DNA of 64,000 bases from an uncultured Thermodesulfobacteriota bacterium. Lineage in GTDB: Bacteria > Desulfobacterota > JBBIRW01. Each line of letters opens with the position of its first letter. Position 1 is the stretch's first letter. A program made the translations under genes and the position numbers. This document shows, piece by piece, positions 1 through 64,000 of this stretch. Below the pieces are notes generated by a model. The model had not been told where the DNA came from. It saw only the letters and a list, made by a program, of their open reading frames with translations, and did no database searches. The stretch covers positions 72,597-136,596 of the forward strand of contig CAZDGM010000002.1 of NCBI GenBank assembly GCA_964505185.1, written 5' to 3'.

Positions 1-330
1 TTTTCTTACTTCTATCACATTTTGTGAATTTATTACAATCCTGATCCCTTCGGATGCATAAGTTTCACAGCTTTTCAGGATTTCTCCCGTTTCCTCATTC
101 TCCACCACACAGAGCCCGCACCCTTCATATACCTCTCCTGCTTTTCCCTCTACCTTTCTTTCACCCTGATAAACAAATGCATCGGAGCGTATTTTTGATG
201 ACGGGGGAAGATCAGGATGTGTGCATAAATGAGGAATGTAAAAACCTTCCCTGAGCGCAGATTTCAGGATTGTTTCACCATCTGTTGAGCTTACCTTCCT
301 TCCATTGATAAAAAAATTAACCCTCTCCAT
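1..330 (-). CDS. Partial CDS, N-terminus only: 2Fe-2S cluster-binding domain protein (NuoG/FdhA/[FeFe]-hydrogenase N-terminal-like). It continues beyond the window start.
   Basis: Manual translation of the minus strand from an ATG at 328-330: MERVNFFINGRKVSSTDGETILKSALREGFYIPHLCTHPDL...GCGLCVVE. This is the typical 2Fe-2S ferredoxin-like N-domain pattern (INGxxV..GxTIL.A....G..IP.LC.HP.L......C..C.VE). It is not in the ORF track because it is truncated by the window edge. Confidence 0.5.
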   Translation of the reverse strand, partial: MERVNFFINGRKVSSTDGETILKSALREGFYIPHLCTHPDLPPSSKIRSDAFVYQGERKVEGKAGEVYEGCGLCVVENEETGEILKSCETYASEGIRIVINSQNVIEVRK

Positions 331-333
331 ATT

Positions 334-615
334 TTACCAGCTGTGGGTAATTGCCTTTGGATAACATGCCTCAATGCAGGGAAGGCTAATCCACCCTTTT
401 GCAGGTTTACATGGTGCACACTCATATTTGAGCGATTTCCTGTATATCTCCTTTATTGCAACAACTTCATCATCATAATCATCGATGATCTTTTCAAACA
501 TACCTTTTGGACATGCTTGAATACACGGCTTATCTTTACATACTGCACACTTGTCTGTATCAATGGAGATAAAAAACTCTCCGGATCCATCCATATATCC
601 ATAATTTGCAATCAT
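334..615 (-). CDS. 2x[4Fe-4S] ferredoxin (BzdM/Fdx-like electron donor)
   Basis: 93 aa with two CxxCxxxC...CP-type cluster motifs (CAVCKDKPCIQACP and CAPCKP...CIEACYP). It is the last gene of the BCR-like operon, separated by 12 nt from the upstream ATPase gene. Confidence 0.75.
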   Translation of the reverse strand: MIANYGYMDGSGEFFISIDTDKCAVCKDKPCIQACPKGMFEKIIDDYDDEVVAIKEIYRKSLKYECAPCKPAKGWISLPCIEACYPKAITHSW

Positions 616-627
616 ATATTCTCCTTT

Positions 628-1503
628 TTAAGCAGCACTTCTTTCCTTCTTCACTATTGCAGTTGCAAAGAGTGCCGCGCCTAATGCCCCTGCAATCTGA
701 CTATCATAATCAGTCTTCATCGCCTCAATTCCAAGCAGTTTCTCTATCCTCTTTACAACCCCTATATTTTTTGCAATTCCACCTGTTATAAAAAATTCCC
801 TTTCAACTGTAACCCTTTCAAGGAGTGTAACAACCCTCTCAGCCATGGCCTGACAGTATGCAGCAAGGACCTTATTTTTACTCCACCCCTCCTTCATGAG
901 AGCCATTGCTTCCGATTTCGCAAAAACCACGCACACATTGCTTACAGCAGGAACATCCTCATCAACTTCCAGTGATCTCTGTCCTATCTCCTCAATAGGA
1001 ACAGCAAGGAGATCCGCTATAACCTCCATCCCCCTCCCTGTTCCGGCTGCACATTTGTCATTCATAAGGAAATTGATAACCTTGCCTTTTTCGTCGCATT
1101 TTATCGCCTTGCAATCCTGTCCACCCATATCCAGTATAGTCCTTACCTTTGGACCTCCCATGTAGTTTGCACCCCTTGCATGGCATGCAATCTCAGTGAT
1201 TGCTCTGTTAGCAAAGGGAATATTTACCCTTCCATAACCGGTTCCCACAATGTAGTGTATCTTATCCATTGTAAGGCCTGTTCCCTCAATGGCGCGGTCC
1301 ATCGCCTTCTTTGCACTATCAGGGCTATTTGATCCTGTTCTTATGTTGCTGTATGCATAGAGTTCTCCATCAAGCATAATAACTGCCTGTGAACTCACCG
1401 ATCCCACATCAATTCCAGCAGCAATAATTTCCGCCTTTCTCCAGTCCATATCGGGATTTCTCCAGTTATACTCTTTCCATCTCCAGAATTCCCTATCACG
1501 CAT
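628..1503 (-). CDS. Activator-type ATPase subunit (BadF/BadG/BcrA/BcrD ASKHA family) of a BCR-like enzyme
   Basis: 291 aa. Glycine-rich phosphate loop AAGIDVGS near the N-terminus and conserved FITGGIAKN and CAAGTGR motifs typical of CoA-substrate-specific enzyme activases. It sits next to a second, different ATPase gene. Confidence 0.8.
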   Translation of the reverse strand: MRDREFWRWKEYNWRNPDMDWRKAEIIAAGIDVGSVSSQAVIMLDGELYAYSNIRTGSNSPDSAKKAMDRAIEGTGLTMDKIHYIVGTGYGRVNIPFANRAITEIACHARGANYMGGPKVRTILDMGGQDCKAIKCDEKGKVINFLMNDKCAAGTGRGMEVIADLLAVPIEEIGQRSLEVDEDVPAVSNVCVVFAKSEAMALMKEGWSKNKVLAAYCQAMAERVVTLLERVTVEREFFITGGIAKNIGVVKRIEKLLGIEAMKTDYDSQIAGALGAALFATAIVKKERSAA

Positions 1504-1508
1504 CTCTT

Positions 1509-2294
1509 TTACTCCTCCCTGATTTTTCCCTCAGACCCTATTAATGCCGCACCTATTGCGCCAACAAAATCGGGCTCCTCGGGGATTATTATATTTTCTA
1601 TTCCCAGCGATCTTTTCAGCGATTGAACAAAACCTGGATTCTTTGCAACCCCTCCAATAAAGGCAAGCTCCCTCTCCACACCAACCCTTCTAACCATTGC
1701 AGTAACCCTGCTTGCCATTGCATCGTGCACAGCCTTTGATATATCCTCCTTACTCGTTCCTGAATGGATAAGGGATACAACCTCCGATTCTGCAAAAACT
1801 GCACACTGGGCATTCATCGGTATTTCCTTATTAGATTTAAGTGATGCTGCAGCAAACTCATCCAGTTCCATCTCAACTGCCCTTGCCATTGCCTCAACAA
1901 AAGAACCCGCTCCTGCTGCACACTTCTCATTAACAGCGAAATCGATAACCCTTCCTGATGCATCACATCTTATGGCCCTCCCTTCCTCAGCTCCAACATC
2001 AATAACAGTTCTTACAGAGGGATATAAAAACACTGTGCCCTTAGCATCAGCTGTAACATCTGTTACACTGAATGTTGCTATATCAACAAGCTTTCTCCCC
2101 ACACCTGTTGAAACCACAGCTCCAAGATCTTCAAATCCAACAGACAGCTGATCCAGTGCCTTTTTCAATGCCTCCCTTGCGCTTTCCTTTTCATCAAATC
2201 CACCGGTGATTTTGCTCTTTGCCACGATCTTTCCATCCTTTATCAGGATAACCTTTATCATCTTTGCTCCCATATCGATACCTGCAAAAATCAT
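1509..2294 (-). CDS. Second activator-type ATPase subunit (BadF/BadG/BcrA/BcrD family)
   Basis: 261 aa, MIFAGIDMGAK...CAAGAGSF...FIGGVAKN. It is a paralogue of the neighbouring ATPase. A heterodimeric ATPase pair is characteristic of class I benzoyl-CoA reductases. Confidence 0.8.
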   Translation of the reverse strand: MIFAGIDMGAKMIKVILIKDGKIVAKSKITGGFDEKESAREALKKALDQLSVGFEDLGAVVSTGVGRKLVDIATFSVTDVTADAKGTVFLYPSVRTVIDVGAEEGRAIRCDASGRVIDFAVNEKCAAGAGSFVEAMARAVEMELDEFAAASLKSNKEIPMNAQCAVFAESEVVSLIHSGTSKEDISKAVHDAMASRVTAMVRRVGVERELAFIGGVAKNPGFVQSLKRSLGIENIIIPEEPDFVGAIGAALIGSEGKIREE

Positions 2295-2308
2295 CCTTTC
2301 CTCCCTTG

Positions 2309-3613
2309 TTAAGCTATTTTTGAAAGCCCCAGTGTTTCCATAAAGGAGTCTATCCTTGCAATAACCCTTTTTTCGTCGAATTCGTTTTCATCGCCCATAT
2401 TGCCCTCGTAGGTCATAACAGGAATACCATGCTTGATGATTCCGAGCCTGTTTTCCATAATTCCCATTGTAAGTCCTTCACACCCTCTGTTGAGATGAAG
2501 AATAACACCATCAACCTTCCATTCCCTTATGATTCTCAACATCATCTCTGTTTTTAATTTCGGATCATAGAAATGCTGCCATTCCGGCTTTGAAAGGTTC
2601 CAGTCTGCATAGTAGCGGAGTGCCTCATCCCTGTTTCTCAATTTAATGCCAAGCTGTTCAGGTGTCTTTCTCGGTCCCCATGAACCATCTTCCTGATCAG
2701 CAAAGATACCCTGAAGTCCAAATGTATACAGAGATCCCACTGAAACAGCACCAAAACTCTCAAGGTACCTGTAGATCCTGAGAAATCCCCAGGGAGGTTG
2801 TGTATCCGTTATCAGGCGGCACCTTTCCGTAGGAACAGCTGCTATACTCCTCTCAACCCTGTCCTTAACCTCGTCTCTGAGCTCTCTGTAAAAAGAAGCA
2901 ACCTCCTTTGATGCCTTGTTAAGCGTTGCAAGGACATACAGTGAATACATGCTTTTTTCATCAAGTGGTGCTGGAATAGCCTTATTAAGTGTACATATTT
3001 CAGCCCAGAGTGATGTAACTTCAAATTCCGTATTTATTGCTTCGATGAGCTTTTCATCATCGAATTTTCTTCCCGTTACCTTCTCCAGCCATTCAATGGA
3101 TTCATGCATCTGATTTACAACATACATCAATCTGTTTTCATCAAGCTCATTGTATGAACCAACGCTGACATCAAAGATAAAAAGGGGAACATTTTCATAC
3201 TCTGCAATTGCCTGGTACCATTTTGAATGTGTGCAACATATCTGAATCTGAAAGCAAAAATCGGGTTTTGGAAACTCCCCTCCAAAAAGATACCTGTTAA
3301 GATACATGGAGCCCAGATAGCTCCTCATATAAGCACAGAGATCATGGGTCCATCCCCTTGCTTCCGCTGCTTGCTGGCATTCTTCGTTTAGCTTTCTTTC
3401 AAAGGCAACGGAGGCCCCATAAGGCTCACTTGTAAGCACATATACATCATCGCCAAGCCCGTACGGGATTGCGTGAAATGACCATGCAGAGCCTGAATAT
3501 CGGATTCCTCCCCTCTCGTGTGCTGTTGCATAATCCCTGTATATCTTTGTCCTCAGCTCCTTTGCCTTGTTCCAGCATTTAAGGGGTTCTGATCTATATC
3601 TCCTAATTTCCAT
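2309..3613 (-). CDS. BcrB/BzdO/HgdB-like large subunit (2-hydroxyacyl-CoA dehydratase/benzoyl-CoA reductase family)
   Basis: 434 aa with the Cys-rich pattern typical of the HGD-D/BcrB family. It lies between the BcrC-like gene and the ATPase genes. Confidence 0.75.
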
Positions 3614-3635
3614 TTCCTCCTCCCTTTAAAATTAA

Positions 3636-4796
3636 TTAAAACAATCCTTCATCAAACAGATCTATGCCCCCAAGCGTCTCAAGAAATGCCTCTACCCTTA
3701 CCCTGAATGGTCCCAATGGATTTATTGAATCAAATTCAAGAAGGATGGATGGGATACCGTTTTCCTGAAGGAAATTTTTGAGCACTGGATTGTCCCCCTC
3801 GTGAGGATCGCAGAATTTCTGCTGGATTATTATAGCCCCCTGAACATTGTAATCCTTTGCAAGTTTCAGTATATGCTGAAACCTGTTCCTTGCCGGATAA
3901 TCCTTTGTTGGACATGGGGGTCTATCGATATATCTGTCTGCAATTGATTGCATTATATCGTCTGAAATATCCACGGGGTTCCAGAAATACCTGCTCCCTG
4001 CACACTGCTCATCAATAACAATCGTCGCACCAAGGGATTCTATCATTTTAAGAAATTCGGCATCATCATTCTCGCTTCCAACAGTCATAAGCCTTATTCC
4101 CGTTTTTCTATCAATCCTCCTTTCCGGTAGAACCTTCAACACCTCCTCCAGGGCCCTGGTGTGCTCCTCTTTGTCGATAAACTGGCTTGTTATTGCCATA
4201 AACATACATTCAAGCCCTGTAACAGGTGGATGCTTCTCCTTTCTGAACTCATAGATCTTTCTTAAAAGATTGCGGTTTCTGTTCAAAAGCATGACGGCAT
4301 CCCGAAGCCTATCCCTTTCTATTTTCCTCCCCACCTCTTCCTCGATAAATCTTTTAAACCGCTCGAGCTCTCCCTTTAAATAGACCCTTGAAAATGGGGA
4401 TTGTACCTCATTGGGCATGGGAAGGTAGTAAGCATACTTTACAGGAATATGCGATCTCCATGTATTGAAGGTCTGCCGAAAATGCAGGCACGACTGGGCA
4501 ATGACAATACCATCGAGATATTCATATCTCCCTTTAAGGCCCTGTGCAAGTGCATCCCTGCAAAAGGGACAGAACATTCCAAAAATGAATGGCTCTGTAA
4601 CATCCTGAATCTCATGGCTTCCAAGGATGCGCACAGGAAGTATTCCGGCAGCATAAAGCATCTCTTCAGGTACATAAGTGCAAAAGGTTCCAAATATGGG
4701 CCTTCCTGTCCTCTCCTTCCACCTTTTCGCATATTCGTGCCGATTGTAATACCACTCATGGAATATATCCATCACATCTGAATGAAATATGCCCAT
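3636..4796 (-). CDS. BcrC/BzdN/HgdA-like large subunit (2-hydroxyacyl-CoA dehydratase/benzoyl-CoA reductase family)
   Basis: 386 aa with an FCDPH motif near the C-terminus, as in BcrC/BadD/HgdA family proteins. It is the first gene of the operon. Confidence 0.75.
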   Translation of the reverse strand: MGIFHSDVMDIFHEWYYNRHEYAKRWKERTGRPIFGTFCTYVPEEMLYAAGILPVRILGSHEIQDVTEPFIFGMFCPFCRDALAQGLKGRYEYLDGIVIAQSCLHFRQTFNTWRSHIPVKYAYYLPMPNEVQSPFSRVYLKGELERFKRFIEEEVGRKIERDRLRDAVMLLNRNRNLLRKIYEFRKEKHPPVTGLECMFMAITSQFIDKEEHTRALEEVLKVLPERRIDRKTGIRLMTVGSENDDAEFLKMIESLGATIVIDEQCAGSRYFWNPVDISDDIMQSIADRYIDRPPCPTKDYPARNRFQHILKLAKDYNVQGAIIIQQKFCDPHEGDNPVLKNFLQENGIPSILLEFDSINPLGPFRVRVEAFLETLGGIDLFDEGLF

Positions 4797-4836
4797 TTAA
4801 GATCCTCCTTTAATTTTTATCCCTTCATTGGCAGAA

Positions 4837-4852
4837 TGCAAATTCTATTCCA
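4837..4852 (-). promoter_or_regulatory. Candidate sigma-54 (-24/-12) promoter of the BCR-like operon
   Basis: Minus-strand sequence TGGAAT-AGAAT-TTGCAT has GG-N10-GC spacing matching TGGCAC-N5-TTGCW. It lies about 40 nt upstream of the start at 4796, and an NtrC-family activator gene is adjacent. Confidence 0.45.
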
Positions 4853-4961
4853 GAATGGAAAATTGTTTTATTTAATAAAATCTTGAAGAATATTGTATCC
4901 TATTAATTTTTCAAAATTTTCCGGATCCTTATCGATTCATAATCTCATGTCAAAGAATAGG

Positions 4962-4998
4962 TGATAAATTTTTATCATTTGAGGGATAAAAATTTTTC
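4962..4998. promoter_or_regulatory. Tandem imperfect palindromes, candidate enhancer (UAS) sites
   Basis: TGATAAA-TT-TTTATCA (4962-4977, a perfect 7-2-7 inverted repeat) and GATAAAAATTTTTC (4985-4998). Their centres are about 22 bp apart, roughly 110-150 bp upstream of the sigma-54 candidate. Confidence 0.3.
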
Positions 4999-5003
4999 GC
5001 TCC

Positions 5004-6380
5004 TCAATCAATGCGCAGCCTCTTTATGTGGTAGCAAAGGTTGGCCCTGTTTATCCCTAGTATTCTTGCGGCAAGTGCCTTATTCCCATTAGCCATCCTG
5101 AGCGCTTTCCTTATCGCACGGGCCATAACCTCATCAAGCAAAGAATTAATGTTAATACCGCCTGTCAAATCTATCTCACTTATAAACATATCCTTACCCT
5201 TATGCTCCCCAAGCATCTCCTTCGGGAGGTTAGCAACACCTATATAATCTATATCCTCAAGAATCATTATCCTTTCTATAGTATTCCTCAGCTCCCTTAC
5301 ATTCCCCCTCCAGGGATACCGGAGAAAGACCTCCTCGGCTTCCTTGGTAAGACCCTTTACTTTTCTATTAAACCTTTCGTTGAAAACCCCTATGAAATGC
5401 CTCGCAAGCGGAAGGATGTCTTCTTTTCTTTCCCTAAGTGGAGGAATATATATCGATATGACTTTCAGCCTGTAATACAGATCCTCGCGGAAAAGCCCCT
5501 CTTTTATGAGCTTTTCTAAATCCTTATTCGTTGCAGCGATAATTCTAACATCAAATGGAATGCTCTTAACACCGCCCACCCTTCTGAAGCTCTTCTCTTC
5601 AATCGCCCTTAACAACTTTGCCTGAAGCACCATATCCATGTCGCCAATCTCGTCAAGGAATATGGTTCCACCATCAGCCTCCTCAAAAAGCCCTCTCTTT
5701 GTTGTCTTTGCATCAGTAAATGCCCCCTTCTCGTATCCAAACAGCTCACTCTCAAGAAGATCCCTCGGAATCGCCGCACAGTTAATGCTTACAAAGGATT
5801 TACCAGCCCTTGGGCTTTCATAATGCAGGGCTCTTGCTATTAATTCCTTTCCTGTGCCACTCTCTCCATAGATAAGAACCGTAACATCGGATTTAGGTGC
5901 AACCTTACGAATGATATCGAATATCTCTCTCATGGCTGGACTTTCGCCTATGATATTCGGAATCCCATATCTCTTACTCTGCTCCTCAACAATCTTTTTC
6001 ATCTCCCTGTGAAGGGATCGGGTTTCAAGGGCAAGCTTAACAATTAATGATATTTCATTTGCCTTAAACGGTTTACTTATATAATCATATGCCCCGAGTT
6101 TTATCGCTTTAACTGCAGAACTTACCGTTCCATATGCCGTCATAATAATAATAAGAACATCAGATTGCATTTCTTTAAAATCTTTTAACAGCTCGAGCCC
6201 ATTCCCATCAGGAAGCCTCAGATCAAGAAGCACAAGACCGGGTGAATGAAGACTGAACTTCTCTCTCGCTTCATCTGCACTCCCGGCGAGATGAACTTCG
6301 TATCCCTTCTTTTCAAGTAGCTGCTTTAGAGATGTTCTTATAAGCTCTTCATCATCAACAATAAGAATCCTTTCACCCAT
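5004..6380 (-). CDS. Sigma-54-dependent response regulator (NtrC/AtoC family: REC + AAA+ + Fis-type HTH)
   Basis: 458 aa with an N-terminal receiver (IVDDEE...[11 protein letters not shown]), a GESGTGKE Walker A motif, a GAFTDA region and a C-terminal HTH. Confidence 0.9.
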
Positions 6381-6395
6381 AATTAACTCTGTTAA

Positions 6396-8003
6396 TTAAC
6401 TGTTTGCTTTTTTATATGCCGGAAGATATATAGTAAATACGCTTCCCTTGCCTTCCTCACTTTCAACATCTATCCATCCCCCATGTTCCTTTATAATTGA
6501 ATGCGCTATACTCAATCCAAGTCCTGTTCCACGCTGCTTGGTTGTGAAGAATGGATCGAATATCTGATCTCTGATAAATGGAGGAATCCCCTTTCCGGAA
6601 TCCCTTATCTCAACAGCAATGAAATCGTCTTTCCTATAGGTCTTTATCTCAATTCTTGATCCAGGCTTACCTGCTTCCATTGCATTTATGCATAGATTAA
6701 ATAGAACCTGTTTTATCCTATCAGCATCAACATAAACATTAGTATTGTCATCACTTTTTGTGATTATCATCATCTGCCCTTCCTTCTTTAACCTTTCCTC
6801 AAATATCTCGGCGAATTCTTCAATGATGGTATTAATATCGGCAGGCTTCCTCTCGGGCATGGAGGGTCTTGCAAAATCAAGGAGGGAATTGACTATCCCC
6901 TCGAGACGAATTATTTCATCAGATATCCTCTCTATTAATTTTGAAGACTCCTCATTCATTGGAATCTCATCCCTTATGATCTCGAGGGAAACACTTATCC
7001 CTGTAAGGGGATTTCTAATTTCATGAGCTATACCGGCTGCCAGATGACCCAGTGCTGCCAGGTGACTCATACGCCTTATCTGCTCATCCATTTTCATCTT
7101 TTCCGTGAGATCATGCAAAATAATAATAGCTCCTGAGGACTTATCATCCTTATCCTTCATGGGCGCCATGGAAATTGATAGATACATCTCTCCCTTTCCA
7201 TGAACATTCATTCTTGTTTCAAAATAATTAACTATTTGTGAATTATTTATTACTTCTCTGAATTTTTCTGAAAGTTCATGATTATATTCAAAATACCTCA
7301 GAAACTGTTTTCCAGGATAATCTTTTCCATCAAAACAGAAATTATCTTCCCACGATTTATTTCCTAATATTATATTCCCTGATGTATCAACGGCGACGAT
7401 GGCATTGGGTGATGATTGAAGGATTGTTTTAACAAGATTCCTTTCCCTCTTTACTGTTTCAAGGAGACGATTCATCTCTATTACAAGCCCCGCCTGATTT
7501 GCAAACATCTGCAGCAGCTCAATATCCTCGGCTGTGATATCTGTTTTGCTGAAACTTCTGTCAGCTGCTATGGTTCCTATGACCCTTTGTCTTGCAAGAA
7601 CAGGAACATGGACACAACAACTTCTCTGTAAAGCAAGATTTCTCTTTTTATCAAGTTCTGTCAGCAAATCATCATACAATCCATCCTTTATAAAATAAAC
7701 CTTCCCTGTTTTTATAACTTTTGTTTCAACGCAATCATCTTCAGGAATTCTGTATTTTATATTTTTGATACTCATTTTACATCCAATATTCATAACACCC
7801 TCAAGGGTTTTCCCATCTTCACTCAGCAGATACAGAGCAACCCTGTCATATTTAAGCCCATTTATAATACTTTCAAGGATACCGTTCAGAACCCCTTCTG
7901 GAGGCATTGGGCTTGCCATCAGGTTACTTATGCGGAGCAGGCTCGATAGGATTTCACGAACCCTCAAGAATTCTTTTCTTCCCACCTTCATAGCCCCCAG
8001 CAA
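6396..8003 (-). CDS. Soluble sensor histidine kinase (GAF-PAS-HisKA-HATPase_c)
   Basis: 535 aa with no TM segment. H-box HEIRNPLTGI and C-terminal G1/G2 ATPase motifs (DSGKGIP, GTGLGLSI). It sits 15 nt upstream of its cognate NtrC-type regulator gene. Confidence 0.85.
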   Translation of the reverse strand: MLGAMKVGRKEFLRVREILSSLLRISNLMASPMPPEGVLNGILESIINGLKYDRVALYLLSEDGKTLEGVMNIGCKMSIKNIKYRIPEDDCVETKVIKTGKVYFIKDGLYDDLLTELDKKRNLALQRSCCVHVPVLARQRVIGTIAADRSFSKTDITAEDIELLQMFANQAGLVIEMNRLLETVKRERNLVKTILQSSPNAIVAVDTSGNIILGNKSWEDNFCFDGKDYPGKQFLRYFEYNHELSEKFREVINNSQIVNYFETRMNVHGKGEMYLSISMAPMKDKDDKSSGAIIILHDLTEKMKMDEQIRRMSHLAALGHLAAGIAHEIRNPLTGISVSLEIIRDEIPMNEESSKLIERISDEIIRLEGIVNSLLDFARPSMPERKPADINTIIEEFAEIFEERLKKEGQMMIITKSDDNTNVYVDADRIKQVLFNLCINAMEAGKPGSRIEIKTYRKDDFIAVEIRDSGKGIPPFIRDQIFDPFFTTKQRGTGLGLSIAHSIIKEHGGWIDVESEEGKGSVFTIYLPAYKKANS

Positions 8004-8193
8004 TTAACTCTTATCTATATGATATAATATCCAAAAAAAGACGATATTTGAACTGGATATTTTAGAAATCAAAAATCCATCACCGGAAGAATTCTCATTA
8101 ATCTTAAAACAATTAGCAGAAGTTTACTTTTCTGCTTATCAGGAGGGAAAGAGGGAGTATTTCTGGCATACAAAGAAAAGGGTTCTTTCCTAT

Positions 8194-8553
8194 TTGAAAT
8201 GGTTATACAGGAAAGATTCATCGGGATTCTTTATAGCCTGGGAAGAAGGAGTAATCCAGGGCTTTGCATCCGTACATTATAACTGGATTGACCATGATGG
8301 AAGGGAAGTTGTTGAACTCCATGAGATCACTGTAAGGAAGGAGAGCCAGAGGAGAGGGATCGGGAGGGCACTCATGATGAGGATATTTGAAGAGACGGCA
8401 AAAAGGGGGAGGAATTCCATCGCCCTTTGGGTTGGTGAAGACAATATTAACGCAATAAAATTTTATGAAAAGCTGGGCTTTATTGCGGAAATGAAGCTGG
8501 GGGTATGGATGAAGATGGTAAAGAGGATGATCGGGATGAAAGAAGGGCCCTGA
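8194..8553 (+). CDS. GNAT family N-acetyltransferase. The tracked ORF starts at a TTG, and the conserved N-terminal region extends upstream to about 8029 without a canonical start.
   Basis: Motif A RRGIGRALM. The upstream in-frame translation (LEIKNPSPEEFSLILKQLAEVYFSAYQEGKREYFWH...) looks like the GNAT N-terminal beta-alpha region but contains no ATG, GTG or TTG. Confidence 0.7.
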   Translation: MKWLYRKDSSGFFIAWEEGVIQGFASVHYNWIDHDGREVVELHEITVRKESQRRGIGRALMMRIFEETAKRGRNSIALWVGEDNINAIKFYEKLGFIAEMKLGVWMKMVKRMIGMKEGP

Positions 8554-9286
8554 TCTCCCAATCTTCAAGAAATCTCATCCCTCCGGGTTTCAGGTTTCTG
8601 AGAGTAACAGGTCCAAAAGCGATCCTTTTTAATGATTTAACAGCGTGACCGAGGGCATAACACAATCTCCTTATCTCCCTCTTTTTCCCTTCAGTCATTA
8701 CAACTTCAAGGATTGACCAAGCCCTGCCCTTCTTCCTCACATAAACCTCTTTTACCCTTGCAAGACCATCATCCATCCTTATGCCCTTCCTCATTCTTTC
8801 GAGAACCTCCCTGGAAGGGCATCCTTCGACCTTAACAATGTATCTCTTTTCAATTCCAAACCGGGGATGTGTAATCCTTTCTGCAAGATTCCCGTCGTTG
8901 GTTAAAATTATTAACCCTTCAGAATCCTTATCCAGTCTTCCGGCATGAAAAAGACGCCATGGGAGATTTTTCACAAAATCACCTATGCATCTTCTCTTAA
9001 AAGGATCCTCCATGGCTGTTATCACACCACGAGGTTTGTAAAAGCCAATATAAATTTTTTCTTTATAAAGCCTTATGGGCTTTCCATCAATCTTTATTAT
9101 GGAAGTCAGCGGATTTACCTTTAGCGTAAGATCTCTTACAACTTTTCCATCAACATCAACTCTTCCCTCAAGGATAAGCCTTTCCGCTTTTCTTCTTGAT
9201 GCAATACCAGCCATTGCAATGATCTTATGAAGCCTTTCAAAAATAACCCTTTCTTTATTATCTTCTATAGTTATCATTGTTCTCAT
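8480..9286 (-). CDS. 23S rRNA pseudouridine synthase (RluB/RsuA family; S4 domain + PseudoU_synth_2)
   Basis: S4 domain GIASRRKAERLILEGRVDVDGKVV and catalytic region GRLDKDSEGLIILTNDG. The likely start is an internal Met (MRTMITIED) overlapping the end of scpB. The ORF track's upstream extension is doubtful. Confidence 0.8.
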   Translation of the reverse strand: MRTMITIEDNKERVIFERLHKIIAMAGIASRRKAERLILEGRVDVDGKVVRDLTLKVNPLTSIIKIDGKPIRLYKEKIYIGFYKPRGVITAMEDPFKRRCIGDFVKNLPWRLFHAGRLDKDSEGLIILTNDGNLAERITHPRFGIEKRYIVKVEGCPSREVLERMRKGIRMDDGLARVKEVYVRKKGRAWSILEVVMTEGKKREIRRLCYALGHAVKSLKRIAFGPVTLRNLKPGGMRFLEDWEIRALLSSRSSSLPSSSIPPASFPQ

Positions 9287-9863
9287 TCCTTTCCGGAACA
9301 ACCTGTTCCCTCTCCTCAATAAGAATTTCTGACTCGCCGTTAATTTCATCGAGATCCTTTAACGTTGGAAGGTCCTTTATATTGCTGAGACCAAATAACT
9401 CAAGAAATTCTCTTGTTGTGCCATATAGCAGGGGCCTTCCCGGAACGTCCTTTTTTCCAACAATCCTTATAAGTTTTCTCTCAAGAAGCGCCCTTAGAAT
9501 CCCTCCTGAATCAACACCTCTTATATATTCTATTTCACTTCTTGTTATAGGCTGTCTGTAGGCAATTATAGCAAGCGTCTCCATTGCCGGCCTGCTTAAT
9601 CTTGCAGGCTTCATCTGTAAAAAATTTTTTATGTATTCACTGAAGTCACTTTTTGTTCTCATCTGATATCCACCGGCAACCTCAACAATCTCTATACCTT
9701 TAGTGCTTGATTGATATTCTTCAATCATCTCATATAGAGCATCCCTGATCTTTGATTTTTCTTCACCGATTACCTCTTTAAACTTATCGAGATCTATCGG
9801 TTTGTCCGAAACAAAAAGAAGTGCTTCAATTATTGCTTTCAGGGTATCCCTCTCCAATTTCAT
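9258..9863 (-). CDS. scpB: Segregation and condensation protein B (ScpB)
   Basis: 201 aa with ScpB-type winged-helix repeats (IIEALLFVS..., RLSRPAMETLAIIAYRQPITRSEIE). It follows scpA with overlap. Confidence 0.85.
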   Translation of the reverse strand: MKLERDTLKAIIEALLFVSDKPIDLDKFKEVIGEEKSKIRDALYEMIEEYQSSTKGIEIVEVAGGYQMRTKSDFSEYIKNFLQMKPARLSRPAMETLAIIAYRQPITRSEIEYIRGVDSGGILRALLERKLIRIVGKKDVPGRPLLYGTTREFLELFGLSNIKDLPTLKDLDEINGESEILIEEREQVVPERNENNDNYRR

Positions 9864-10605
9864 CCCCCATTTCAGAAATTATCTTTTTGCAACTTTCAGC
9901 ACTAACGAGAAGAGTTATGTAAATAGGCCCGAACAGCTCAAACTGGTATATGTGAATGAGAGAAATTTTTGCAAGTTCAAGAATCGCAATGAAAGTTGCT
10001 ATAATATGTTGCTTTGTATAGCTGCTATCAAAAAGCTCATCAAATTGTTTTTTACCATTCTCCAATTTCTGAACAATGGACAGCATTACCTCTTTTATGT
10101 TTATTTTTTCACTAACAAATTCATAAATCTCGGAGAACCTGGATCTCTCTATAATTCTTCTGAATGCGTCAAGCAGATCAAAAAGCGAAACGTCAACATG
10201 CACTTCATCCTTGATGGTATTATGGGAAATTTCCCTTACAAAGACATCCCTGTTTACTAATTTCCTCTTTTCCAGTACTTCTGCCAGATCCTTGAATTTT
10301 TTATATTCGAGCAATCGCTCCACAAGTTCCTTTCTTGGATCCTCGATCACTTCCTCATCATCCTCCCTTTCTTCAGGAAGTAGCATCCTTGATTTCAGGT
10401 ATAAAAGGGTGGATGCCATAACCAGAAATTCACCCGCAATTTCAAGATTGAGAAATCTCATTAATTCAAGATACTCCATATACTGCTTTGTTATCATTGC
10501 CACGGGAATATCTCTGATATCAACTTCATTCTTTTTTATTAAATGGAGGAGAAGATCAAGGGGACCTTCAAATATTTCAAGTTTAATCTTCGGAACTGAA
10601 TTCAT
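9826..10605 (-). CDS. scpA: Segregation and condensation protein A (ScpA)
   Basis: 259 aa with the conserved N-terminus FEGPLDLLLHLI. It overlaps trpS by 4 nt. Confidence 0.85.
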   Translation of the reverse strand: MNSVPKIKLEIFEGPLDLLLHLIKKNEVDIRDIPVAMITKQYMEYLELMRFLNLEIAGEFLVMASTLLYLKSRMLLPEEREDDEEVIEDPRKELVERLLEYKKFKDLAEVLEKRKLVNRDVFVREISHNTIKDEVHVDVSLFDLLDAFRRIIERSRFSEIYEFVSEKINIKEVMLSIVQKLENGKKQFDELFDSSYTKQHIIATFIAILELAKISLIHIYQFELFGPIYITLLVSAESCKKIISEMGDEIGEGYPESNN

Positions 10606-11591
10606 CGTGTAGAACCGAAAACTGCTTCTCTGACTACTTCCATTGTTTTTTCTGCTACCTCTCTCGCCTTTCTGTTGCCTTCCTCAATAATCATGGGAAT
10701 TTCATCAATGTGTTTTTCAATCTCCATTCTCCTCTCCCTTATCGGCTCGATAAATCTTATAACGTTGTTAATTAAAACAGATTTACAATCAACACAGCCT
10801 ATGGAAGCTGTTCTACAACCACTGGCGAGATGTTGCCTTTTTTCATCATCTGTAAATATTTTATGCAGCCAGAAAACGGGGCAGACTTCCGGCTCACCCG
10901 GGTCAAATCTCCTTTTTCTATTTGGATCAGTAATCATATGCAGTATCTTCTTTTTTATCTCCTCGTCAGAATCTGTAAGGTATATTGCATTTCCATAGCT
11001 CTTGCTCATTTTTCTTCCATCCGTTCCCGGTACCTTTGGAACTTCTGTAAGAAGTGCATGGGGTTCTGTAAAAACATTGCCGTATAGATAATTAAATCTT
11101 CTCGCTATCTCCCTGGCAAGTTCTATATGTGGAACTTGATCAACACCAACGGGAACATAATCAGCATTGTATACTAATATATCAGCAGTCTGCAGAAGAG
11201 GATAACCAAGAAATCCATATGTGTTGAGATCTCTATCCTTCAGTTCCTGCTGGATTTCTTTGTAGCTTGGAACCCTTTCAAGCCATCCCAGTGGCGTTAT
11301 CATTGAAAGTAAAATATGGAGTTCGGCATGCTGTTTTATTTCTGATTGTATAAAGATTACACTCTTTTCCGGATCTATCCCAGCACTAAACCAATCAATA
11401 AACATCTCAAAGGTATTTTTCTTTATTGTCTCAGGATTTGCATATTCGGTTGTCAGTGCATGCCAGTCTGCAGCAAAAAAGAAACATCTATAGCTTTCCT
11501 GTAGCTTGACCCAGTTATCGAGGGCACCGAAAAGATGACCAAGATGAAGCCTTCCTGTTGGTCTGTTTCCGCTGAGAACAACTTTCTTCAT
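10602..11591 (-). CDS. trpS: Tryptophan--tRNA ligase
   Basis: 329 aa with class I HIGH-type motif (GRLHLGHLFG) and KMSKS. Confidence 0.9.
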   Translation of the reverse strand: MKKVVLSGNRPTGRLHLGHLFGALDNWVKLQESYRCFFFAADWHALTTEYANPETIKKNTFEMFIDWFSAGIDPEKSVIFIQSEIKQHAELHILLSMITPLGWLERVPSYKEIQQELKDRDLNTYGFLGYPLLQTADILVYNADYVPVGVDQVPHIELAREIARRFNYLYGNVFTEPHALLTEVPKVPGTDGRKMSKSYGNAIYLTDSDEEIKKKILHMITDPNRKRRFDPGEPEVCPVFWLHKIFTDDEKRQHLASGCRTASIGCVDCKSVLINNVIRFIEPIRERRMEIEKHIDEIPMIIEEGNRKAREVAEKTMEVVREAVFGSTR

Positions 11592-11619
11592 CTCTTTCCT
11601 CCTAAACCTATAAAATCTC

Positions 11620-12324
11620 CTAATACCGGAGGAGCAGTTTTTTAAATAGATCTATTGCTGGCCAGAATAATCTGTTCATAATCCCCAGTGGATTAAATAT
11701 AAGGATTGAAGCGATTAATATTATACCTATAGGTTCAACCTGTTCCAGAAGACGTGAGTATCTTTCCGGAAGGAGACCAACAAGAACCCTTCCTCCATCT
11801 ACAGGTGGAATTGGAATAAGGTTAAAGAATGCGAGCAGGATATTTATTTCTACAGAGACAACCATCATCAATAAAAGTGGAACAAGAAAGAGGTCGATCC
11901 ATCCGCCCTTATAATAAAGCATTCCTGGATGATTAACGAAGTAAATAAGCTCAGGATATAAATATGTAATAATATGAAACAAAAATGCGCTTACCAGTGC
12001 AAGCATGATGTTCGTTGCAGGACCTGCTCCTGAGACCCATATCATATCTCTCTTTGGATTTCTGAGATTATAAAAATTAACAGGAACAGGCTTTGCATAA
12101 CCAAAAACCACCCGGCCACCAGAAATGTAGTAAAGAAAAAATGGAAGAAGCACGGTGCCAAATATATCTATGTGATGTAATGGATTAAGTGTGAGTCTGC
12201 CCATCATCTTTGCTGTGGGATCACCAAGGATATAGGCAACATACCCGTGTGCCACTTCATGGAGCGTTATTGCAAGAAGAACAGGAACAATTGCTATTAA
12301 TATTTCCTGAAGCATGCTTTGCAT
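11620..12324 (-). CDS. Peptidase M50 / site-2 protease family membrane metalloprotease
   Basis: 234 aa, multi-TM, with the HEVAHG (HExxH) zinc motif in the first TM segment. Confidence 0.7.
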   Translation of the reverse strand: MQSMLQEILIAIVPVLLAITLHEVAHGYVAYILGDPTAKMMGRLTLNPLHHIDIFGTVLLPFFLYYISGGRVVFGYAKPVPVNFYNLRNPKRDMIWVSGAGPATNIMLALVSAFLFHIITYLYPELIYFVNHPGMLYYKGGWIDLFLVPLLLMMVVSVEINILLAFFNLIPIPPVDGGRVLVGLLPERYSRLLEQVEPIGIILIASILIFNPLGIMNRLFWPAIDLFKKLLLRY

Positions 12325-12351
12325 ATTCCATTTTTTCTATCAGAGCTTATT

Positions 12352-14967
12352 TTAACTGTCAACCCCGTAATATCTCCTTACATAATTCTCCTCATCACTT
12401 CTTGATAGGATCTCCCCATTCAATCGGGCCTCGAGAAGCTCCCTTAATATCTTTCCAATAACTGGCCCCTCACTGAATCCCATCCTTACCAGGTCCTTTC
12501 CTGTAAGCTCCGTCTTCAAATCCTTTAATCTCGTAAAGAAGTAGGATATAGCCCTTCTCACCTTTTCCTCTTTTGTTTTAGCGAGAATGAACAGTTGCCC
12601 CTCGAGACTGAGTGGCATCATAGCATTATATATCTCACTTCCCCTGATTTCCCCCTTTCCTTCAAGCTGAATCCTTTTTTCCTCAGCAGCGAGTTTCTCA
12701 TCAAAAAGATTCCTTCTGATACTACCCATGACCTCCAGCCGATCGAGCATCTCCCTCAGCTCATCTGCATTAAGAAAATTGGTCAGTGCATAGAAGCGAA
12801 TCTCTGGTTTATTTACAACTTCCTTTCTGTAAAGAAGTTCATACCATGAAATTACATTATCTATTGATTCAAAAAGCCTTTCCATCTCTTCATTAAATAT
12901 TAATTTTCTATGAAGGAAGTGAAGGGCATCGATCTGCTGCATTTTTTTTATGCATTCGACATATCCCTCTTCTTCAAGGATATGGAAGAGTTCCTGAAAT
13001 ATCCTTTTACCGGATACTTTCTCAAGGAGTTCAAGTTTTATGGCGTTTTTCATGAGATTCAGTGTATGTTTACTTATCTGGAAACCAAGCCTTTCCGAAA
13101 GCCTTACCGCTCTGAATATACGTGTGGGATCCTCAACAAAACTGAGATTATGTAATACTCTTATAACCCTTTCTTTCAGATCCTTTTGACCGCCAAAAAA
13201 ATCTATTATATTTCCCCATCCCTCGGGGTTCAACTTGATTGCAAGTGTATTAATTGTGAAATCCCTTCTGTAAAGATCAAGCCTTATTGAACCCCTTTCG
13301 ATTGTAGGAAGTGCACCTGGTGACTGATAATATTCAAGACGGGCTGTTGCAACATCCAGTGAAAAACCATCGGGCCAGATAACACGAGCCGTGCCGAATT
13401 TCATATGCGGCTTCATCCTTGCTCCGTAAGATTCTGCAAGATTTCTGGCAAAGGCAATCCCATCCCCCTCAACAACTATATCAATATCAAGGTTTTCAAC
13501 CCCCAGTAAAAGATCTCTTACAAATCCACCAACAACATATGCAGTAAAAGACATGGATTCTGCAATTGATCCAGCTCTTTTTAAAAGCTCAAGAATTCGA
13601 GATGGTAAAACCTTTTCAAGGGTTTGTGAAAGATCCCTTTTTAACCCATGGGATTCAGCATCAACATTGTTAAGAATCTCCATTTCCCCGTAAAATCTTA
13701 AAAGATCTGTCCTTGTTATAGCACCAACAATCCTCTTATCTTTTAGTACAGGCAGGAAACGTTGATTATTTTTTATGATTATTCTTGTGATTTCCTCAAT
13801 AGATGAGTCAGGGGATACAGTTTCAAATTCTGTAATCATATAATCCCTTACAGGAAGATTTTCCAACCCATGATGCCTTGCCCTTTCTATAATCTGTCTT
13901 GAAATAATCCCAACCACCTTATCGCCATCAACAACGGCAGTTGCATTTATATTGTATCTTGAAAGTATTTCGAATGCCTCATGCAGTGTTGCTTTGTAAT
14001 CAACAGTCTTAACAGGAAAAAACATCATATCCCTTGCCTTTTTACCGGTCCCTGTAAATTCCCTTAAATATCCAAGCAACCTTTCCTTTATCTCTTCAAC
14101 ATGTGCTGATTTTATTGAAGCAGAACCTGCTGTTGGATGACCACCTCCGCCTACGGTGCTCATAAGCTCACCTATGTTTATCCCCTTTTCTCTGCTCCTT
14201 CCAACAACAACAACCCTGTCCCCCATTCTTGCAATTGCAAGAAGTACATTTAAGTCTTCCATTGCCATCATCTTCTGAACAATTACAGCAAAGTCAGGAA
14301 TAAACTCGTCCGAGAAACATTCAGCAACAGTAACCTCTATACCTCCAAAATTATACTTCTCCATACTTTTAATCAATTGGTGCAATAGATCTATCTGCAC
14401 CGATGTAATCTCTTTTGCTAACATGCTTGAGACCACCGATAAATTTGCACCTTTTGAGAGTAAGTATGCGGCAGCTGTAAAATCTTCCTCCGTTGTAGAT
14501 GGAAATAGCAGTGAGCCTGTGTCTTCATATATACCAAGCATGAGTACTGTTGCCTCATCAGGTGTAATCTCAATCCCCTTCTCTTTAAGGATATGGGTGA
14601 GTATGGTTGTTGTTGAGCCAACAGGTTTTACCACTTCAAGATCACCTTTTATATCATCATCGTTTGATGGATGATGATCATAGATATGTATTTCAACATC
14701 CCCCCTATCCACAAGTTCTGAAAAAATGCCTATCCTGCTTTTCTGTCTCACATCCACAAGTATAAGTCTCCTAACTTTTTTAAGGTCTATGTTCTTTGCC
14801 TTTTCCAGATCTATCATATATCCAGCACTCTTTATTATGAAATCCCTTAGACTCCTGTCCTGTGATCCAGGAAATACAATCTTTGCATCAGGATAGAGCT
14901 TCTTCGCTGCAAGCATTGAGGCGAGGGTATCAAAGTCAGCATTTATATGCGTTGTGATAATCTGCAT
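12352..14967 (-). CDS. Multidomain tRNA nucleotidyltransferase/poly(A) polymerase with N-terminal DHH-DHHA1 phosphoesterase and tandem CBS domains
   Basis: 871 aa. DHH motif IYDHHP, GGGH (DHHA1), a CBS pair, then the PolyA_pol head domain GGFVRDLLLG...DIDI and an HD-like tail. Confidence 0.8.
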   Translation of the reverse strand: MQIITTHINADFDTLASMLAAKKLYPDAKIVFPGSQDRSLRDFIIKSAGYMIDLEKAKNIDLKKVRRLILVDVRQKSRIGIFSELVDRGDVEIHIYDHHPSNDDDIKGDLEVVKPVGSTTTILTHILKEKGIEITPDEATVLMLGIYEDTGSLLFPSTTEEDFTAAAYLLSKGANLSVVSSMLAKEITSVQIDLLHQLIKSMEKYNFGGIEVTVAECFSDEFIPDFAVIVQKMMAMEDLNVLLAIARMGDRVVVVGRSREKGINIGELMSTVGGGGHPTAGSASIKSAHVEEIKERLLGYLREFTGTGKKARDMMFFPVKTVDYKATLHEAFEILSRYNINATAVVDGDKVVGIISRQIIERARHHGLENLPVRDYMITEFETVSPDSSIEEITRIIIKNNQRFLPVLKDKRIVGAITRTDLLRFYGEMEILNNVDAESHGLKRDLSQTLEKVLPSRILELLKRAGSIAESMSFTAYVVGGFVRDLLLGVENLDIDIVVEGDGIAFARNLAESYGARMKPHMKFGTARVIWPDGFSLDVATARLEYYQSPGALPTIERGSIRLDLYRRDFTINTLAIKLNPEGWGNIIDFFGGQKDLKERVIRVLHNLSFVEDPTRIFRAVRLSERLGFQISKHTLNLMKNAIKLELLEKVSGKRIFQELFHILEEEGYVECIKKMQQIDALHFLHRKLIFNEEMERLFESIDNVISWYELLYRKEVVNKPEIRFYALTNFLNADELREMLDRLEVMGSIRRNLFDEKLAAEEKRIQLEGKGEIRGSEIYNAMMPLSLEGQLFILAKTKEEKVRRAISYFFTRLKDLKTELTGKDLVRMGFSEGPVIGKILRELLEARLNGEILSRSDEENYVRRYYGVDS

Positions 14968-14975
14968 TGAGAACT

Positions 14976-15872
14976 CTATGATCTTGGATGATATCTTTTA
15001 TGGATTTCCCTGAGTCTCTCCCTTGTAATATGTGTATAGATCTGGGTGGTTGATATATCAGTGTGACCGAGCATCATCTGTACAGATCTAAGATCCGCGC
15101 CTCCTTGCAGAAGGTGTGTGGCAAAGGAATGTCTTATCATATGGGGAGTAATTCTCCTGCTTATTCCAGCCCTCTTTGCATACATTTTCAATCTCATCCA
15201 GAAGGATTGTCTTGTTATTTTTCTCCCCCTCGATGTAATGAACAAGTAGGATGATTTCTTCCCGTTAAGGATTTTTCCCCTGAAATTTTGAATATAGTGT
15301 CTGATTTTCTCCAGCGCCTCATCCCCTATAGGAACTATCCTTTCCTTTGACCCCTTTCCCATAATCCTTATATACCCTAATTCCAAGTCTATCTGATTCA
15401 TTGTAAGTGTTACAAGCTCAGTTACCCTTAGACCTGATGCATACATCAGCTCGATCATTGCTGCATCTCTCGATCCAAGTGGGGAGGATATATCAGGAGA
15501 ATTAAGAATCCGTAAGACCTCGTCATAGGTAAGAACATCGGGAAGGTTCCTTTTAATCTTTGGCGAATCCACAACAACTGATGGATCTTTTTCCGAGAAT
15601 CCCTCCTTTAACATGTACCTGTGGAAATTTCTTATTACCGCAAGCTTCCTTGCAATTGATCGTTGCTCGATGCCGCGTCTGTTAAGTTCCATAAGATAGG
15701 ATCGGATAATAAAGTGGTCAATTTCGTCAGGTTCTACGATCCCTTTATCTTTCAAGAAACTGATGTACTGCCATATGTCGGATGAATATGCTATAATTGT
15801 ATTTCTGGAAAGTCCCTTTTCAACAAGAAGATACTGGATATATTTTTCATATATCTCTTCAAATTCCATCAA
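14976..15872 (-). CDS. Tyrosine site-specific recombinase XerC/XerD
   Basis: 298 aa with the R...HxxR...Y catalytic set (RHSFATHLL, GHTDISTTQIYTH). It has a chromosomal housekeeping context and no phage or IS genes nearby. Confidence 0.85.
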   Translation of the reverse strand: MMEFEEIYEKYIQYLLVEKGLSRNTIIAYSSDIWQYISFLKDKGIVEPDEIDHFIIRSYLMELNRRGIEQRSIARKLAVIRNFHRYMLKEGFSEKDPSVVVDSPKIKRNLPDVLTYDEVLRILNSPDISSPLGSRDAAMIELMYASGLRVTELVTLTMNQIDLELGYIRIMGKGSKERIVPIGDEALEKIRHYIQNFRGKILNGKKSSYLFITSRGRKITRQSFWMRLKMYAKRAGISRRITPHMIRHSFATHLLQGGADLRSVQMMLGHTDISTTQIYTHITRERLREIHKRYHPRS

Positions 15873-18543
15873 TTACCCGATACAACTCCTGCTTTATATC
15901 CTCTATCCTTCCCTGATCCATAATCTTCCATCCAAATTTATCCCTCACATAAAAAACATCTGCCACCTGATCAACCTTTGTAGAGATCTTTGCCACAAAT
16001 ATGTACAGTCCAAGTTTTGCCATAGTGCTCGTAATATCATATAACAAACCAACCCTGTCAACTGTATAAATATCAATTACCGTATATGCATCGGAGACGG
16101 TATTGTCTATCTCTATTCTGGTTGGCGTCTTCGGTGGCACCCTATCTTTAACAGATGAGGGTTTTCTTTTACGGGCAAGCAGTTCTTCAATTTTTATTCT
16201 TCCTTCAAGCGTGTCCAGAAGATCCTTTTCAAAAACCTTCCATTTCCTTTCATCTATAACTGCTTCCTTCAATGGACTGTTAACCTGAAAAACATCTATT
16301 ACCCTTCCATCCTTCCCAGTATATATCTGTGCCCCAAGGATATTGATTGAATTGGCTGCCATACAACCAGTGATAATAGAAAAAAGCCCCATTCGGTCAT
16401 CAGTTGAAATTATAACCTCTGAATATCCCTTATCAGGAAACGATTCTACTTCGGTAAGCAATGGATTGGAGCCTCTTTTTTTATCAGCAAGAAAATGTTT
16501 GCATATGGAGGAAGGAGTTGTTGAGATAAGATAAGAAGGAGACATGTTATCAAGAAATTCATCAATTTCTTCAATAGAGTAAGGAGGAGAAAGCAGTCTT
16601 TCAACCTCCCTTCTTGTCTCGAGACCTTTTTCTTCAAGCCTCTTCAATATATCCTCACCACTTTCGAGAATCTCATAAGCTTTAAGATACAGCTCCTGAA
16701 GCAGCATACCCTTCCACTCGTTCCATACCCTCGGCCCGACGGCTCTGAGATCTGAAAAGGTAAGGAGAAAGAGATATTTTAATCTTTCCACATCGCCTAT
16801 AGCTTTTGAAAACTGAAGCACAAGTTTTGGATCGTGAAGGTCCCTTCTCTGCGCAATCTCAGACATGTAAAGATGATTTCTCACAAGGAATTCAAGAAGC
16901 TCCGCTTTTTCCTCCGGCATATTCCATCTCCTTGCAAGATTCCTGACTATCGTGGCCCCCCTTTCAGAATGATTGTTACCTTCACCTTTTCCTATATCAT
17001 GCAACAGGCAGGAAAGAACAAGAACATCCTTCCATCTTATCTCCTTTCCTATCTGGGTTAACAGTGGAAATTCTGCCTCATATTCTCCATCAAGAACTTT
17101 TTTAATTTCACAAACAGTATAAATTGAATGTGTATCAATTGTATATACATGATAAAGATCATACTGCGCCTTGCAAAAAAGCTTTCCAAATTCCGGAATC
17201 ATCGCCTGAAGTATACCAAGCTTATTCATCTCTGAGAGCGTCTTGCCTGGATTCTTACCATTGATTATTTTAAAGAAAATATCCCTCGCACGGCTTGAAT
17301 TCATTATATCTTCATTAAAGAGATGGATCCTCTCTCTGATTATGTCAAGAGATTTACTTGATATCGGAATTCCATGAGAATCAGAGATATAGAAAGCATC
17401 AAGCATAATAAGTGGATCTTCATTAACATGTTCGTTAGAGATATGTATTTCATCATCAATCAAAAATATACCCCTACTTAAGGTCTTTTTGCTGGAGCAA
17501 GGGCGCTTTTTTTCCTTATGCTTATTTTCCTTCAGACATCTTTCTATAATTCTTCCTGTTATATAATGAATGTTGGATGCATGCCTGTAGTAATCACTTA
17601 TGAATTTCTCCACAGCCTTTGTTTTCTCATCATCAAAGTAACCCAGATTCCTGGCGATCTTCTCCTGGAATTCAAATATAAGCTGGTCATTTTTCCTTCC
17701 ACTGAGATAATGAATTTCGCATCGTAATTTCCTTACGAATTCCCATGCTTCCTCCAGTTCCCTCCTTTCCCTATCAAGCAGAAGGCCAGCCCTCTGAAGG
17801 TGCTGGGGCTTATCAGCACTATGTGTAAGTCTCGAGATCCAGATTGCGGCGTGTATATCCCTGAGACCGCCCTTTCCATCTTTTATATGAGGTTCGAGAA
17901 TATAAACTGTGTCGCCATATTTTCTGTGGCGCATTTCCATTGCTTTTATCTTATCTTCGATGAAAGCCCTCAACCTCTTTCGATATACAGCACTCATTAC
18001 ATCATCCTCAAATTTCCTATAAAGATCCCTATCACCTGCTAGGTATCTTGAATCAAGTAAGCTTGTCCTCACGGTAAAATCGGTGCTGCATTGTTTTATG
18101 CAGTTGCTTATTGTTTTTATGCTATATCCAACATCAAGACCCGAATCCCAAAGGATATAAAGTATGTCTTTCGCAATCTTCTCCAAGGTAGTATTGATCT
18201 TTTTTCTATGGATAAAAAGCAGATCAATGTCCGAATGGGGGTAAAGCTCCCCCCTTCCATAGCCCCCTGTGGCTATTAGGGTAATCCCCTCTGCTGAAGA
18301 TCCGGTTGATTCGCAACTATTCATACAGGATTTCTCGAAGATCTTTTTTATTGCACGATCAACAAGATAGGTGTGTGCCATTACAGTATCTGATCCGGAT
18401 GCACCCAAACGATGGTGTTTATATATTAGTTCGTATCCCTTTTTCAGGTATTCTTTTACACTCGTAATGAGCGATCCCTCTTTTCCTCCAATAATTGAGA
18501 TTAATCCATCTATATTTTTTCTTAGCTCGAAAGAATCATGCAT
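15859..18543 (-). CDS. glnD: [Protein-PII] uridylyltransferase/uridylyl-removing enzyme GlnD (NTase + HD + 2 ACT)
   Basis: 894 aa with the nucleotidyltransferase motif GGYGRGELYPHSDIDLLF, the HD motif CLLHDIGKG and two C-terminal ACT domains. Confidence 0.85.
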   Translation of the reverse strand: MHDSFELRKNIDGLISIIGGKEGSLITSVKEYLKKGYELIYKHHRLGASGSDTVMAHTYLVDRAIKKIFEKSCMNSCESTGSSAEGITLIATGGYGRGELYPHSDIDLLFIHRKKINTTLEKIAKDILYILWDSGLDVGYSIKTISNCIKQCSTDFTVRTSLLDSRYLAGDRDLYRKFEDDVMSAVYRKRLRAFIEDKIKAMEMRHRKYGDTVYILEPHIKDGKGGLRDIHAAIWISRLTHSADKPQHLQRAGLLLDRERRELEEAWEFVRKLRCEIHYLSGRKNDQLIFEFQEKIARNLGYFDDEKTKAVEKFISDYYRHASNIHYITGRIIERCLKENKHKEKKRPCSSKKTLSRGIFLIDDEIHISNEHVNEDPLIMLDAFYISDSHGIPISSKSLDIIRERIHLFNEDIMNSSRARDIFFKIINGKNPGKTLSEMNKLGILQAMIPEFGKLFCKAQYDLYHVYTIDTHSIYTVCEIKKVLDGEYEAEFPLLTQIGKEIRWKDVLVLSCLLHDIGKGEGNNHSERGATIVRNLARRWNMPEEKAELLEFLVRNHLYMSEIAQRRDLHDPKLVLQFSKAIGDVERLKYLFLLTFSDLRAVGPRVWNEWKGMLLQELYLKAYEILESGEDILKRLEEKGLETRREVERLLSPPYSIEEIDEFLDNMSPSYLISTTPSSICKHFLADKKRGSNPLLTEVESFPDKGYSEVIISTDDRMGLFSIITGCMAANSINILGAQIYTGKDGRVIDVFQVNSPLKEAVIDERKWKVFEKDLLDTLEGRIKIEELLARKRKPSSVKDRVPPKTPTRIEIDNTVSDAYTVIDIYTVDRVGLLYDITSTMAKLGLYIFVAKISTKVDQVADVFYVRDKFGWKIMDQGRIEDIKQELYRVIDGI

Positions 18544-18567
18544 TTCTAATTATTCCCGAGGATCTAT

Positions 18568-19848
18568 CTAATTTTTATTATACGCCATTTTTGTATCCTC
18601 AATATAATTTTTGATCCCCTCTAATATCCCCTTTGCAATCTTCCTCCTGTATTCCCTGCTCTTCAATCTTTTCCCCTCATAAGGATTGCTTATAAATGAA
18701 ACTTCAACAAGAACTGACGGCATCCTTGCCCCTATGAGAACATAAAAGGGTGCCTGCTTTACACCAAGGTCATTTACATCTGTGTATCTTCCATTGAGAT
18801 TGAGAATTATTGATTTTTGAATATATGAAGCAAGCTTGCTGCTTTCCTTTATCTTTGAATTAAACATAAGATCATTCAGAATAAGCTGCAAATCATCAAG
18901 TTTCTTTAAAGAAATAGCATTCTCCCTTGCTGCAACACGCATAGCTTCTGGATCCTTTGTAAGGCTCAGAAAATATGTTTCAACACCCTTTGTGTTTCTC
19001 CTGCGGCTTGAATTGGCATGAATTGAAATGAAAATATCAGCCTTTTGAATATTTGCTATAGCTGTTCTCTCTTCAAGGGAAAGATATCTATCATCATTTC
19101 TTGTCAGGATAGCTGAAATGCCCAGTTCCCTTTCTATCATTTCTTTAAGCATTAATGATATATCAAGGACAAGATCTTTCTCCATCAATCCATCAACCCC
19201 TATTGCGCCTGAATCCTTACCACCATGCCCTGGATCGATAACAATTTTTTTGATAACCGCTGATAGATGATCTGCATTACCTTTTCCTTTTTCTTTGGTC
19301 TCTTTTCCTTCCTTCTCAATAATTTCTTTTATCTCTCCCCCCCTCTTTTCACTTCCATATACATCTATAACAATTCTTAAAGGTTCTTCGAGTGTAAATA
19401 TTCTATAATTGTCTATGCTCTCAATATCCAGAACAATCCTCACAACTTCAGGTGTATGCTGTCCGGCCCTTATCCTCTTTAACAGATTATTTTCAATCAG
19501 GATCGGTTCCCTGATCGATGGGCTTATCCTTGCATTAATGAGATCAATATAAAGACGTGGTGGTAAATCAATATTTTTGTCTTTCTTTAGCAATCTGTAT
19601 CTAAATTCCAATCTTCCATCAATATCAACAACAACCCTTGTATAATTCTTATCAGACCAGTATCTTATTCCCTTTACTAAACATCTCTCCTTTTTTGTTC
19701 TTACTGCGATGTTGTTTCCTTTCAGTTCTTTTTCCAGTTTGCTTCCCTGATAGGTTTTTGAATAAACATCCATGGCAGTCGTAATAATTATTAAAACTAA
19801 ATAAACGAGGTTCCTAAGCTCTAAATTTAAGATCCGCTTCTTTTCCAT
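18568..19848 (-). CDS. N-acetylmuramoyl-L-alanine amidase (AmiC-like, AMIN + Amidase_3)
   Basis: 426 aa with a signal/TM N-terminus, the Amidase_3 motif VIDPGHGGKDSGA and ISIHANS. Confidence 0.85.
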   Translation of the reverse strand: MEKKRILNLELRNLVYLVLIIITTAMDVYSKTYQGSKLEKELKGNNIAVRTKKERCLVKGIRYWSDKNYTRVVVDIDGRLEFRYRLLKKDKNIDLPPRLYIDLINARISPSIREPILIENNLLKRIRAGQHTPEVVRIVLDIESIDNYRIFTLEEPLRIVIDVYGSEKRGGEIKEIIEKEGKETKEKGKGNADHLSAVIKKIVIDPGHGGKDSGAIGVDGLMEKDLVLDISLMLKEMIERELGISAILTRNDDRYLSLEERTAIANIQKADIFISIHANSSRRRNTKGVETYFLSLTKDPEAMRVAARENAISLKKLDDLQLILNDLMFNSKIKESSKLASYIQKSIILNLNGRYTDVNDLGVKQAPFYVLIGARMPSVLVEVSFISNPYEGKRLKSREYRRKIAKGILEGIKNYIEDTKMAYNKN

Positions 19849-19887
19849 AATGATTCATTTACCGCTTTGTGGTGTAACAATTAAATT

Positions 19888-20172
19888 CTAATTCGTTGTT
19901 CTCACTTTCTGTAACTCTTCTTCAAGCTCCTTTATCCTTCTGTCTTTCCTTCTTATTTCTATCCTGCCCTTTATCATAGCGGATAATGAATAGATGATTC
20001 CTGTTATGACTCCGATCAGAAAGGATGCAATGATTACAACATAAAGAGGAGTTTCTCTTGTTTCTATTCCGAAATAATATACTATCTTTACAAGCTGATT
20101 ATTTTTTATGGAAAAGGTTATTATGAAAATGGCAGGGATAATAATCAGGATGTTTCTGAGGATTTTTAACAT
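19888..20172 (-). CDS. Small two-TM membrane protein, LapA/DUF1049-like
   Basis: 94 aa with two hydrophobic helices followed by a basic coiled-coil tail (RRKDRRIKELEEELQK). Confidence 0.5.
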   Translation of the reverse strand: MLKILRNILIIIPAIFIITFSIKNNQLVKIVYYFGIETRETPLYVVIIASFLIGVITGIIYSLSAMIKGRIEIRRKDRRIKELEEELQKVRTTN

Positions 20173-20663
20173 TTTAATTTATCAAAATGGGGCTTTAGTC
20201 TCTCATATGTAACCTCAAGGAATTCAGGCATCACCTTGACATCCGCTAATACAGGCATAAAATTTGTGTCTCCACTCCACCTTGGAACGATATGAAAGTG
20301 GAGATGATCTTCAACACCAGCACCGGCTACCCTTCCCAGATTCATCCCTATATTAAAACCATCTGGATAGAATTCCTTTTTTAAAATGATAACACACTCC
20401 CTTATCATCTCGAAAAGCTCCCTCATCTCCTCCGCCTCAAGTCTCTCAAGACTACCTTCGTGTCTAAGGGGTGATACCATAAGATGACCATTTGTGTATG
20501 GATATCTGTTCATAATAACAAAAACTTTATTCCCTCTATAGAGAATAAGACTTTTCCTGTCATCTCCTTCACCAGGAAGCAGACAGAAAATGCACTCCCT
20601 TTTTCTTTCATCAAGAATATATTCCATTCTCCATGGAGCCCAGAGAATCTGCATATTTATCAC
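20166..20663 (-). CDS. HIT (histidine triad) family hydrolase
   Basis: 165 aa with the HLHFHIVPR histidine triad. Confidence 0.75.
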   Translation of the reverse strand: MINMQILWAPWRMEYILDERKRECIFCLLPGEGDDRKSLILYRGNKVFVIMNRYPYTNGHLMVSPLRHEGSLERLEAEEMRELFEMIRECVIILKKEFYPDGFNIGMNLGRVAGAGVEDHLHFHIVPRWSGDTNFMPVLADVKVMPEFLEVTYERLKPHFDKLKC

Positions 20664-20787
20664 GCCATCTTTTCAAATATTATAGATCCAACAGGCGAAA
20701 TTGCAAGAAGTTTGTATTGATAAATGATCGTTGCTAAAGTTACTAAATTTGTGATAAATTATCTATTAGTTAGAAAGGAGGGGCAAT

Positions 20788-21087
20788 ATGAAGGAAAAAA
20801 TCCTAAAGAAGAAATTGACATCAGACTTTGGAAAAATCCTATTTGAGAGGAGGAAGGAGCTCGGTTTGACCCAGAAGGATGTTGCTGATAAGGTAGGTGT
20901 AAAGGCTAACTATATAAGCTACCTCGAGAAGAATCTCCGCAGACCCAGCCCCAAGATTATAAAATCGCTTGCTGAATGCCTTAAGGTTCATCCAGGCTAC
21001 CTCTACATTGCAGCTTATCCATTTGTAAGGGAGATTCTGCCTATAAATGAAAAAGCACTCAAGAAACCAAAGGCGGTGAAAAAATAA
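20788..21087 (+). CDS. XRE-family helix-turn-helix transcriptional regulator
   Basis: 99 aa, LGLTQKDVADKVGVKANYISYLEKN (HTH_3). Confidence 0.75.
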   Translation: MKEKILKKKLTSDFGKILFERRKELGLTQKDVADKVGVKANYISYLEKNLRRPSPKIIKSLAECLKVHPGYLYIAAYPFVREILPINEKALKKPKAVKK

Positions 21088-21107
21088 CTATACTTTCCTG
21101 AATGTTT

Positions 21108-21455
21108 TTACCTGAGGTATCTATCGCTGCCGTCGATAAAATCCTTTCGGGGTGGGCAGAATACATCAAGTGCTATAAGACCTTCATCCAGAACCTTTAT
21201 CCCATGAGGCTTATTCAGTGGTATATAAACAATATCCCCCTCTTTCAGCTCCCTCTCAATCCCGTCGAGCTTGATCAAAGCCCTTCCCTTCAAAATCATG
21301 GTATACTGCTCACTCTCATGAGTATGTGTTCTGATCTCGACATGGGGGTCAATAATAAATCTGCATATCATTGCCTTCTCACCCCACAGCATCTGCCTTT
21401 CAATCCCCTGCGATAGTTTCTCCCTTGGAATTTCATGCCAGTTATAAAATTTCAT
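21108..21455 (-). CDS. Cupin domain protein
   Basis: 115 aa with cupin motifs (H.H...E...G and P.G..H). Confidence 0.6.
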   Translation of the reverse strand: MKFYNWHEIPREKLSQGIERQMLWGEKAMICRFIIDPHVEIRTHTHESEQYTMILKGRALIKLDGIERELKEGDIVYIPLNKPHGIKVLDEGLIALDVFCPPRKDFIDGSDRYLR

Positions 21456-21480
21456 AAATTTTTAACCATTCATCTTGCTT

Positions 21481-23103
21481 TTAATGTCTTGGATTCATAA
21501 CTGAACGAAAACCAGACCCGAACTTTTGAAAGCCATTCATGTTAGGGAATCTCTTCCCGTTAGAAAATCCTGATCCTCGGGTAATCCAGTTTCCTGAAAA
21601 ATTCTTTGATTCTATAAATCCTCCGAGGCTTTTGCCCTTTATAACCGGACTTTGCCAATTCCTTTTAGTATCATTTCCAAAATGATTACTGGGACTTATT
21701 GGATTTTTAATGCTTCTTTCAAATCTTCTATTTTCAATGTTTACTCTATGGAGATCCTGCCTTATGGGAAACCTATCTTTTGCTAAAGACTCACCCCTTT
21801 CCCTTGTTCCTACTATTCTTGATCCCTTCTGTCCTTCGGAATTCACTTCCACCCTCTTTAGTGAATTCTCCCTGAAATGACCCTGTCTGTGGACCTTAAT
21901 CTCTTCATTTCTTATATCATTCTTATGGAGAGGTGGGGATTGAACGATCCTGCCCCTCTTCAATGGATCAAAGGTTAATCTTATCGGTTTGACTACAATC
22001 CTGTTTTTTATAACTGCATGTTTCTCCACCACTACTACTCCCCCTGGAAATCCATAGTTTATAGGCTTCACAACATTAATTCTATCGAATAAAAAAACCT
22101 CTCCTGGAGCAAGTGGCCCCCATGCTATCCATCCCGGCCCATATATCCAATATACTGCACCAGGTATCCATAAACCCCATTCAGTTCCAGGAACCCAGCA
22201 CCACCCCCATGCGGGCATATAAACCCATCGTCCATAATGATATGGTAACCAACCCCATGGCTCATAGGAGATCCATATCCATCCTGCCCTTGAACGCCAG
22301 AGCCAGTATCCATTAACATATGGTGCCCACCCCCAGTAAGTATAGGGTCTCCAGATGTATCCATAAACAGGCACATATATCCATCTTCCATATGTTTCCA
22401 GCTCATATTGTCCAAATTGTCCTGGGGAATCTATATAATCTGTTGATCTAACCTCCCTTTCATTAAATTCAGTTATCCATCCACCATGAACAATCCCCGC
22501 CGCAATGCTTATTCTATTATCTCTTATTACTGCTGTCATTCCATCCTTAATTAACCTTATTCCCCAGTTGCCTTCAACACTGATATCGCCCCTTTTTACT
22601 GATATTTCTACAACTCCCTCCTCATCCCTCAAATGAAACAATACTGGTCCCTTTGATGTAACCCTGTAGTTTGGACCATCAATTATGAGTTGAAGATTGC
22701 CCATGGTTTTCATACCGATCCTTCCTGAATTAAACCGTATGAGGGGCAGGGAATACTCCTCCACTGGTGAATTCATGATGAATGAGGTTCTGGATGATGC
22801 CCTTATCCTTGTCCCATCAGCCATCTCAATCTCAACCCTGCTCATCTCTCCTATTGTAACAAGATCGCCAGGGAGAATCGGCATGTTAACCATTATCTTT
22901 ACCCTTTCCTCAAGATCTTCTGCCTTTACTTCAACATTACCTTCAACATATGAAACCCTTCCAAGGCTATTTGTTGGCAGTGGCTTTGAAAACGCATATC
23001 TGATATTAAGGGGAATGGATAAAGCTAAGATTATGATTAATGGCAAGCGTTTTATACCTTCTTTAATCATCCCTAAACACTCCTTACCCATTAGACGATA
23101 CAA
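21481..23103 (-). CDS. Secreted FecR-domain-like protein with a central Trp/Tyr/Gly/Pro-rich repeat block and a disordered basic C-terminal tail
   Basis: 540 aa with an N-terminal hydrophobic signal. Residues ~40-230 form a beta-rich FecR-like region. Residues 238-330 contain about 18 Trp and 12 Tyr in a repeating pattern (...YGRWIYVPVYGYIWRPYTYWGWAPY..., W-x-P-G repeats). The C-terminus is rich in R/N/G/S/F with FG-like repeats. Confidence 0.55.
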   Translation of the reverse strand: MYRLMGKECLGMIKEGIKRLPLIIILALSIPLNIRYAFSKPLPTNSLGRVSYVEGNVEVKAEDLEERVKIMVNMPILPGDLVTIGEMSRVEIEMADGTRIRASSRTSFIMNSPVEEYSLPLIRFNSGRIGMKTMGNLQLIIDGPNYRVTSKGPVLFHLRDEEGVVEISVKRGDISVEGNWGIRLIKDGMTAVIRDNRISIAAGIVHGGWITEFNEREVRSTDYIDSPGQFGQYELETYGRWIYVPVYGYIWRPYTYWGWAPYVNGYWLWRSRAGWIWISYEPWGWLPYHYGRWVYMPAWGWCWVPGTEWGLWIPGAVYWIYGPGWIAWGPLAPGEVFLFDRINVVKPINYGFPGGVVVVEKHAVIKNRIVVKPIRLTFDPLKRGRIVQSPPLHKNDIRNEEIKVHRQGHFRENSLKRVEVNSEGQKGSRIVGTRERGESLAKDRFPIRQDLHRVNIENRRFERSIKNPISPSNHFGNDTKRNWQSPVIKGKSLGGFIESKNFSGNWITRGSGFSNGKRFPNMNGFQKFGSGFRSVMNPRH

Positions 23104-23117
23104 GGAGGGATTAAATT

Positions 23118-23402
23118 TTAGCTATTTATTATCTCCCTTAATTCCTTGCCCACTTTGAAAAAGGGGATTCTCTTCTCGGGTATCTTTACAATTTCACCCG
23201 TCTTTGGATTCCTTCCCTCCTTTGCAGCCCTCCTCTTTATCTTGAAAGAGCCAAAGCCCCTTATTTCAATCTTTTCTCCCCTCATAAGTGCTTCCTTCAT
23301 CGAATCGAAAATGAGGTTTACAATCATCTCGCTATCCTTTTTTTGAAGATTTGGCATCCTTTGGATCAGTCTTTCAATTAATTCACTTTTTGTCATATCC
23401 AA
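23118..23402 (-). CDS. Integration host factor / HU family DNA-binding protein (IHF beta-like)
   Basis: 94 aa; MTKSELIERL...GFGSFKIKRRAAKEGRNPKTGEIVKIPEKRIPFFKVGKELR matches the bacterial DNA-binding protein family signature. Confidence 0.8.
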   Translation of the reverse strand: MDMTKSELIERLIQRMPNLQKKDSEMIVNLIFDSMKEALMRGEKIEIRGFGSFKIKRRAAKEGRNPKTGEIVKIPEKRIPFFKVGKELREIINS

Positions 23403-23408
23403 CCCCCT

Positions 23409-24320
23409 TTAATGTATGCCAAATGGCCGGCTAAGATAATACACATTTATAAATCCTGCTATCCCTGAATCCTTTAAATAATCACTAAAAGATGATTTTC
23501 TGAAGAATAGATCCAGTATTGAAAATTTCCTTGATGGGTATATAACGTATGGCTCACCCTTTATTCCCGCAAGGGAGCTGGCGATCTTTATTGCATCATT
23601 AAGATCCCCCAGATCATCAATCAGCCCAATCTCTTTTGCCCTTCTGCCCGAAAAAAACCTTCCGTCAGCTATTTCCATAACCTTTTCAAGTTCAATTTTT
23701 CTCGATTCAGAAACTGCAGCCACAAACTGGGAGTGGATATCATCAATGACCTCCTGAACAAGCTTCCTTTCATCCTCGGACATATCTCTGAAAGGGGAAC
23801 CAACATCCTTGTATCTTCCGCTTTTTATCACATAACCCTTGAGACCAAGTTTGTTAAGAAGTTCCTCAAAATTTATAAATTGTGCAATCACACCTATGCT
23901 TCCCGTTATAGTTCCAGGATTTGCAACAATTCTATCTGAAGCACATGCAATGTAATAACCCCCAGATGTTGCAACAGCGCCCATGGATGTAACGACCTTC
24001 TTATTTTTTTCCTTTAATTTAAGGATCGCATTATAAATCTCCTGAGCTGCCGCAACCCCTCCACCAGGAGACTCAATTCTCAATACGATTGCCTTAACAT
24101 AAGGATCGGATCCATACCTCTCCAGTTCCTTCATAATCTCCCTTGATGAAGCGATAATACCACTTATCTCCACAACAGCAACCCTGTCACGAAAAGTCGA
24201 TAATCCACCGATGGTGAAAAATGTTATTATGAAAACAATAATTAAGAATGAGAGTAGAACACCTAACATTATAAAAAATGCATTTTTAAGAAATTTATAT
24301 CTTTCCTCAACCATTCTCAT
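23409..24320 (-). CDS. sppA: Signal peptide peptidase SppA (36K type, S49)
   Basis: 303 aa with an N-terminal TM and S49 protease core (GGGVAAAQEI, GAVATSGGYYIA). Confidence 0.8.
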   Translation of the reverse strand: MRMVEERYKFLKNAFFIMLGVLLSFLIIVFIITFFTIGGLSTFRDRVAVVEISGIIASSREIMKELERYGSDPYVKAIVLRIESPGGGVAAAQEIYNAILKLKEKNKKVVTSMGAVATSGGYYIACASDRIVANPGTITGSIGVIAQFINFEELLNKLGLKGYVIKSGRYKDVGSPFRDMSEDERKLVQEVIDDIHSQFVAAVSESRKIELEKVMEIADGRFFSGRRAKEIGLIDDLGDLNDAIKIASSLAGIKGEPYVIYPSRKFSILDLFFRKSSFSDYLKDSGIAGFINVYYLSRPFGIH

Positions 24321-26038
24321 CAGCTTTTTCTTTTCTGCCTGGCCTTAATCAAATCACCAATAGTTATCTTTGGAAATTCCTGAGATCTCAAAAATTCCTC
24401 AATCTCTTCTCTTGTTATCTTTTCCTCAAGCGTCCTTATGCTTAAAGATATCTTCCTGTCCCGCTCATTAACAGATGTTACCACTGCTGCAATCTCCTCA
24501 TCAACTTTTAAAACATTTTCCTTCTGTAAGCCCCTTACTTTTCCGAACTCGGAAACATGAACAAGACCTTCAACTCCTGGTTCCAATTCAACAAATGCAC
24601 CAAATTCTGTTATACTCCTGACCCTTCCCCTAACAACAGAGTTTACAGGATACCTTTCCCTTATATTCTCCCAGGGATTTTTTTCAAGTTGCTTAATACC
24701 GAGCGATATCTTTTCATTTTCCCTTTCTATCTGGAGGACAACAGCCTCAACAACGTCTCCCTTTTTAAACATTTCTGATGGATGTTTGATCCTCTGTGTC
24801 CATGAAATATCCGATATATGAACAAGACCATCAATCCCATCCTCGATTTCGACAAATATACCAAAATCGGCAATCTTTCTGATCCTTCCTTTTATTTTTG
24901 AACCCGGCGGATATTTCTTCATTATTCTTATCCAGGGATCCGGTTGTGTTTGCTTTAATCCAAGGACCATTTTCCTTGACTCCCTGTTTATATCCATGAT
25001 AACAGGATTAATAATTTCACCCATCGATACTATCTGGAACGGATATTTAACCTTTTTTGTCCATGTTAAATCACTGATATGAATTTTTCCCTCAATACCA
25101 GACTCAATCTCAACGATTGCTGCATCATCACTGAAACCGATAACCCTTGCCTTTACCTGCATACCAACCCTGTACTTACTGTCAACACTTTCCCACGGAT
25201 CCTGCATAAGCTGTTTCATGCCCAGTGAAACCCTTCCTGATTTTCTATCATACTTTGTTACAATAACTTTAACACTATCCCCTATGGAAAGAATATCCGA
25301 TGGATGGGAGATTCTACCCCATGAGATATCACTGATGTGGAGAAGGCCGTCTACTCCCCCTATATCAATAAATGCACCATAGTCCGTTATATTCTTTACA
25401 ATTCCATCAACAATCAGCCCTTCCCTCAAGCTTTCAATTGTCCTTTTTCTTACTCTGTCTCTTTCTTCTTCAAGCAATGCCTTTCTTGAAACAATGATAT
25501 TTGTTTTCTTTCTGTTTGCCTTAAGTATTTTGAATTGAAAACTTTTCCCAACAAGGGAATCAAAATCTTTAATCGGTCTGATATCTGCCTGTGAGCCTGG
25601 CAGAAATGCTCTCGCACCAATATCAACAATGAATCCGCCCTTAACACGTTCTACAATCTTCCCTTCTATTGAACCATTCTCTTTAATAACCTTTTCAATA
25701 GTTTCCCATATCTTATATTTGCTTGCTTTTTGCTTTGAGAGAAGAACAAATCCATCCTCTGTTTCCTTCCTTTCCACAAACACATCGATTCTATCGCCCT
25801 CTTTTATCTGAATCTTTCCATCTTGATCAATAAATTCAAAGATAGGTACCTGACCCTCAGATTTATATCCGATATCTACAACCACATACTCTGGATTTAT
25901 CTTAATTACCGTTCCTTTTAGAACCTCACCTTCCTCAACCCTTTTTACACTCTTTGAAAAAAGCTCCTCAAAGGATTCCTCCTCAACCTCGCTATAAATA
26001 TCATGTTTTTCCTCATTCTTTGATCTATCAACCATCAC
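24320..26038 (-). CDS. rpsA: 30S ribosomal protein S1
   Basis: 572 aa with six S1-domain repeats (G.V..I.D.GAF...). Confidence 0.9.
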   Translation of the reverse strand: MMVDRSKNEEKHDIYSEVEEESFEELFSKSVKRVEEGEVLKGTVIKINPEYVVVDIGYKSEGQVPIFEFIDQDGKIQIKEGDRIDVFVERKETEDGFVLLSKQKASKYKIWETIEKVIKENGSIEGKIVERVKGGFIVDIGARAFLPGSQADIRPIKDFDSLVGKSFQFKILKANRKKTNIIVSRKALLEEERDRVRKRTIESLREGLIVDGIVKNITDYGAFIDIGGVDGLLHISDISWGRISHPSDILSIGDSVKVIVTKYDRKSGRVSLGMKQLMQDPWESVDSKYRVGMQVKARVIGFSDDAAIVEIESGIEGKIHISDLTWTKKVKYPFQIVSMGEIINPVIMDINRESRKMVLGLKQTQPDPWIRIMKKYPPGSKIKGRIRKIADFGIFVEIEDGIDGLVHISDISWTQRIKHPSEMFKKGDVVEAVVLQIERENEKISLGIKQLEKNPWENIRERYPVNSVVRGRVRSITEFGAFVELEPGVEGLVHVSEFGKVRGLQKENVLKVDEEIAAVVTSVNERDRKISLSIRTLEEKITREEIEEFLRSQEFPKITIGDLIKARQKRKS

Positions 26039-26045
26039 TCAACTC

Positions 26046-26900
26046 CTATTGAATTATTACTGTATCACCAAAACTTTTTATCCTTTCAACCACTTCGTTT
26101 ATTACCCAATCAGGCGTTGATGCACCTGCAGTGATACCGACGCTCTTTGCATTATAAAACCACTCCATTCTTAATTCGTCCGCAATTTCAACATGATATG
26201 TCTTTGGATTAATTTCGTGGCACATTTGTGCGATTCTCTTTGTATTGGCGCTGTTATAACCACCAACAACAATCATACAGTCAACATTCGATGCAATCCT
26301 GCATGAATTCTGCTGATTAATTAATGTTGCATTGCAAAGCGTATTCATATATCTCAATTCTTTAACCTTACCAATTAATTTTAACACAACTTCTTTAACT
26401 CTCTCAGGGGATTGTGTTGTTTGTGCAACAATTCCCACTCTATCCTTTTTTGTAAATTTATTTAGAAGATTCTCATCTGCTATGGCAATTCTTCCAGGAT
26501 AACCATAACTCATTATGCTTTTCACTTCGGGATGATCCTCATCACCAACCACAACGACGAAGTAACCTTCCCTTGAAAAAAGGGATGTATATTCTTGAAC
26601 CCTTTTTACAAAAGGGCATGTTGCATCTATAATCTTTAAACCTTTATCCTGGGCCTTCTTAAGCTCGGGATAGGTTATACCATGTGATCTTATAATAACC
26701 CTGCCTTCATCTATCTCATCAACGGATGCGATGCTTTTGAGACCCATTTCTTCCATCCTCTTTACCATCTGCGGATTATGTATTATGTCACCAAGGCTGA
26801 AAATTGGTGAGAAATCCTCCTCGATGGCTTTATAGGCTATGCTGATTGCCCTTTTAACGCCAAAACAAAAACCAGCACTTGGAGCAATGTATATCTCCAT
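26046..26900 (-). CDS. ispH: 4-hydroxy-3-methylbut-2-enyl diphosphate reductase (IspH/LytB)
   Basis: 284 aa, MEIYIAPSAGFCFGVKRAI..., with the conserved Cys triad of LytB. Confidence 0.9.
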   Translation of the reverse strand: MEIYIAPSAGFCFGVKRAISIAYKAIEEDFSPIFSLGDIIHNPQMVKRMEEMGLKSIASVDEIDEGRVIIRSHGITYPELKKAQDKGLKIIDATCPFVKRVQEYTSLFSREGYFVVVVGDEDHPEVKSIMSYGYPGRIAIADENLLNKFTKKDRVGIVAQTTQSPERVKEVVLKLIGKVKELRYMNTLCNATLINQQNSCRIASNVDCMIVVGGYNSANTKRIAQMCHEINPKTYHVEIADELRMEWFYNAKSVGITAGASTPDWVINEVVERIKSFGDTVIIQ

Positions 26901-26903
26901 TTA

Positions 26904-27596
26904 TTATTTTCCTCCAGTATGGGAAAGGAGTGGTTTTATATATTGTAACATCAATTCCACAACCTCGTCTATACTCATGAAGGTGGAATCTATACGGATA
27001 CTATCAGAAGGTGCACGAAGTGGCGAGATCTTTCTTGTGCTATCATAGGCATCCCTCTTCAATACCTCTCCCTCAACAACTTTCCTTTCAATCACCACCC
27101 CTTTTTCCTTGAGTTGCAACCACCTTCTTCGACCTCTTTCTTCGAGACTTGCATCAAGATAAAATTTTATTTCCGCATCAGGAACAACCTCGCTTCCCGT
27201 ATCCCTCCCTTCCAGAACCACACCCCCTCTTTCTGAAAGCTTTCTTTGCAATTGTGTAAGAACAACTCTTACCTTTTTAAATCCGGACACCTTTGAAGTT
27301 ATCATATCTATTTCTGGATCCCTTATCCTGTCAGTTACATCCTCACCATTACAGAGAACCCTTGTATCTTTCCCTTTTTGTATGAAATCTATCTCCACAT
27401 GATCCATAAATCTCTCCACTTCTTTCTCGTCTTCGAGATTGATGCCGCTCTTATATATGGAGTAAGCCACTGCCCGATACATGGCACCCGTGTCTATGTA
27501 GTTATACCCTAACCTTTCTGCAAGGATTCTACCCGCAGAGCTTTTCCCTGCCCCTGAAGGGCCATCAATAGTAATCACAATACCATTTCCCCTCAT
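26904..27596 (-). CDS. cmk: Cytidylate kinase
   Basis: 230 aa with P-loop ITIDGPSGAGKSS. It sits in the conserved aroA-cmk-rpsA arrangement. Confidence 0.9.
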   Translation of the reverse strand: MRGNGIVITIDGPSGAGKSSAGRILAERLGYNYIDTGAMYRAVAYSIYKSGINLEDEKEVERFMDHVEIDFIQKGKDTRVLCNGEDVTDRIRDPEIDMITSKVSGFKKVRVVLTQLQRKLSERGGVVLEGRDTGSEVVPDAEIKFYLDASLEERGRRRWLQLKEKGVVIERKVVEGEVLKRDAYDSTRKISPLRAPSDSIRIDSTFMSIDEVVELMLQYIKPLLSHTGGK

Positions 27597-28888
27597 GAAT
27601 TCCCGAAAATAACAGTATTCCTCAGGAGTTCAAAGAAAGAAGGGAATGAGGTCCTAATACACTCAATCCCCCTTACCTCTGACTCGCCCTCAGCAATAAG
27701 GGAGGCTATTATAAGTGCCATTGCAACGCGGTGGTCACCGTGGCTCTCAAAAACTGCGCTATCTATTCTCCCCTTTCCCTCAATGATCATCCCATCCTCA
27801 AGCTCCTCAACCTTTACACCCATCTTCATTAATTCACTGCACATCGACTTAATTCTGTCGGACTCCTTTACCCTCAGCTCAGAGGCATCCCTTATCTCCG
27901 TCTCTCCCTCTGCCATTGCAGCTGCAATACATAATACAGGTATTTCATCTATGAGCCTTGGAATCAGGGGGCCTGATATTTTAATCCCTTTGAGTCTACT
28001 TGCTTTTACATATAGATCGGCAACATCTTCCTCACAGATTTTTCTTAGATTCATTATTTCAATATTTCCACCCATCTGTTTCAGCACATCGATTATTCCA
28101 CTTCTTGTGTAATTCACTCCAACATTTTTAACCAGAAGTTCACTATTGTTCAGTAAAAGAGCTGCAACAATAAAAAATGATGCTGATGAAAGATCGCCTG
28201 GTATAAAAATCTCCCTCGCCTCTGGTTGCTGATGACCTTTTATACTTATCTTTAAATTATTTCTTGAGAGATTTACACCAAAATAGGAAAGCATCCTCTC
28301 GGTATGATCTCTTGATTGAATAGGTTCTTCTATTTCCGTGATTCCATCAGCATAAATTCCAGCAAAGAGGATGCATGACTTAACCTGAGCACTTGCAACG
28401 TTCATCTTGTATGATATTGCCTTTAGTCTTCCACCTTTTATCACAAGAGGTGCAAAGCCACCTTCTCGTGAAAGTACTTCTGCACCCATTAATCTCAATG
28501 GTTCCAATATTCTACCCATCGGTCTCCTTCTAAGAGATTCATCACCCGTAATCACAGAAAGGAAATCCTGTCCGCTGAGGATCCCTGATATCAGCCGCAT
28601 GGTTGTTCCTGAATTTCCCGCATCAATTACATCTGAAGGCTCCTTAAGACCGAAAAGCTCTCTCCCTTTTATTATCAGATCAGCATTTCTTTGCTCCACA
28701 TCCACCCCCATCATCTCGAATGCCTTCAATGTCCTGGTGTTATCTTCACCCTTTAAATAGCTGTAAATGCAGCTAACACCCCTTGCAACTGATGAGATCA
28801 TTATTGCCCGGTGCGTTATGGATTTGTCACCAGGAGGAACAATCTCTCCCTCAATCCTCCTTGCTCTTCCAAGCCTTACACTCTCCAT
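27593..28888 (-). CDS. aroA: 3-phosphoshikimate 1-carboxyvinyltransferase (EPSP synthase)
   Basis: 431 aa with EPSP synthase motifs (GDKSITHR, DxxNSGTTMRL). Confidence 0.9.
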   Translation of the reverse strand: MESVRLGRARRIEGEIVPPGDKSITHRAIMISSVARGVSCIYSYLKGEDNTRTLKAFEMMGVDVEQRNADLIIKGRELFGLKEPSDVIDAGNSGTTMRLISGILSGQDFLSVITGDESLRRRPMGRILEPLRLMGAEVLSREGGFAPLVIKGGRLKAISYKMNVASAQVKSCILFAGIYADGITEIEEPIQSRDHTERMLSYFGVNLSRNNLKISIKGHQQPEAREIFIPGDLSSASFFIVAALLLNNSELLVKNVGVNYTRSGIIDVLKQMGGNIEIMNLRKICEEDVADLYVKASRLKGIKISGPLIPRLIDEIPVLCIAAAMAEGETEIRDASELRVKESDRIKSMCSELMKMGVKVEELEDGMIIEGKGRIDSAVFESHGDHRVAMALIIASLIAEGESEVRGIECIRTSFPSFFELLRNTVIFGNS

Positions 28889-29765
28889 TTATTAAACCTC
28901 TAATAGTTGCATCTCTTGCCTTCTTTGAAGCCGCAAATGTTCTTCTCAGCAGTTCCCTATCACCCTCTCTGATAGCCCTTTTCATATTCTCTAATTCCTT
29001 TTCAAAAGATTCTATTGCATAAAGGATATTGTCCCTGTTAAGGATACATATATCTCTCCACATGATAGGATCGCTTGATGCGATCCTTGTAAAATCCCTG
29101 AAGCCTGCCCCTGTAAACCGGAAAAGTTCCCCGTAGTATTCCTCTGCATTGGCAACTGTATTTACTATCGTATATGCAAGAACATGTGGAAGATGGCTGA
29201 CCATTGCAAATATCCTGTCATGTTCAACAGGATCCATCTCAACAACAGAACTTCCAAGCCTCTTCCACATCTCCTTTACTATATTCAATGCATCAGGATT
29301 AGTTTTTTCAGTTGGTGTAAGGACACAGATCTTTCCATCAAACAGTGTGGAGAAGGATGCATCAAAGCCTGAAAATTCTGTTCCCGCCAGCGGGTGCCCA
29401 CCGATGAAACTTACATTGGATGAAATTTCGCATTCAACCTCCTCTACAATCTTTCTCTTTATGCTTCCAACATCGGTCAAAACAAATCCGGCGCTTGTTT
29501 TTCTTAAAACCTCCTTTGCAACCTTTGTTATCTGTTCAGGAGGTGTTGATAGAATCAGTAAATCGGTTTCATCAATTACGTCAAAAATATTATTTGTAAC
29601 CTTTTCTGCAATTCCTGCCTCTTCTATCTTTCTTAATGTCTCTCCGCTTATATCAACTGCGAATATTCTTCTGAAAATCTTTCTTTCGCTTGCAGCCTTT
29701 GCAATTGAACCTCCTATCAAGCCAAGTCCAACGATCGTTGCTGTATCAAGAATAAATTTATCCAT
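28851..29765 (-). CDS. tyrA: Prephenate dehydrogenase
   Basis: 304 aa with an N-terminal Rossmann fold (VGLGLIGGSIAKA) and a PDH core (GGHPLAG). Confidence 0.8.
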   Translation of the reverse strand: MDKFILDTATIVGLGLIGGSIAKAASERKIFRRIFAVDISGETLRKIEEAGIAEKVTNNIFDVIDETDLLILSTPPEQITKVAKEVLRKTSAGFVLTDVGSIKRKIVEEVECEISSNVSFIGGHPLAGTEFSGFDASFSTLFDGKICVLTPTEKTNPDALNIVKEMWKRLGSSVVEMDPVEHDRIFAMVSHLPHVLAYTIVNTVANAEEYYGELFRFTGAGFRDFTRIASSDPIMWRDICILNRDNILYAIESFEKELENMKRAIREGDRELLRRTFAASKKARDATIRGLINGECKAWKSKED

Positions 29766-30778
29766 TAAAGACCCCTTCCAACAACCTTCGCAATCTTCTT
29801 AATGGCCTTCATGAGCTCCAGAAATCTATCAGGTTTAAGTGCCTGTGGTCCATCACATAAAGCCTTTTCAGGTTGATTATGAACCTCAACCATCACACCA
29901 TCAGCACCTGCCGCAATTGCAGCCATAGCCATCGGTTCTATGAGGTCCCACCTTCCAACCCCATGGCTTGGATCTACAAATATTGGAAGGTGACTCAATT
30001 GTTTAACGACAGGGACAGCGCTTAGATCAAGTGTATTTCTTGTTGCTGTTTCAAAGGTTCTTATCCCCCTTTCACAGAGGATTACATTGTTATTTCCCTG
30101 AGAAACGATATACTCTGCAGACATAAGCCATTCTTGAATTGTTGCGCTCAATCCTCTCTTAAGCATTACTGGCATCTTCGTAAGACCGATCTCTTTCAAA
30201 AGCTTGAAGTTCTGCATATTTCTTGCTCCAATCTGAATTATATCTGCATATTCACAGACATCTTCTATATCCCTTGGATCCATTACCTCTGTAATAACAG
30301 GGATACCTGTAACCTTCTTTGCCTCACGGAGATATTTGAGCCCTTCAACACCAAGCCCCTGGAAGCTGTAAGGCGATGTTCTTGGTTTAAAAGCACCACC
30401 CCTCAATATTGTTGCACCCGCTTTTTTGACAAACTTTGCAATCTCTACAATCATCTCTTTGTTCTCGACCGCGCAAGGACCTGCAATTACATGAACCTTT
30501 TTTGAACCGATTCTTAACCCATTGACCCTTATCACAGTGGACTCTGATTTAAACTCTCTGCTTACGAGTTTGAATGGCTTAAGGATGGGAAGAACCTTTT
30601 CTACACCAGGCATCACCTCAAGGGGCTCGCCCTGCAAAATAGCTTCGTCCCCGACAGCTCCAACTATTGTCCTGAATTTCCCCTTTGAAATATGAGCTTT
30701 TAAACCAAGGCTTTCCAGTCGCTCAACTATCCTTTTTAGATCATCTTTTGTTGCGTCAGGTTTTAAAACAATTATCAT
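29765..30778 (-). CDS. 3-deoxy-7-phosphoheptulonate (DAHP) synthase, type I-beta with N-terminal regulatory domain
   Basis: 337 aa with a ferredoxin-like N-domain followed by a DAHPS/KDO8PS-type TIM barrel (GPCAVE, KPRTSPYSFQG). Confidence 0.8.
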   Translation of the reverse strand: MIIVLKPDATKDDLKRIVERLESLGLKAHISKGKFRTIVGAVGDEAILQGEPLEVMPGVEKVLPILKPFKLVSREFKSESTVIRVNGLRIGSKKVHVIAGPCAVENKEMIVEIAKFVKKAGATILRGGAFKPRTSPYSFQGLGVEGLKYLREAKKVTGIPVITEVMDPRDIEDVCEYADIIQIGARNMQNFKLLKEIGLTKMPVMLKRGLSATIQEWLMSAEYIVSQGNNNVILCERGIRTFETATRNTLDLSAVPVVKQLSHLPIFVDPSHGVGRWDLIEPMAMAAIAAGADGVMVEVHNQPEKALCDGPQALKPDRFLELMKAIKKIAKVVGRGL

Positions 30779-30805
30779 TTTATTATCCTCTGTTTTTGCT
30801 TTATG

Positions 30806-31903
30806 TTATTTGATCTCAGATAAAACTTTCTTCAGAGCCTTTATAAACTTCTCATTCTCCTGAGCCAATCCCACTGTAACCCTTATAAATTCCTTCAAAC
30901 CAAACCCTCCCATGGGTCTTACTATAACTCCTTCCTTCTGGAGCATCTTATATACAAGATGACCATCTCCTTTAACATTTATCAGGAAAAAATTTGCCTG
31001 GGTCTTTATATATTCAAGACCCATCTTATCCAGTTCGGAATAAAGATATTCAAGTCCTTTTCTATTAATTTCCTGCGATAAATGAACATGCTCATCATCA
31101 TCGAGTGCATAAAATGCACCTATCTGGGCAAGAGAATTAACATTAAAGGGTTGCCTTACCCTGTTCATATATTCAATTATCTCCGGTTTAGCAATCCCAT
31201 AACCGATTCTTAATCCAGCGAGTCCGTAAATTTTTGAAAATGTTCTTAACGTAACAAGATTTCTCTTTCCATTCTGGTAATGCAAGGAATCAGGGAATCC
31301 TGAATCAGTTACATATTCAGCATATGCTTCATCGATAACAGTTATGATGTCTTCGGGAACTGCTGAAAGAAATCTTTCGAACTCCTTCTTTCTGAAGATG
31401 GTCCCTGTTGGATTGTTAGGATTTGCAAGGAATATAATCCTTGTTTTATCGGTTACTGCCCCAAGTATTCCATCAAGATCTATACAAAAGTTCTTTAAAG
31501 GAACAGGCACTGAAATGCCATTTGCCGCCTTAACAATGAGTTTATAAACAACAAATGAAGGATCAGCCATAATAACTTGATCGTCCTTCTTCATAAAGGT
31601 TCTAACAATTAGTTCTATTATTTCATTCGAACCATTTCCAAAGATTATATTCTCCTCCTTAAATCCCAGCTTGGCTGCAAGCTTCCTCTTAAGATAATAG
31701 CAACCCCCGTCAGGATATCTGTTCAATTTATGGAGCTCTTTGATTATGCCCTCAATTGCTTTCCTTGAGGGTCCAACAGGATTTTCATTTGAAGCCAGTT
31801 TAACAGTTCCACTTATTCCAAGCTCACGCTCCAGCTCCTCTATTGGTTTCCCAGGTTGATATGGAATCAGTTCCTCGATATTTCTTTCAACAAGTTTTTT
31901 CAT
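30806..31903 (-). CDS. hisC: Histidinol-phosphate/aromatic aminotransferase (class II PLP)
   Basis: 365 aa; KLASNENPVGPS and the PLP lysine region (TFSKIYGLAGLRIGY). Confidence 0.8.
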   Translation of the reverse strand: MKKLVERNIEELIPYQPGKPIEELERELGISGTVKLASNENPVGPSRKAIEGIIKELHKLNRYPDGGCYYLKRKLAAKLGFKEENIIFGNGSNEIIELIVRTFMKKDDQVIMADPSFVVYKLIVKAANGISVPVPLKNFCIDLDGILGAVTDKTRIIFLANPNNPTGTIFRKKEFERFLSAVPEDIITVIDEAYAEYVTDSGFPDSLHYQNGKRNLVTLRTFSKIYGLAGLRIGYGIAKPEIIEYMNRVRQPFNVNSLAQIGAFYALDDDEHVHLSQEINRKGLEYLYSELDKMGLEYIKTQANFFLINVKGDGHLVYKMLQKEGVIVRPMGGFGLKEFIRVTVGLAQENEKFIKALKKVLSEIK

Positions 31904-31925
31904 TTAACCGCCTCCCTTAATCAGA

Positions 31926-33011
31926 TTACATAACCCTTGGATATGAACCAAGTATTTTTAAAAATGTGCACCTTTCTTTCAGTTCATCAACTGCCCTTTT
32001 AACTGTATCATCTTCAATATGTCCCTCAAGATCCAGAAAGAAAACATAATCCCAGGCTTTTGTCTTGTTTGGCCTTGATTCTATCTTTGTAAGATTTATG
32101 TTATTCTTTGCAAATGGCTCGAGCATTCTGTAAAGTGCTCCCACTTCATCCTTAACAGAAAAAAGTATCGATGTTTTATCCTTTCCTGTTCTTTCAGGAA
32201 TCTTTTTCCCAATCACTAGAAATCTTGTAAAATTGTTTATATTGTCTTCTATCTTCCTGTAAACAACACGTAGATCATATAAAAGAGCGGCAAATTCACT
32301 TGCTATTGCTGCACTCTTTAGGTCCTCAGATGCCATCTGTGCAGCTGCTGCAGTTGAAGCAACATCAATAACAGGTATATCAGGCATGTTGGTTTCAAGC
32401 CATTTCCTGCATTGAGCAATTGCATGTGGATGAGAATATATTCTTTTTATATCCTGTGGTCTGCCTGTTTTAGAAAGTAAATCATGAGAGACTTCAAGAA
32501 GAATCTCGCCACATATATTAATATTAGATTCAAGAAACATATCAAGCGTGTGGTTAACAACACCTTCCGTTGAATTCTCAACAGGAACAACACCAAAATC
32601 AGCACCACCCCTTTCCACAACATCAAATACTTCAGGAATCCCTCTTGCCATTATATATTCTGCAGAGAGGCCAAACCTATTTATGCAGGCAACATGTGTG
32701 AATGTAGCCTTTGGCCCCAGGAACGCAATTCTCAGCGGTTTCTCAAGTGAAAGTGATGCGGAAAGGATCTCTCTGTAAACGGATTTTATCGCCTCGCTTG
32801 GAAATGGACCTGTATTCCTATTCATAAGCCTTTCGTATATCTCCTGTTCCCTTGCCGGAACATAAAACTCCTGATTGTAATTTGTTTTTATCCTTCCGAT
32901 CTCGATAACGATCTCAGCCCTTTTATTAAGAAAATCGAGAATTGAATCATCAATCTCATCAATTTTTTTTCTCAATCTTTTTATCTCCTCATCTATCTGT
33001 ATTTCCTTCAT
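31926..33011 (-). CDS. pheA: Bifunctional chorismate mutase / prephenate dehydratase
   Basis: 361 aa with an N-terminal CM_2 helix domain, a PDT domain ([12 protein letters not shown]) and a C-terminal ACT domain. Confidence 0.85.
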
Positions 33012-33957
33012 AGAATGCCCCCATTGCTTTGTATTTTTTATATCTTAGAAGTGGAAGCTCATCAAAAGGAATTTCCATCAATTCGTTTAAATGTTTTTCT
33101 ATTGCCTTCTTTAGATTCCTTGCAGCATCTTCAGGATTTGAATGCGCGCCGCCAAGTGGTTCCTTCACGATCTCATCAATAACACCAAGCTCCATGAGAT
33201 CATGTGCTGTAATCTTCATTGCGCTTGCAGCCTCCGGTGCCTTGGCAGCATCCCTCCATAGAATTGATGCACATCCCTCAGGTGAAATAACAGAATAGAT
33301 CGCATACTCCATCATAAGCATCCTGTCACCAACACCTATTGCAAGCGCACCCCCGCTGCCTCCCTCACCTATTACAGCTATAATGATAGGAACCTTGAGT
33401 GAAGCCATCTCCCTTAGATTAATCGCAATTGCCTCTGCTTGCCCCCTCTCCTCAGCCCCTATACCTGGATAAGCACCTGGGGTGTCGATAAATGAAATAA
33501 TGGGTTTCCTAAAGCTTTCCGCCAGCTTCATCAATCTTAATGCCTTTCTATACCCCTCAGGATGAGCCATGCCGAAATTCCTATACAACTTTTCTTTTGT
33601 TGTTCTTCCCTTCTGATGACCTACCACCATAACTGTCTGGCCGTTAAACCTTGCAAGACCACCGACAATTGCAGGATCATCCCTAAAGAGTCTATCACCA
33701 TGAAGCTCAACAAATTCCTCAAAGAGCATCGCTATATAATCCATTGTATAGGGCCTGTTTGGGTGCCTGGAAAGCAGGGTTTTCTGCCACGGAGTAAGAT
33801 TGGAAAAGATCTCCTCCTGCAGCCTTACCATCTTCTTTCGAAGCTTTTCTATCTCCTTCCTTACCTGCTCTTCATCCTCTGAGGAAAACTGCCTCAATTC
33901 ATCTATTTTTCTTTCAATTTCCTCAATAGGCTTCTCAAATTCAAGATAAACCCTCAC
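32989..33957 (-). CDS. accA: Acetyl-CoA carboxylase carboxyltransferase subunit alpha
   Basis: 322 aa; [21 protein letters not shown]...[18 protein letters not shown] is the AccA signature. Confidence 0.9.
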
Positions 33958-33972
33958 ACAAACCCCCTTTCA

Positions 33973-34920
33973 TCAATGCCATAAGGCATCAATATTTTTT
34001 ATAACTTCGTCTTTATCATTAGGATAGAAAAACCACCTTATTTCCGGATCCCTCCTGAACCAGGTAAGCTGTCTCTTTGCATACCTTTTTGTATCCCTTT
34101 TAATCAATCTTACCGCCTCACCCAAGCTCAACTTACCCATGAGATGAAGATAAAGATGCCTGTATCCTATTGCTCTCATAGAATTATATGAAAGATTAAG
34201 ACCTCTCTGGACAAGACCCTTTACTTCTTCAAGAAACCCCATTTCCATCATCCTATCCACCCTCTCCTCAATCCTTTTGTAAAGAAGTGATCTCTCCATG
34301 AGAAGGCCAAATTTTACATATGGGAAAGGGAGTGGATCCTTTGATGGCATTAAAAATATCTCACTTGCAGGCAATCCGGCAATAAAGTAGATTTCTAAAG
34401 CCCTTATAATCCTCTGTTTATCATTTCTATGGATTCGCGAGGCTGAAACAGGATCAACCCTCGTTAGATCTTCATAGATGGAATCGGGGTTCTTTTTCCA
34501 GATATCGTTAAGTTCCATTCTCAATGCTGGTTTTCCCTGAGGGCATGGTGAAAGCCCTTCAAGGAGTGCCTTTATATACAATCCACATCCACAAACAACA
34601 ATAACCCTTTTCCCTCTATCAACAATATCCCTTATAGCTGCCCTTGCCATTGATGCGAATTTACCTGCATTGAAATCCTCATCAGGAGAAACAACATCTA
34701 TAAGATGATGCCTTACAACCTCCATCTCCCGTGGGGAGGGCTTTGCACTCCCTATGTCCATATACTTGTAAACCTGTTGAGAATCGCAATTAACAATTTC
34801 AGCATTAAACCTGATTGCAACCTCCATTGCAAGTTCCGATTTTCCAGTTGCAGTAGGGGCTATCAGGAAAATTATTGGGTGGCTGCTTCCATAAAATGGA
34901 AAAGCTTGATTTTTCTCCAT
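33973..34920 (-). CDS. miaA: tRNA dimethylallyltransferase
   Basis: 315 aa with P-loop APTATGKS and the conserved VGGTGLY-type motif. Confidence 0.9.
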   Translation of the reverse strand: MEKNQAFPFYGSSHPIIFLIAPTATGKSELAMEVAIRFNAEIVNCDSQQVYKYMDIGSAKPSPREMEVVRHHLIDVVSPDEDFNAGKFASMARAAIRDIVDRGKRVIVVCGCGLYIKALLEGLSPCPQGKPALRMELNDIWKKNPDSIYEDLTRVDPVSASRIHRNDKQRIIRALEIYFIAGLPASEIFLMPSKDPLPFPYVKFGLLMERSLLYKRIEERVDRMMEMGFLEEVKGLVQRGLNLSYNSMRAIGYRHLYLHLMGKLSLGEAVRLIKRDTKRYAKRQLTWFRRDPEIRWFFYPNDKDEVIKNIDALWH

Positions 34921-35152
34921 ATTCTGATTAATTATCTTATGAGATTATCAAAAAATCCTTCTGTTTTCAACTTATAGAATGCTCATGCACCCTTTCCACA
35001 GAATAATTCCAGTACTTATGTCGATCCTGTCCATACCTTTTTTAATACTCTGGGCAGCTGGATCAATCCTTTCCCGCATCTTCACAAATCCCTTCCCTCC
35101 CAAACTTATAGCTGTAAAGCACCCCATAGCTCCAAAAAGGTCAGAAAAAACA

Positions 35153-36163
35153 ATGGACGAGGTGATAAGTCTGCTCGAAGATATACCTTTAAAACCCCTT
35201 CCCATCTCCGGGATATTAAGCACAGCATTAAAGCATCTGCCTGACCTTATTCCATTTCTGATTTCAACAAAAAGATCTGTCTCCACATTTCTATATCCTT
35301 ATCCTAGGGAATTCAGGCATCTACTCCTTCAGGGTGAAGATGGATATCCATTTTCCTCGCTCTGCGCCCTCTATCCAGATAATATAAAAAGGCCTGCACT
35401 GTTAATACTCCATGGGCTTCTTTGCACAAAGAATTTTCAATATGTAAGGGATATAGCCCTGAGGGCATTCTATAAATGGGGATTTCATGTTATGGCTATC
35501 GATCTCAGGGATTTTGGCGATACCTTAAGGGTGAATATAAAACCGAGCAGTGTGGGATTGATGGAAAAAGGAGACATTGAGAGTGCTGCATCATTTCTCC
35601 TTAATACGGGCAAGGTAAGTTATGTGTGTCTTCTGGGCTTCAGTCTTGGCGGTCTTTATGTGTTAAATGCATCAAGAAACCCCGAACTTTTTAAGGGAGG
35701 GGCTATCGCCTTAAGCCCCCCGCTTGATGTAAGGAAATCCATTGAAAGAATCTCCACTAAACCCCCATGGTTTGATGGGTTTATATTTGCCTACTACCTT
35801 TACAGGATGGCCTTCAGATCAAAGATGAAAAGTGATGGAATATACCCGCCTTTTGATAATTTCAGGGACTACATCTTGAAACGAAGCTGTGTGCAATATT
35901 CCATATCCTTCGATGAACTTATCAAGAAGACGGATCCTTTCCATTTTATTGATGAGATAAAGGTACCTGTGCTTATTTTTCACAGCAAAGATGACCCTAT
36001 AATCCCTGTTGAGCAGGCATTCACTTTCAGAAACAGTGTTGGGGGAAATCCCATGATAAGGGTCTGGATTACAGAGAGGGGAGGACACTGTGCATTTTCA
36101 GTGGTTGCTTGCAAGTGGTTCTATAATGTTCTACTTCAATTTTACAGCTACTGGACCTCCTGA
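35153..36163 (+). CDS. Alpha/beta hydrolase (YheT/ABHD-like). The ORF is open from 34979, and the start is placed at an internal Met.
   Basis: The nucleophile elbow GFSLGG and the HSKDDPIIP region are followed by a GGH catalytic-triad His. Length from 35153 is about 336 aa, typical for the family. Confidence 0.65.
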   Translation: MDEVISLLEDIPLKPLPISGILSTALKHLPDLIPFLISTKRSVSTFLYPYPREFRHLLLQGEDGYPFSSLCALYPDNIKRPALLILHGLLCTKNFQYVRDIALRAFYKWGFHVMAIDLRDFGDTLRVNIKPSSVGLMEKGDIESAASFLLNTGKVSYVCLLGFSLGGLYVLNASRNPELFKGGAIALSPPLDVRKSIERISTKPPWFDGFIFAYYLYRMAFRSKMKSDGIYPPFDNFRDYILKRSCVQYSISFDELIKKTDPFHFIDEIKVPVLIFHSKDDPIIPVEQAFTFRNSVGGNPMIRVWITERGGHCAFSVVACKWFYNVLLQFYSYWTS

Positions 36164-36170
36164 ATGGATA

Positions 36171-36701
36171 CTAGGGTGTTTCAACTGTAAATTCAGGAAT
36201 ATCCATCCAGAATCCACTTTTTGTGATGCTATCAATTTCTGCCCTAATTAATCTGTAATGCCCATCCTCTATCTGTGCGAGCCTTTCAAAGGTATCCTTA
36301 AGATTCGGATCCATTGTCTTTTTTGACTCACCAAGATAGAATTCCCTTGCATTTTCTTCAAGCTTCAAAGCAAGATTTAATGCATCAAGATCCGTTATCT
36401 TTGACTTTTCACTCTTCGAAACTTCAGAGATTTTGGGGAAAAGCCTTTCTACAATTGATGACGATATCTCCGGCGATGAGAACTTCCCGTGCTCTGCATA
36501 TTTCTCCCTCAGTCCTTTTAGCAACAAATAGTGATCCAGTTCATCATTTGCAAGTATAACAAACATATTTTTGCCGGAAATATTCTCAGTTTCTCTTGCA
36601 AATCGGAGATAATTTTTTAAACCTGTTACCTCGAGATTCATCGCTGTTTCAAAAAGATCGACCATTTTTTTATTAACCTCCTTTTTTCTTCTCATTCCCA
36701 T
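36171..36701 (-). CDS. Ferritin-like / rubrerythrin-family diiron protein
   Basis: 176 aa with two Ex(n)EDxH-like helices (NDELDHY, QIEDGHY). Confidence 0.5.
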   Translation of the reverse strand: MGMRRKKEVNKKMVDLFETAMNLEVTGLKNYLRFARETENISGKNMFVILANDELDHYLLLKGLREKYAEHGKFSSPEISSSIVERLFPKISEVSKSEKSKITDLDALNLALKLEENAREFYLGESKKTMDPNLKDTFERLAQIEDGHYRLIRAEIDSITKSGFWMDIPEFTVETP

Positions 36702-36739
36702 CCTCTAACCTCCATAGAATATTCATATTGTAAATCCCA

Positions 36740-38161
36740 TTACTGTCTCTCTGTTACTGTCTTCCAAATATATATATCGCTTCTACCGGAGAGAAACAAG
36801 CCTAAATCATCCTTAATCGATTCATATCCCTTTTTTCCGCATAATGCATAAGTGTAAGTTTTGATCTGTTCAACGGATGGCTGGTCGAAAGGATTTACAT
36901 GGAGAAATTTTCCGGTAAGCATGGTTACAAATTCCATAAGATAGATCATCATCCCCATATTGAATGAACTGATTGATGAGAGCGTTATTGTGATATTTGG
37001 AACACCAGCTCTTGTTAAAGAAATCTCTGTTGCTTTCCTTTCATAATTGATCAGTTCACCAAGGCTTTTCCCCATGAGGTATTTTACCTCCTCATCATTA
37101 AAGGATTCGGGTAAATTTACATCGACTGGATAATTTTCAATTGCAAAGAAAAGAACCACCTTATCCTTAGGTCCTTCCAAATACAGCTGCAGCTGAGAAT
37201 GTTGATCCACCGTTCCAACTGCACGGATGGGTGTTTGACCTGTCCTCACCTCATCTCCCTTCTCATCAAACCTTTTCCCCAGACTTTCTGCCCATAGTTG
37301 TCTGAACCAATCTACAAACCCAATCAGTGCCTCACTGTAAGTCATGCAGATAAGTATGTTTTTGTTTTTTCTGGTTCCCAGAAGGTAAAGAAGCATAGAA
37401 AGAAGAAGCGCTGGATTATCCATGAACTCTTTTTTCCAGCACAAATCATCCATAAAGGCAGAGCCTTCAAGCAACTCCTCAACAGGTATCCCCATCATCA
37501 TCGCAGGCAGAAGCCCAACAGGGGTCAGCACAGAAAATCTTCCCCCAACATTCTTAGGTATTTCAAGCATCCGCAAATTTTCTTCAAATGCCTTCTTTCT
37601 CAGAAAACCCCTTTCTGGATGCGTTGTTATTATTACCCTCTGCCTCCATCCCTCCCCCAGATGTCTTTCAAGCAATTCCTTTATTATCATAAATTGGGCA
37701 AGTGTTTCCGTTGTTGCTCCAGATTTACTTATCACATTTACCGCAGCCTTTTCCCACCTGATCATTCTTAATCGGGAGGAAAATGTCCAGGGATCTATAT
37801 TATCAAGGAAGTAGACCTTTTTACACTGACCAGATGATTCCGTAAAGGTTGAATATTCTCTCATGGCATTCCACAGTGCAATCCCTCCAAGAGCTGACCC
37901 TCCTGTTCCAAGAACAACAAAATCATCTATATCAGCCCAGAGAGAGAGGGCTATATCCCTTACTTCGTCAACAATTTCCCTGCTGAAGGGTAGTGACAAA
38001 AACCCTATGTTTCCCTTTTCCCTTTTTATCTCTTCAAGGAATGACAATGATTCATCTTTCAGTTGATAAAGCTCACTTTCTGTGATTCCATTTTCCTCGC
38101 CTAAAAATCTTGCCATCGCAAAATTATAATCGATGCTCAGTTCATTTCTCACCTTATTCAC
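36740..38161 (-). CDS. pgi: Glucose-6-phosphate isomerase
   Basis: 473 aa with the PGI signatures SKSGATTET and GGRFSVLTPVG. Confidence 0.85.
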   Translation of the reverse strand: MNKVRNELSIDYNFAMARFLGEENGITESELYQLKDESLSFLEEIKREKGNIGFLSLPFSREIVDEVRDIALSLWADIDDFVVLGTGGSALGGIALWNAMREYSTFTESSGQCKKVYFLDNIDPWTFSSRLRMIRWEKAAVNVISKSGATTETLAQFMIIKELLERHLGEGWRQRVIITTHPERGFLRKKAFEENLRMLEIPKNVGGRFSVLTPVGLLPAMMMGIPVEELLEGSAFMDDLCWKKEFMDNPALLLSMLLYLLGTRKNKNILICMTYSEALIGFVDWFRQLWAESLGKRFDEKGDEVRTGQTPIRAVGTVDQHSQLQLYLEGPKDKVVLFFAIENYPVDVNLPESFNDEEVKYLMGKSLGELINYERKATEISLTRAGVPNITITLSSISSFNMGMMIYLMEFVTMLTGKFLHVNPFDQPSVEQIKTYTYALCGKKGYESIKDDLGLFLSGRSDIYIWKTVTERQ

Positions 38162-38927
38162 CCTTAATCCCTTTTACAGATCTCTTTACTTCATACATTA
38201 ACTTAGGCAGGATTTCACCGGCCTTTCCTTTAAGAAAATAATCGGATATGGAATCGGTTAACCCTGTTTTTTCAGGATTTATCTCGATTATCCTTGCACC
38301 CTTTGCCTTTGCAGCATATGGTATAGTACATGCGGGAAGAACAGATGCCGAGGTTCCAATTACAAATAAAAGATCGCACTTCGATATCTCCATCTCAGCC
38401 ATCTTCAATGCCTCATAAGGGATATTCTCACCAAAAAATATAACATCAGGTTTTAATATTCCACCGCAATGACATCGAGGTGGTATGTTATCAAGATCTA
38501 TCTCATAGAGCGTAAATAATCTTTTACATGAAAAGCAAACAACCCTTCTACCATTTCCATGAAATTCAATAACATTTCTGCTTCCAGCGAGCTGATGAAG
38601 TCCATCCACGTTCTGTGTTATTATAAAGTGAAGAAAAACCATTTTCTCAAGTTCAGCAAGGCAATAATGGGCAGGGTTTGGTTTTGCCTCTATGAGCTGT
38701 TTACTCATGTCTCTAAGCATAGTCCACACTTTTCCGGGATTGAAAATAAAGGCATCGATTGTTGCATACTCATCAGGATTATATTTTTCCCATAAGCCCT
38801 GTGATCCCCTGAATGCAGGAATACCGCTTTCAACAGATATCCCTGCACCTGTTAAGGCACCGCACCTTTTTGAATTAATAACAAGTGATGCAACCCTTGC
38901 TATAATCTCATCAGAAAAATAATCCAT
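38154..38927 (-). CDS. NAD-dependent protein deacylase (Sir2/CobB family)
   Basis: 257 aa; GAGISVESGIPAFRG, QNVDGLH and the Zn ribbon CxxC...C.C. Confidence 0.85.
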   Translation of the reverse strand: MDYFSDEIIARVASLVINSKRCGALTGAGISVESGIPAFRGSQGLWEKYNPDEYATIDAFIFNPGKVWTMLRDMSKQLIEAKPNPAHYCLAELEKMVFLHFIITQNVDGLHQLAGSRNVIEFHGNGRRVVCFSCKRLFTLYEIDLDNIPPRCHCGGILKPDVIFFGENIPYEALKMAEMEISKCDLLFVIGTSASVLPACTIPYAAKAKGARIIEINPEKTGLTDSISDYFLKGKAGEILPKLMYEVKRSVKGIKGE

Positions 38928-38932
38928 AACCT

Positions 38933-40090
38933 TCAGACTATTATCCTTTTTTCTTTAAGTCGGGTGATTTCATTGCCACTGAACCCGAGTTCCATCATTA
39001 TTGATTCCGTATCGGAGTAAGGACTGCAGGGTTTAAGTTGATCACCCTCCTCATGGGGAATAAATCTCAATGGAATCCCCAGAAATTTCTTCCCATCTGA
39101 TTCCTCTATTATTTCAGCAAAATTTGCTTTTATAAATTTGTATGCCTCATCCATAGAAAAAACAGGCTCCATACATGCGTCCACATCACGGAATATCTCC
39201 TCCCATTCTTTCCTCGTTTTTGTTGAGATAATCCGAGAAATTATAGTTCTTAACCCTTGCTGATCCTCGCAGTACTGGGCATCAATCAGATCCTCCCTCC
39301 CTACTGCCCTGCAAAAGTTATCCCAGAATTTCCTCTCAAGGGATCCCATAGATATAAATTTACCATCTTTTGTTTTGTATATATTGTAACATGCAAGCCC
39401 ACCTGACAGTGGAATCCCTTTCTCTGGAGACCATCCATAATTCAGAAATGCATAATAATAATTTTGCATGAGGGAGAGGATGGAGCCATACATGGAGAGA
39501 TCTATATACCTTCCCTTTCCGGATATCCTGGATTCCAGAAGAGATGCAAGAATAGCTATTGATGCCCAGAATCCTGCCGCAAGGTCAGCCATCTGGACCG
39601 GAGGAGGCGTTTCTTTATCGAAGGTTGAAAGGAAGAGATGGAGCATTCCAGAAAGTGCCATATAGTTTATATCATGGTCACCCCTCATAGAGTAATTTCC
39701 ACTCTGTCCGTATCCTGTAATGGAGCAGTAGACAAGGGCTAGATTCAAATCCTTCACCCTCTCATAATCAAACCCAAGTCTCTCCATAACACCTGGCCTG
39801 AATTGTTCAACAAGCACAGAGGCAGTTTTTATAAGCCTTATAAATATCTCCTTACCTTCCCTTTCCTTAAGATTGAGCCCGATGCTCCTCTTCCCCCTGT
39901 TCAGCGCACTGTAGAGTGTATCATCACCGTCATAAACCGGATTTATAAACTGCGAGATCTCTATCCCACCTATTTGCTCAACCCTTATAACATCAGCTCC
40001 AAGGTCTGAAAGAATCATTGTACAGAATGGACCAGGAATATATCTGGTGAGATCTATTACCTTTATTCCATGAAGAAGCTTTTCCTTCAT
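38933..40090 (-). CDS. Family III CoA-transferase (CaiB/BaiF/Frc family)
   Basis: 385 aa; N-terminal GIKVIDLTRYIPGPFCTMILSDLGADVIRVE is the CoA_transf_3 signature. Confidence 0.8.
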   Translation of the reverse strand: MKEKLLHGIKVIDLTRYIPGPFCTMILSDLGADVIRVEQIGGIEISQFINPVYDGDDTLYSALNRGKRSIGLNLKEREGKEIFIRLIKTASVLVEQFRPGVMERLGFDYERVKDLNLALVYCSITGYGQSGNYSMRGDHDINYMALSGMLHLFLSTFDKETPPPVQMADLAAGFWASIAILASLLESRISGKGRYIDLSMYGSILSLMQNYYYAFLNYGWSPEKGIPLSGGLACYNIYKTKDGKFISMGSLERKFWDNFCRAVGREDLIDAQYCEDQQGLRTIISRIISTKTRKEWEEIFRDVDACMEPVFSMDEAYKFIKANFAEIIEESDGKKFLGIPLRFIPHEEGDQLKPCSPYSDTESIMMELGFSGNEITRLKEKRIIV

Positions 40091-40094
40091 GAAC

Positions 40095-40430
40095 TCACCC
40101 CTTCATTGCAGAGATTATTTTTAATGCAAGAAGGATATCGCCCTCCACAATCAATTTCCCATTGAAAAATGCACTTTTATAGGAAAGCTCCCCTTTTAAG
40201 ATCTTCTCAAAATCTCCTGAATCAATACTGATTGTTACATCAGCATCATCAGCCTTATTCTTATATATTGCTGTATCCTCTCCATCTATTGAGATGGTAA
40301 ATGAATCCGCATTTTTACCTGTGATCATTATCTGGATCACTGCCTTGAGCTCTTTTATCAAATGGCCCTTTTCTTTGAATCTTTCCATCATCATTTTCTT
40401 TAATATATTGTATGTATTCCCTTCATCCAT
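40095..40430 (-). CDS. SCP2 sterol-carrier-like domain protein
   Basis: 111 aa ending ...FFNGKLIVEGDILLALKI, typical of SCP-2. Confidence 0.6.
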   Translation of the reverse strand: MDEGNTYNILKKMMMERFKEKGHLIKELKAVIQIMITGKNADSFTISIDGEDTAIYKNKADDADVTISIDSGDFEKILKGELSYKSAFFNGKLIVEGDILLALKIISAMKG

Positions 40431-40549
40431 TATCCATTCCTTAAAAATTTTAAATTATCCCCGATATTACACCATAATATCTCGTGATTAGCAATTGAAA
40501 AAAATCGGCAAAATGATAAAATTAATTAAAATAAGCCTGTTTTATTTTA

Positions 40550-42436
40550 ATGGCGAAGTTATTGCCCTTTCCTATAAAGAGCATAAGGTTCAAGGTCCTC
40601 TCTTCTGTAGTAATTGTGCTTACCATCGTAATGGGAATTATATTTTCCATACAGTACTACCAGTATCGCAAGGAACTTATAGAAAGGCTTGGCCTTTCAT
40701 CCACACCACTTAGCGATGTTATAAAGGGAAGTCTCAAGCATGCAATGCAAACAAGAAATATGGAAGCCCTGGAGCAGATTATAAGAAATGTGAGTATGCA
40801 AAAAGGGGTTGAAAAGGTATTTATATTTGACAAAAAAGGCGTGATAAAGGTCTCTCCGGATGAGCAGGACATAGGGAAAAGGGTCGAGATTAATGATAGA
40901 ACCTGCCAGATATGCCACAAGTATGAGCCGGATAATAGAAACAAGACTGTTATCTTTACGGTCTCAAAAAATAAAAGGATATTCAGAAATGTAAATCCTA
41001 TCCTAAATGAACAGGAGTGTCATCGCTGCCACAATCCTCTTGACAAAATAAATGGCGTTCTTATCAGTGATTTCTCAATGGCTGAGGTGGACAGGGAACT
41101 TTCCAGCAAAATGAGGCAGATGATTATCTCCCTCATAATAACACTGACATTAACGATAATAACAATTACCTTTCTGATGAACAGAATGGTAATTAACAAG
41201 CTTGAGAAAGTTGCCTTAGCAACAAAATTACTCAGTAAAGGGAATCTTGAATTCAAGGTTGAGATGAAGAGTGAAGATGAGATAGGGGAACTTGCGGATT
41301 CATTCAATCAGATGGTTGAAAATCTTAAGAAGATGAAAGAACTCAGAGAGAGAAAAGAGTTACTCGAAAATGTTTTATCAAATATAAAGGAATCAATAAT
41401 TATAATTGACCATGAAGGAAGGATTATTTCGATCAGCAAGACCGCTGAATCGATGTTTGGCTACAGATCAGATAACATACTTGGATCCCATTATACCGAA
41501 CTTGGCGAGGAAAGGATGAGGGCATGGGCAAAGGCCTCAAGAAAAATAACAGTTTGCGAAGAGGTCCAGATGAAAGCGGGGGAAAGATTCTTTCCCGTAT
41601 CCTTTACCCTTACACCACTAATGGATGAGCAAAACGAAATAGTGGGATTTATTGAAATAACCAGGGATCTCACGGAAGAAAAAACAAAAGAACTCCTTCA
41701 GAAACAGTTGATACACTCTGAGAGACTTGCTGCTATGGGAAGACTTGCCGCAGGTGTTGCTCATGAATTGAATAATCCACTTGGTAATGCACTTTTATAT
41801 GCGAGAATCCTTCTTGAAGAAATCACACCTGAAAGTCCATATTACAGAAATGCCCAGAAGATTGTTGATAATATCATGAGATGTAAAAAGATAGTTTCAA
41901 ACCTCCTTGATTACACACGTCAATCCGAAGTTCATATGGAATTGAACGATATAAACAGGATTATCAAAAAGGCTGTGAAGATGCTCTCCAATGAGCTTTC
42001 CATAAATAATATTGAATGTGAGCTTGTCCTTTCGGAAGATCTTCCTCCGGTGCTTTGTGATAGAAACCAGATTCAGCAGGTCTTCATAAATCTGATACAG
42101 AATGCAATTGAAGCCGTTGGAAATGATGGAAAAATAAAGATCTTTTCGGCAACCTCCGACAATGATAGTAAAACATTGCTATTTGGTGTATGGGACAATG
42201 GGCCAGGGATCGATCCCGATATTATTATAAGAATTTTTGAGCCTTTCTATACAACAAAAGAAAAGGGGACAGGACTTGGTCTATCCATATGTGAAGGAAT
42301 AATCAAGAGGCATGGAGGAAAGATACGGGTTGAAAGTCCTCCCTCTAAAAACCCGTTCAAGAATGGGATTATTCCTTCAGAAGGAACACTTTTTGTTGTG
42401 GAGCTTCCTTATGTTAAACATAATATGGTTTGCTAA
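40550..42436 (+). CDS. Sensor histidine kinase with periplasmic di-heme c-type sensor domain, HAMP, PAS, HisKA, HATPase_c
   Basis: 628 aa; TM1 around residues 16-36 and TM2 around 190-212. The periplasmic loop holds CQICH (40904-40918) and CHRCH (41018-41032). HAMP (LSKGNLEFKVEMKSEDEIGELADSFNQM), PAS, H-box AHELNNPLGN and C-terminal ATPase motifs follow. Confidence 0.8.
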   Translation: MAKLLPFPIKSIRFKVLSSVVIVLTIVMGIIFSIQYYQYRKELIERLGLSSTPLSDVIKGSLKHAMQTRNMEALEQIIRNVSMQKGVEKVFIFDKKGVIKVSPDEQDIGKRVEINDRTCQICHKYEPDNRNKTVIFTVSKNKRIFRNVNPILNEQECHRCHNPLDKINGVLISDFSMAEVDRELSSKMRQMIISLIITLTLTIITITFLMNRMVINKLEKVALATKLLSKGNLEFKVEMKSEDEIGELADSFNQMVENLKKMKELRERKELLENVLSNIKESIIIIDHEGRIISISKTAESMFGYRSDNILGSHYTELGEERMRAWAKASRKITVCEEVQMKAGERFFPVSFTLTPLMDEQNEIVGFIEITRDLTEEKTKELLQKQLIHSERLAAMGRLAAGVAHELNNPLGNALLYARILLEEITPESPYYRNAQKIVDNIMRCKKIVSNLLDYTRQSEVHMELNDINRIIKKAVKMLSNELSINNIECELVLSEDLPPVLCDRNQIQQVFINLIQNAIEAVGNDGKIKIFSATSDNDSKTLLFGVWDNGPGIDPDIIIRIFEPFYTTKEKGTGLGLSICEGIIKRHGGKIRVESPPSKNPFKNGIIPSEGTLFVVELPYVKHNMVC

Positions 42437-42467
42437 ATATGGATTAGAATAAACAAGGAGGGAAAGA

Positions 42468-43850
42468 TTGTCGGAGATCTTTCATGGAAGAAAAATTCTA
42501 ATCGTTGATGATGAAGAGGATACACTCGAGGCATGTTCCCATATACTGGGAAAACTTGGGATTCACGTGCAGACCGCAAATAATGCCACTCAAGCACTAC
42601 GACTGATTCGCGAAAATTCCTTTGACATTGTAATTGCTGACATAAAAATGCCCGGAATGGATGGTATTGAGCTTTTGAAGAATCTTAAAAAAATCGATCC
42701 ATTAACAAGGGTCATAATGATAACTGGATATGCGACCATTGAAAGCGCAGTTGAATCAATGAAGGCAGGTGCATTTGATTATATTTCCAAACCATTTACA
42801 ACAGATCAGCTAAGGGCTGCTGTAAAAAGGGCCCTAGAAAATCTGGATCTTATTACTGAGAACAGGGAGTTAAGGGAGAGACTCAGAGGGGTGGAAAGAG
42901 AGCTAACTTTTATTGCTTTCAGTGAATCCATGAAAAGGATTCAGGAGCTTATAAAAAAGGTTGCAGAAACAGATTCAACAGTTCTCATACTTGGAGAAAC
43001 GGGAACAGGGAAAGATCTCGTTGCAAAGCAGATCCATCGAATGAGCAACCGGGCAAATGAACCATTCATTACTGTCAACTGTGCAGCAATCCCTGCAACA
43101 CTTCTTGAAAGTGAGCTGTTCGGACATGAGAAGGGAGCTTTTACAGGCGCGAACAGAAAGAAAAAGGGGCTTTTTGAGCTTGCTGATGGCGGAACCATCT
43201 TTCTCGATGAGATAGGGGATCTCAGTATTGACCTTCAGGGAAAACTTCTCAGGGCTATTGAGGAAAAGGCCATCATGCCCCTTGGAAGCGAAAGAAAAAT
43301 ACATATTGATGTGAGGATAATTGCAGCAACAAACAGAAACCTTATTGATGCAATCAGGCAATCAAAATTCAGGGAAGATCTCTACTATCGACTCAATGTT
43401 TTTCCTATATATCTGCCTCCATTGAGAGAAAGAAGGGATGATATAATACCCCTGGCCTCACATTTCCTTGAGAGATATAACCGCAAGCATGGCAAGCAGA
43501 TATATGGGTTTAAGAAGGAAGCCCAGGAGGCTCTACTCTCTTATAGCTGGCCAGGCAATGTAAGGGAGCTTGAGAATTTTATCGAAAGGGCGGTTATACT
43601 TGAAGAATCTGAAACAATAGGTCTCGATTCATTGGGTGGTGATCTTATAAGATATATATCTTCCTCAAATCCCCCGTATCCACTTTCATATAGGGAAAGG
43701 GATATGGAGGAATGGCCTTCCCTCGATCATCTTGAAAAAACCTATATATTGGAGGTCCTCAAGGCAACAAAATGGAACAGGAAGAAGGCTTCAAGGATCC
43801 TTGGTGTAAGCACTGTAACCCTCTGGAGAAAGATCAGGGATAAAAAATAA
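42468..43850 (+). CDS. Sigma-54-dependent response regulator (NtrC family)
   Basis: 460 aa with REC (ILIVDDEED...IADIKMPGMDG), AAA+ (GETGTGKD, GAFTGA) and a C-terminal HTH. Confidence 0.9.
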   Translation: MSEIFHGRKILIVDDEEDTLEACSHILGKLGIHVQTANNATQALRLIRENSFDIVIADIKMPGMDGIELLKNLKKIDPLTRVIMITGYATIESAVESMKAGAFDYISKPFTTDQLRAAVKRALENLDLITENRELRERLRGVERELTFIAFSESMKRIQELIKKVAETDSTVLILGETGTGKDLVAKQIHRMSNRANEPFITVNCAAIPATLLESELFGHEKGAFTGANRKKKGLFELADGGTIFLDEIGDLSIDLQGKLLRAIEEKAIMPLGSERKIHIDVRIIAATNRNLIDAIRQSKFREDLYYRLNVFPIYLPPLRERRDDIIPLASHFLERYNRKHGKQIYGFKKEAQEALLSYSWPGNVRELENFIERAVILEESETIGLDSLGGDLIRYISSSNPPYPLSYRERDMEEWPSLDHLEKTYILEVLKATKWNRKKASRILGVSTVTLWRKIRDKK

Positions 43851-43991
43851 TTTCATTTTGTAATCAATCCTTCTTAATGATCCCTTTCAAAATGTAATCT
43901 AAAGGGGATCAATCATTGAACCCATAAAGGCCCGCATAAAATTTTCCCTAATATTTCAACAGAATAACATTTCAATTCTCATAAAAACCCA

Positions 43992-44007
43992 TGGCATGAA
44001 GATTGCG
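43992..44007 (+). promoter_or_regulatory. Sigma-54 promoter (-24/-12) for the cytochrome/molybdoenzyme operon
   Basis: TGGCAT-GAAGA-TTGCG has exact GG-N10-GC spacing and is a near-consensus match to TGGCAC-N5-TTGCA. It lies about 30-45 nt upstream of the first operon gene and right after an NtrC-family activator gene. Confidence 0.55.
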
Positions 44008-44037
44008 ATTCTTTCTGGTAAAACCCCTTTTTAATGG

Positions 44038-44415
44038 ATGCTTGTAAATATGAAAGTATTTGGAAGAAGGATAATGATAGTTGAGGATGTAGCGGAAAGA
44101 AGGGAATTAATCTGCAGATTCTTTACTTCCCACGGCTATGAGGTATACCCCACAGATAACGTTGTAAAAGCATTGATGGCATTCCTGGAGGAACCTTTTG
44201 ACATCATTGTTATCAAGGGAGATCTTCCGCTTCTCTCTGGTCCGGAGGCTGCCTTAATTATGAGAAAACTCCATCCAATGGCAAAAATTTTTCTAACGAT
44301 GGATGAGAATTCCGAAAAAGGTCTCATTGTTAAAAAGGAGGAAATCGAATACTTTCCATATGTCCCTGAACCCGTGGACATGAATTCTCTATCAAGCATT
44401 CTTGAGGAAATATAG
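44038..44415 (+). CDS. Receiver-domain-like protein, probable pseudo-receiver
   Basis: 125 aa with a CheY-like fold pattern (RIMIVEDV...FDIIVIKGDLPLLSG). A Lys sits at the position expected for the phospho-acceptor Asp. The start may instead be the ATG at 44050. Confidence 0.55.
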   Translation: MLVNMKVFGRRIMIVEDVAERRELICRFFTSHGYEVYPTDNVVKALMAFLEEPFDIIVIKGDLPLLSGPEAALIMRKLHPMAKIFLTMDENSEKGLIVKKEEIEYFPYVPEPVDMNSLSSILEEI

Positions 44416-44437
44416 GGGAAAAGAAAAGGAGAAATCT

Positions 44438-45571
44438 ATGAAGAAAGGAAAAATGTTAGCAATGGCAATTATTCTTGCATCATTATATACTTCGTCATCT
44501 CATGCCGGTAATAATTCATCAACTATTCCTGAATTCACAAATAGTTTTGAATGCGGAAAATGCCATATCGATGTTTATAGAAACTGGACTGTTTCCATGC
44601 ATGCACTATCTTTACAGAATCCTATCTTCAGGCTCGCTTATCAGGAAGCCTATACAAAAACATCGGGAAAAGCAAAATTCCTGTGCCTTGGGTGCCATTC
44701 ACCAACAGTTTCTATAACCGGTGATTTTGAACTGGTGAAAGAGATAAGCAGAGAAGGAGTGACATGTGATTTCTGCCATTCAATAAAGAATTATATAGGT
44801 AAAAAGAAGAGATATATCGTCGAGCCAGGGCCTGTCAAAAAGGCTCCCGTGAGAAGATCGTCTTCTGTATCTCATAAAGTTGAGTTTTCTCCGCTTCACA
44901 GTTCGTCAGAAATATGTGCGGGATGTCATGATGGAAAAAATCTAAAAGGCCTCCCTGTTAGAACTACATATACTGAATGGCTTAAATCCAGATATTCTAA
45001 AGACGGAATAACATGTCAGCACTGCCACATGAAGCGAACAATAGTTAAGTACAGAACTGCTTCAGATAGTAGATCTGCTTCAAAGGCTGTAAGAAGTCAT
45101 TATTTCCTAAGAACAATTGATGATATCAAGAAAGCTGCAATTGTCGAGATAAAAAACATAGAAAGGAAAGACAATAAGATGATTGTTTCAATTTCAATCG
45201 CAAACATCGGGGCCGGTCATTTCATTCCAACAGGAAGCCCTTCAAAAAAACTCATCCTGAGGGTCTCAGCAAAAAATCAGATGAATTATTATACCATCCA
45301 GGAAAAAACTTTTGGCATGAAGGTAATCGATGAAAAGGGAATAGAGCTCCATACGGAACCCGAGATTATGTTGAGAGGGTCAGCCATAAAAATTGATGAG
45401 AGAATACCTCCACAAGGAAAAGTTATTGAACTATTGGAATTCGATTTTCCAAAGGATCAATATGCTGTTGTCACTGCTCAGCTTATATATCTGTACAGAC
45501 CACTGATTCTGGATGAAACTTCAATGAGGGTGGAAATCGCATCTGACCAAAAAATTTCTCCAGCAAGGTAA
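44438..45571 (+). CDS. Periplasmic pentaheme c-type cytochrome
   Basis: An AAGGAG RBS precedes the ATG at 44438. Signal peptide MKKGKMLAMAIILASLYTSSSHA. Five CxxCH motifs (CGKCH, CLGCH, CDFCH, CAGCH, CQHCH). The C-terminal ~150 aa has no hemes and looks beta-rich. Confidence 0.75.
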   Translation: MKKGKMLAMAIILASLYTSSSHAGNNSSTIPEFTNSFECGKCHIDVYRNWTVSMHALSLQNPIFRLAYQEAYTKTSGKAKFLCLGCHSPTVSITGDFELVKEISREGVTCDFCHSIKNYIGKKKRYIVEPGPVKKAPVRRSSSVSHKVEFSPLHSSSEICAGCHDGKNLKGLPVRTTYTEWLKSRYSKDGITCQHCHMKRTIVKYRTASDSRSASKAVRSHYFLRTIDDIKKAAIVEIKNIERKDNKMIVSISIANIGAGHFIPTGSPSKKLILRVSAKNQMNYYTIQEKTFGMKVIDEKGIELHTEPEIMLRGSAIKIDERIPPQGKVIELLEFDFPKDQYAVVTAQLIYLYRPLILDETSMRVEIASDQKISPAR

Positions 45572-45575
45572 CCAG

Positions 45576-46160
45576 ATGAAAAAAGCAAAAAGATATGCAA
45601 TGCTCATCGATCTCAGAAGATGTATTGGCTGCCACAGCTGCTCAGTTTCATGCAAGGCAGAAAATCAGGTTCCATTGGGCGTATGGAGAACATGGGTAAA
45701 ACAGGTTGAAAAGGGAATTTATCCAAATGTAATCAGAATATTTCTTCCACTTCTATGTAATAATTGTGAACGTCCTGTTTGCAAAACTGTATGTCCTGTA
45801 AAGGCAACATATCAAAGGGAAGATGGCATTGTTATGATAGATCCCCATCGATGTATTGGGTGTAAATATTGTATGGCCGCATGCCCATATAATGTCAGAT
45901 ATGTTGATCCTATTAAGAAAATTGTCCAAAAGTGCACATGGTGCTATAGAAGGGTGGATGCTGGTGATCTTCCTGCATGCGTAAAAACATGCGTTGGAGG
46001 CGCGAGAATATTTGGTGACATAAACGATCCTGATAGCGAAATTTTCAGGCTTATCTCGATAAATTCGGTTCAGGTAATAAAACCCGAGAAGGGAACCTCA
46101 CCGATGGTCTTCTACATAGATCTCGATATTACCGCAGTAGAGGCGAGGGAGAATGTATGA
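45576..46160 (+). CDS. 4x[4Fe-4S] electron-transfer subunit of a molybdoenzyme complex (PsrB/NrfC/DmsB family)
   Basis: 194 aa with four Cys clusters: CIGCHSCSVSC, CNNCERPVCKTVCP, CIGCKYCMAACP and CTWCY...C. Confidence 0.85.
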   Translation: MKKAKRYAMLIDLRRCIGCHSCSVSCKAENQVPLGVWRTWVKQVEKGIYPNVIRIFLPLLCNNCERPVCKTVCPVKATYQREDGIVMIDPHRCIGCKYCMAACPYNVRYVDPIKKIVQKCTWCYRRVDAGDLPACVKTCVGGARIFGDINDPDSEIFRLISINSVQVIKPEKGTSPMVFYIDLDITAVEARENV

Positions 46161-47059
46161 ATGAAGCAGTAAGAGTTGTATACAATATTCATCATGAAAT
46201 TCCACTTGGAGTATTGATAGCAAACTATTTTTATTTTACCGGGTTGAGTGCCGGATCCTTTATTCTCTCAACCCTTGCATACGTATTCGGCATAAATAAA
46301 TACAAGCCTATAGCAAAAACAAGTGTAATACTTGCAACTTTACTTCTTATTCTTGCACCAATAAATCTCCTTATTGACCTTGAACAGCCATACAGGTTCT
46401 GGACACTCTTTTATTACATAAATCCGACATCGGCAATATCATGGGGCTCATTTTTACTAACCCTTTATCCATTGAATTGTATCATTTATGGATTTTTCAT
46501 GTTCAAGGGAAATGAAAAGATGACAAAATTATTTGGTATCCTGGGAATACCCCTTGCTATCTCTGTTCACGGATATACAGGATTTATACTTGCCCTTGCC
46601 AGAGCAAGAGATCTCTGGCATACACCCCTGATGCCAGTTCTTTTTCTCGTTTCAGCTATGGTATCAGGAATAGCGCTTACTATCCTCGTTATCTATGTTA
46701 AGGACAGATTCTTTAGCCCATTAATGAAAGCCAATGAAGAGTTAATCATAGATCTTGGAAAGATACTCGCTTTTTCAATAATCCTTGATCTTTCTCTTGT
46801 GTTTGCAGACATTATTGTTATGTTTAATTCAAATCCAGAGGCATTACAAATTGTTGATAGGGTTCTTTTCGGTAAATTTAAAAATCTATTTCTCGGCATC
46901 GAAATTACTCTTGGATCACTGATACCACTTCTCATACTTCTTTCACCATTAAGAAAAAATATAACGCTTGTAATAATTTCTTCACTTCTCGTTATGATTG
47001 GAATATTTGCCATGAGATATGTTGTTGTTGTTGGAGGACAGATCATTCCACAGATATAA
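46157..47059 (+). CDS. NrfD/PsrC-family integral membrane quinone-interacting subunit
   Basis: 300 aa with about 8 predicted TM helices. Its start overlaps the FeS gene stop (ATGA). Confidence 0.75.
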   Translation: MNEAVRVVYNIHHEIPLGVLIANYFYFTGLSAGSFILSTLAYVFGINKYKPIAKTSVILATLLLILAPINLLIDLEQPYRFWTLFYYINPTSAISWGSFLLTLYPLNCIIYGFFMFKGNEKMTKLFGILGIPLAISVHGYTGFILALARARDLWHTPLMPVLFLVSAMVSGIALTILVIYVKDRFFSPLMKANEELIIDLGKILAFSIILDLSLVFADIIVMFNSNPEALQIVDRVLFGKFKNLFLGIEITLGSLIPLLILLSPLRKNITLVIISSLLVMIGIFAMRYVVVVGGQIIPQI

Positions 47060-47071
47060 AGGAGGTAAAAT

Positions 47072-48019
47072 ATGAATGGATCAAAAAATATTTTTTATGA
47101 CTTTCAACTTAAAAAAACAAATCTCGGAACATTTCGAGGAAACCCCATTTCCATAGTTATTTTAATTGTCTGCATCAGTTTGAGTATTTTAACAGCTTTA
47201 AATTATAAATTCATACTTTCATCAGCTATTATAGTCATTGGTATACTTTCTCTTCTAAGTATCAAAATAGCAGCACACTGGGAAAGGGCTGTTGTTTTAA
47301 GGCTCGGCAGATTTATTGGATTCAGGGGGCCAGGTATCTTCTTCCTCATCCCCTTCATCGATACCATTCCATACTGGATTGATCTGAGGATTATAGCAAC
47401 ACCCTTTAAAGCAGAACAAACTTTAACCAAGGATAATGTTCCTGTTGATGTTGATGCCGTATGTTTCTGGAAGGTTGTGAATCCTGAAAAAGCAGCGCTC
47501 GAGGTTGCAGACTACCATGAAGTTATAAGCTGGGCTTCTCAAACTGCATTGAGGGATGTCATAGGTAAAAGTCTTCTTTCGGAAATGCTTGTTGGGAGGG
47601 AAATGATCGATCTACAGCTAAAAGAATTGATAAAGGAGAGAACAGAAATGTGGGGAATTTATGTTGATTCTGTTGAAATAAGGGATGTGAATATCCCAGT
47701 ACCTCTTCAGGATGCCATGTCCATACAGGCGCAGGCTGAAAGGGAAAGGCAGGCAAGACTTATCCTTGGTGAATCTGAAACACAGATTGCTCAGAAATTC
47801 GCAGAGGCTGCAAAGGCTTATATAAATAATCCCACAGCGTTGCATCTCAGGGCAATGAACATGCTTTACGAAGGTTTCAAAGATAAAGGAACACTTGTTA
47901 TCGTTCCAAGCACAGCCGTTGAAACAATGGGATTGGGTGCGATCCTTGGCGCCTCATCACTTACGAAAATATCGATACCATCTTCGGACACAGAACCTGT
48001 CTCAAAGGGTTCTCAGTAA
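47072..48019 (+). CDS. SPFH/band-7 (stomatin/prohibitin-like) membrane protein
   Basis: 315 aa with an N-terminal TM followed by an SPFH domain (ERAVVLRLGRFIGFRGPGIFFLIPFID...) and a coiled-coil region. Confidence 0.8.
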   Translation: MNGSKNIFYDFQLKKTNLGTFRGNPISIVILIVCISLSILTALNYKFILSSAIIVIGILSLLSIKIAAHWERAVVLRLGRFIGFRGPGIFFLIPFIDTIPYWIDLRIIATPFKAEQTLTKDNVPVDVDAVCFWKVVNPEKAALEVADYHEVISWASQTALRDVIGKSLLSEMLVGREMIDLQLKELIKERTEMWGIYVDSVEIRDVNIPVPLQDAMSIQAQAERERQARLILGESETQIAQKFAEAAKAYINNPTALHLRAMNMLYEGFKDKGTLVIVPSTAVETMGLGAILGASSLTKISIPSSDTEPVSKGSQ

Positions 48020-48037
48020 TAAAGGGAGTGTAATAAC

Positions 48038-50236
48038 ATGGCTGATATTACTCGAAGGGATTTCATCAAAGCTGGTTTGATATTCCTCTCCACATCAGCC
48101 CTAATTCCTCCCGTCTTTGCTCGTGCAACTGATAGTAAAAATTTAGACACTAACAAAGACAGTGGGACCTTGTTTGACACAGCAATACCGACAACCTGCC
48201 TTATTTGCGGAGCAGGCTGCGGAATCATAGCATATAAAAGGCATGGGAGGGTGGTAAAAATAGATGGAAACCCCTTGCACCCCACGAATAGAGGAAAGAT
48301 ATGTGGTAAGGGACATGCGGGGCTTAATATACTTTATGATCCTGAAAGGGTTCTTTCCCCGCTCATGAGAAAGGGACCAAGGGGATCTGGTAACTGGAGG
48401 GTCTGTACATGGAGCGAAATAATGGATGGGATATGTGAAAGGATTCAATCAGCGCTCAAAAATGGTGATGAGATTCTCTTTCTTCAAGGATCTGACAGAA
48501 TGGGAAACCTTGTGGAAGATATATCCAGGAAGCTCGGTAGAATTAAATTCCTCGCATCGAAAGAACAAAGGGGTATTAACAAAAGGATGGCATATCTGAC
48601 GACTTTTGATACAGATATTGTTATACCTGATATTGAGCAGAGTACCTTTATCTTAAACTTTGGCGCAAATCCATTTGAGGCAAATTATATGACTCCTCTG
48701 GCACAAAGAATTATCAATGCAAAAATAGAAAGAGGTGCAAGATTAATAACAATTGATCCGAGACTCTCAAACACAGCGGCGAAAAGTGATCTCTGGATTC
48801 CCATAAAACCCGGCACTGATGGAATTGTTTCTCTCTCAATGTCATTTATGATCATGAATAATGATCTTCATGACCGTGAATTTATAAGGAATTGCACTAA
48901 TTGCGATGAAAAGCATTTGCTGGCACATCTTTCCAAATACACACCAGAATTAGCTGAAAGGGTTTCCGGTGTTGATAGAAATCTAATCAGAAAAATTGCA
49001 TTTCAATTTGCAACTTCTGAATCACCAATTGCTATTTCAGGAAGGGGAGTTTATCAGCATCTAAATGGTATCGAAGCGGAGAGATCAGTCCTTCTTCTCA
49101 ACATAATCTGTGGAAGAATAAATAAAAAAGGAGGATTGTTTATTTTTGAAAGGAGCAGGAATAATAGAGAAACGATTTTTAGTAAAAAAGGTTCTTCCGG
49201 AAATGAATCATTTCTCGATATTATAGAGGATGCCAGAAGAAAAGGAAAAAAATATCCTGTTATTATAATCCATCACTCAAATCCAGTTTATTCCCAAAAT
49301 GAAATAAATTTAATTTCGGAAACACTCAGGGATGAGAAACTCTTCCCTTTCATCATTGTATCCGACACCCATATAACGGAAACAGCCATGTTTGCCGATG
49401 TAGTATTGCCCGATACATCATATCTTGAATGCTGGGGCATAACGGAGCGTCCGGTATTTGGTAAAGATCCATATATCTCATTATCACAGCCAGTTTCTGA
49501 TCCTCCTGGAGAGGCTATTCCATTTGAGGATGTTTTCATTCAGATTGCAAACAGGGTTGGTATCAGCACAGATTTTAAAGACTCAAGGGAATTTATCAAT
49601 AGAAAAATAGGGATGCTACTTAGAAATGAAAAGGCAAAGTCTGAATTGTATGAAAATGGATTTCTTTACTTAGCGAATAGGGAAAACCTGCTGAGAGTTT
49701 CAACTGTTTCGAAAAAAATAGAGATCCATTCAGAGAAAATGAAGGAGTTTGGTCTTGAACCATTTCCTTCATTTAAGTCACCTTCTGAAAAAAAACCGGG
49801 ATGGTTTTATCTTATTACATATAAGATAAACACACATTCACACTCAAGAACACAAAACTGTAAATGGCTATCTGAGATATTTCATACAAATCCGCTGCTT
49901 ATTAATCCATTGACCGCTGAAAAACTCGGAATAAAAGAGGGAGATACGGTTAAATTGAAAACAGAATTGGGCTCTGTATCGGTAAAAGTACAGTTTACAG
50001 AGGGCATCCATCCTGATGCCCTTGCTATTGCAATGCATGCAGGTCATTGGGCTTATGGAAGGGTCGCAAGGGCAATACCCTTCAAAAGCAACGACCCGGA
50101 TACCATGTTGATTTGGTGGACAGCAAAAGGAAATGGGATAAATCCCAATAGAATACTGCATTCAACGCATCCCTCAGGTGGTGAACATCCTTTCCTCGAT
50201 GCGCTTGTTTACCTGGATGTATCCAGCGGAGGATAA
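48038..50236 (+). CDS. Tat-exported molybdopterin (Mo/W-bisPGD) oxidoreductase catalytic subunit, Psr/Phs-size class
   Basis: 732 aa with twin-arginine signal MADITRRDFIKAG...VFA, the FS0 cluster motif CLICGAGCG...C(x27) and molybdopterin oxidoreductase and molydop_binding regions. Confidence 0.85.
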   Translation: MADITRRDFIKAGLIFLSTSALIPPVFARATDSKNLDTNKDSGTLFDTAIPTTCLICGAGCGIIAYKRHGRVVKIDGNPLHPTNRGKICGKGHAGLNILYDPERVLSPLMRKGPRGSGNWRVCTWSEIMDGICERIQSALKNGDEILFLQGSDRMGNLVEDISRKLGRIKFLASKEQRGINKRMAYLTTFDTDIVIPDIEQSTFILNFGANPFEANYMTPLAQRIINAKIERGARLITIDPRLSNTAAKSDLWIPIKPGTDGIVSLSMSFMIMNNDLHDREFIRNCTNCDEKHLLAHLSKYTPELAERVSGVDRNLIRKIAFQFATSESPIAISGRGVYQHLNGIEAERSVLLLNIICGRINKKGGLFIFERSRNNRETIFSKKGSSGNESFLDIIEDARRKGKKYPVIIIHHSNPVYSQNEINLISETLRDEKLFPFIIVSDTHITETAMFADVVLPDTSYLECWGITERPVFGKDPYISLSQPVSDPPGEAIPFEDVFIQIANRVGISTDFKDSREFINRKIGMLLRNEKAKSELYENGFLYLANRENLLRVSTVSKKIEIHSEKMKEFGLEPFPSFKSPSEKKPGWFYLITYKINTHSHSRTQNCKWLSEIFHTNPLLINPLTAEKLGIKEGDTVKLKTELGSVSVKVQFTEGIHPDALAIAMHAGHWAYGRVARAIPFKSNDPDTMLIWWTAKGNGINPNRILHSTHPSGGEHPFLDALVYLDVSSGG

Positions 50237-50237
50237 A

Positions 50238-50753
50238 ATGAGAAGGATCTTAGCCATACCCATCGAGATACTCCTTATGATATTTGTAGCCGGAATAGTA
50301 GTAGGATTTTACCCTTTTCTTGGGTTGATAAAATATTCAACATCCTCTTCCTCACAGTGTATGAAATGCCACAAAAGCGGATACCTCAGCATCCCCTCTC
50401 AATCAAATGCCCATTCTAATTCGGCAGATTGCATTTCATGTCATGCAACGAAAAATTCCATTATACCACTTGATTTTCCGAAGGCCTTTTCCGCTGACAA
50501 AAATATTGTTAGCAAAAATTGCACGAAATGCCACAGAAATTCTCCAGCTCTTATTGAGAAAAAAGAGAATGGAATACTTCTGAAAATACCTCATAAAAAA
50601 CATATCGAGTTCAGTGATGGACAATGCACACTTTGCCACCGCAGGATTGCACATAAATGGTCAGAAAAGCAAACCCATCGTCCAGATATGGGAGACTGTT
50701 TTTCCTGTCATTCGCGAAATGAAGACTGCACAACCTGCCATCCCAATGGATAA
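50238..50753 (+). CDS. Membrane-anchored hexaheme c-type cytochrome
   Basis: GGAGG lies 7 nt upstream of the ATG at 50238 (1 nt after the upstream stop). N-terminal TM helix and six CxxCH motifs in about 171 aa (CMKCH, CISCH, CTKCH, CTLCH, CFSCH, CTTCH). Confidence 0.75.
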   Translation: MRRILAIPIEILLMIFVAGIVVGFYPFLGLIKYSTSSSSQCMKCHKSGYLSIPSQSNAHSNSADCISCHATKNSIIPLDFPKAFSADKNIVSKNCTKCHRNSPALIEKKENGILLKIPHKKHIEFSDGQCTLCHRRIAHKWSEKQTHRPDMGDCFSCHSRNEDCTTCHPNG

Positions 50754-50757
50754 TAGA

Positions 50758-51861
50758 TTAAGCTCCTCTTATCTTAAATCGCTGATCAAGCTTTTTTAAC
50801 TTCTCCACTATACCTCCATATTCCAGCTCGCTGAATGGAAGCATTGATGGTCCTGAAAAGCCCTGTCTTCTCATCTCGATCGCTTTTTCAGCAACCTTTA
50901 TTCTTATATAATCCCAGAAAGGCTGATCGAAACAATCAGCAGGCTCGGAGAGCTTACCATTATGAACACAGAATGCAAGACAACTTACCACAGGCGGACC
51001 ATCAAAATATGAAACAGAGCTTTCTATTTTAACAGGCATAAGAGGTCCTGTATGACTCCCCCTCATAAATCCCGCAACATAATGACCTATTGCAAAGGGT
51101 GAAAGGACTTCACCTGTTGCTGGAAAAATACCTTGTGTCCTTACAATCATAACAGGGTCATCCTTGCCAACATATTTACCAGCAATGTTCCTCAGCCTCG
51201 TTGTGCTGACTGCAACAGCTGGCTCCTTTCCATCTTTTGTATATATCGCTTCAATAACATATCTCTCATTATCCCTTATAAGGGCAGCAATATCATAGAG
51301 CTCTTCAGGTGCATAGAGTTCTATTATTCTATCACCTTCCGTATGTTCAACATCCATTATTACGAATTTATAGCCATCTGTTTTCGGATTTAGAATCAAT
51401 CCAGAGCTAAACATGGGATCTGCAAATCCAAGATACAGTGGAAGATTGTATGCGCCCGGATCAGTTTTGTCCGCAGCAAACAATAGAAAAGGCTCGCTCG
51501 GTCTTTCCACAAATTCCATTTCGGCAACTGCCGGCCCCATCCCTTTTATATTCCCTGAAAAGGCATCCTTCAGTAAATCCTGACCCGCACCATAAAGTCC
51601 TTCCTCTTTCGCAGTCTCTGTTGCCTCACGAAATGCAAACCATGCGAGTTCATGAACTCTTTCACTACCTGTGCCATTGGTATGGGAAAAAAGGATGCAG
51701 ATATCATCACCTGTAAAGGTAACAAAATAGTCTATGATTATCCCGCGCGATGCTGATTGTATGTAATTTTCCACCCTCTTTAAAACCTTCTTGCTCGGTT
51801 TTATATGACCTCCTATACTTCCTATATCAGCCTTGATAACACTTAATGTTGTCTTCATATG
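50758..51861 (-). CDS. Bifunctional fructose-1,6-bisphosphate aldolase/phosphatase (archaeal-type class V FBPase)
   Basis: MKTTLSVIKADIGSIGGH..., the conserved N-terminus of FBP aldolase/phosphatase, about 367 aa. Start taken at an internal Met of the tracked ORF. Confidence 0.8.
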   Translation of the reverse strand, partial: HMKTTLSVIKADIGSIGGHIKPSKKVLKRVENYIQSASRGIIIDYFVTFTGDDICILFSHTNGTGSERVHELAWFAFREATETAKEEGLYGAGQDLLKDAFSGNIKGMGPAVAEMEFVERPSEPFLLFAADKTDPGAYNLPLYLGFADPMFSSGLILNPKTDGYKFVIMDVEHTEGDRIIELYAPEELYDIAALIRDNERYVIEAIYTKDGKEPAVAVSTTRLRNIAGKYVGKDDPVMIVRTQGIFPATGEVLSPFAIGHYVAGFMRGSHTGPLMPVKIESSVSYFDGPPVVSCLAFCVHNGKLSEPADCFDQPFWDYIRIKVAEKAIEMRRQGFSGPSMLPFSELEYGGIVEKLKKLDQRFKIRGA

Positions 51862-51874
51862 CACCTCCTCTTCC

Positions 51875-52828
51875 TTAAGAATGATATATTTCATTATACC
51901 ACTTAATGAACCTCTTTAAACCTTCTTCAATTGAAACTCTGGGTTTAAAGCCTATAAGTCTTTCGGCCTTCCTTATATCTGCATAGGTTATCTTCACATC
52001 CCCTCTCTGTTCAGGGTAATTAATTACCTTTGCCTTTTTTCCCAGTGCCTTCTCTATATATTTTATAAGATCAATTAATTTAACAGGATGTGAATTCCCG
52101 ATATTTAATATATTAACACCACCCCCTATCTTATCAATACATGATAGAACTCCTTCAACAACATCATCAATGTATGTATAGTCTCTCATGCTATTACCAT
52201 CACCATATACAGGAACATCCTCCCCTTCATCTATGAGACGGGTAAATTTATGAATGGCCATTTCCGGTCTCTGCCTTGGTCCATAAACAGTGAAGAACCT
52301 CAGGATGATAATGTCAAGTCCATATAATTTATTATAAAGTGAGCATATTATCTCTCCCGATAGTTTTGTACATCCATATGGAGATACAGGAAGAAGATTT
52401 TTTTCTTCCTCAGAAAATGGAAGCGCCGCATTCTCACCGTATACGGAGGATGAGGATGCAAATATGAATTTCTCAATGTTACTTTTTCTCGCAATCTCAA
52501 GTAAGTTTATCGTTCCTCCTATATTTACATCAGCATAAAGTGATGGGTTTTCAATAGAGGGTCTAACACCAGCCTTTGCTGCCATATGTATGACGTGCCT
52601 TATAGGGTATGTTTTAAATACCTCCTGAAGTATCTTTTGATCCCTTATATCTGCCTCTATAAAAAGGAAGTTTCTATTTGAAATTGCGCCCCGAATATTT
52701 TCAAGTTTCATATGCTTTGGGTAATAGGGATCGAGGTTATCAATACATATAACCTTTTCCCCTCTGTCCAGCAGTGCATCCACTATCTTTGATCCAATGA
52801 ATCCGGCACCACCTGTAACTAAAAACAT
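51875..52828 (-). CDS. NAD-dependent nucleotide-sugar epimerase/dehydratase (SDR, extended)
   Basis: 317 aa with TGGAGFIGS and YxxxK (YGCTK). Confidence 0.8.
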   Translation of the reverse strand: MFLVTGGAGFIGSKIVDALLDRGEKVICIDNLDPYYPKHMKLENIRGAISNRNFLFIEADIRDQKILQEVFKTYPIRHVIHMAAKAGVRPSIENPSLYADVNIGGTINLLEIARKSNIEKFIFASSSSVYGENAALPFSEEEKNLLPVSPYGCTKLSGEIICSLYNKLYGLDIIILRFFTVYGPRQRPEMAIHKFTRLIDEGEDVPVYGDGNSMRDYTYIDDVVEGVLSCIDKIGGGVNILNIGNSHPVKLIDLIKYIEKALGKKAKVINYPEQRGDVKITYADIRKAERLIGFKPRVSIEEGLKRFIKWYNEIYHS

Positions 52829-52966
52829 CCCGTACCCCCTGGAGTTATAATTCCTGGCTATTATATAAAATTCGTTATCCGATGAAAAGGAAATAGAAGA
52901 TATAAGGGACTGGAATAATATTTATCTTTGACAAAATCTTTTAAATTTTTTAATATTAAAAATCAG

Positions 52967-53038
52967 GCGGGAGTAGTTCAGGGGTAGAACACCACCTTGC
53001 CAAGGTGGGAGTCGCGGGTTCAAATCCCGTCTCCCGCT
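52967..53038 (+). tRNA. tRNA-Gly (anticodon GCC)
   Basis: Manual cloverleaf: acceptor GCGGGAG/CTCCCGC, D-arm GTTC-AGGGGTA-GAAC, anticodon arm CCACC-TTGCCAA-GGTGG, T-arm GCGGG-TTCAAAT-CCCGT, discriminator T. CCA is not encoded. Confidence 0.85.
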
Positions 53039-53063
53039 CTATTTTTTTACCCCTCCAGATCAT

Positions 53064-53135
53064 GGCGGCATAGCCAAGCGGAAAGGCAGAGGTCTGCAAA
53101 ACCTCCATTCCCCGGTTCGAATCCGGGTGCCGCCT
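53064..53135 (+). tRNA. tRNA-Cys (anticodon GCA)
   Basis: Acceptor GGCGGCA/TGCCGCC, anticodon loop CTGCAAA, T-loop TTCGAAT, discriminator T. It lies 25 nt after tRNA-Gly. Confidence 0.85.
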
Positions 53136-53267
53136 TTTCCACTAAAAATTTACTTAATGCTTGTGAATCTGGATCAGGCTTTCTCATTGACGCACAATCC
53201 AGAGACCCTCTATCATATACTATGCTTCAAAAGAAATTTCCAGCTCCGATTAATAACCGTTTGTTGA

Positions 53268-54884
53268 ATGGAGGGGTATATGGCAAAACTGCAATTTCGC
53301 ATAAAGCATACAAAGGATAGCAGGAAATCATCAATAGCATTCATAGGAACACTGATATTAATCATCATAATTTTATTTAACAAGGGTAGCCTTGCTGAAG
53401 AAAGCCTCCTTTTCCCTCCGCTCTCCATCTCTCTCAAGGAATGCATCATATATGCGATGGAAAACAATTTTGATCTCAAAGCCTTCTCACTTGACCCTAA
53501 AATTGCAAGGCATGAGATAAGAAAATCCCTGGGTATCTTCGATCCCCTATTTTTTTCAGATTTATCAACAAATAGGTCGGTGCTTCCCAATGCATTTTCA
53601 CTTTCCGGTGTTATGGAGACAATTGATGAGTCAAGAAAACTTAATTCAGGATTTAGAAAAAGATTTATAACGGGAACAGATGCAGAGCTCAGTATTTCAA
53701 TTAACAGACTTGAAACGAATTCACGTATTCAAATTTTCTCAAGCCAATATACTGATAACATCAGTTTTATCTTAAAACAGAACCTTCTTCGTAATGCAGG
53801 CCTCGAAATAAATAAGATTCCGGAGCTTCTTGCACGAAATAACTACCAGATTTCAAAATTCGAATTTGAAAGAAAGCTCATGGATCTGATGATCGAGATT
53901 CAGAAAACATACTGGGAGCTTGTAAAAAGTATAAAATCACTGCAGGTTAATAAGGAATCACTTAAACTTGCTGAGGATCTTCTACATCAAATTGAAATCC
54001 AGGTGAGGGTTGGAACACTACCTCCTATTGAGCTTATTCAGGCGGAAGCAGAAGTAGCATCAAGAAAGGAGGCTATTATTTCAGCAGAAGCACAGGTTAA
54101 AAATCTTGAAGACCAATTAAAAAGACTGATAAATATTGATGATCCCATATTCTGGGAGAGGACGATAATTCCCTCTGATGAACCATCTATTACGGAATTC
54201 AGGGTAGCTGAAGATGAAAGCATAGCTATCGCATTACAGAGGAGACCTGAGTATTTAACTGCAAAGATGGATGCGGAATCGAAGGGACTTATTCTCAAGC
54301 TATCAAAAAACAGTAGATATCCCCTTGTTGATCTCAAAGGCACATTCTCCCTTAATGGTCTTTCTGGAAAGATAAACCCGGGTCTTGTTACAATATCCGG
54401 GCCCTTTACATCCCCATTTGAAGGGGATCTTTATGACTCCATCGATACCCTCTCTTCAGGAAATTACTATAGCTGGCAGATTGGGATCTACTTTGAATAT
54501 CCCATTGGAAATAGACAGGCAGATGCAGCATACAGGCAAAGTATCCTTGAAAGGGAAAAAGCGCTCATAAATATAAAAAATTCAGAACAGAAAATATTTG
54601 TTGAGGTCAGGCAGACCATAAGGGATATAAATACAAATATGGAAAGGATCGAGGCTGCAAGAAAATCAAGGATACTTGCTGAGGAGAGATTAAGGGCTGA
54701 AGAGAAGAAATTTGCCGTTGGTCTTTCAACATCATACAATATTTTTCAGATGCAGAGGGATCTTATAGCGGCCAAGACTGAGGAAATAAAAGCAATAATT
54801 GATTATAATCTTTCTATATCAAGATGGAAGAGGGCAACAGGGTTAATCATTGACGAATTAAATTCCTTAAATTTTCTCAATTAA
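53268..54884 (+). CDS. TolC-family outer-membrane efflux protein
   Basis: 538 aa with a signal peptide and two OEP repeats with coiled-coil heptads. Confidence 0.8.
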   Translation: MEGYMAKLQFRIKHTKDSRKSSIAFIGTLILIIIILFNKGSLAEESLLFPPLSISLKECIIYAMENNFDLKAFSLDPKIARHEIRKSLGIFDPLFFSDLSTNRSVLPNAFSLSGVMETIDESRKLNSGFRKRFITGTDAELSISINRLETNSRIQIFSSQYTDNISFILKQNLLRNAGLEINKIPELLARNNYQISKFEFERKLMDLMIEIQKTYWELVKSIKSLQVNKESLKLAEDLLHQIEIQVRVGTLPPIELIQAEAEVASRKEAIISAEAQVKNLEDQLKRLINIDDPIFWERTIIPSDEPSITEFRVAEDESIAIALQRRPEYLTAKMDAESKGLILKLSKNSRYPLVDLKGTFSLNGLSGKINPGLVTISGPFTSPFEGDLYDSIDTLSSGNYYSWQIGIYFEYPIGNRQADAAYRQSILEREKALINIKNSEQKIFVEVRQTIRDINTNMERIEAARKSRILAEERLRAEEKKFAVGLSTSYNIFQMQRDLIAAKTEEIKAIIDYNLSISRWKRATGLIIDELNSLNFLN

Positions 54885-55340
54885 AAACTTCCAGTAATCA
54901 TTCAGACGAAAGCATCTCCAGCGGCCATTCATTCTTTTACATAATTGGGGGAGTGTATGCTTTGCGGAAACCTCATCATCTGTAATTACTGCAAGTATCA
55001 TTCTACTCTCCAACCCCTTAATCTCATCTATAACTTTCTTTTCAAGAAGTGGGCTAAAACTCCCCCTGAGATCCAGCGTTTTGTCCCCTCCCCTGAGTGC
55101 TGTTTTCTCTATCATTATCCTCCATAATCCCCATCCTTCATTTATTACCTCATATTTTAGACCCCTTCCTTCGCACAGACGGGGGAGGGTTTTATTTACG
55201 GATACCTGGTCATCAGTGAGAATCTCGAGAATCTCCCAATCCTTCATTATTTTAAGATATCTCTTCACTTCCAGTTCCACTTCAGGGCTATATTTTCCCA
55301 TCATATTCAGGAACTTATCGGATTTTTCAAAATCATCCAT
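54867..55340 (-). CDS. Hypothetical protein with internal tandem repeat
   Basis: 157 aa with two copies of a ~45-aa unit (ILTDDQVSVNKTLPRLC...WGLWRIMIEK and VITDDEVSAKHTLPQLC...YWKFLIEKI). No family recognised. Confidence 0.4.
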   Translation of the reverse strand: MDDFEKSDKFLNMMGKYSPEVELEVKRYLKIMKDWEILEILTDDQVSVNKTLPRLCEGRGLKYEVINEGWGLWRIMIEKTALRGGDKTLDLRGSFSPLLEKKVIDEIKGLESRMILAVITDDEVSAKHTLPQLCKRMNGRWRCFRLNDYWKFLIEKI

Positions 55341-55427
55341 CTTTATGGAACCGCCCTCTCCAAAATTGTGGAAATGTTTATCAAAAAAAATTATAATAAA
55401 AAATAACTAACTTGTCATTATATTTCT

Positions 55428-55512
55428 GCCTGGGTGGCGGAATAGGCAGACGCAAGGGACTTAAAATCCCTTGGAGGTTCCCTCCGTGCGGGTTCGATTC
55501 CCGCCCCAGGCA
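55428..55512 (+). tRNA. tRNA-Leu (anticodon TAA)
   Basis: 85 nt. Acceptor GCCTGGG/CCCAGGC, anticodon loop CTTAAAA, long variable arm GGAGG-TTC-CCTCC, T-loop TTCGATT, discriminator A. Confidence 0.85.
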
Positions 55513-55541
55513 TTAAAAATATTAAAACTGTTTACATTTAA

Positions 55542-57107
55542 TTACCCCTCCGGGGTTACTGGATGTTCATCTTCCGCTTTCGCCCTCCTGATGAATACCA
55601 AAAGGGGAAGAGTAAGAATCATAAATACACTTAACATATAAAAGGCATCATTGAATGCCAGCATAGATCCCTGCCTCAATAATTCCCTATAAATAGCACT
55701 GAGACCCGCATAACCTGAACTGAAATTATCCCACCCTCTAAGAAATAGATACTGTGCAGCCTGTGATGCCGCTTGCTGGTACTCATGATCAAATGGAGAC
55801 ATATGTTCAACCAGGTGAAGATGGTGCATCTGTGCACGCCTTGAGATCATTGTTGTAGCGATTGCTACTCCGAAACTACCTCCAAGATTCCTTAATGTAT
55901 TAAATATGGCTGTTGCATTACCCATCTCTTCCTTTCTTATGTTTGAAAGGGTTAATGTCATCAATGGAATAACAGTGAAACCCATACCGAATCCAAGAAC
56001 TATTCTTGGCCATGCAATAGAAACAAAATCTGCCTGAAGATTGAAACCCGACATAAGATATGTTGAATAGGAACATATCAATATCCCGATGGCGAGGATC
56101 AATTTTGGATTAACAATGTTAATAAATCTTCCAACCGCAGGCATTGTAATCATTGTTGCTATACCGCCCGGTGCAAGAACAAGTCCTGCAAGGGTTGCAG
56201 TATACCCCATCAGTGTTTGCACATAAATCGGAAGAAGGGTAATGCTTCCAAAGAGATTAAAAAAAGTAAAGAACATTACAATATTTCCCATTGTGAATGA
56301 GATTTTCTTAAAAAGTGTCAGATTAACAACAGGATGTTCCGCAAAAAGCAATTCAACAACAACAAAAAATGTTAGAGCTGTTAAGCTAACAATTGCGAGC
56401 CAGAAAATCAGATCAGATGCAAACCAGTCATGCCTTTCTCCCCTATCGAGAATAAACTGAAGACAACCGATACCCACAGCAAGCAGAAGAATCCCCATAA
56501 AATCTATCTTCATCCTCACGGCCCTCATATAGCCGGGATCAACAATGAAAAATATTGCCATAATTATTGATACTATCCCGATCGGTATATTTATATAAAA
56601 GATCCATGGCCATGACCAGTTATCCGTGATCCAGCCTCCAAGAAGTGGTCCTATTATGGGTCCGAACATTATACCTATCCCGTAGATAGCCATTGCAATC
56701 CCATGCTGTTCAACAGGGAAGGTTTCCAGAAGTATTGCCTGAGCAAGAGGTTGCAGACCTCCTCCTGCGATACCCTGGAGAATTCTAAAAAAGATGAGTA
56801 TATTCAGGGTTCTTGATGAGCCACACATAAAAGAACTTATTGTAAATAGAGCTACCGATGAAATAAGGTATCTTTTTCTTCCTATCAACCTGCTTAACCA
56901 TCCGGACATCGGTATTATTACTGCATTTGACACAAGATATGATGTTATTATCCATGTTGATTCATCAACCCCTGCTGATAGACTCCCTCTTATATGCCCG
57001 AGAGATACAATAACAATGGACATATCAATGATTTCAATAAGTGTCGGTAACATTACAGTAATTGCAACAAGCCATTTATTGACAGGCATTTCGTCAATCC
57101 TCAACAA
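55542..57107 (-). CDS. MFS transporter, DHA2 (EmrB/QacA) 14-TMS drug efflux family
   Basis: 521 aa with about 14 TM helices. It is 3'-adjacent to and overlapping an HlyD-family gene. Confidence 0.85.
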   Translation of the reverse strand: MLRIDEMPVNKWLVAITVMLPTLIEIIDMSIVIVSLGHIRGSLSAGVDESTWIITSYLVSNAVIIPMSGWLSRLIGRKRYLISSVALFTISSFMCGSSRTLNILIFFRILQGIAGGGLQPLAQAILLETFPVEQHGIAMAIYGIGIMFGPIIGPLLGGWITDNWSWPWIFYINIPIGIVSIIMAIFFIVDPGYMRAVRMKIDFMGILLLAVGIGCLQFILDRGERHDWFASDLIFWLAIVSLTALTFFVVVELLFAEHPVVNLTLFKKISFTMGNIVMFFTFFNLFGSITLLPIYVQTLMGYTATLAGLVLAPGGIATMITMPAVGRFINIVNPKLILAIGILICSYSTYLMSGFNLQADFVSIAWPRIVLGFGMGFTVIPLMTLTLSNIRKEEMGNATAIFNTLRNLGGSFGVAIATTMISRRAQMHHLHLVEHMSPFDHEYQQAASQAAQYLFLRGWDNFSSGYAGLSAIYRELLRQGSMLAFNDAFYMLSVFMILTLPLLVFIRRAKAEDEHPVTPEG

Positions 57108-58179
57108 TAATTGTTGGAATAACAGACATGCCTATCCTCAGAATGTATTTCTGGTCCGGCTCCTCATCAAATACGATCTTTACCGGGATTCTCTGAACAA
57201 CCTTTACATATGTCCCGGTGGCATTTTCGGGGGGAAATAAGGAGAAAACAGAGCCTGTTCCTGCCATAATACTATCAACCCTTCCACTGAATACTTTCCC
57301 CGGATATGTATCAACCCTTATCTGAACTCTCTGATCCGGTCTTACCCTCCCAAGTTGAGTTTCCTTGTAGTTAGCAACAACCCATATTTCATCAAGAGGT
57401 ACTATTGCCATAATAGGCTGTCCTGCATGAACATAATTTCCTTTCTCAACTGCTTTGCGCGTTATATATCCATTTGATGGGGCATAAATGTTTGTATAGC
57501 TTCTGTTTAACTCAGCCTCCTTAAGAAAAGCCTCTTTAAATTTTATTAACGCCTTCTGCGATTCAACGGCAACTTCTGCCTGCTTTGTATTTACAATCTG
57601 TGTGCTTATGGATGCCTCTATTTGCTTTATCTGTTCCTCTGTAGCCTTTACCTGGGCAACTGCTATGTCATAGGCGGTCTTCGCCCTGTCATATTTCTCC
57701 TTTGGAATTACTTCCTCCCTGAGAAGTCCCTCCGCTCTTTCCAGATCTATCCTCGCCTGCCTCATATTTGCTTCTTGAAGTTCAAGATTAGCCTTCGCTG
57801 CCCTGAGTGCTGCCCTGAACTCTTCCAGCTTCTTCCAGGATGATTCGAGATTATAATTTAATTCCAATAACTTCTTCCTCTCTGCTTCCAGCCCGGCCAT
57901 GGCTTTTTTTACCTCCACATCAAAATCCTCCCGCTCTATTTCAACCAATAGATCCCCTTTCTTTACGAATTGATTATCCTCTACATGGACCGCCATAACC
58001 GTACCCGATATCTTTGGGCTGATCCTGTAGATTCGACCCTCTATGAAGGCATCATCCGTTGTAATATGAGTAGCCCTGTATCTAAGATAGAAGAAAATGC
58101 TTATAAACCCTATAAGGAGTAAAAAGCCGAGCGTTGATACTACAACTATCTTCCTTTTTTTATTTTTCTGAATCTCCAT
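57094..58179 (-). CDS. HlyD/EmrA-family membrane fusion protein
   Basis: 361 aa with an N-terminal TM, long coiled-coil and beta-barrel domain. Confidence 0.85.
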   Translation of the reverse strand: MEIQKNKKRKIVVVSTLGFLLLIGFISIFFYLRYRATHITTDDAFIEGRIYRISPKISGTVMAVHVEDNQFVKKGDLLVEIEREDFDVEVKKAMAGLEAERKKLLELNYNLESSWKKLEEFRAALRAAKANLELQEANMRQARIDLERAEGLLREEVIPKEKYDRAKTAYDIAVAQVKATEEQIKQIEASISTQIVNTKQAEVAVESQKALIKFKEAFLKEAELNRSYTNIYAPSNGYITRKAVEKGNYVHAGQPIMAIVPLDEIWVVANYKETQLGRVRPDQRVQIRVDTYPGKVFSGRVDSIMAGTGSVFSLFPPENATGTYVKVVQRIPVKIVFDEEPDQKYILRIGMSVIPTIIVED

Positions 58180-58290
58180 ATAATCTCACCCCTCTTATCA
58201 ACCGTGTATTCATCAATAAAATGTTATTTTAATTGAATCGACAGATTCAAGCAAAGATCATGTTCAATTACAAATCAGAAAACAGAGGTT

Positions 58291-59085
58291 TCAAAGAGGA
58301 TCGTCAGGTTGATGGTATTTTCGGATAATCTGCAAAAATTTCACTATTTCCCTCTGGCTTTTAATATAGTAATCTGCAAATGTTTGTTTTGATCTTCCCA
58401 CGCAAACAGTTATCCCTCTGTCGCGAAGCGCACTGAAGGCACCCTCATCTGTTATATCATCACCTATATATATGGGGAAAAACTCACCATTTAATTTAGA
58501 AAGAAGCCAGAGGGCTGCTCTACCCTTATTCCATGAAGTGGACGGAAATATTTCCAGAACACTTTTCCCTTTTATTATATCCAATCCATATTCCTTGATC
58601 AGTTCACCAGTTGTCTTATAAAATAAACTCAATATGGACGAAACTTTCTCCCTTCCTGCAGCTCTGTAATGTAGGGTTAGCGAATATTTTTTATCTTCAA
58701 TAAACACGCCATCGATATCTCTGAATTTTGTATTAAGTTGTCTTTTAATACGCCTTAGAATCCCTCTTGCCCTTTCAGCATCAGGATGTATGAATCTTAT
58801 ATCTGGTCCGCAGATATCAACACCATGATTTCCTCCGTAATAAATATTTTTGATCCCAACCCTTCTTTTGATATCAGAAAGCGATCTTCCCGTTAAAATT
58901 ATGATTCGAATGCTGGGGAAACAAAGCAGTGCCTTTAGCTCTCTTTTGACATCATCAGTTAGATAACATAAGTCAGGTTCTTTTTTTATTGGAACAAGGG
59001 TACCGTCAAAATCCAGGAATAGTGCTATCTTTCGAATCCTATCAATTCTTGGCGGGCAGTTTTGATGAAAGAAATACAATGCCAT
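58291..59085 (-). CDS. otsB: Trehalose-6-phosphate phosphatase (HAD-IIB)
   Basis: 264 aa with the HAD motif I FLDFDGTL, motifs II/III and a GDDITDE motif IV. Confidence 0.8.
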   Translation of the reverse strand: MALYFFHQNCPPRIDRIRKIALFLDFDGTLVPIKKEPDLCYLTDDVKRELKALLCFPSIRIIILTGRSLSDIKRRVGIKNIYYGGNHGVDICGPDIRFIHPDAERARGILRRIKRQLNTKFRDIDGVFIEDKKYSLTLHYRAAGREKVSSILSLFYKTTGELIKEYGLDIIKGKSVLEIFPSTSWNKGRAALWLLSKLNGEFFPIYIGDDITDEGAFSALRDRGITVCVGRSKQTFADYYIKSQREIVKFLQIIRKYHQPDDPL

Positions 59086-59116
59086 TTCCTACTATTGATT
59101 CCCTTGCAAAAAATAA

Positions 59117-61356
59117 TCATGAAATACGCAACCTTACCAGTGTTTCTATCAGTTTACCTGCCCAACGGTAAATATTATGCTCTCGGAGAACCATCCTCAT
59201 CCTCCTCATCCTTTCCCGCCTCTCTTCAACCTCCATTGTAAGGGCAATCTTAATAGCATCTGCCATCTCCTCGATATTATATGGATTAACAATAAGAGCA
59301 TCCCTCAACTCCCGCGCAGCACCGGTAAACTGACTCAAAATCAGCACACCATCCTCATCAACACGTGTTGCCACAAACTCCTTTGCAACAAGATTCATCC
59401 CATCATGAAGCGATGTCACCATGCATAGATCTGCTATTCTATAAAATTTGTAGATTTCCTCATGACTGTGATGTCCCTTAAGAAATATTATGGGTTTCCA
59501 TACCTTCGATTGAAAGCGCCAGTTGATCCTGTCTACCATCTCCTCAACCTCTGTGATAAGTTCACGGTAACGCCTTATGTGTATGCGGCTTGGTGCACCG
59601 AGCTCTATGAATGTAAAGTTCCCTATATATTCCGGATATTTCTCAAAAAACGCTCAATGGTGCGGAATCTTTCAGGGATCCCCTTTGTATAGTCAATTCG
59701 ATCAACGCCGACACCGATATATTTTGAATGAACATTCATCTCTTTAAGTAGCATTTCCCTGAGCTCCTTTATATCAGAGAACGTTCCCATATCCCTCGAT
59801 AAATCTTCAAAACTAACACTTATGGGAAATGGCCTTATCAGCGTGGAATGTCCTCCCCTCTCTATAAGAAAATGCTCCCAATCAATACGCGATTCAAGAA
59901 ATCTATTAATAGTATCCATAAAATTGTTGCAGAAGAACTGTATGTGAAATCCAATAAGGTCAGCTCCAAGCATTCCTATAAGGATCTCCTCCCTCCACGG
60001 ACATATTCCGAATGATTCAGGGTTTGGCCATGGTATATGCCAGAAGAGCGCAATCCTCGCATCTGGTCGTCTTTTTTTGATCAAAAAAGGAAGAAGTGCA
60101 AAATGATAATCCTGAATAAGAACAATGGGTGATTCCTCATTGGCAACTTCCTTAAGTACTGCCTCCGCAAACTTCTCATTTACCTTCTGATACTGGATCC
60201 AATCCTCCAGTCGAAATATGGGGCGTGTATGGGTAATATGACATAAAGGCCATAGCCCCTCATTGGAAAATCCATAGTAGTAGCCGTCCTCTTCCTCCTT
60301 TGTAAGCCATATCCTCTTCAATGTGTAGGATTCTTCATTGGGTGGAACCCTTATCTTATCATCTCCATCAACTATTTCTCGATCAGCATCTCCGCTTCCG
60401 TGCGCTATCCATACTCCATTGCAAACGCGCATAACTGGATCCAGAGCTGTTACAAGCCCACCCGCAGGGGTGATGCATCTGATCGTCCTTCCATCCCTCA
60501 CATGCATATAAGGTTCTTTGTTTGATATAAGATAGAGTTTCTTATCGCCAAGCTGGGCTTTCATATATTCCTTCAGTCGTGAGGCTGTCCAAAGGGTTTC
60601 CGCCTGCAGACGCAGCATAGCCTCCTCTTCCGCTCTTGCCCGTGCTATAGAAAGACTTTTTGCGAGATGTGTTACCTCCGATATAAGGGGTGACAGGACA
60701 TTGCCCCTCAGATTTTCAGGCTCCATTATGCTCCTCTTACCCATGCGGAGCTCCCTTATCCATTCTGCTATCTGCGCAATAGGACCTGTGATACTCCACC
60801 GGATTACAAATACTGTTGCGACCATGATAAGCACCGATAAGAGAAGGAAACGGATGAAGTTGTATTTCCATATACTGAGAAGCCTTACATCGATATATGA
60901 GGCATCTTGAAAGAGTGCAATAGTCCCTATGAACTCCTCCTCTCTTCTGATGGGAAGTATATATATGTAGAGCTTTTTATCATCAAAATTCACAAATTCA
61001 CCCTTTGGTTTTTTCTCGGTGATGGAATCCACAATATGGGGATAGATTTTATCGATCCTTGTCCTGAGCTCTGATGTTGCAGCTATTATATTTCCATTTC
61101 TATCATAAACAGCTATTCCCTTTAGCCTTTCACGATTTCCAAATTTTTCAACAAATCTGGTCAACCGCTAAATCGAACTAGAACTTATCAGTGTAACAAC
61201 AGACTCCTGAAGACTTTCACCAAGTATTATACTTCTGCGTTCGAGTTCACCGATAAGATGGGCTTTCTCCTCTCTTACTCCATAGAGTGAAAATGCGAGG
61301 GCAGAAAGACCAACGATAAGAATAAGTGATACGACTAGATGCAGGGTTATCTTCAT
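59117..61356 (-). pseudogene. otsA: Transmembrane-sensor-HAMP-OtsA (GT20 trehalose-6-phosphate synthase) fusion, interrupted by an in-frame TAG and a -1 frameshift
   Basis: ORFs 61168-61356 (TM1 + start of the periplasmic domain) and 59623-61164 (rest of the periplasmic domain, TM2, HAMP-like linker, GT20 N-half KLYLISNKEP...GGLVTALDP...) share one frame split only by a TAG at 61168-61170. The GT20 C-half (59117-59539 ORF, ...DGMNLVAKEFVA...LIVNPY...) continues in the -1 frame; translation shows the junction IERFL|EKYPEYIGNFTFIELGAPSRIHIRRYRELITEVEEMVDRINWRF at an A6 run (59645-59650). Confidence 0.6.
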
Positions 61357-61466
61357 CTTTTAAACCGCAAAATCTATTAGCTTCAGAAACAGTCAATGAA
61401 AAAAGGTATTAGAAAGTAAAATAATTCCGACAAAGATAAGAGGATTTTTTGATATTATAGCAAAGA

Positions 61467-62729
61467 TTAAAGAAAAATTTCATCAGAATTGTGGTAGAGG
61501 AATATAAACAGCAGCAGATAGTCTCTCAAATGTCGAGTAATTAAGAAGTTCTGACGAACATGCTCTTTTCCATTCTCACCAAGAAATAGGGCATACTCAG
61601 GATTCCCAAGGAGAAGTTTTATTGCATAGGCTGCACCCTCAATACTGTGACACAGCAGACCCGTAATCCTATTCTTTACCTGAAGAGGGATACCACCTAC
61701 AGCAGATGCAACAATAGGTTTCCCCTTCCAGAGTGCCTCAGTTACTGTAAGACCAAACCCCTCCCTTATTGATTTCTGCACAATAATGGTGGATGCCCTT
61801 TGAAGGGCGTTAATCTCTGTGTCGCTATCCGGTGGAAGAAGCAGCACATGTATATCGGGATTAGAAGATGCCTTCTCTCTGACCTCCTTGAGAACCTTTT
61901 CAGATTCTGGATCATCTGCAGCAGGCCCTCCCGCAAGGACAAGCTGGCAGTTTACGCTCTTCCTCACCATCTCAAATGCCTTAATAACCCCTATCGGGTC
62001 CTTAAGGTAGTCAAAACGTGATATTTGCGTAATTATTGGTCTTTCCCTATCTATACCAAATCTTTTTAACACCGAATCGATGATCTCATCAGGAAGCTCC
62101 ATGTTTTTCCTGCTTAATGGGTCAATAGATGGTGAAATCATGAACTGCCTTATTGGAAGCTCCTGAGCAAAATTCGGTGCTGAAAAAACAGCAGCATCAT
62201 ATTCAACAACAAATCTTCTCAAAAATTCCCATACCCTCCTGTCGGGATTTGATACATCTATGTGGCATCTCCAGATCCACTTTTTACCAATCTCCTTCTT
62301 TTTTTCTACAAGTGCAGCTGGCTGAGGATCATGAATAAAAAAGATATCGCCCTGAAAGTTGATCTCTTCCATATTCCTTTTGTTCACCTCGAGGAATAGA
62401 TCAAACTCCTCAGGGGCAATCTCCTCCTTCCTACCATGTAAGGCGTTGTGAAATCTTTTTGTTAAATTGAAAAACTCCTCACTCCCAGTAATTGTAGTCC
62501 ACCTCGCATCAACCCCAAGCTGCCTCAACAGAGGAATCATTCGTCTTAATATCTCAGCAACACCCCCTCCTATGTATGTGGAATTTATATTCTGAACCAC
62601 CTTTCCGGATAACTTCTCAGCAAGCATCATTAACTCCTCGATGGTGCTTCTCCCAACAATAGGTATATAGTCCTGGATTCTTGGCGATGATTGATAATAA
62701 AACTCCTTCCCCATGGTTTCCTCACGCAA
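61467..62729 (-). CDS. treT: GT4 glycosyltransferase, trehalose synthase TreT-like
   Basis: About 415 aa, YYQSSPRIQDYIP...NSTYIGGGVAEIL..., a GT4 fold resembling trehalose glycosyltransferring synthase. It is adjacent to otsBA. Confidence 0.65.
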   Translation of the reverse strand: MREETMGKEFYYQSSPRIQDYIPIVGRSTIEELMMLAEKLSGKVVQNINSTYIGGGVAEILRRMIPLLRQLGVDARWTTITGSEEFFNLTKRFHNALHGRKEEIAPEEFDLFLEVNKRNMEEINFQGDIFFIHDPQPAALVEKKKEIGKKWIWRCHIDVSNPDRRVWEFLRRFVVEYDAAVFSAPNFAQELPIRQFMISPSIDPLSRKNMELPDEIIDSVLKRFGIDRERPIITQISRFDYLKDPIGVIKAFEMVRKSVNCQLVLAGGPAADDPESEKVLKEVREKASSNPDIHVLLLPPDSDTEINALQRASTIIVQKSIREGFGLTVTEALWKGKPIVASAVGGIPLQVKNRITGLLCHSIEGAAYAIKLLLGNPEYALFLGENGKEHVRQNFLITRHLRDYLLLFIFLYHNSDEIFL

Positions 62730-64000
62730 TGTAAGGCTCTATAATCTTAATTATGACCGACCTCAATCCCTCAAGCGTGTAGCTGTAGGGATCAAGATAG
62801 GCAATCTTTTCTGCAAGTTCCTTCTCATCAAGAGAATCCTCGATCCAGATGGAAAAATCATTAACTAGTCTGTGAAGCCTTAATCTTGACTCAAAGATGT
62901 GAAAATAGAGCGAATGAACACTGATCTTCTTCAGACACTCTACAAACTCCCTCAGATCGTGAGCAACATAGGGAGTGGGCATAATAACACTCACAGATTT
63001 TATAAAGCGGAATTCTCTCCCGGGAGGTGCACCTCTCCCATCCCCGCGGGTTGATAATTCCTCATTTAAAACAGCTATAATCCGTTCCCTTAATTCACCA
63101 ATTGTGGAAAATTCGAAAGTATCTATGCTGGAAAGCCTTTCCGCAAGAACCTCATTCCCGAGCACATCACCAATCCAGAGGGTAAAATCGTTGGGAGGTT
63201 GGGGTGTTAGATAGTGATGTTCTTCCACAAACCTGTGGGTATGGTAATATATTACTGATTCAGGAGCCTCCTTCAAGATATTCACAAGTTCCGATAAGTT
63301 TTTTGCCCTCAATCCCGTGAGCTCTTTTAGATGAAGCCTTGTGCAGAAACGGAAAGGTTGCTCTGCCTTTTTAAGTGATTTCCTGTAAATTGTAACAGTT
63401 GATCTGCAAAATTTGCTATTAGGCACAATGAGTATCATACCATCAGGAGACTTGATCTCGGTCCTCCTCAGCATGATGCGGGTAACATATCCTTCTTCAC
63501 CCGATTCAAGCTTTATATAATCACCTGTTCTTATCGAGCGGGTTCGGGCAATATCAAAACCTGAAAAAACACTCTGAAGTTTTTCACGAAAAATAAGAAT
63601 AATAGCAACAAAGCCCGCCCCAAGGAAAAAATAAGGGGAGTTATTGAAATCCCCAGAACGCTGAGTAAGAAAAGAGCCCCTATAGCGCCGATAACTATTT
63701 TGAGGGCATTCGTGATAACGTATGGTGAAAATAAGGGAGGAAATTTGAGCCCTTCTCTGTAGATATTGAGCAATCTTTCAGAAAGTGCTATGGATGTCCA
63801 TGTAAGCGATATGATAAAAAGGCCCAAAACGACCCTTCCCGCCATTAGCTTAGTTTCCGGTGGAAAATTTATAAATTGAATAGCTATATAGACGCCAAAT
63901 ATCAATGACCAGTGAAAAATCGGCTCACGTATGCTCTCAGAAATTATGCGCCATCCTTCCCATCCACCATTGGAAAAGAGGGCTTCAAAATATACAGGCA
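62722..64000 (-). CDS. MscS-family mechanosensitive channel (5'-partial at window end) with an apparent frameshift and an extended C-terminal tandem-duplicated domain
   Basis: The TM region is in the frame of ORF 63531-63905 and is open upstream to the window edge. The MscS core (RSIRTGDYIKLESGEEGYVTRIMLRRTEIKSPDGMILIVPNSKF) is in the -1 frame continuing into ORF 62722-63474. The frames meet at SLG|AGFVAIILIF near an A6/C4 homopolymer (63618-63631). Confidence 0.55.

Follow-up and report, generated by a model that had tools for sequence, protein, structure and literature searches.

A family of membrane-receptor-type trehalose-6-phosphate synthases and its probable, recently inactivated copy in an uncultured Thermodesulfobacteriota bacterium

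We found that the window, the whole stretch of 64,000 nucleotides analyzed here, probably carries a pseudogene: a conserved trehalose-6-phosphate synthase of the receptor type that was inactivated recently. Receptor-type OtsA, in which two transmembrane (TM) spans, an extracytoplasmic domain and a HAMP-like linker precede a GT20 catalytic domain, is a widespread but unstudied bacterial enzyme. The fusion is the point of interest. The damage in the window copy would be ordinary gene decay, a recent loss in one strain of the synthase together with the channel gene linked to it.

One gene with two breaks

The sensor-OtsA gene is a single gene with two breaks on the minus strand of the window (Table 1). 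Its 62-aa and 513-aa open reading frames (ORFs) share a common frame and are separated solely by a TAG codon (...SSSSI-stop-RLTRF...). When this codon is read as Gln and the G at 59644 is read twice, the sequence continues as ...IERFL followed by EKYPEYIGNFTFIELGAPSRIHI... and ends at 59117, giving a product of 746 aa. The reconstructed protein matches Pfam GT20 from end to end (E 2.6e-119), and over 100 intact proteins, each about 750 aa long, align with 100% of its length. Therefore, the reconstructed frame is not a product of chance. The closest intact orthologues, P0001 and P0002, are 746 aa long, are each encoded by a single gene and share 96-97% amino acid identity with the window protein, and the relatives L001 (93% nucleotide identity) and L002 (96% nucleotide identity) both have an intact 746-aa gene. 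An earlier note on this DNA had read TM1, an extracytoplasmic domain, TM2, a HAMP-like linker and GT20 as one gene, and had proposed a search for intact fusions in relatives; P0001 and P0002 bear out the reading and answer the search. It had also feared that the 62-aa and 513-aa ORFs might be separate genes in relatives, which they are not, sensor and GT20 lying in one ORF at 68-70 of the 74 GTDB loci with enough DNA. A further concern, that the two halves of the GT20 domain might come from different paralogues, proved unfounded.

At the sites of the two breaks, placed by the earlier note at 61168-61170 and 59645-59650, both L001 and L002 read CAG and T7, and these are the ancestral states. 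Because CAG and T7 stand in intact orthologues that are 96-97% identical, the fusion is real and it is the window copy that is damaged: its reading frame is interrupted by TAG at codon 63 and by a one-base deletion at codons 569-571. The TAG alone would leave any product without TM1, even if the T6 run were an error. Loss of the T removes the last 175 residues, including the nucleotide-sugar motif HDGMNLVAKE, and the frame past the T6 run meets a stop seven codons on, at 59623-59625. For this second break the note had described a shift at an A6 run with the junction IERFL; we reproduced that junction, but the ancestral sequence there is IERFFEKYPEY, from which a single T has been deleted.

Three neighboring genes complete the cluster. 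The downstream otsB is intact, as the note had stated, and scores 148 bits against TIGR00685, well above the cut-off of 68. Upstream lies a TreT-like glycosyltransferase gene, whose product scores 388 bits against NF041139, under the cut-off of 775, and is identical to a product encoded on the Logan contig L003. Farther upstream lies a frameshifted gene for an MscS-DUF5752 fusion. A promoter and terminator scan of 58000-64000 gave nothing above chance.

Table 1. Features of the sensor-OtsA locus, in window positions
Feature	Positions	Strand	Details
Sensor-OtsA gene, probable pseudogene (whole)	59117..61356	-	746 codons after reading TAG as Gln and inserting the missing T
First ORF of the sensor-OtsA gene	61168-61356	-	62 aa
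Second ORF of the sensor-OtsA gene	59623-61164	-	513 aa
Third ORF of the sensor-OtsA gene	59117-59539	-	140 aa
TM1, residues ~4-26	61279..61347	-	hydropathy peak 2.46; opens the long N-terminal helix of the AF2 model
Four window-specific transitions in 16 nt	61170..61185	-	GGT>AGT, TCC>TCT, GGT>AGT, CAG>TAG (three-way DNA alignment)
Premature stop, codon 63	61168..61170	-	TAG; CAG (Gln) in both close relatives
Single-Cache/PAS-like extracytoplasmic domain (predicted), residues ~27-165	60862..61278	-	AF2 pLDDT ~80-90; Foldseek WalK/YycG
TM2, residues ~166-188	60793..60861	-	hydropathy peak 2.72; model helix 153-190
HAMP-like helix-connector-helix and conserved helical linker, residues ~189-272	60541..60792	-	AF2 helices 192-204 and 221-252
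GT20 (OtsA-type) catalytic domain, residues 274-740	59138..60537	-	PF00982 E 2.6e-119; frameshift inside
T6 run (A6 on the + strand), codons 569-571	59645..59650	-	T7 in relatives; one T lost
otsB, trehalose-6-phosphate phosphatase	58291..59085	-	intact, 264 aa; Pfam Trehalose_PPase E 2.5e-40; TIGR00685 148 bits (cut-off 68)
TreT-like GT4 glycosyltransferase	61467..62714	-	intact, 415 aa; Pfam TreT_GT1 and Glycos_transf_1
MscS-DUF5752 fusion gene	62722..64000	-	frameshifted, continues past the window end; 459 aa in a relative
Second T7-to-T6 contraction, in the MscS-DUF5752 gene	63626..63631	-	junction ...ITPLIF followed by FLGAGFVA...

Origin and age of the damage

The TAG following the same 62-aa product occurs in Logan contigs of SRR11582147 and SRR11582146, runs that are possibly the window's own source reads, and these contigs are 99.9-100% identical to the window. 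The T6 run of the MscS-DUF5752 gene is present in L003 as well, at positions 6-11 of that contig and 5 nt from its end. The T6 run at 59645-59650 is known from the window assembly alone and lies inside a gap (59330-60368) between the recovered Logan contigs. Neither the 513-aa nor the 140-aa product had an exact match in look-ups, a result that is uninformative either way because the Logan assembly is broken at 60369 and 59329. Look-ups of three guessed contig-edge partial products found no match, nor did a pattern scan of JGI metagenomes for the T6 junction in which either T6 or T7 was allowed; two protein searches centered on the junction returned no same-strain fragment, and such searches seem to favor proteins of query length. 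We infer that this T6 run, too, is present in the real DNA and is not a read or assembly error.

The lesions are clustered. In the 15-kb alignment with L001, coding sequence is interrupted by no indels other than two T7-to-T6 events, both in the trehalose gene cluster. Both are homopolymer contractions, the classic error type of some sequencing platforms. No other broken gene was found in the 64-kb window, where all 20 suspicious small or overlapping ORFs proved to have full-length Pfam domains. By chance, the other two lesions would land in the same two genes with a probability of about 0.003, and both contractions would land among the 5 long A/T runs of the cluster (33 such runs in total) with a probability of about 0.02. 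Since a T7-to-T6 frameshift also breaks the adjacent MscS-DUF5752 gene, the trehalose module appears to be decaying in this strain. The window branch has accumulated only 13 synonymous and 8 non-synonymous changes in the sensor-OtsA gene, so the inactivation is recent. Set against the 101 synonymous and 25 non-synonymous changes of the other two branches combined, the window branch shows no significant excess of non-synonymous changes (Fisher p = 0.09).

The earlier note had left the choice between recent inactivation and an assembly error, and the TAG in the contigs of two runs, the frameshift in the neighbor and the clustering of the lesions favor real and recent inactivation. We consider it unlikely that the organism has an intact gene whose stop and frameshift are read or consensus artefacts. 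Such an error would fit the two cluster indels, which are one-base T7 contractions of the kind typical of homopolymer error, the restriction of one T6 run to the window assembly, and a gene that otherwise looks selected, since it keeps every motif and its intact orthologues are 96-97% identical. However, the TAG is a substitution amid four clustered transitions and recurs in separately built contigs of two runs, the T6 run of the MscS-DUF5752 gene recurs in L003, and the three lesions sit together in 64 kb that hold no other broken gene; were the sensor-OtsA T6 run an error, the TAG would still cost the protein TM1. Homopolymer compression throughout the assembly is ruled out by the 31 A/T runs of 7-8 bases that survive in the window. 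Programmed recoding, by which readthrough or decoding of the TAG (as pyrrolysine, for instance) and a -1 ribosomal slip on U UUU UUG would still yield the full-length protein, deserves almost no credence. CGU UUU UUG is formally a slippery heptamer of the X XXY YYZ type in the zero frame, and a -1 slip would yield an acceptable ...ERFLEKYPEY..., but close relatives encode the same protein unaided, with CAG and T7 in frame, and the neighboring gene is likewise broken by the loss of one T. TAG also ends 7 of 56 ordinary window genes which, with the CAG of the relatives at this site, rules out its reassignment as a sense codon. Reversible phase variation, in which slippage in T7 tracts would toggle the OtsA and MscS-DUF5752 genes within a population, is only slightly more credible, and still very improbable. 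Two genes of one module do carry T7 tracts that are conserved in relatives and shortened in the window, and this strain is represented by short Logan contigs that end close to the tracts, which could reflect heterogeneity. Yet the tracts encode a conserved Phe-Phe, enough to account for their conservation, seven bases are short for efficient slippage, the TAG could not be reversed by slippage, and no mixed alleles were observed among the assembled contigs. Recent inactivation by mutation thus remains our preferred explanation of the breaks.

Domain architecture of the intact protein

The N-terminal module is predicted to place a folded domain between two TM spans. The earlier note had claimed an extracytoplasmic domain of about 170 aa between TM1 and TM2; the domain is there, but it measures about 140 aa (residues ~27-165). 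In AF2 models, Foldseek comparisons and hydropathy profiles, a long N-terminal helix and a PAS-like alpha/beta fold lie between the two spans. We found that this domain resembles the extracellular domain of the WalK/YycG kinases (4ywz, 7dud and 5is1) with a TM-score of 0.74-0.76 and an rmsd of ~3 A, and Foldseek also matched it to the sensor domains of KinD, DctB and CitA. The model of the N-terminal 274 residues aligns to the WalK model 9a5d over 269 columns (E 3e-9). At the profile level, 19 of 24 family members hit sCache_3_2 (best E 2.5e-8) and 10 of 24 hit dCache_3, while the window protein reaches Cache profiles below threshold only (dCache_1 E 0.0076, ArlS_N 0.02); PF17203 and PF14827 appear as precomputed annotations on some homologues. 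The motifs FGNRER and DASYI are near-invariant in the domain, and the conserved residues of the sensor are R40, R41, R75, R77, D85, D151, Y154, I155 and R158. The note had asked whether the region is Cache-like. By its WalK/YycG fold match and the sCache_3_2 hits among family members, the modeled sensor is an extracytoplasmic single-Cache (PAS-like) domain, with signal binding as a putative role.

Directly after TM2, the monomer models show a helix-connector-helix unit with a conserved Pro opening the first helix, as in a HAMP domain. The linker is invariant at G191, P192 and I193, at W256 and T257, and at L261 and K262. PF00672 (HAMP) scores 13.5 bits against the window protein, under the cut-off of 25 (E 0.09), and is matched by 5 of 24 family members (best E 0.0044). 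With hhalign, the linker aligns in register with the HAMP domain of Af1503 (E 0.011, probability 3.8%; the Af1503 query was an approximate sequence). Compared with Af1503, the connector has about 8 extra residues, and its pLDDT is below 50. We therefore keep to "HAMP-like," the wording of the note. At full length, the AF2 model is too poor (pLDDT 68) for the contact between linker and GT20 to be read from it.

The catalytic domain matches PF00982 with 399.5 bits against a cut-off of 32.5, over positions 3-471 of 473, and matches solved OtsA structures with E values from 1e-63 to 7e-81, the latter for 5jij. The motifs GGL, DYH, HIPWP, VDRIDYTKG and HDGMNLVAKE are invariant in the family and align with those of 5jij and 5huv; we take their functions to be as in E. 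coli OtsA. The protein scores 420 bits against the OtsA equivalog TIGR02400 (cut-off 565) and 488 against PRK14501 (cut-off 634), and the GgpS model scores lower (315). Since the equivalog cut-offs are missed, we only infer that trehalose-6-phosphate is the product, mainly because the product of the adjacent otsB passes TIGR00685.

Distribution, proposed function and known systems

We found the sensor module in 456 GTDB species genomes, and the family comprises 856 clusters at 50% identity. These hundreds of species belong to Nitrospirota, Desulfobacterota, Zixibacteria, Elusimicrobiota, Bacteroidota and other phyla. Wherever the remainder of the protein was readable, the sensor module was joined to GT20. 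Use of the same sensor with other outputs was ruled out, the longer matches all being GT20 fusions or frameshifted versions of them. Around the 80 best-matching loci, otsB is present at 68, a TreT-like gene at 48, DUF5752 at 51 and an MscS part at 22. The window and L001 both have the cluster of MscS channel, GT4, GT20 synthase and phosphatase. We found no description in the literature of a Cache-HAMP-GT20 protein, and no literature on DUF5752 or mentioning the run and assembly accessions.

The intact protein is probably a dimeric, one-component transmembrane protein with the character of a receptor. A signal from outside the cytoplasmic membrane would travel along TM2, cross the HAMP-like linker and reach the GT-B fold at its first strand, and would tune trehalose-6-phosphate synthesis post-translationally, so that the Cache module would exert sensory control over catalysis. 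OtsB would next convert the product to trehalose, and the channel may let solute out on downshock. That the sensed signal is osmolarity, or anything else, is speculation. On an evenly balanced judgment, the intact family may represent a new output class of Cache/HAMP receptors, in which an extracytoplasmic signal allosterically switches a GT-B OtsA, bypassing transcription and phosphorelay, within a multi-phylum MscS/DUF5752-TreT-like-sensor-OtsA-OtsB module that parallels the archaeal msc-gt-tpsp operon. If so, compatible-solute synthesis would be controlled directly at the membrane. Such a family would allow receptor control of a biosynthetic glycosyltransferase to be tested directly, and would offer a handle on what these anaerobes sense ahead of trehalose synthesis.

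Bacterial OtsA is treated as soluble and as regulated mainly by transcription and by ions or metabolites. The window family resembles the soluble enzymes (E. coli 1gz5 and 1uqu; Mycolicibacterium thermoresistibile 5jij) in its GT20 domain and motifs and in the otsB that follows the window gene, whereas it adds about 270 N-terminal residues with two TM spans, a Cache domain and a HAMP-like linker. With the WalK/YycG kinases it shares the Cache fold and the order TM1, Cache, TM2, HAMP or HAMP-like unit and output, at only 12-16% identity; the output of those kinases is a DHp/CA kinase core, whereas that of the window family is a GT-B glycosyltransferase, and the comparison implies no response regulator for sensor-OtsA. 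Cache receptors usually act through kinases, chemoreceptor signaling domains, cyclases and phosphodiesterases. An extracytoplasmic single-Cache domain between two TM spans is the feature shared with the Cache receptors surveyed by Upadhyay et al. (2016, PMC4822843), and a search of the full text of that article for "glycosyltransferase" gave zero occurrences.

The closest parallel in gene content is the msc-gt-tpsp operon of Thermoproteus tenax (Zaparty et al. 2013, PMC3634074), which has the same set of MscS-like channel, GT4, GT20 synthase and phosphatase in one cluster, with the two GT4 proteins matched by description. There, and only there as far as is known, the GT activates the synthase through complex formation (PMC3634074). 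The T. tenax operon encodes a fusion of synthase and phosphatase (TPSP) whose synthase lacks a membrane sensor, and a short channel of 197 aa that lacks DUF5752 (PMC3634074); in the window, in contrast, synthase and phosphatase are separate, the channel is fused to DUF5752 and the synthase has a sensor. Control by a partner GT instead of a sensor makes one other role of the N-terminal module conceivable, namely that of a membrane anchor or scaffold without signaling, which might place OtsA beside the channel or its GT partner. The sub-threshold Pfam HAMP score would suit this role as well. We regard it as unlikely, though it carries more weight than any of the alternatives considered for the breaks: anchoring alone would call for neither a folded Cache domain about 140 aa long with invariant R40, R41, FGNRER, D151, Y154 and I155 nor an invariant linker (GPI, WT, LK), and the layout matches that of the sensor kinase WalK. 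In addition, the sensor is found only with GT20, which indicates that both parts evolved as a unit.

In public annotation, intact copies are named plain "trehalose-6-phosphate synthase" and broken copies stand as orphan ORFs, and the receptor-OtsA architecture is thus hidden.

Reading frames of the sensor-OtsA gene and its intact relatives

The sensor-OtsA locus is read on the minus strand as three ORFs of 62, 513 and 140 aa. The 62-aa and 513-aa ORFs lie in a common frame with an in-frame TAG as their sole separator, and the frame changes at a run of six Ts (A6 on the plus strand). If the TAG is translated as an amino acid and one base at the run is used twice, a single protein results, and its residues 274-740 match Pfam GT20 with E 2.6e-119 (profile positions 3-471 of 473). 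The earlier note had described a fusion of TM1, a periplasmic domain, TM2 and a HAMP-like linker to OtsA, broken by a stop and a frameshift; its coordinates and quoted junction agree with this ORF reading. The frameshift site also holds, with its detail mended: the ancestral junction is ERFFEKYPEY, which makes the lesion a T7 run shortened by one T.

Coordinates of the sensor-OtsA gene, the adjacent channel gene and their lesions
Feature	Position	Strand	Remark
Sensor-OtsA gene	59117-61356	-	746 aa once TAG and T run are mended
In-frame TAG	61168-61170	-	Gln in P0001 and P0002
T6 run	59645-59650	-	T7 ancestral; Phe-Phe in P0001 and P0002
MscS-DUF5752 gene	62722-64000, runs off window end	-	Single 459-aa ORF in relative L001, split in window
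T6 run in MscS-DUF5752 gene	63626-63631	-	T7 in relative; T6 also at very start of Logan contig L003

Intact fusions, which the earlier note had proposed to seek in relatives, were found in number. When the reconstructed protein was used as query, >100 uninterrupted full-length matches were retrieved (740-770 aa, 65-97% identity), most of them from Nitrospirota/Thermodesulfovibrionia MAGs and named in the database plainly as trehalose-6-phosphate synthase. The closest are P0001 (Logan SRR12999147, 97% identity) and P0002 (GCA_037441565.1, 96%, from a MAG labelled 'Deltaproteobacteria bacterium' by its submitter), both of 746 aa. In both loci the gene order is that of the window: MscS-DUF5752, a TreT-like GT, sensor-OtsA, OtsB, an HlyD-type protein and an MFS transporter. 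As judged from these sequences, the sensor-OtsA fusion is real as one gene.

Origin of the lesions

The window was aligned to the loci of the two closest orthologues, L001 (93% nucleotide identity, 14.9 kb) and L002 (96%, 6 kb). These alignments contain only two coding indels, both T7-to-T6 contractions, one in the sensor-OtsA gene and the other in the MscS-DUF5752 gene. The TAG is a C-to-T change and belongs to a cluster of four window-specific transitions in 16 nt (61170-61185, minus strand; GGT>AGT, TCC>TCT, GGT>AGT, CAG>TAG) that converts GSGSIQ into SSSSI followed by the stop. This cluster is far denser than the ~1% window-specific change elsewhere in the gene, and the four transitions could have arisen together, in one multi-base mutation of a tandemly repeated 6-nt unit (GGTTCC GGTTCG).

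The earlier note had left the choice between recent inactivation and assembly error, and we weighed sequencing error, programmed recoding and phase variation as rivals to gene decay. With regard to error, the TAG-ended 62-aa product is present in contigs assembled separately from SRR11582147 and SRR11582146, 99.9-100% identical to the window, and one such contig has T6 at the MscS site, at its very start. Less secure is the T6 run of the sensor-OtsA gene: it falls in a gap between recovered Logan contigs, and searches for independent coverage of it found none. The two sequencing runs may be the very reads behind that assembly, in which case an assembler artefact is excluded and a platform artefact is not. 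Other checks also speak for real lesions: the window retains A/T runs 7-8 bases long at 31 further sites, the 20 suspicious ORFs elsewhere in it are all complete, and all three lesions fall within two genes comprising ~6% of the coding sequence. With regard to recoding, TAG serves as the ordinary stop of 7 of 56 genes. Two junction searches, one with a 114-aa and one with a 373-aa query, brought back nothing but proteins roughly as long as the query (up to 200 aa and 370-652 aa, respectively) and missed obvious 746-aa relatives, so that their negatives are weak. Few codon changes fall on the window's own branch (13 synonymous and 8 non-synonymous, a ratio not significantly raised), which dates any inactivation as recent.

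On balance, the evidence best fits a conserved receptor-type OtsA that has recently become a pseudogene, the adjacent channel gene decaying in parallel. A product restarted past the TAG would be without TM1. After residue 571 it would run on for only seven out-of-frame residues and so miss the C-terminal part that binds the nucleotide sugar; lacking both, it would not be functional. The lesions themselves are ordinary and the copy in the window is probably dead; a regulatory role is what we infer for the intact family.

Predicted architecture and function of the intact family

Hydropathy analysis gave two strong membrane segments (residues ~4-26 and ~166-188). Residues 1-274 were modelled with AlphaFold2 from 24 family members (mean pLDDT 78). 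The model opens with a long helix and continues with an alpha/beta domain (residues 62-151) and a helix through TM2; two helices joined by a disordered connector make up residues 192-252. By hydropathy and this model, the extracytoplasmic segment, put at ~170 aa in the earlier note, is rather about 140 aa. The best Foldseek PDB matches were the WalK/YycG extracellular sensor domain (4ywz, 7dud, 5is1; target TM-score ~0.75, rmsd ~3 A), followed by the sensor domains of KinD, DctB and CitA; a WalK model aligned to the whole 274-residue model over 269 columns (E 3e-9). Of the 24 family members, 19 matched the sCache_3_2 profile, at best with E 2.5e-8. The Pfam HAMP score was under the cut-off, and profile comparison placed the linker in register with the Af1503 HAMP with weak statistics. 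We therefore call the predicted sensor a single-Cache domain and keep 'HAMP-like' for the transmitter.

Over its full length the catalytic part can be aligned with OtsA enzymes of solved structure, whose motifs it retains. NCBIfam OtsA models rank over the glucosylglycerol-phosphate synthase model, all under equivalog cut-offs, and the downstream OtsB, described earlier as intact, exceeds its own cut-off; trehalose-6-phosphate is therefore the likely product.

Intact members may act as one-component transmembrane receptors in which the Cache domain would control GT20 through the HAMP-like linker. An anchor-only role of the N-terminal module was also weighed; we favor the receptor because of the sensor-kinase-like layout, the invariant sensor and linker residues (R40, R41, FGNRER, D151, Y154, I155, GPI, W256, T257, L261, K262) and the exclusive sensor-GT20 pairing. 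The N-terminal 271 residues alone matched 856 clusters (50% identity) at E up to 0.001 and 435 at E up to 1e-10; all longer matches examined were GT20 fusions or frameshifted GT20 fusions, with no other output domain among them. We found no description of a Cache/HAMP-like receptor module on a GT20 OtsA in the searchable literature, whose coverage is incomplete; in public databases such proteins are present under a generic name.

Distribution and genomic neighborhood

A GTDB scan (one genome per species) found sensor relatives encoded at 456 loci. By record title, the best 80 of these belong to Nitrospirota, Zixibacteria, Elusimicrobia, Bacteroidota, Ignavibacteria, Nitrospinota and Desulfobacterota-type lineages (Syntrophorhabdus, Syntrophus, Deferrimicrobium). 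At 74 loci the sequence extends far enough downstream to cover both parts, and 68 of these (70 allowing two alignment quirks) encode the complete sensor and GT20 as a single ORF. Sensor-OtsA genes interrupted by stops or frameshifts, through either error or recurrent loss, also occur in other MAGs and metagenome contigs (L025, L054, L070; P0141, P0144, P0172), several with out-of-frame Arg/Pro/Ala-rich tails. In the cultured isolate Syntrophorhabdus aromaticivorans UI (NZ_KI867150.1; L056, 5938-7794), a 618-aa ORF joins the sensor, TM2, HAMP-like linker and first ~45 GT20 residues in frame straight to an OtsB-like phosphatase; the GT20 core appears to have been deleted.

The best 80 loci are flanked by otsB (68/80), a TreT-like GT (48/80), DUF5752 (51/80) and the MscS part (22/80). 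This neighborhood resembles the Thermoproteus tenax msc-gt-tpsp operon, in which the GT4 protein activates the synthase and trehalose release on downshock through the MscS-like channel has been proposed (PMC3634074). DUF5752 (window 62722-63474; loci L005-L084) adjoins the TreT-like glycosyltransferase in 51/80 loci across several phyla, and bears an MscS part at its N-terminus in no more than 22 of these; the literature searched gave no mention of this uncharacterised family, which looks like a dedicated partner in the trehalose module.

Between genes, 8003-8480 (477 nt) contains no Pfam-matching ORF (ORF 8218-8568 included), and Rfam, at its gathering thresholds, matched nothing there. A promoter-like element (61454-61483, minus strand; ATGAAA, 18-nt spacer, TATAAT with upstream TG) sits in the 110-nt gap from the TreT-like gene to the sensor-OtsA start; such sites are no more numerous in the region than in shuffled sequence. 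Intergenic genes for tRNA-Gly(GCC), tRNA-Cys(GCA) and tRNA-Leu(UAA) (52967-53135 and 55427-55513, plus strand) lie near the efflux genes (OEP, TusA-like, MFS, HlyD-type) downstream of otsB.
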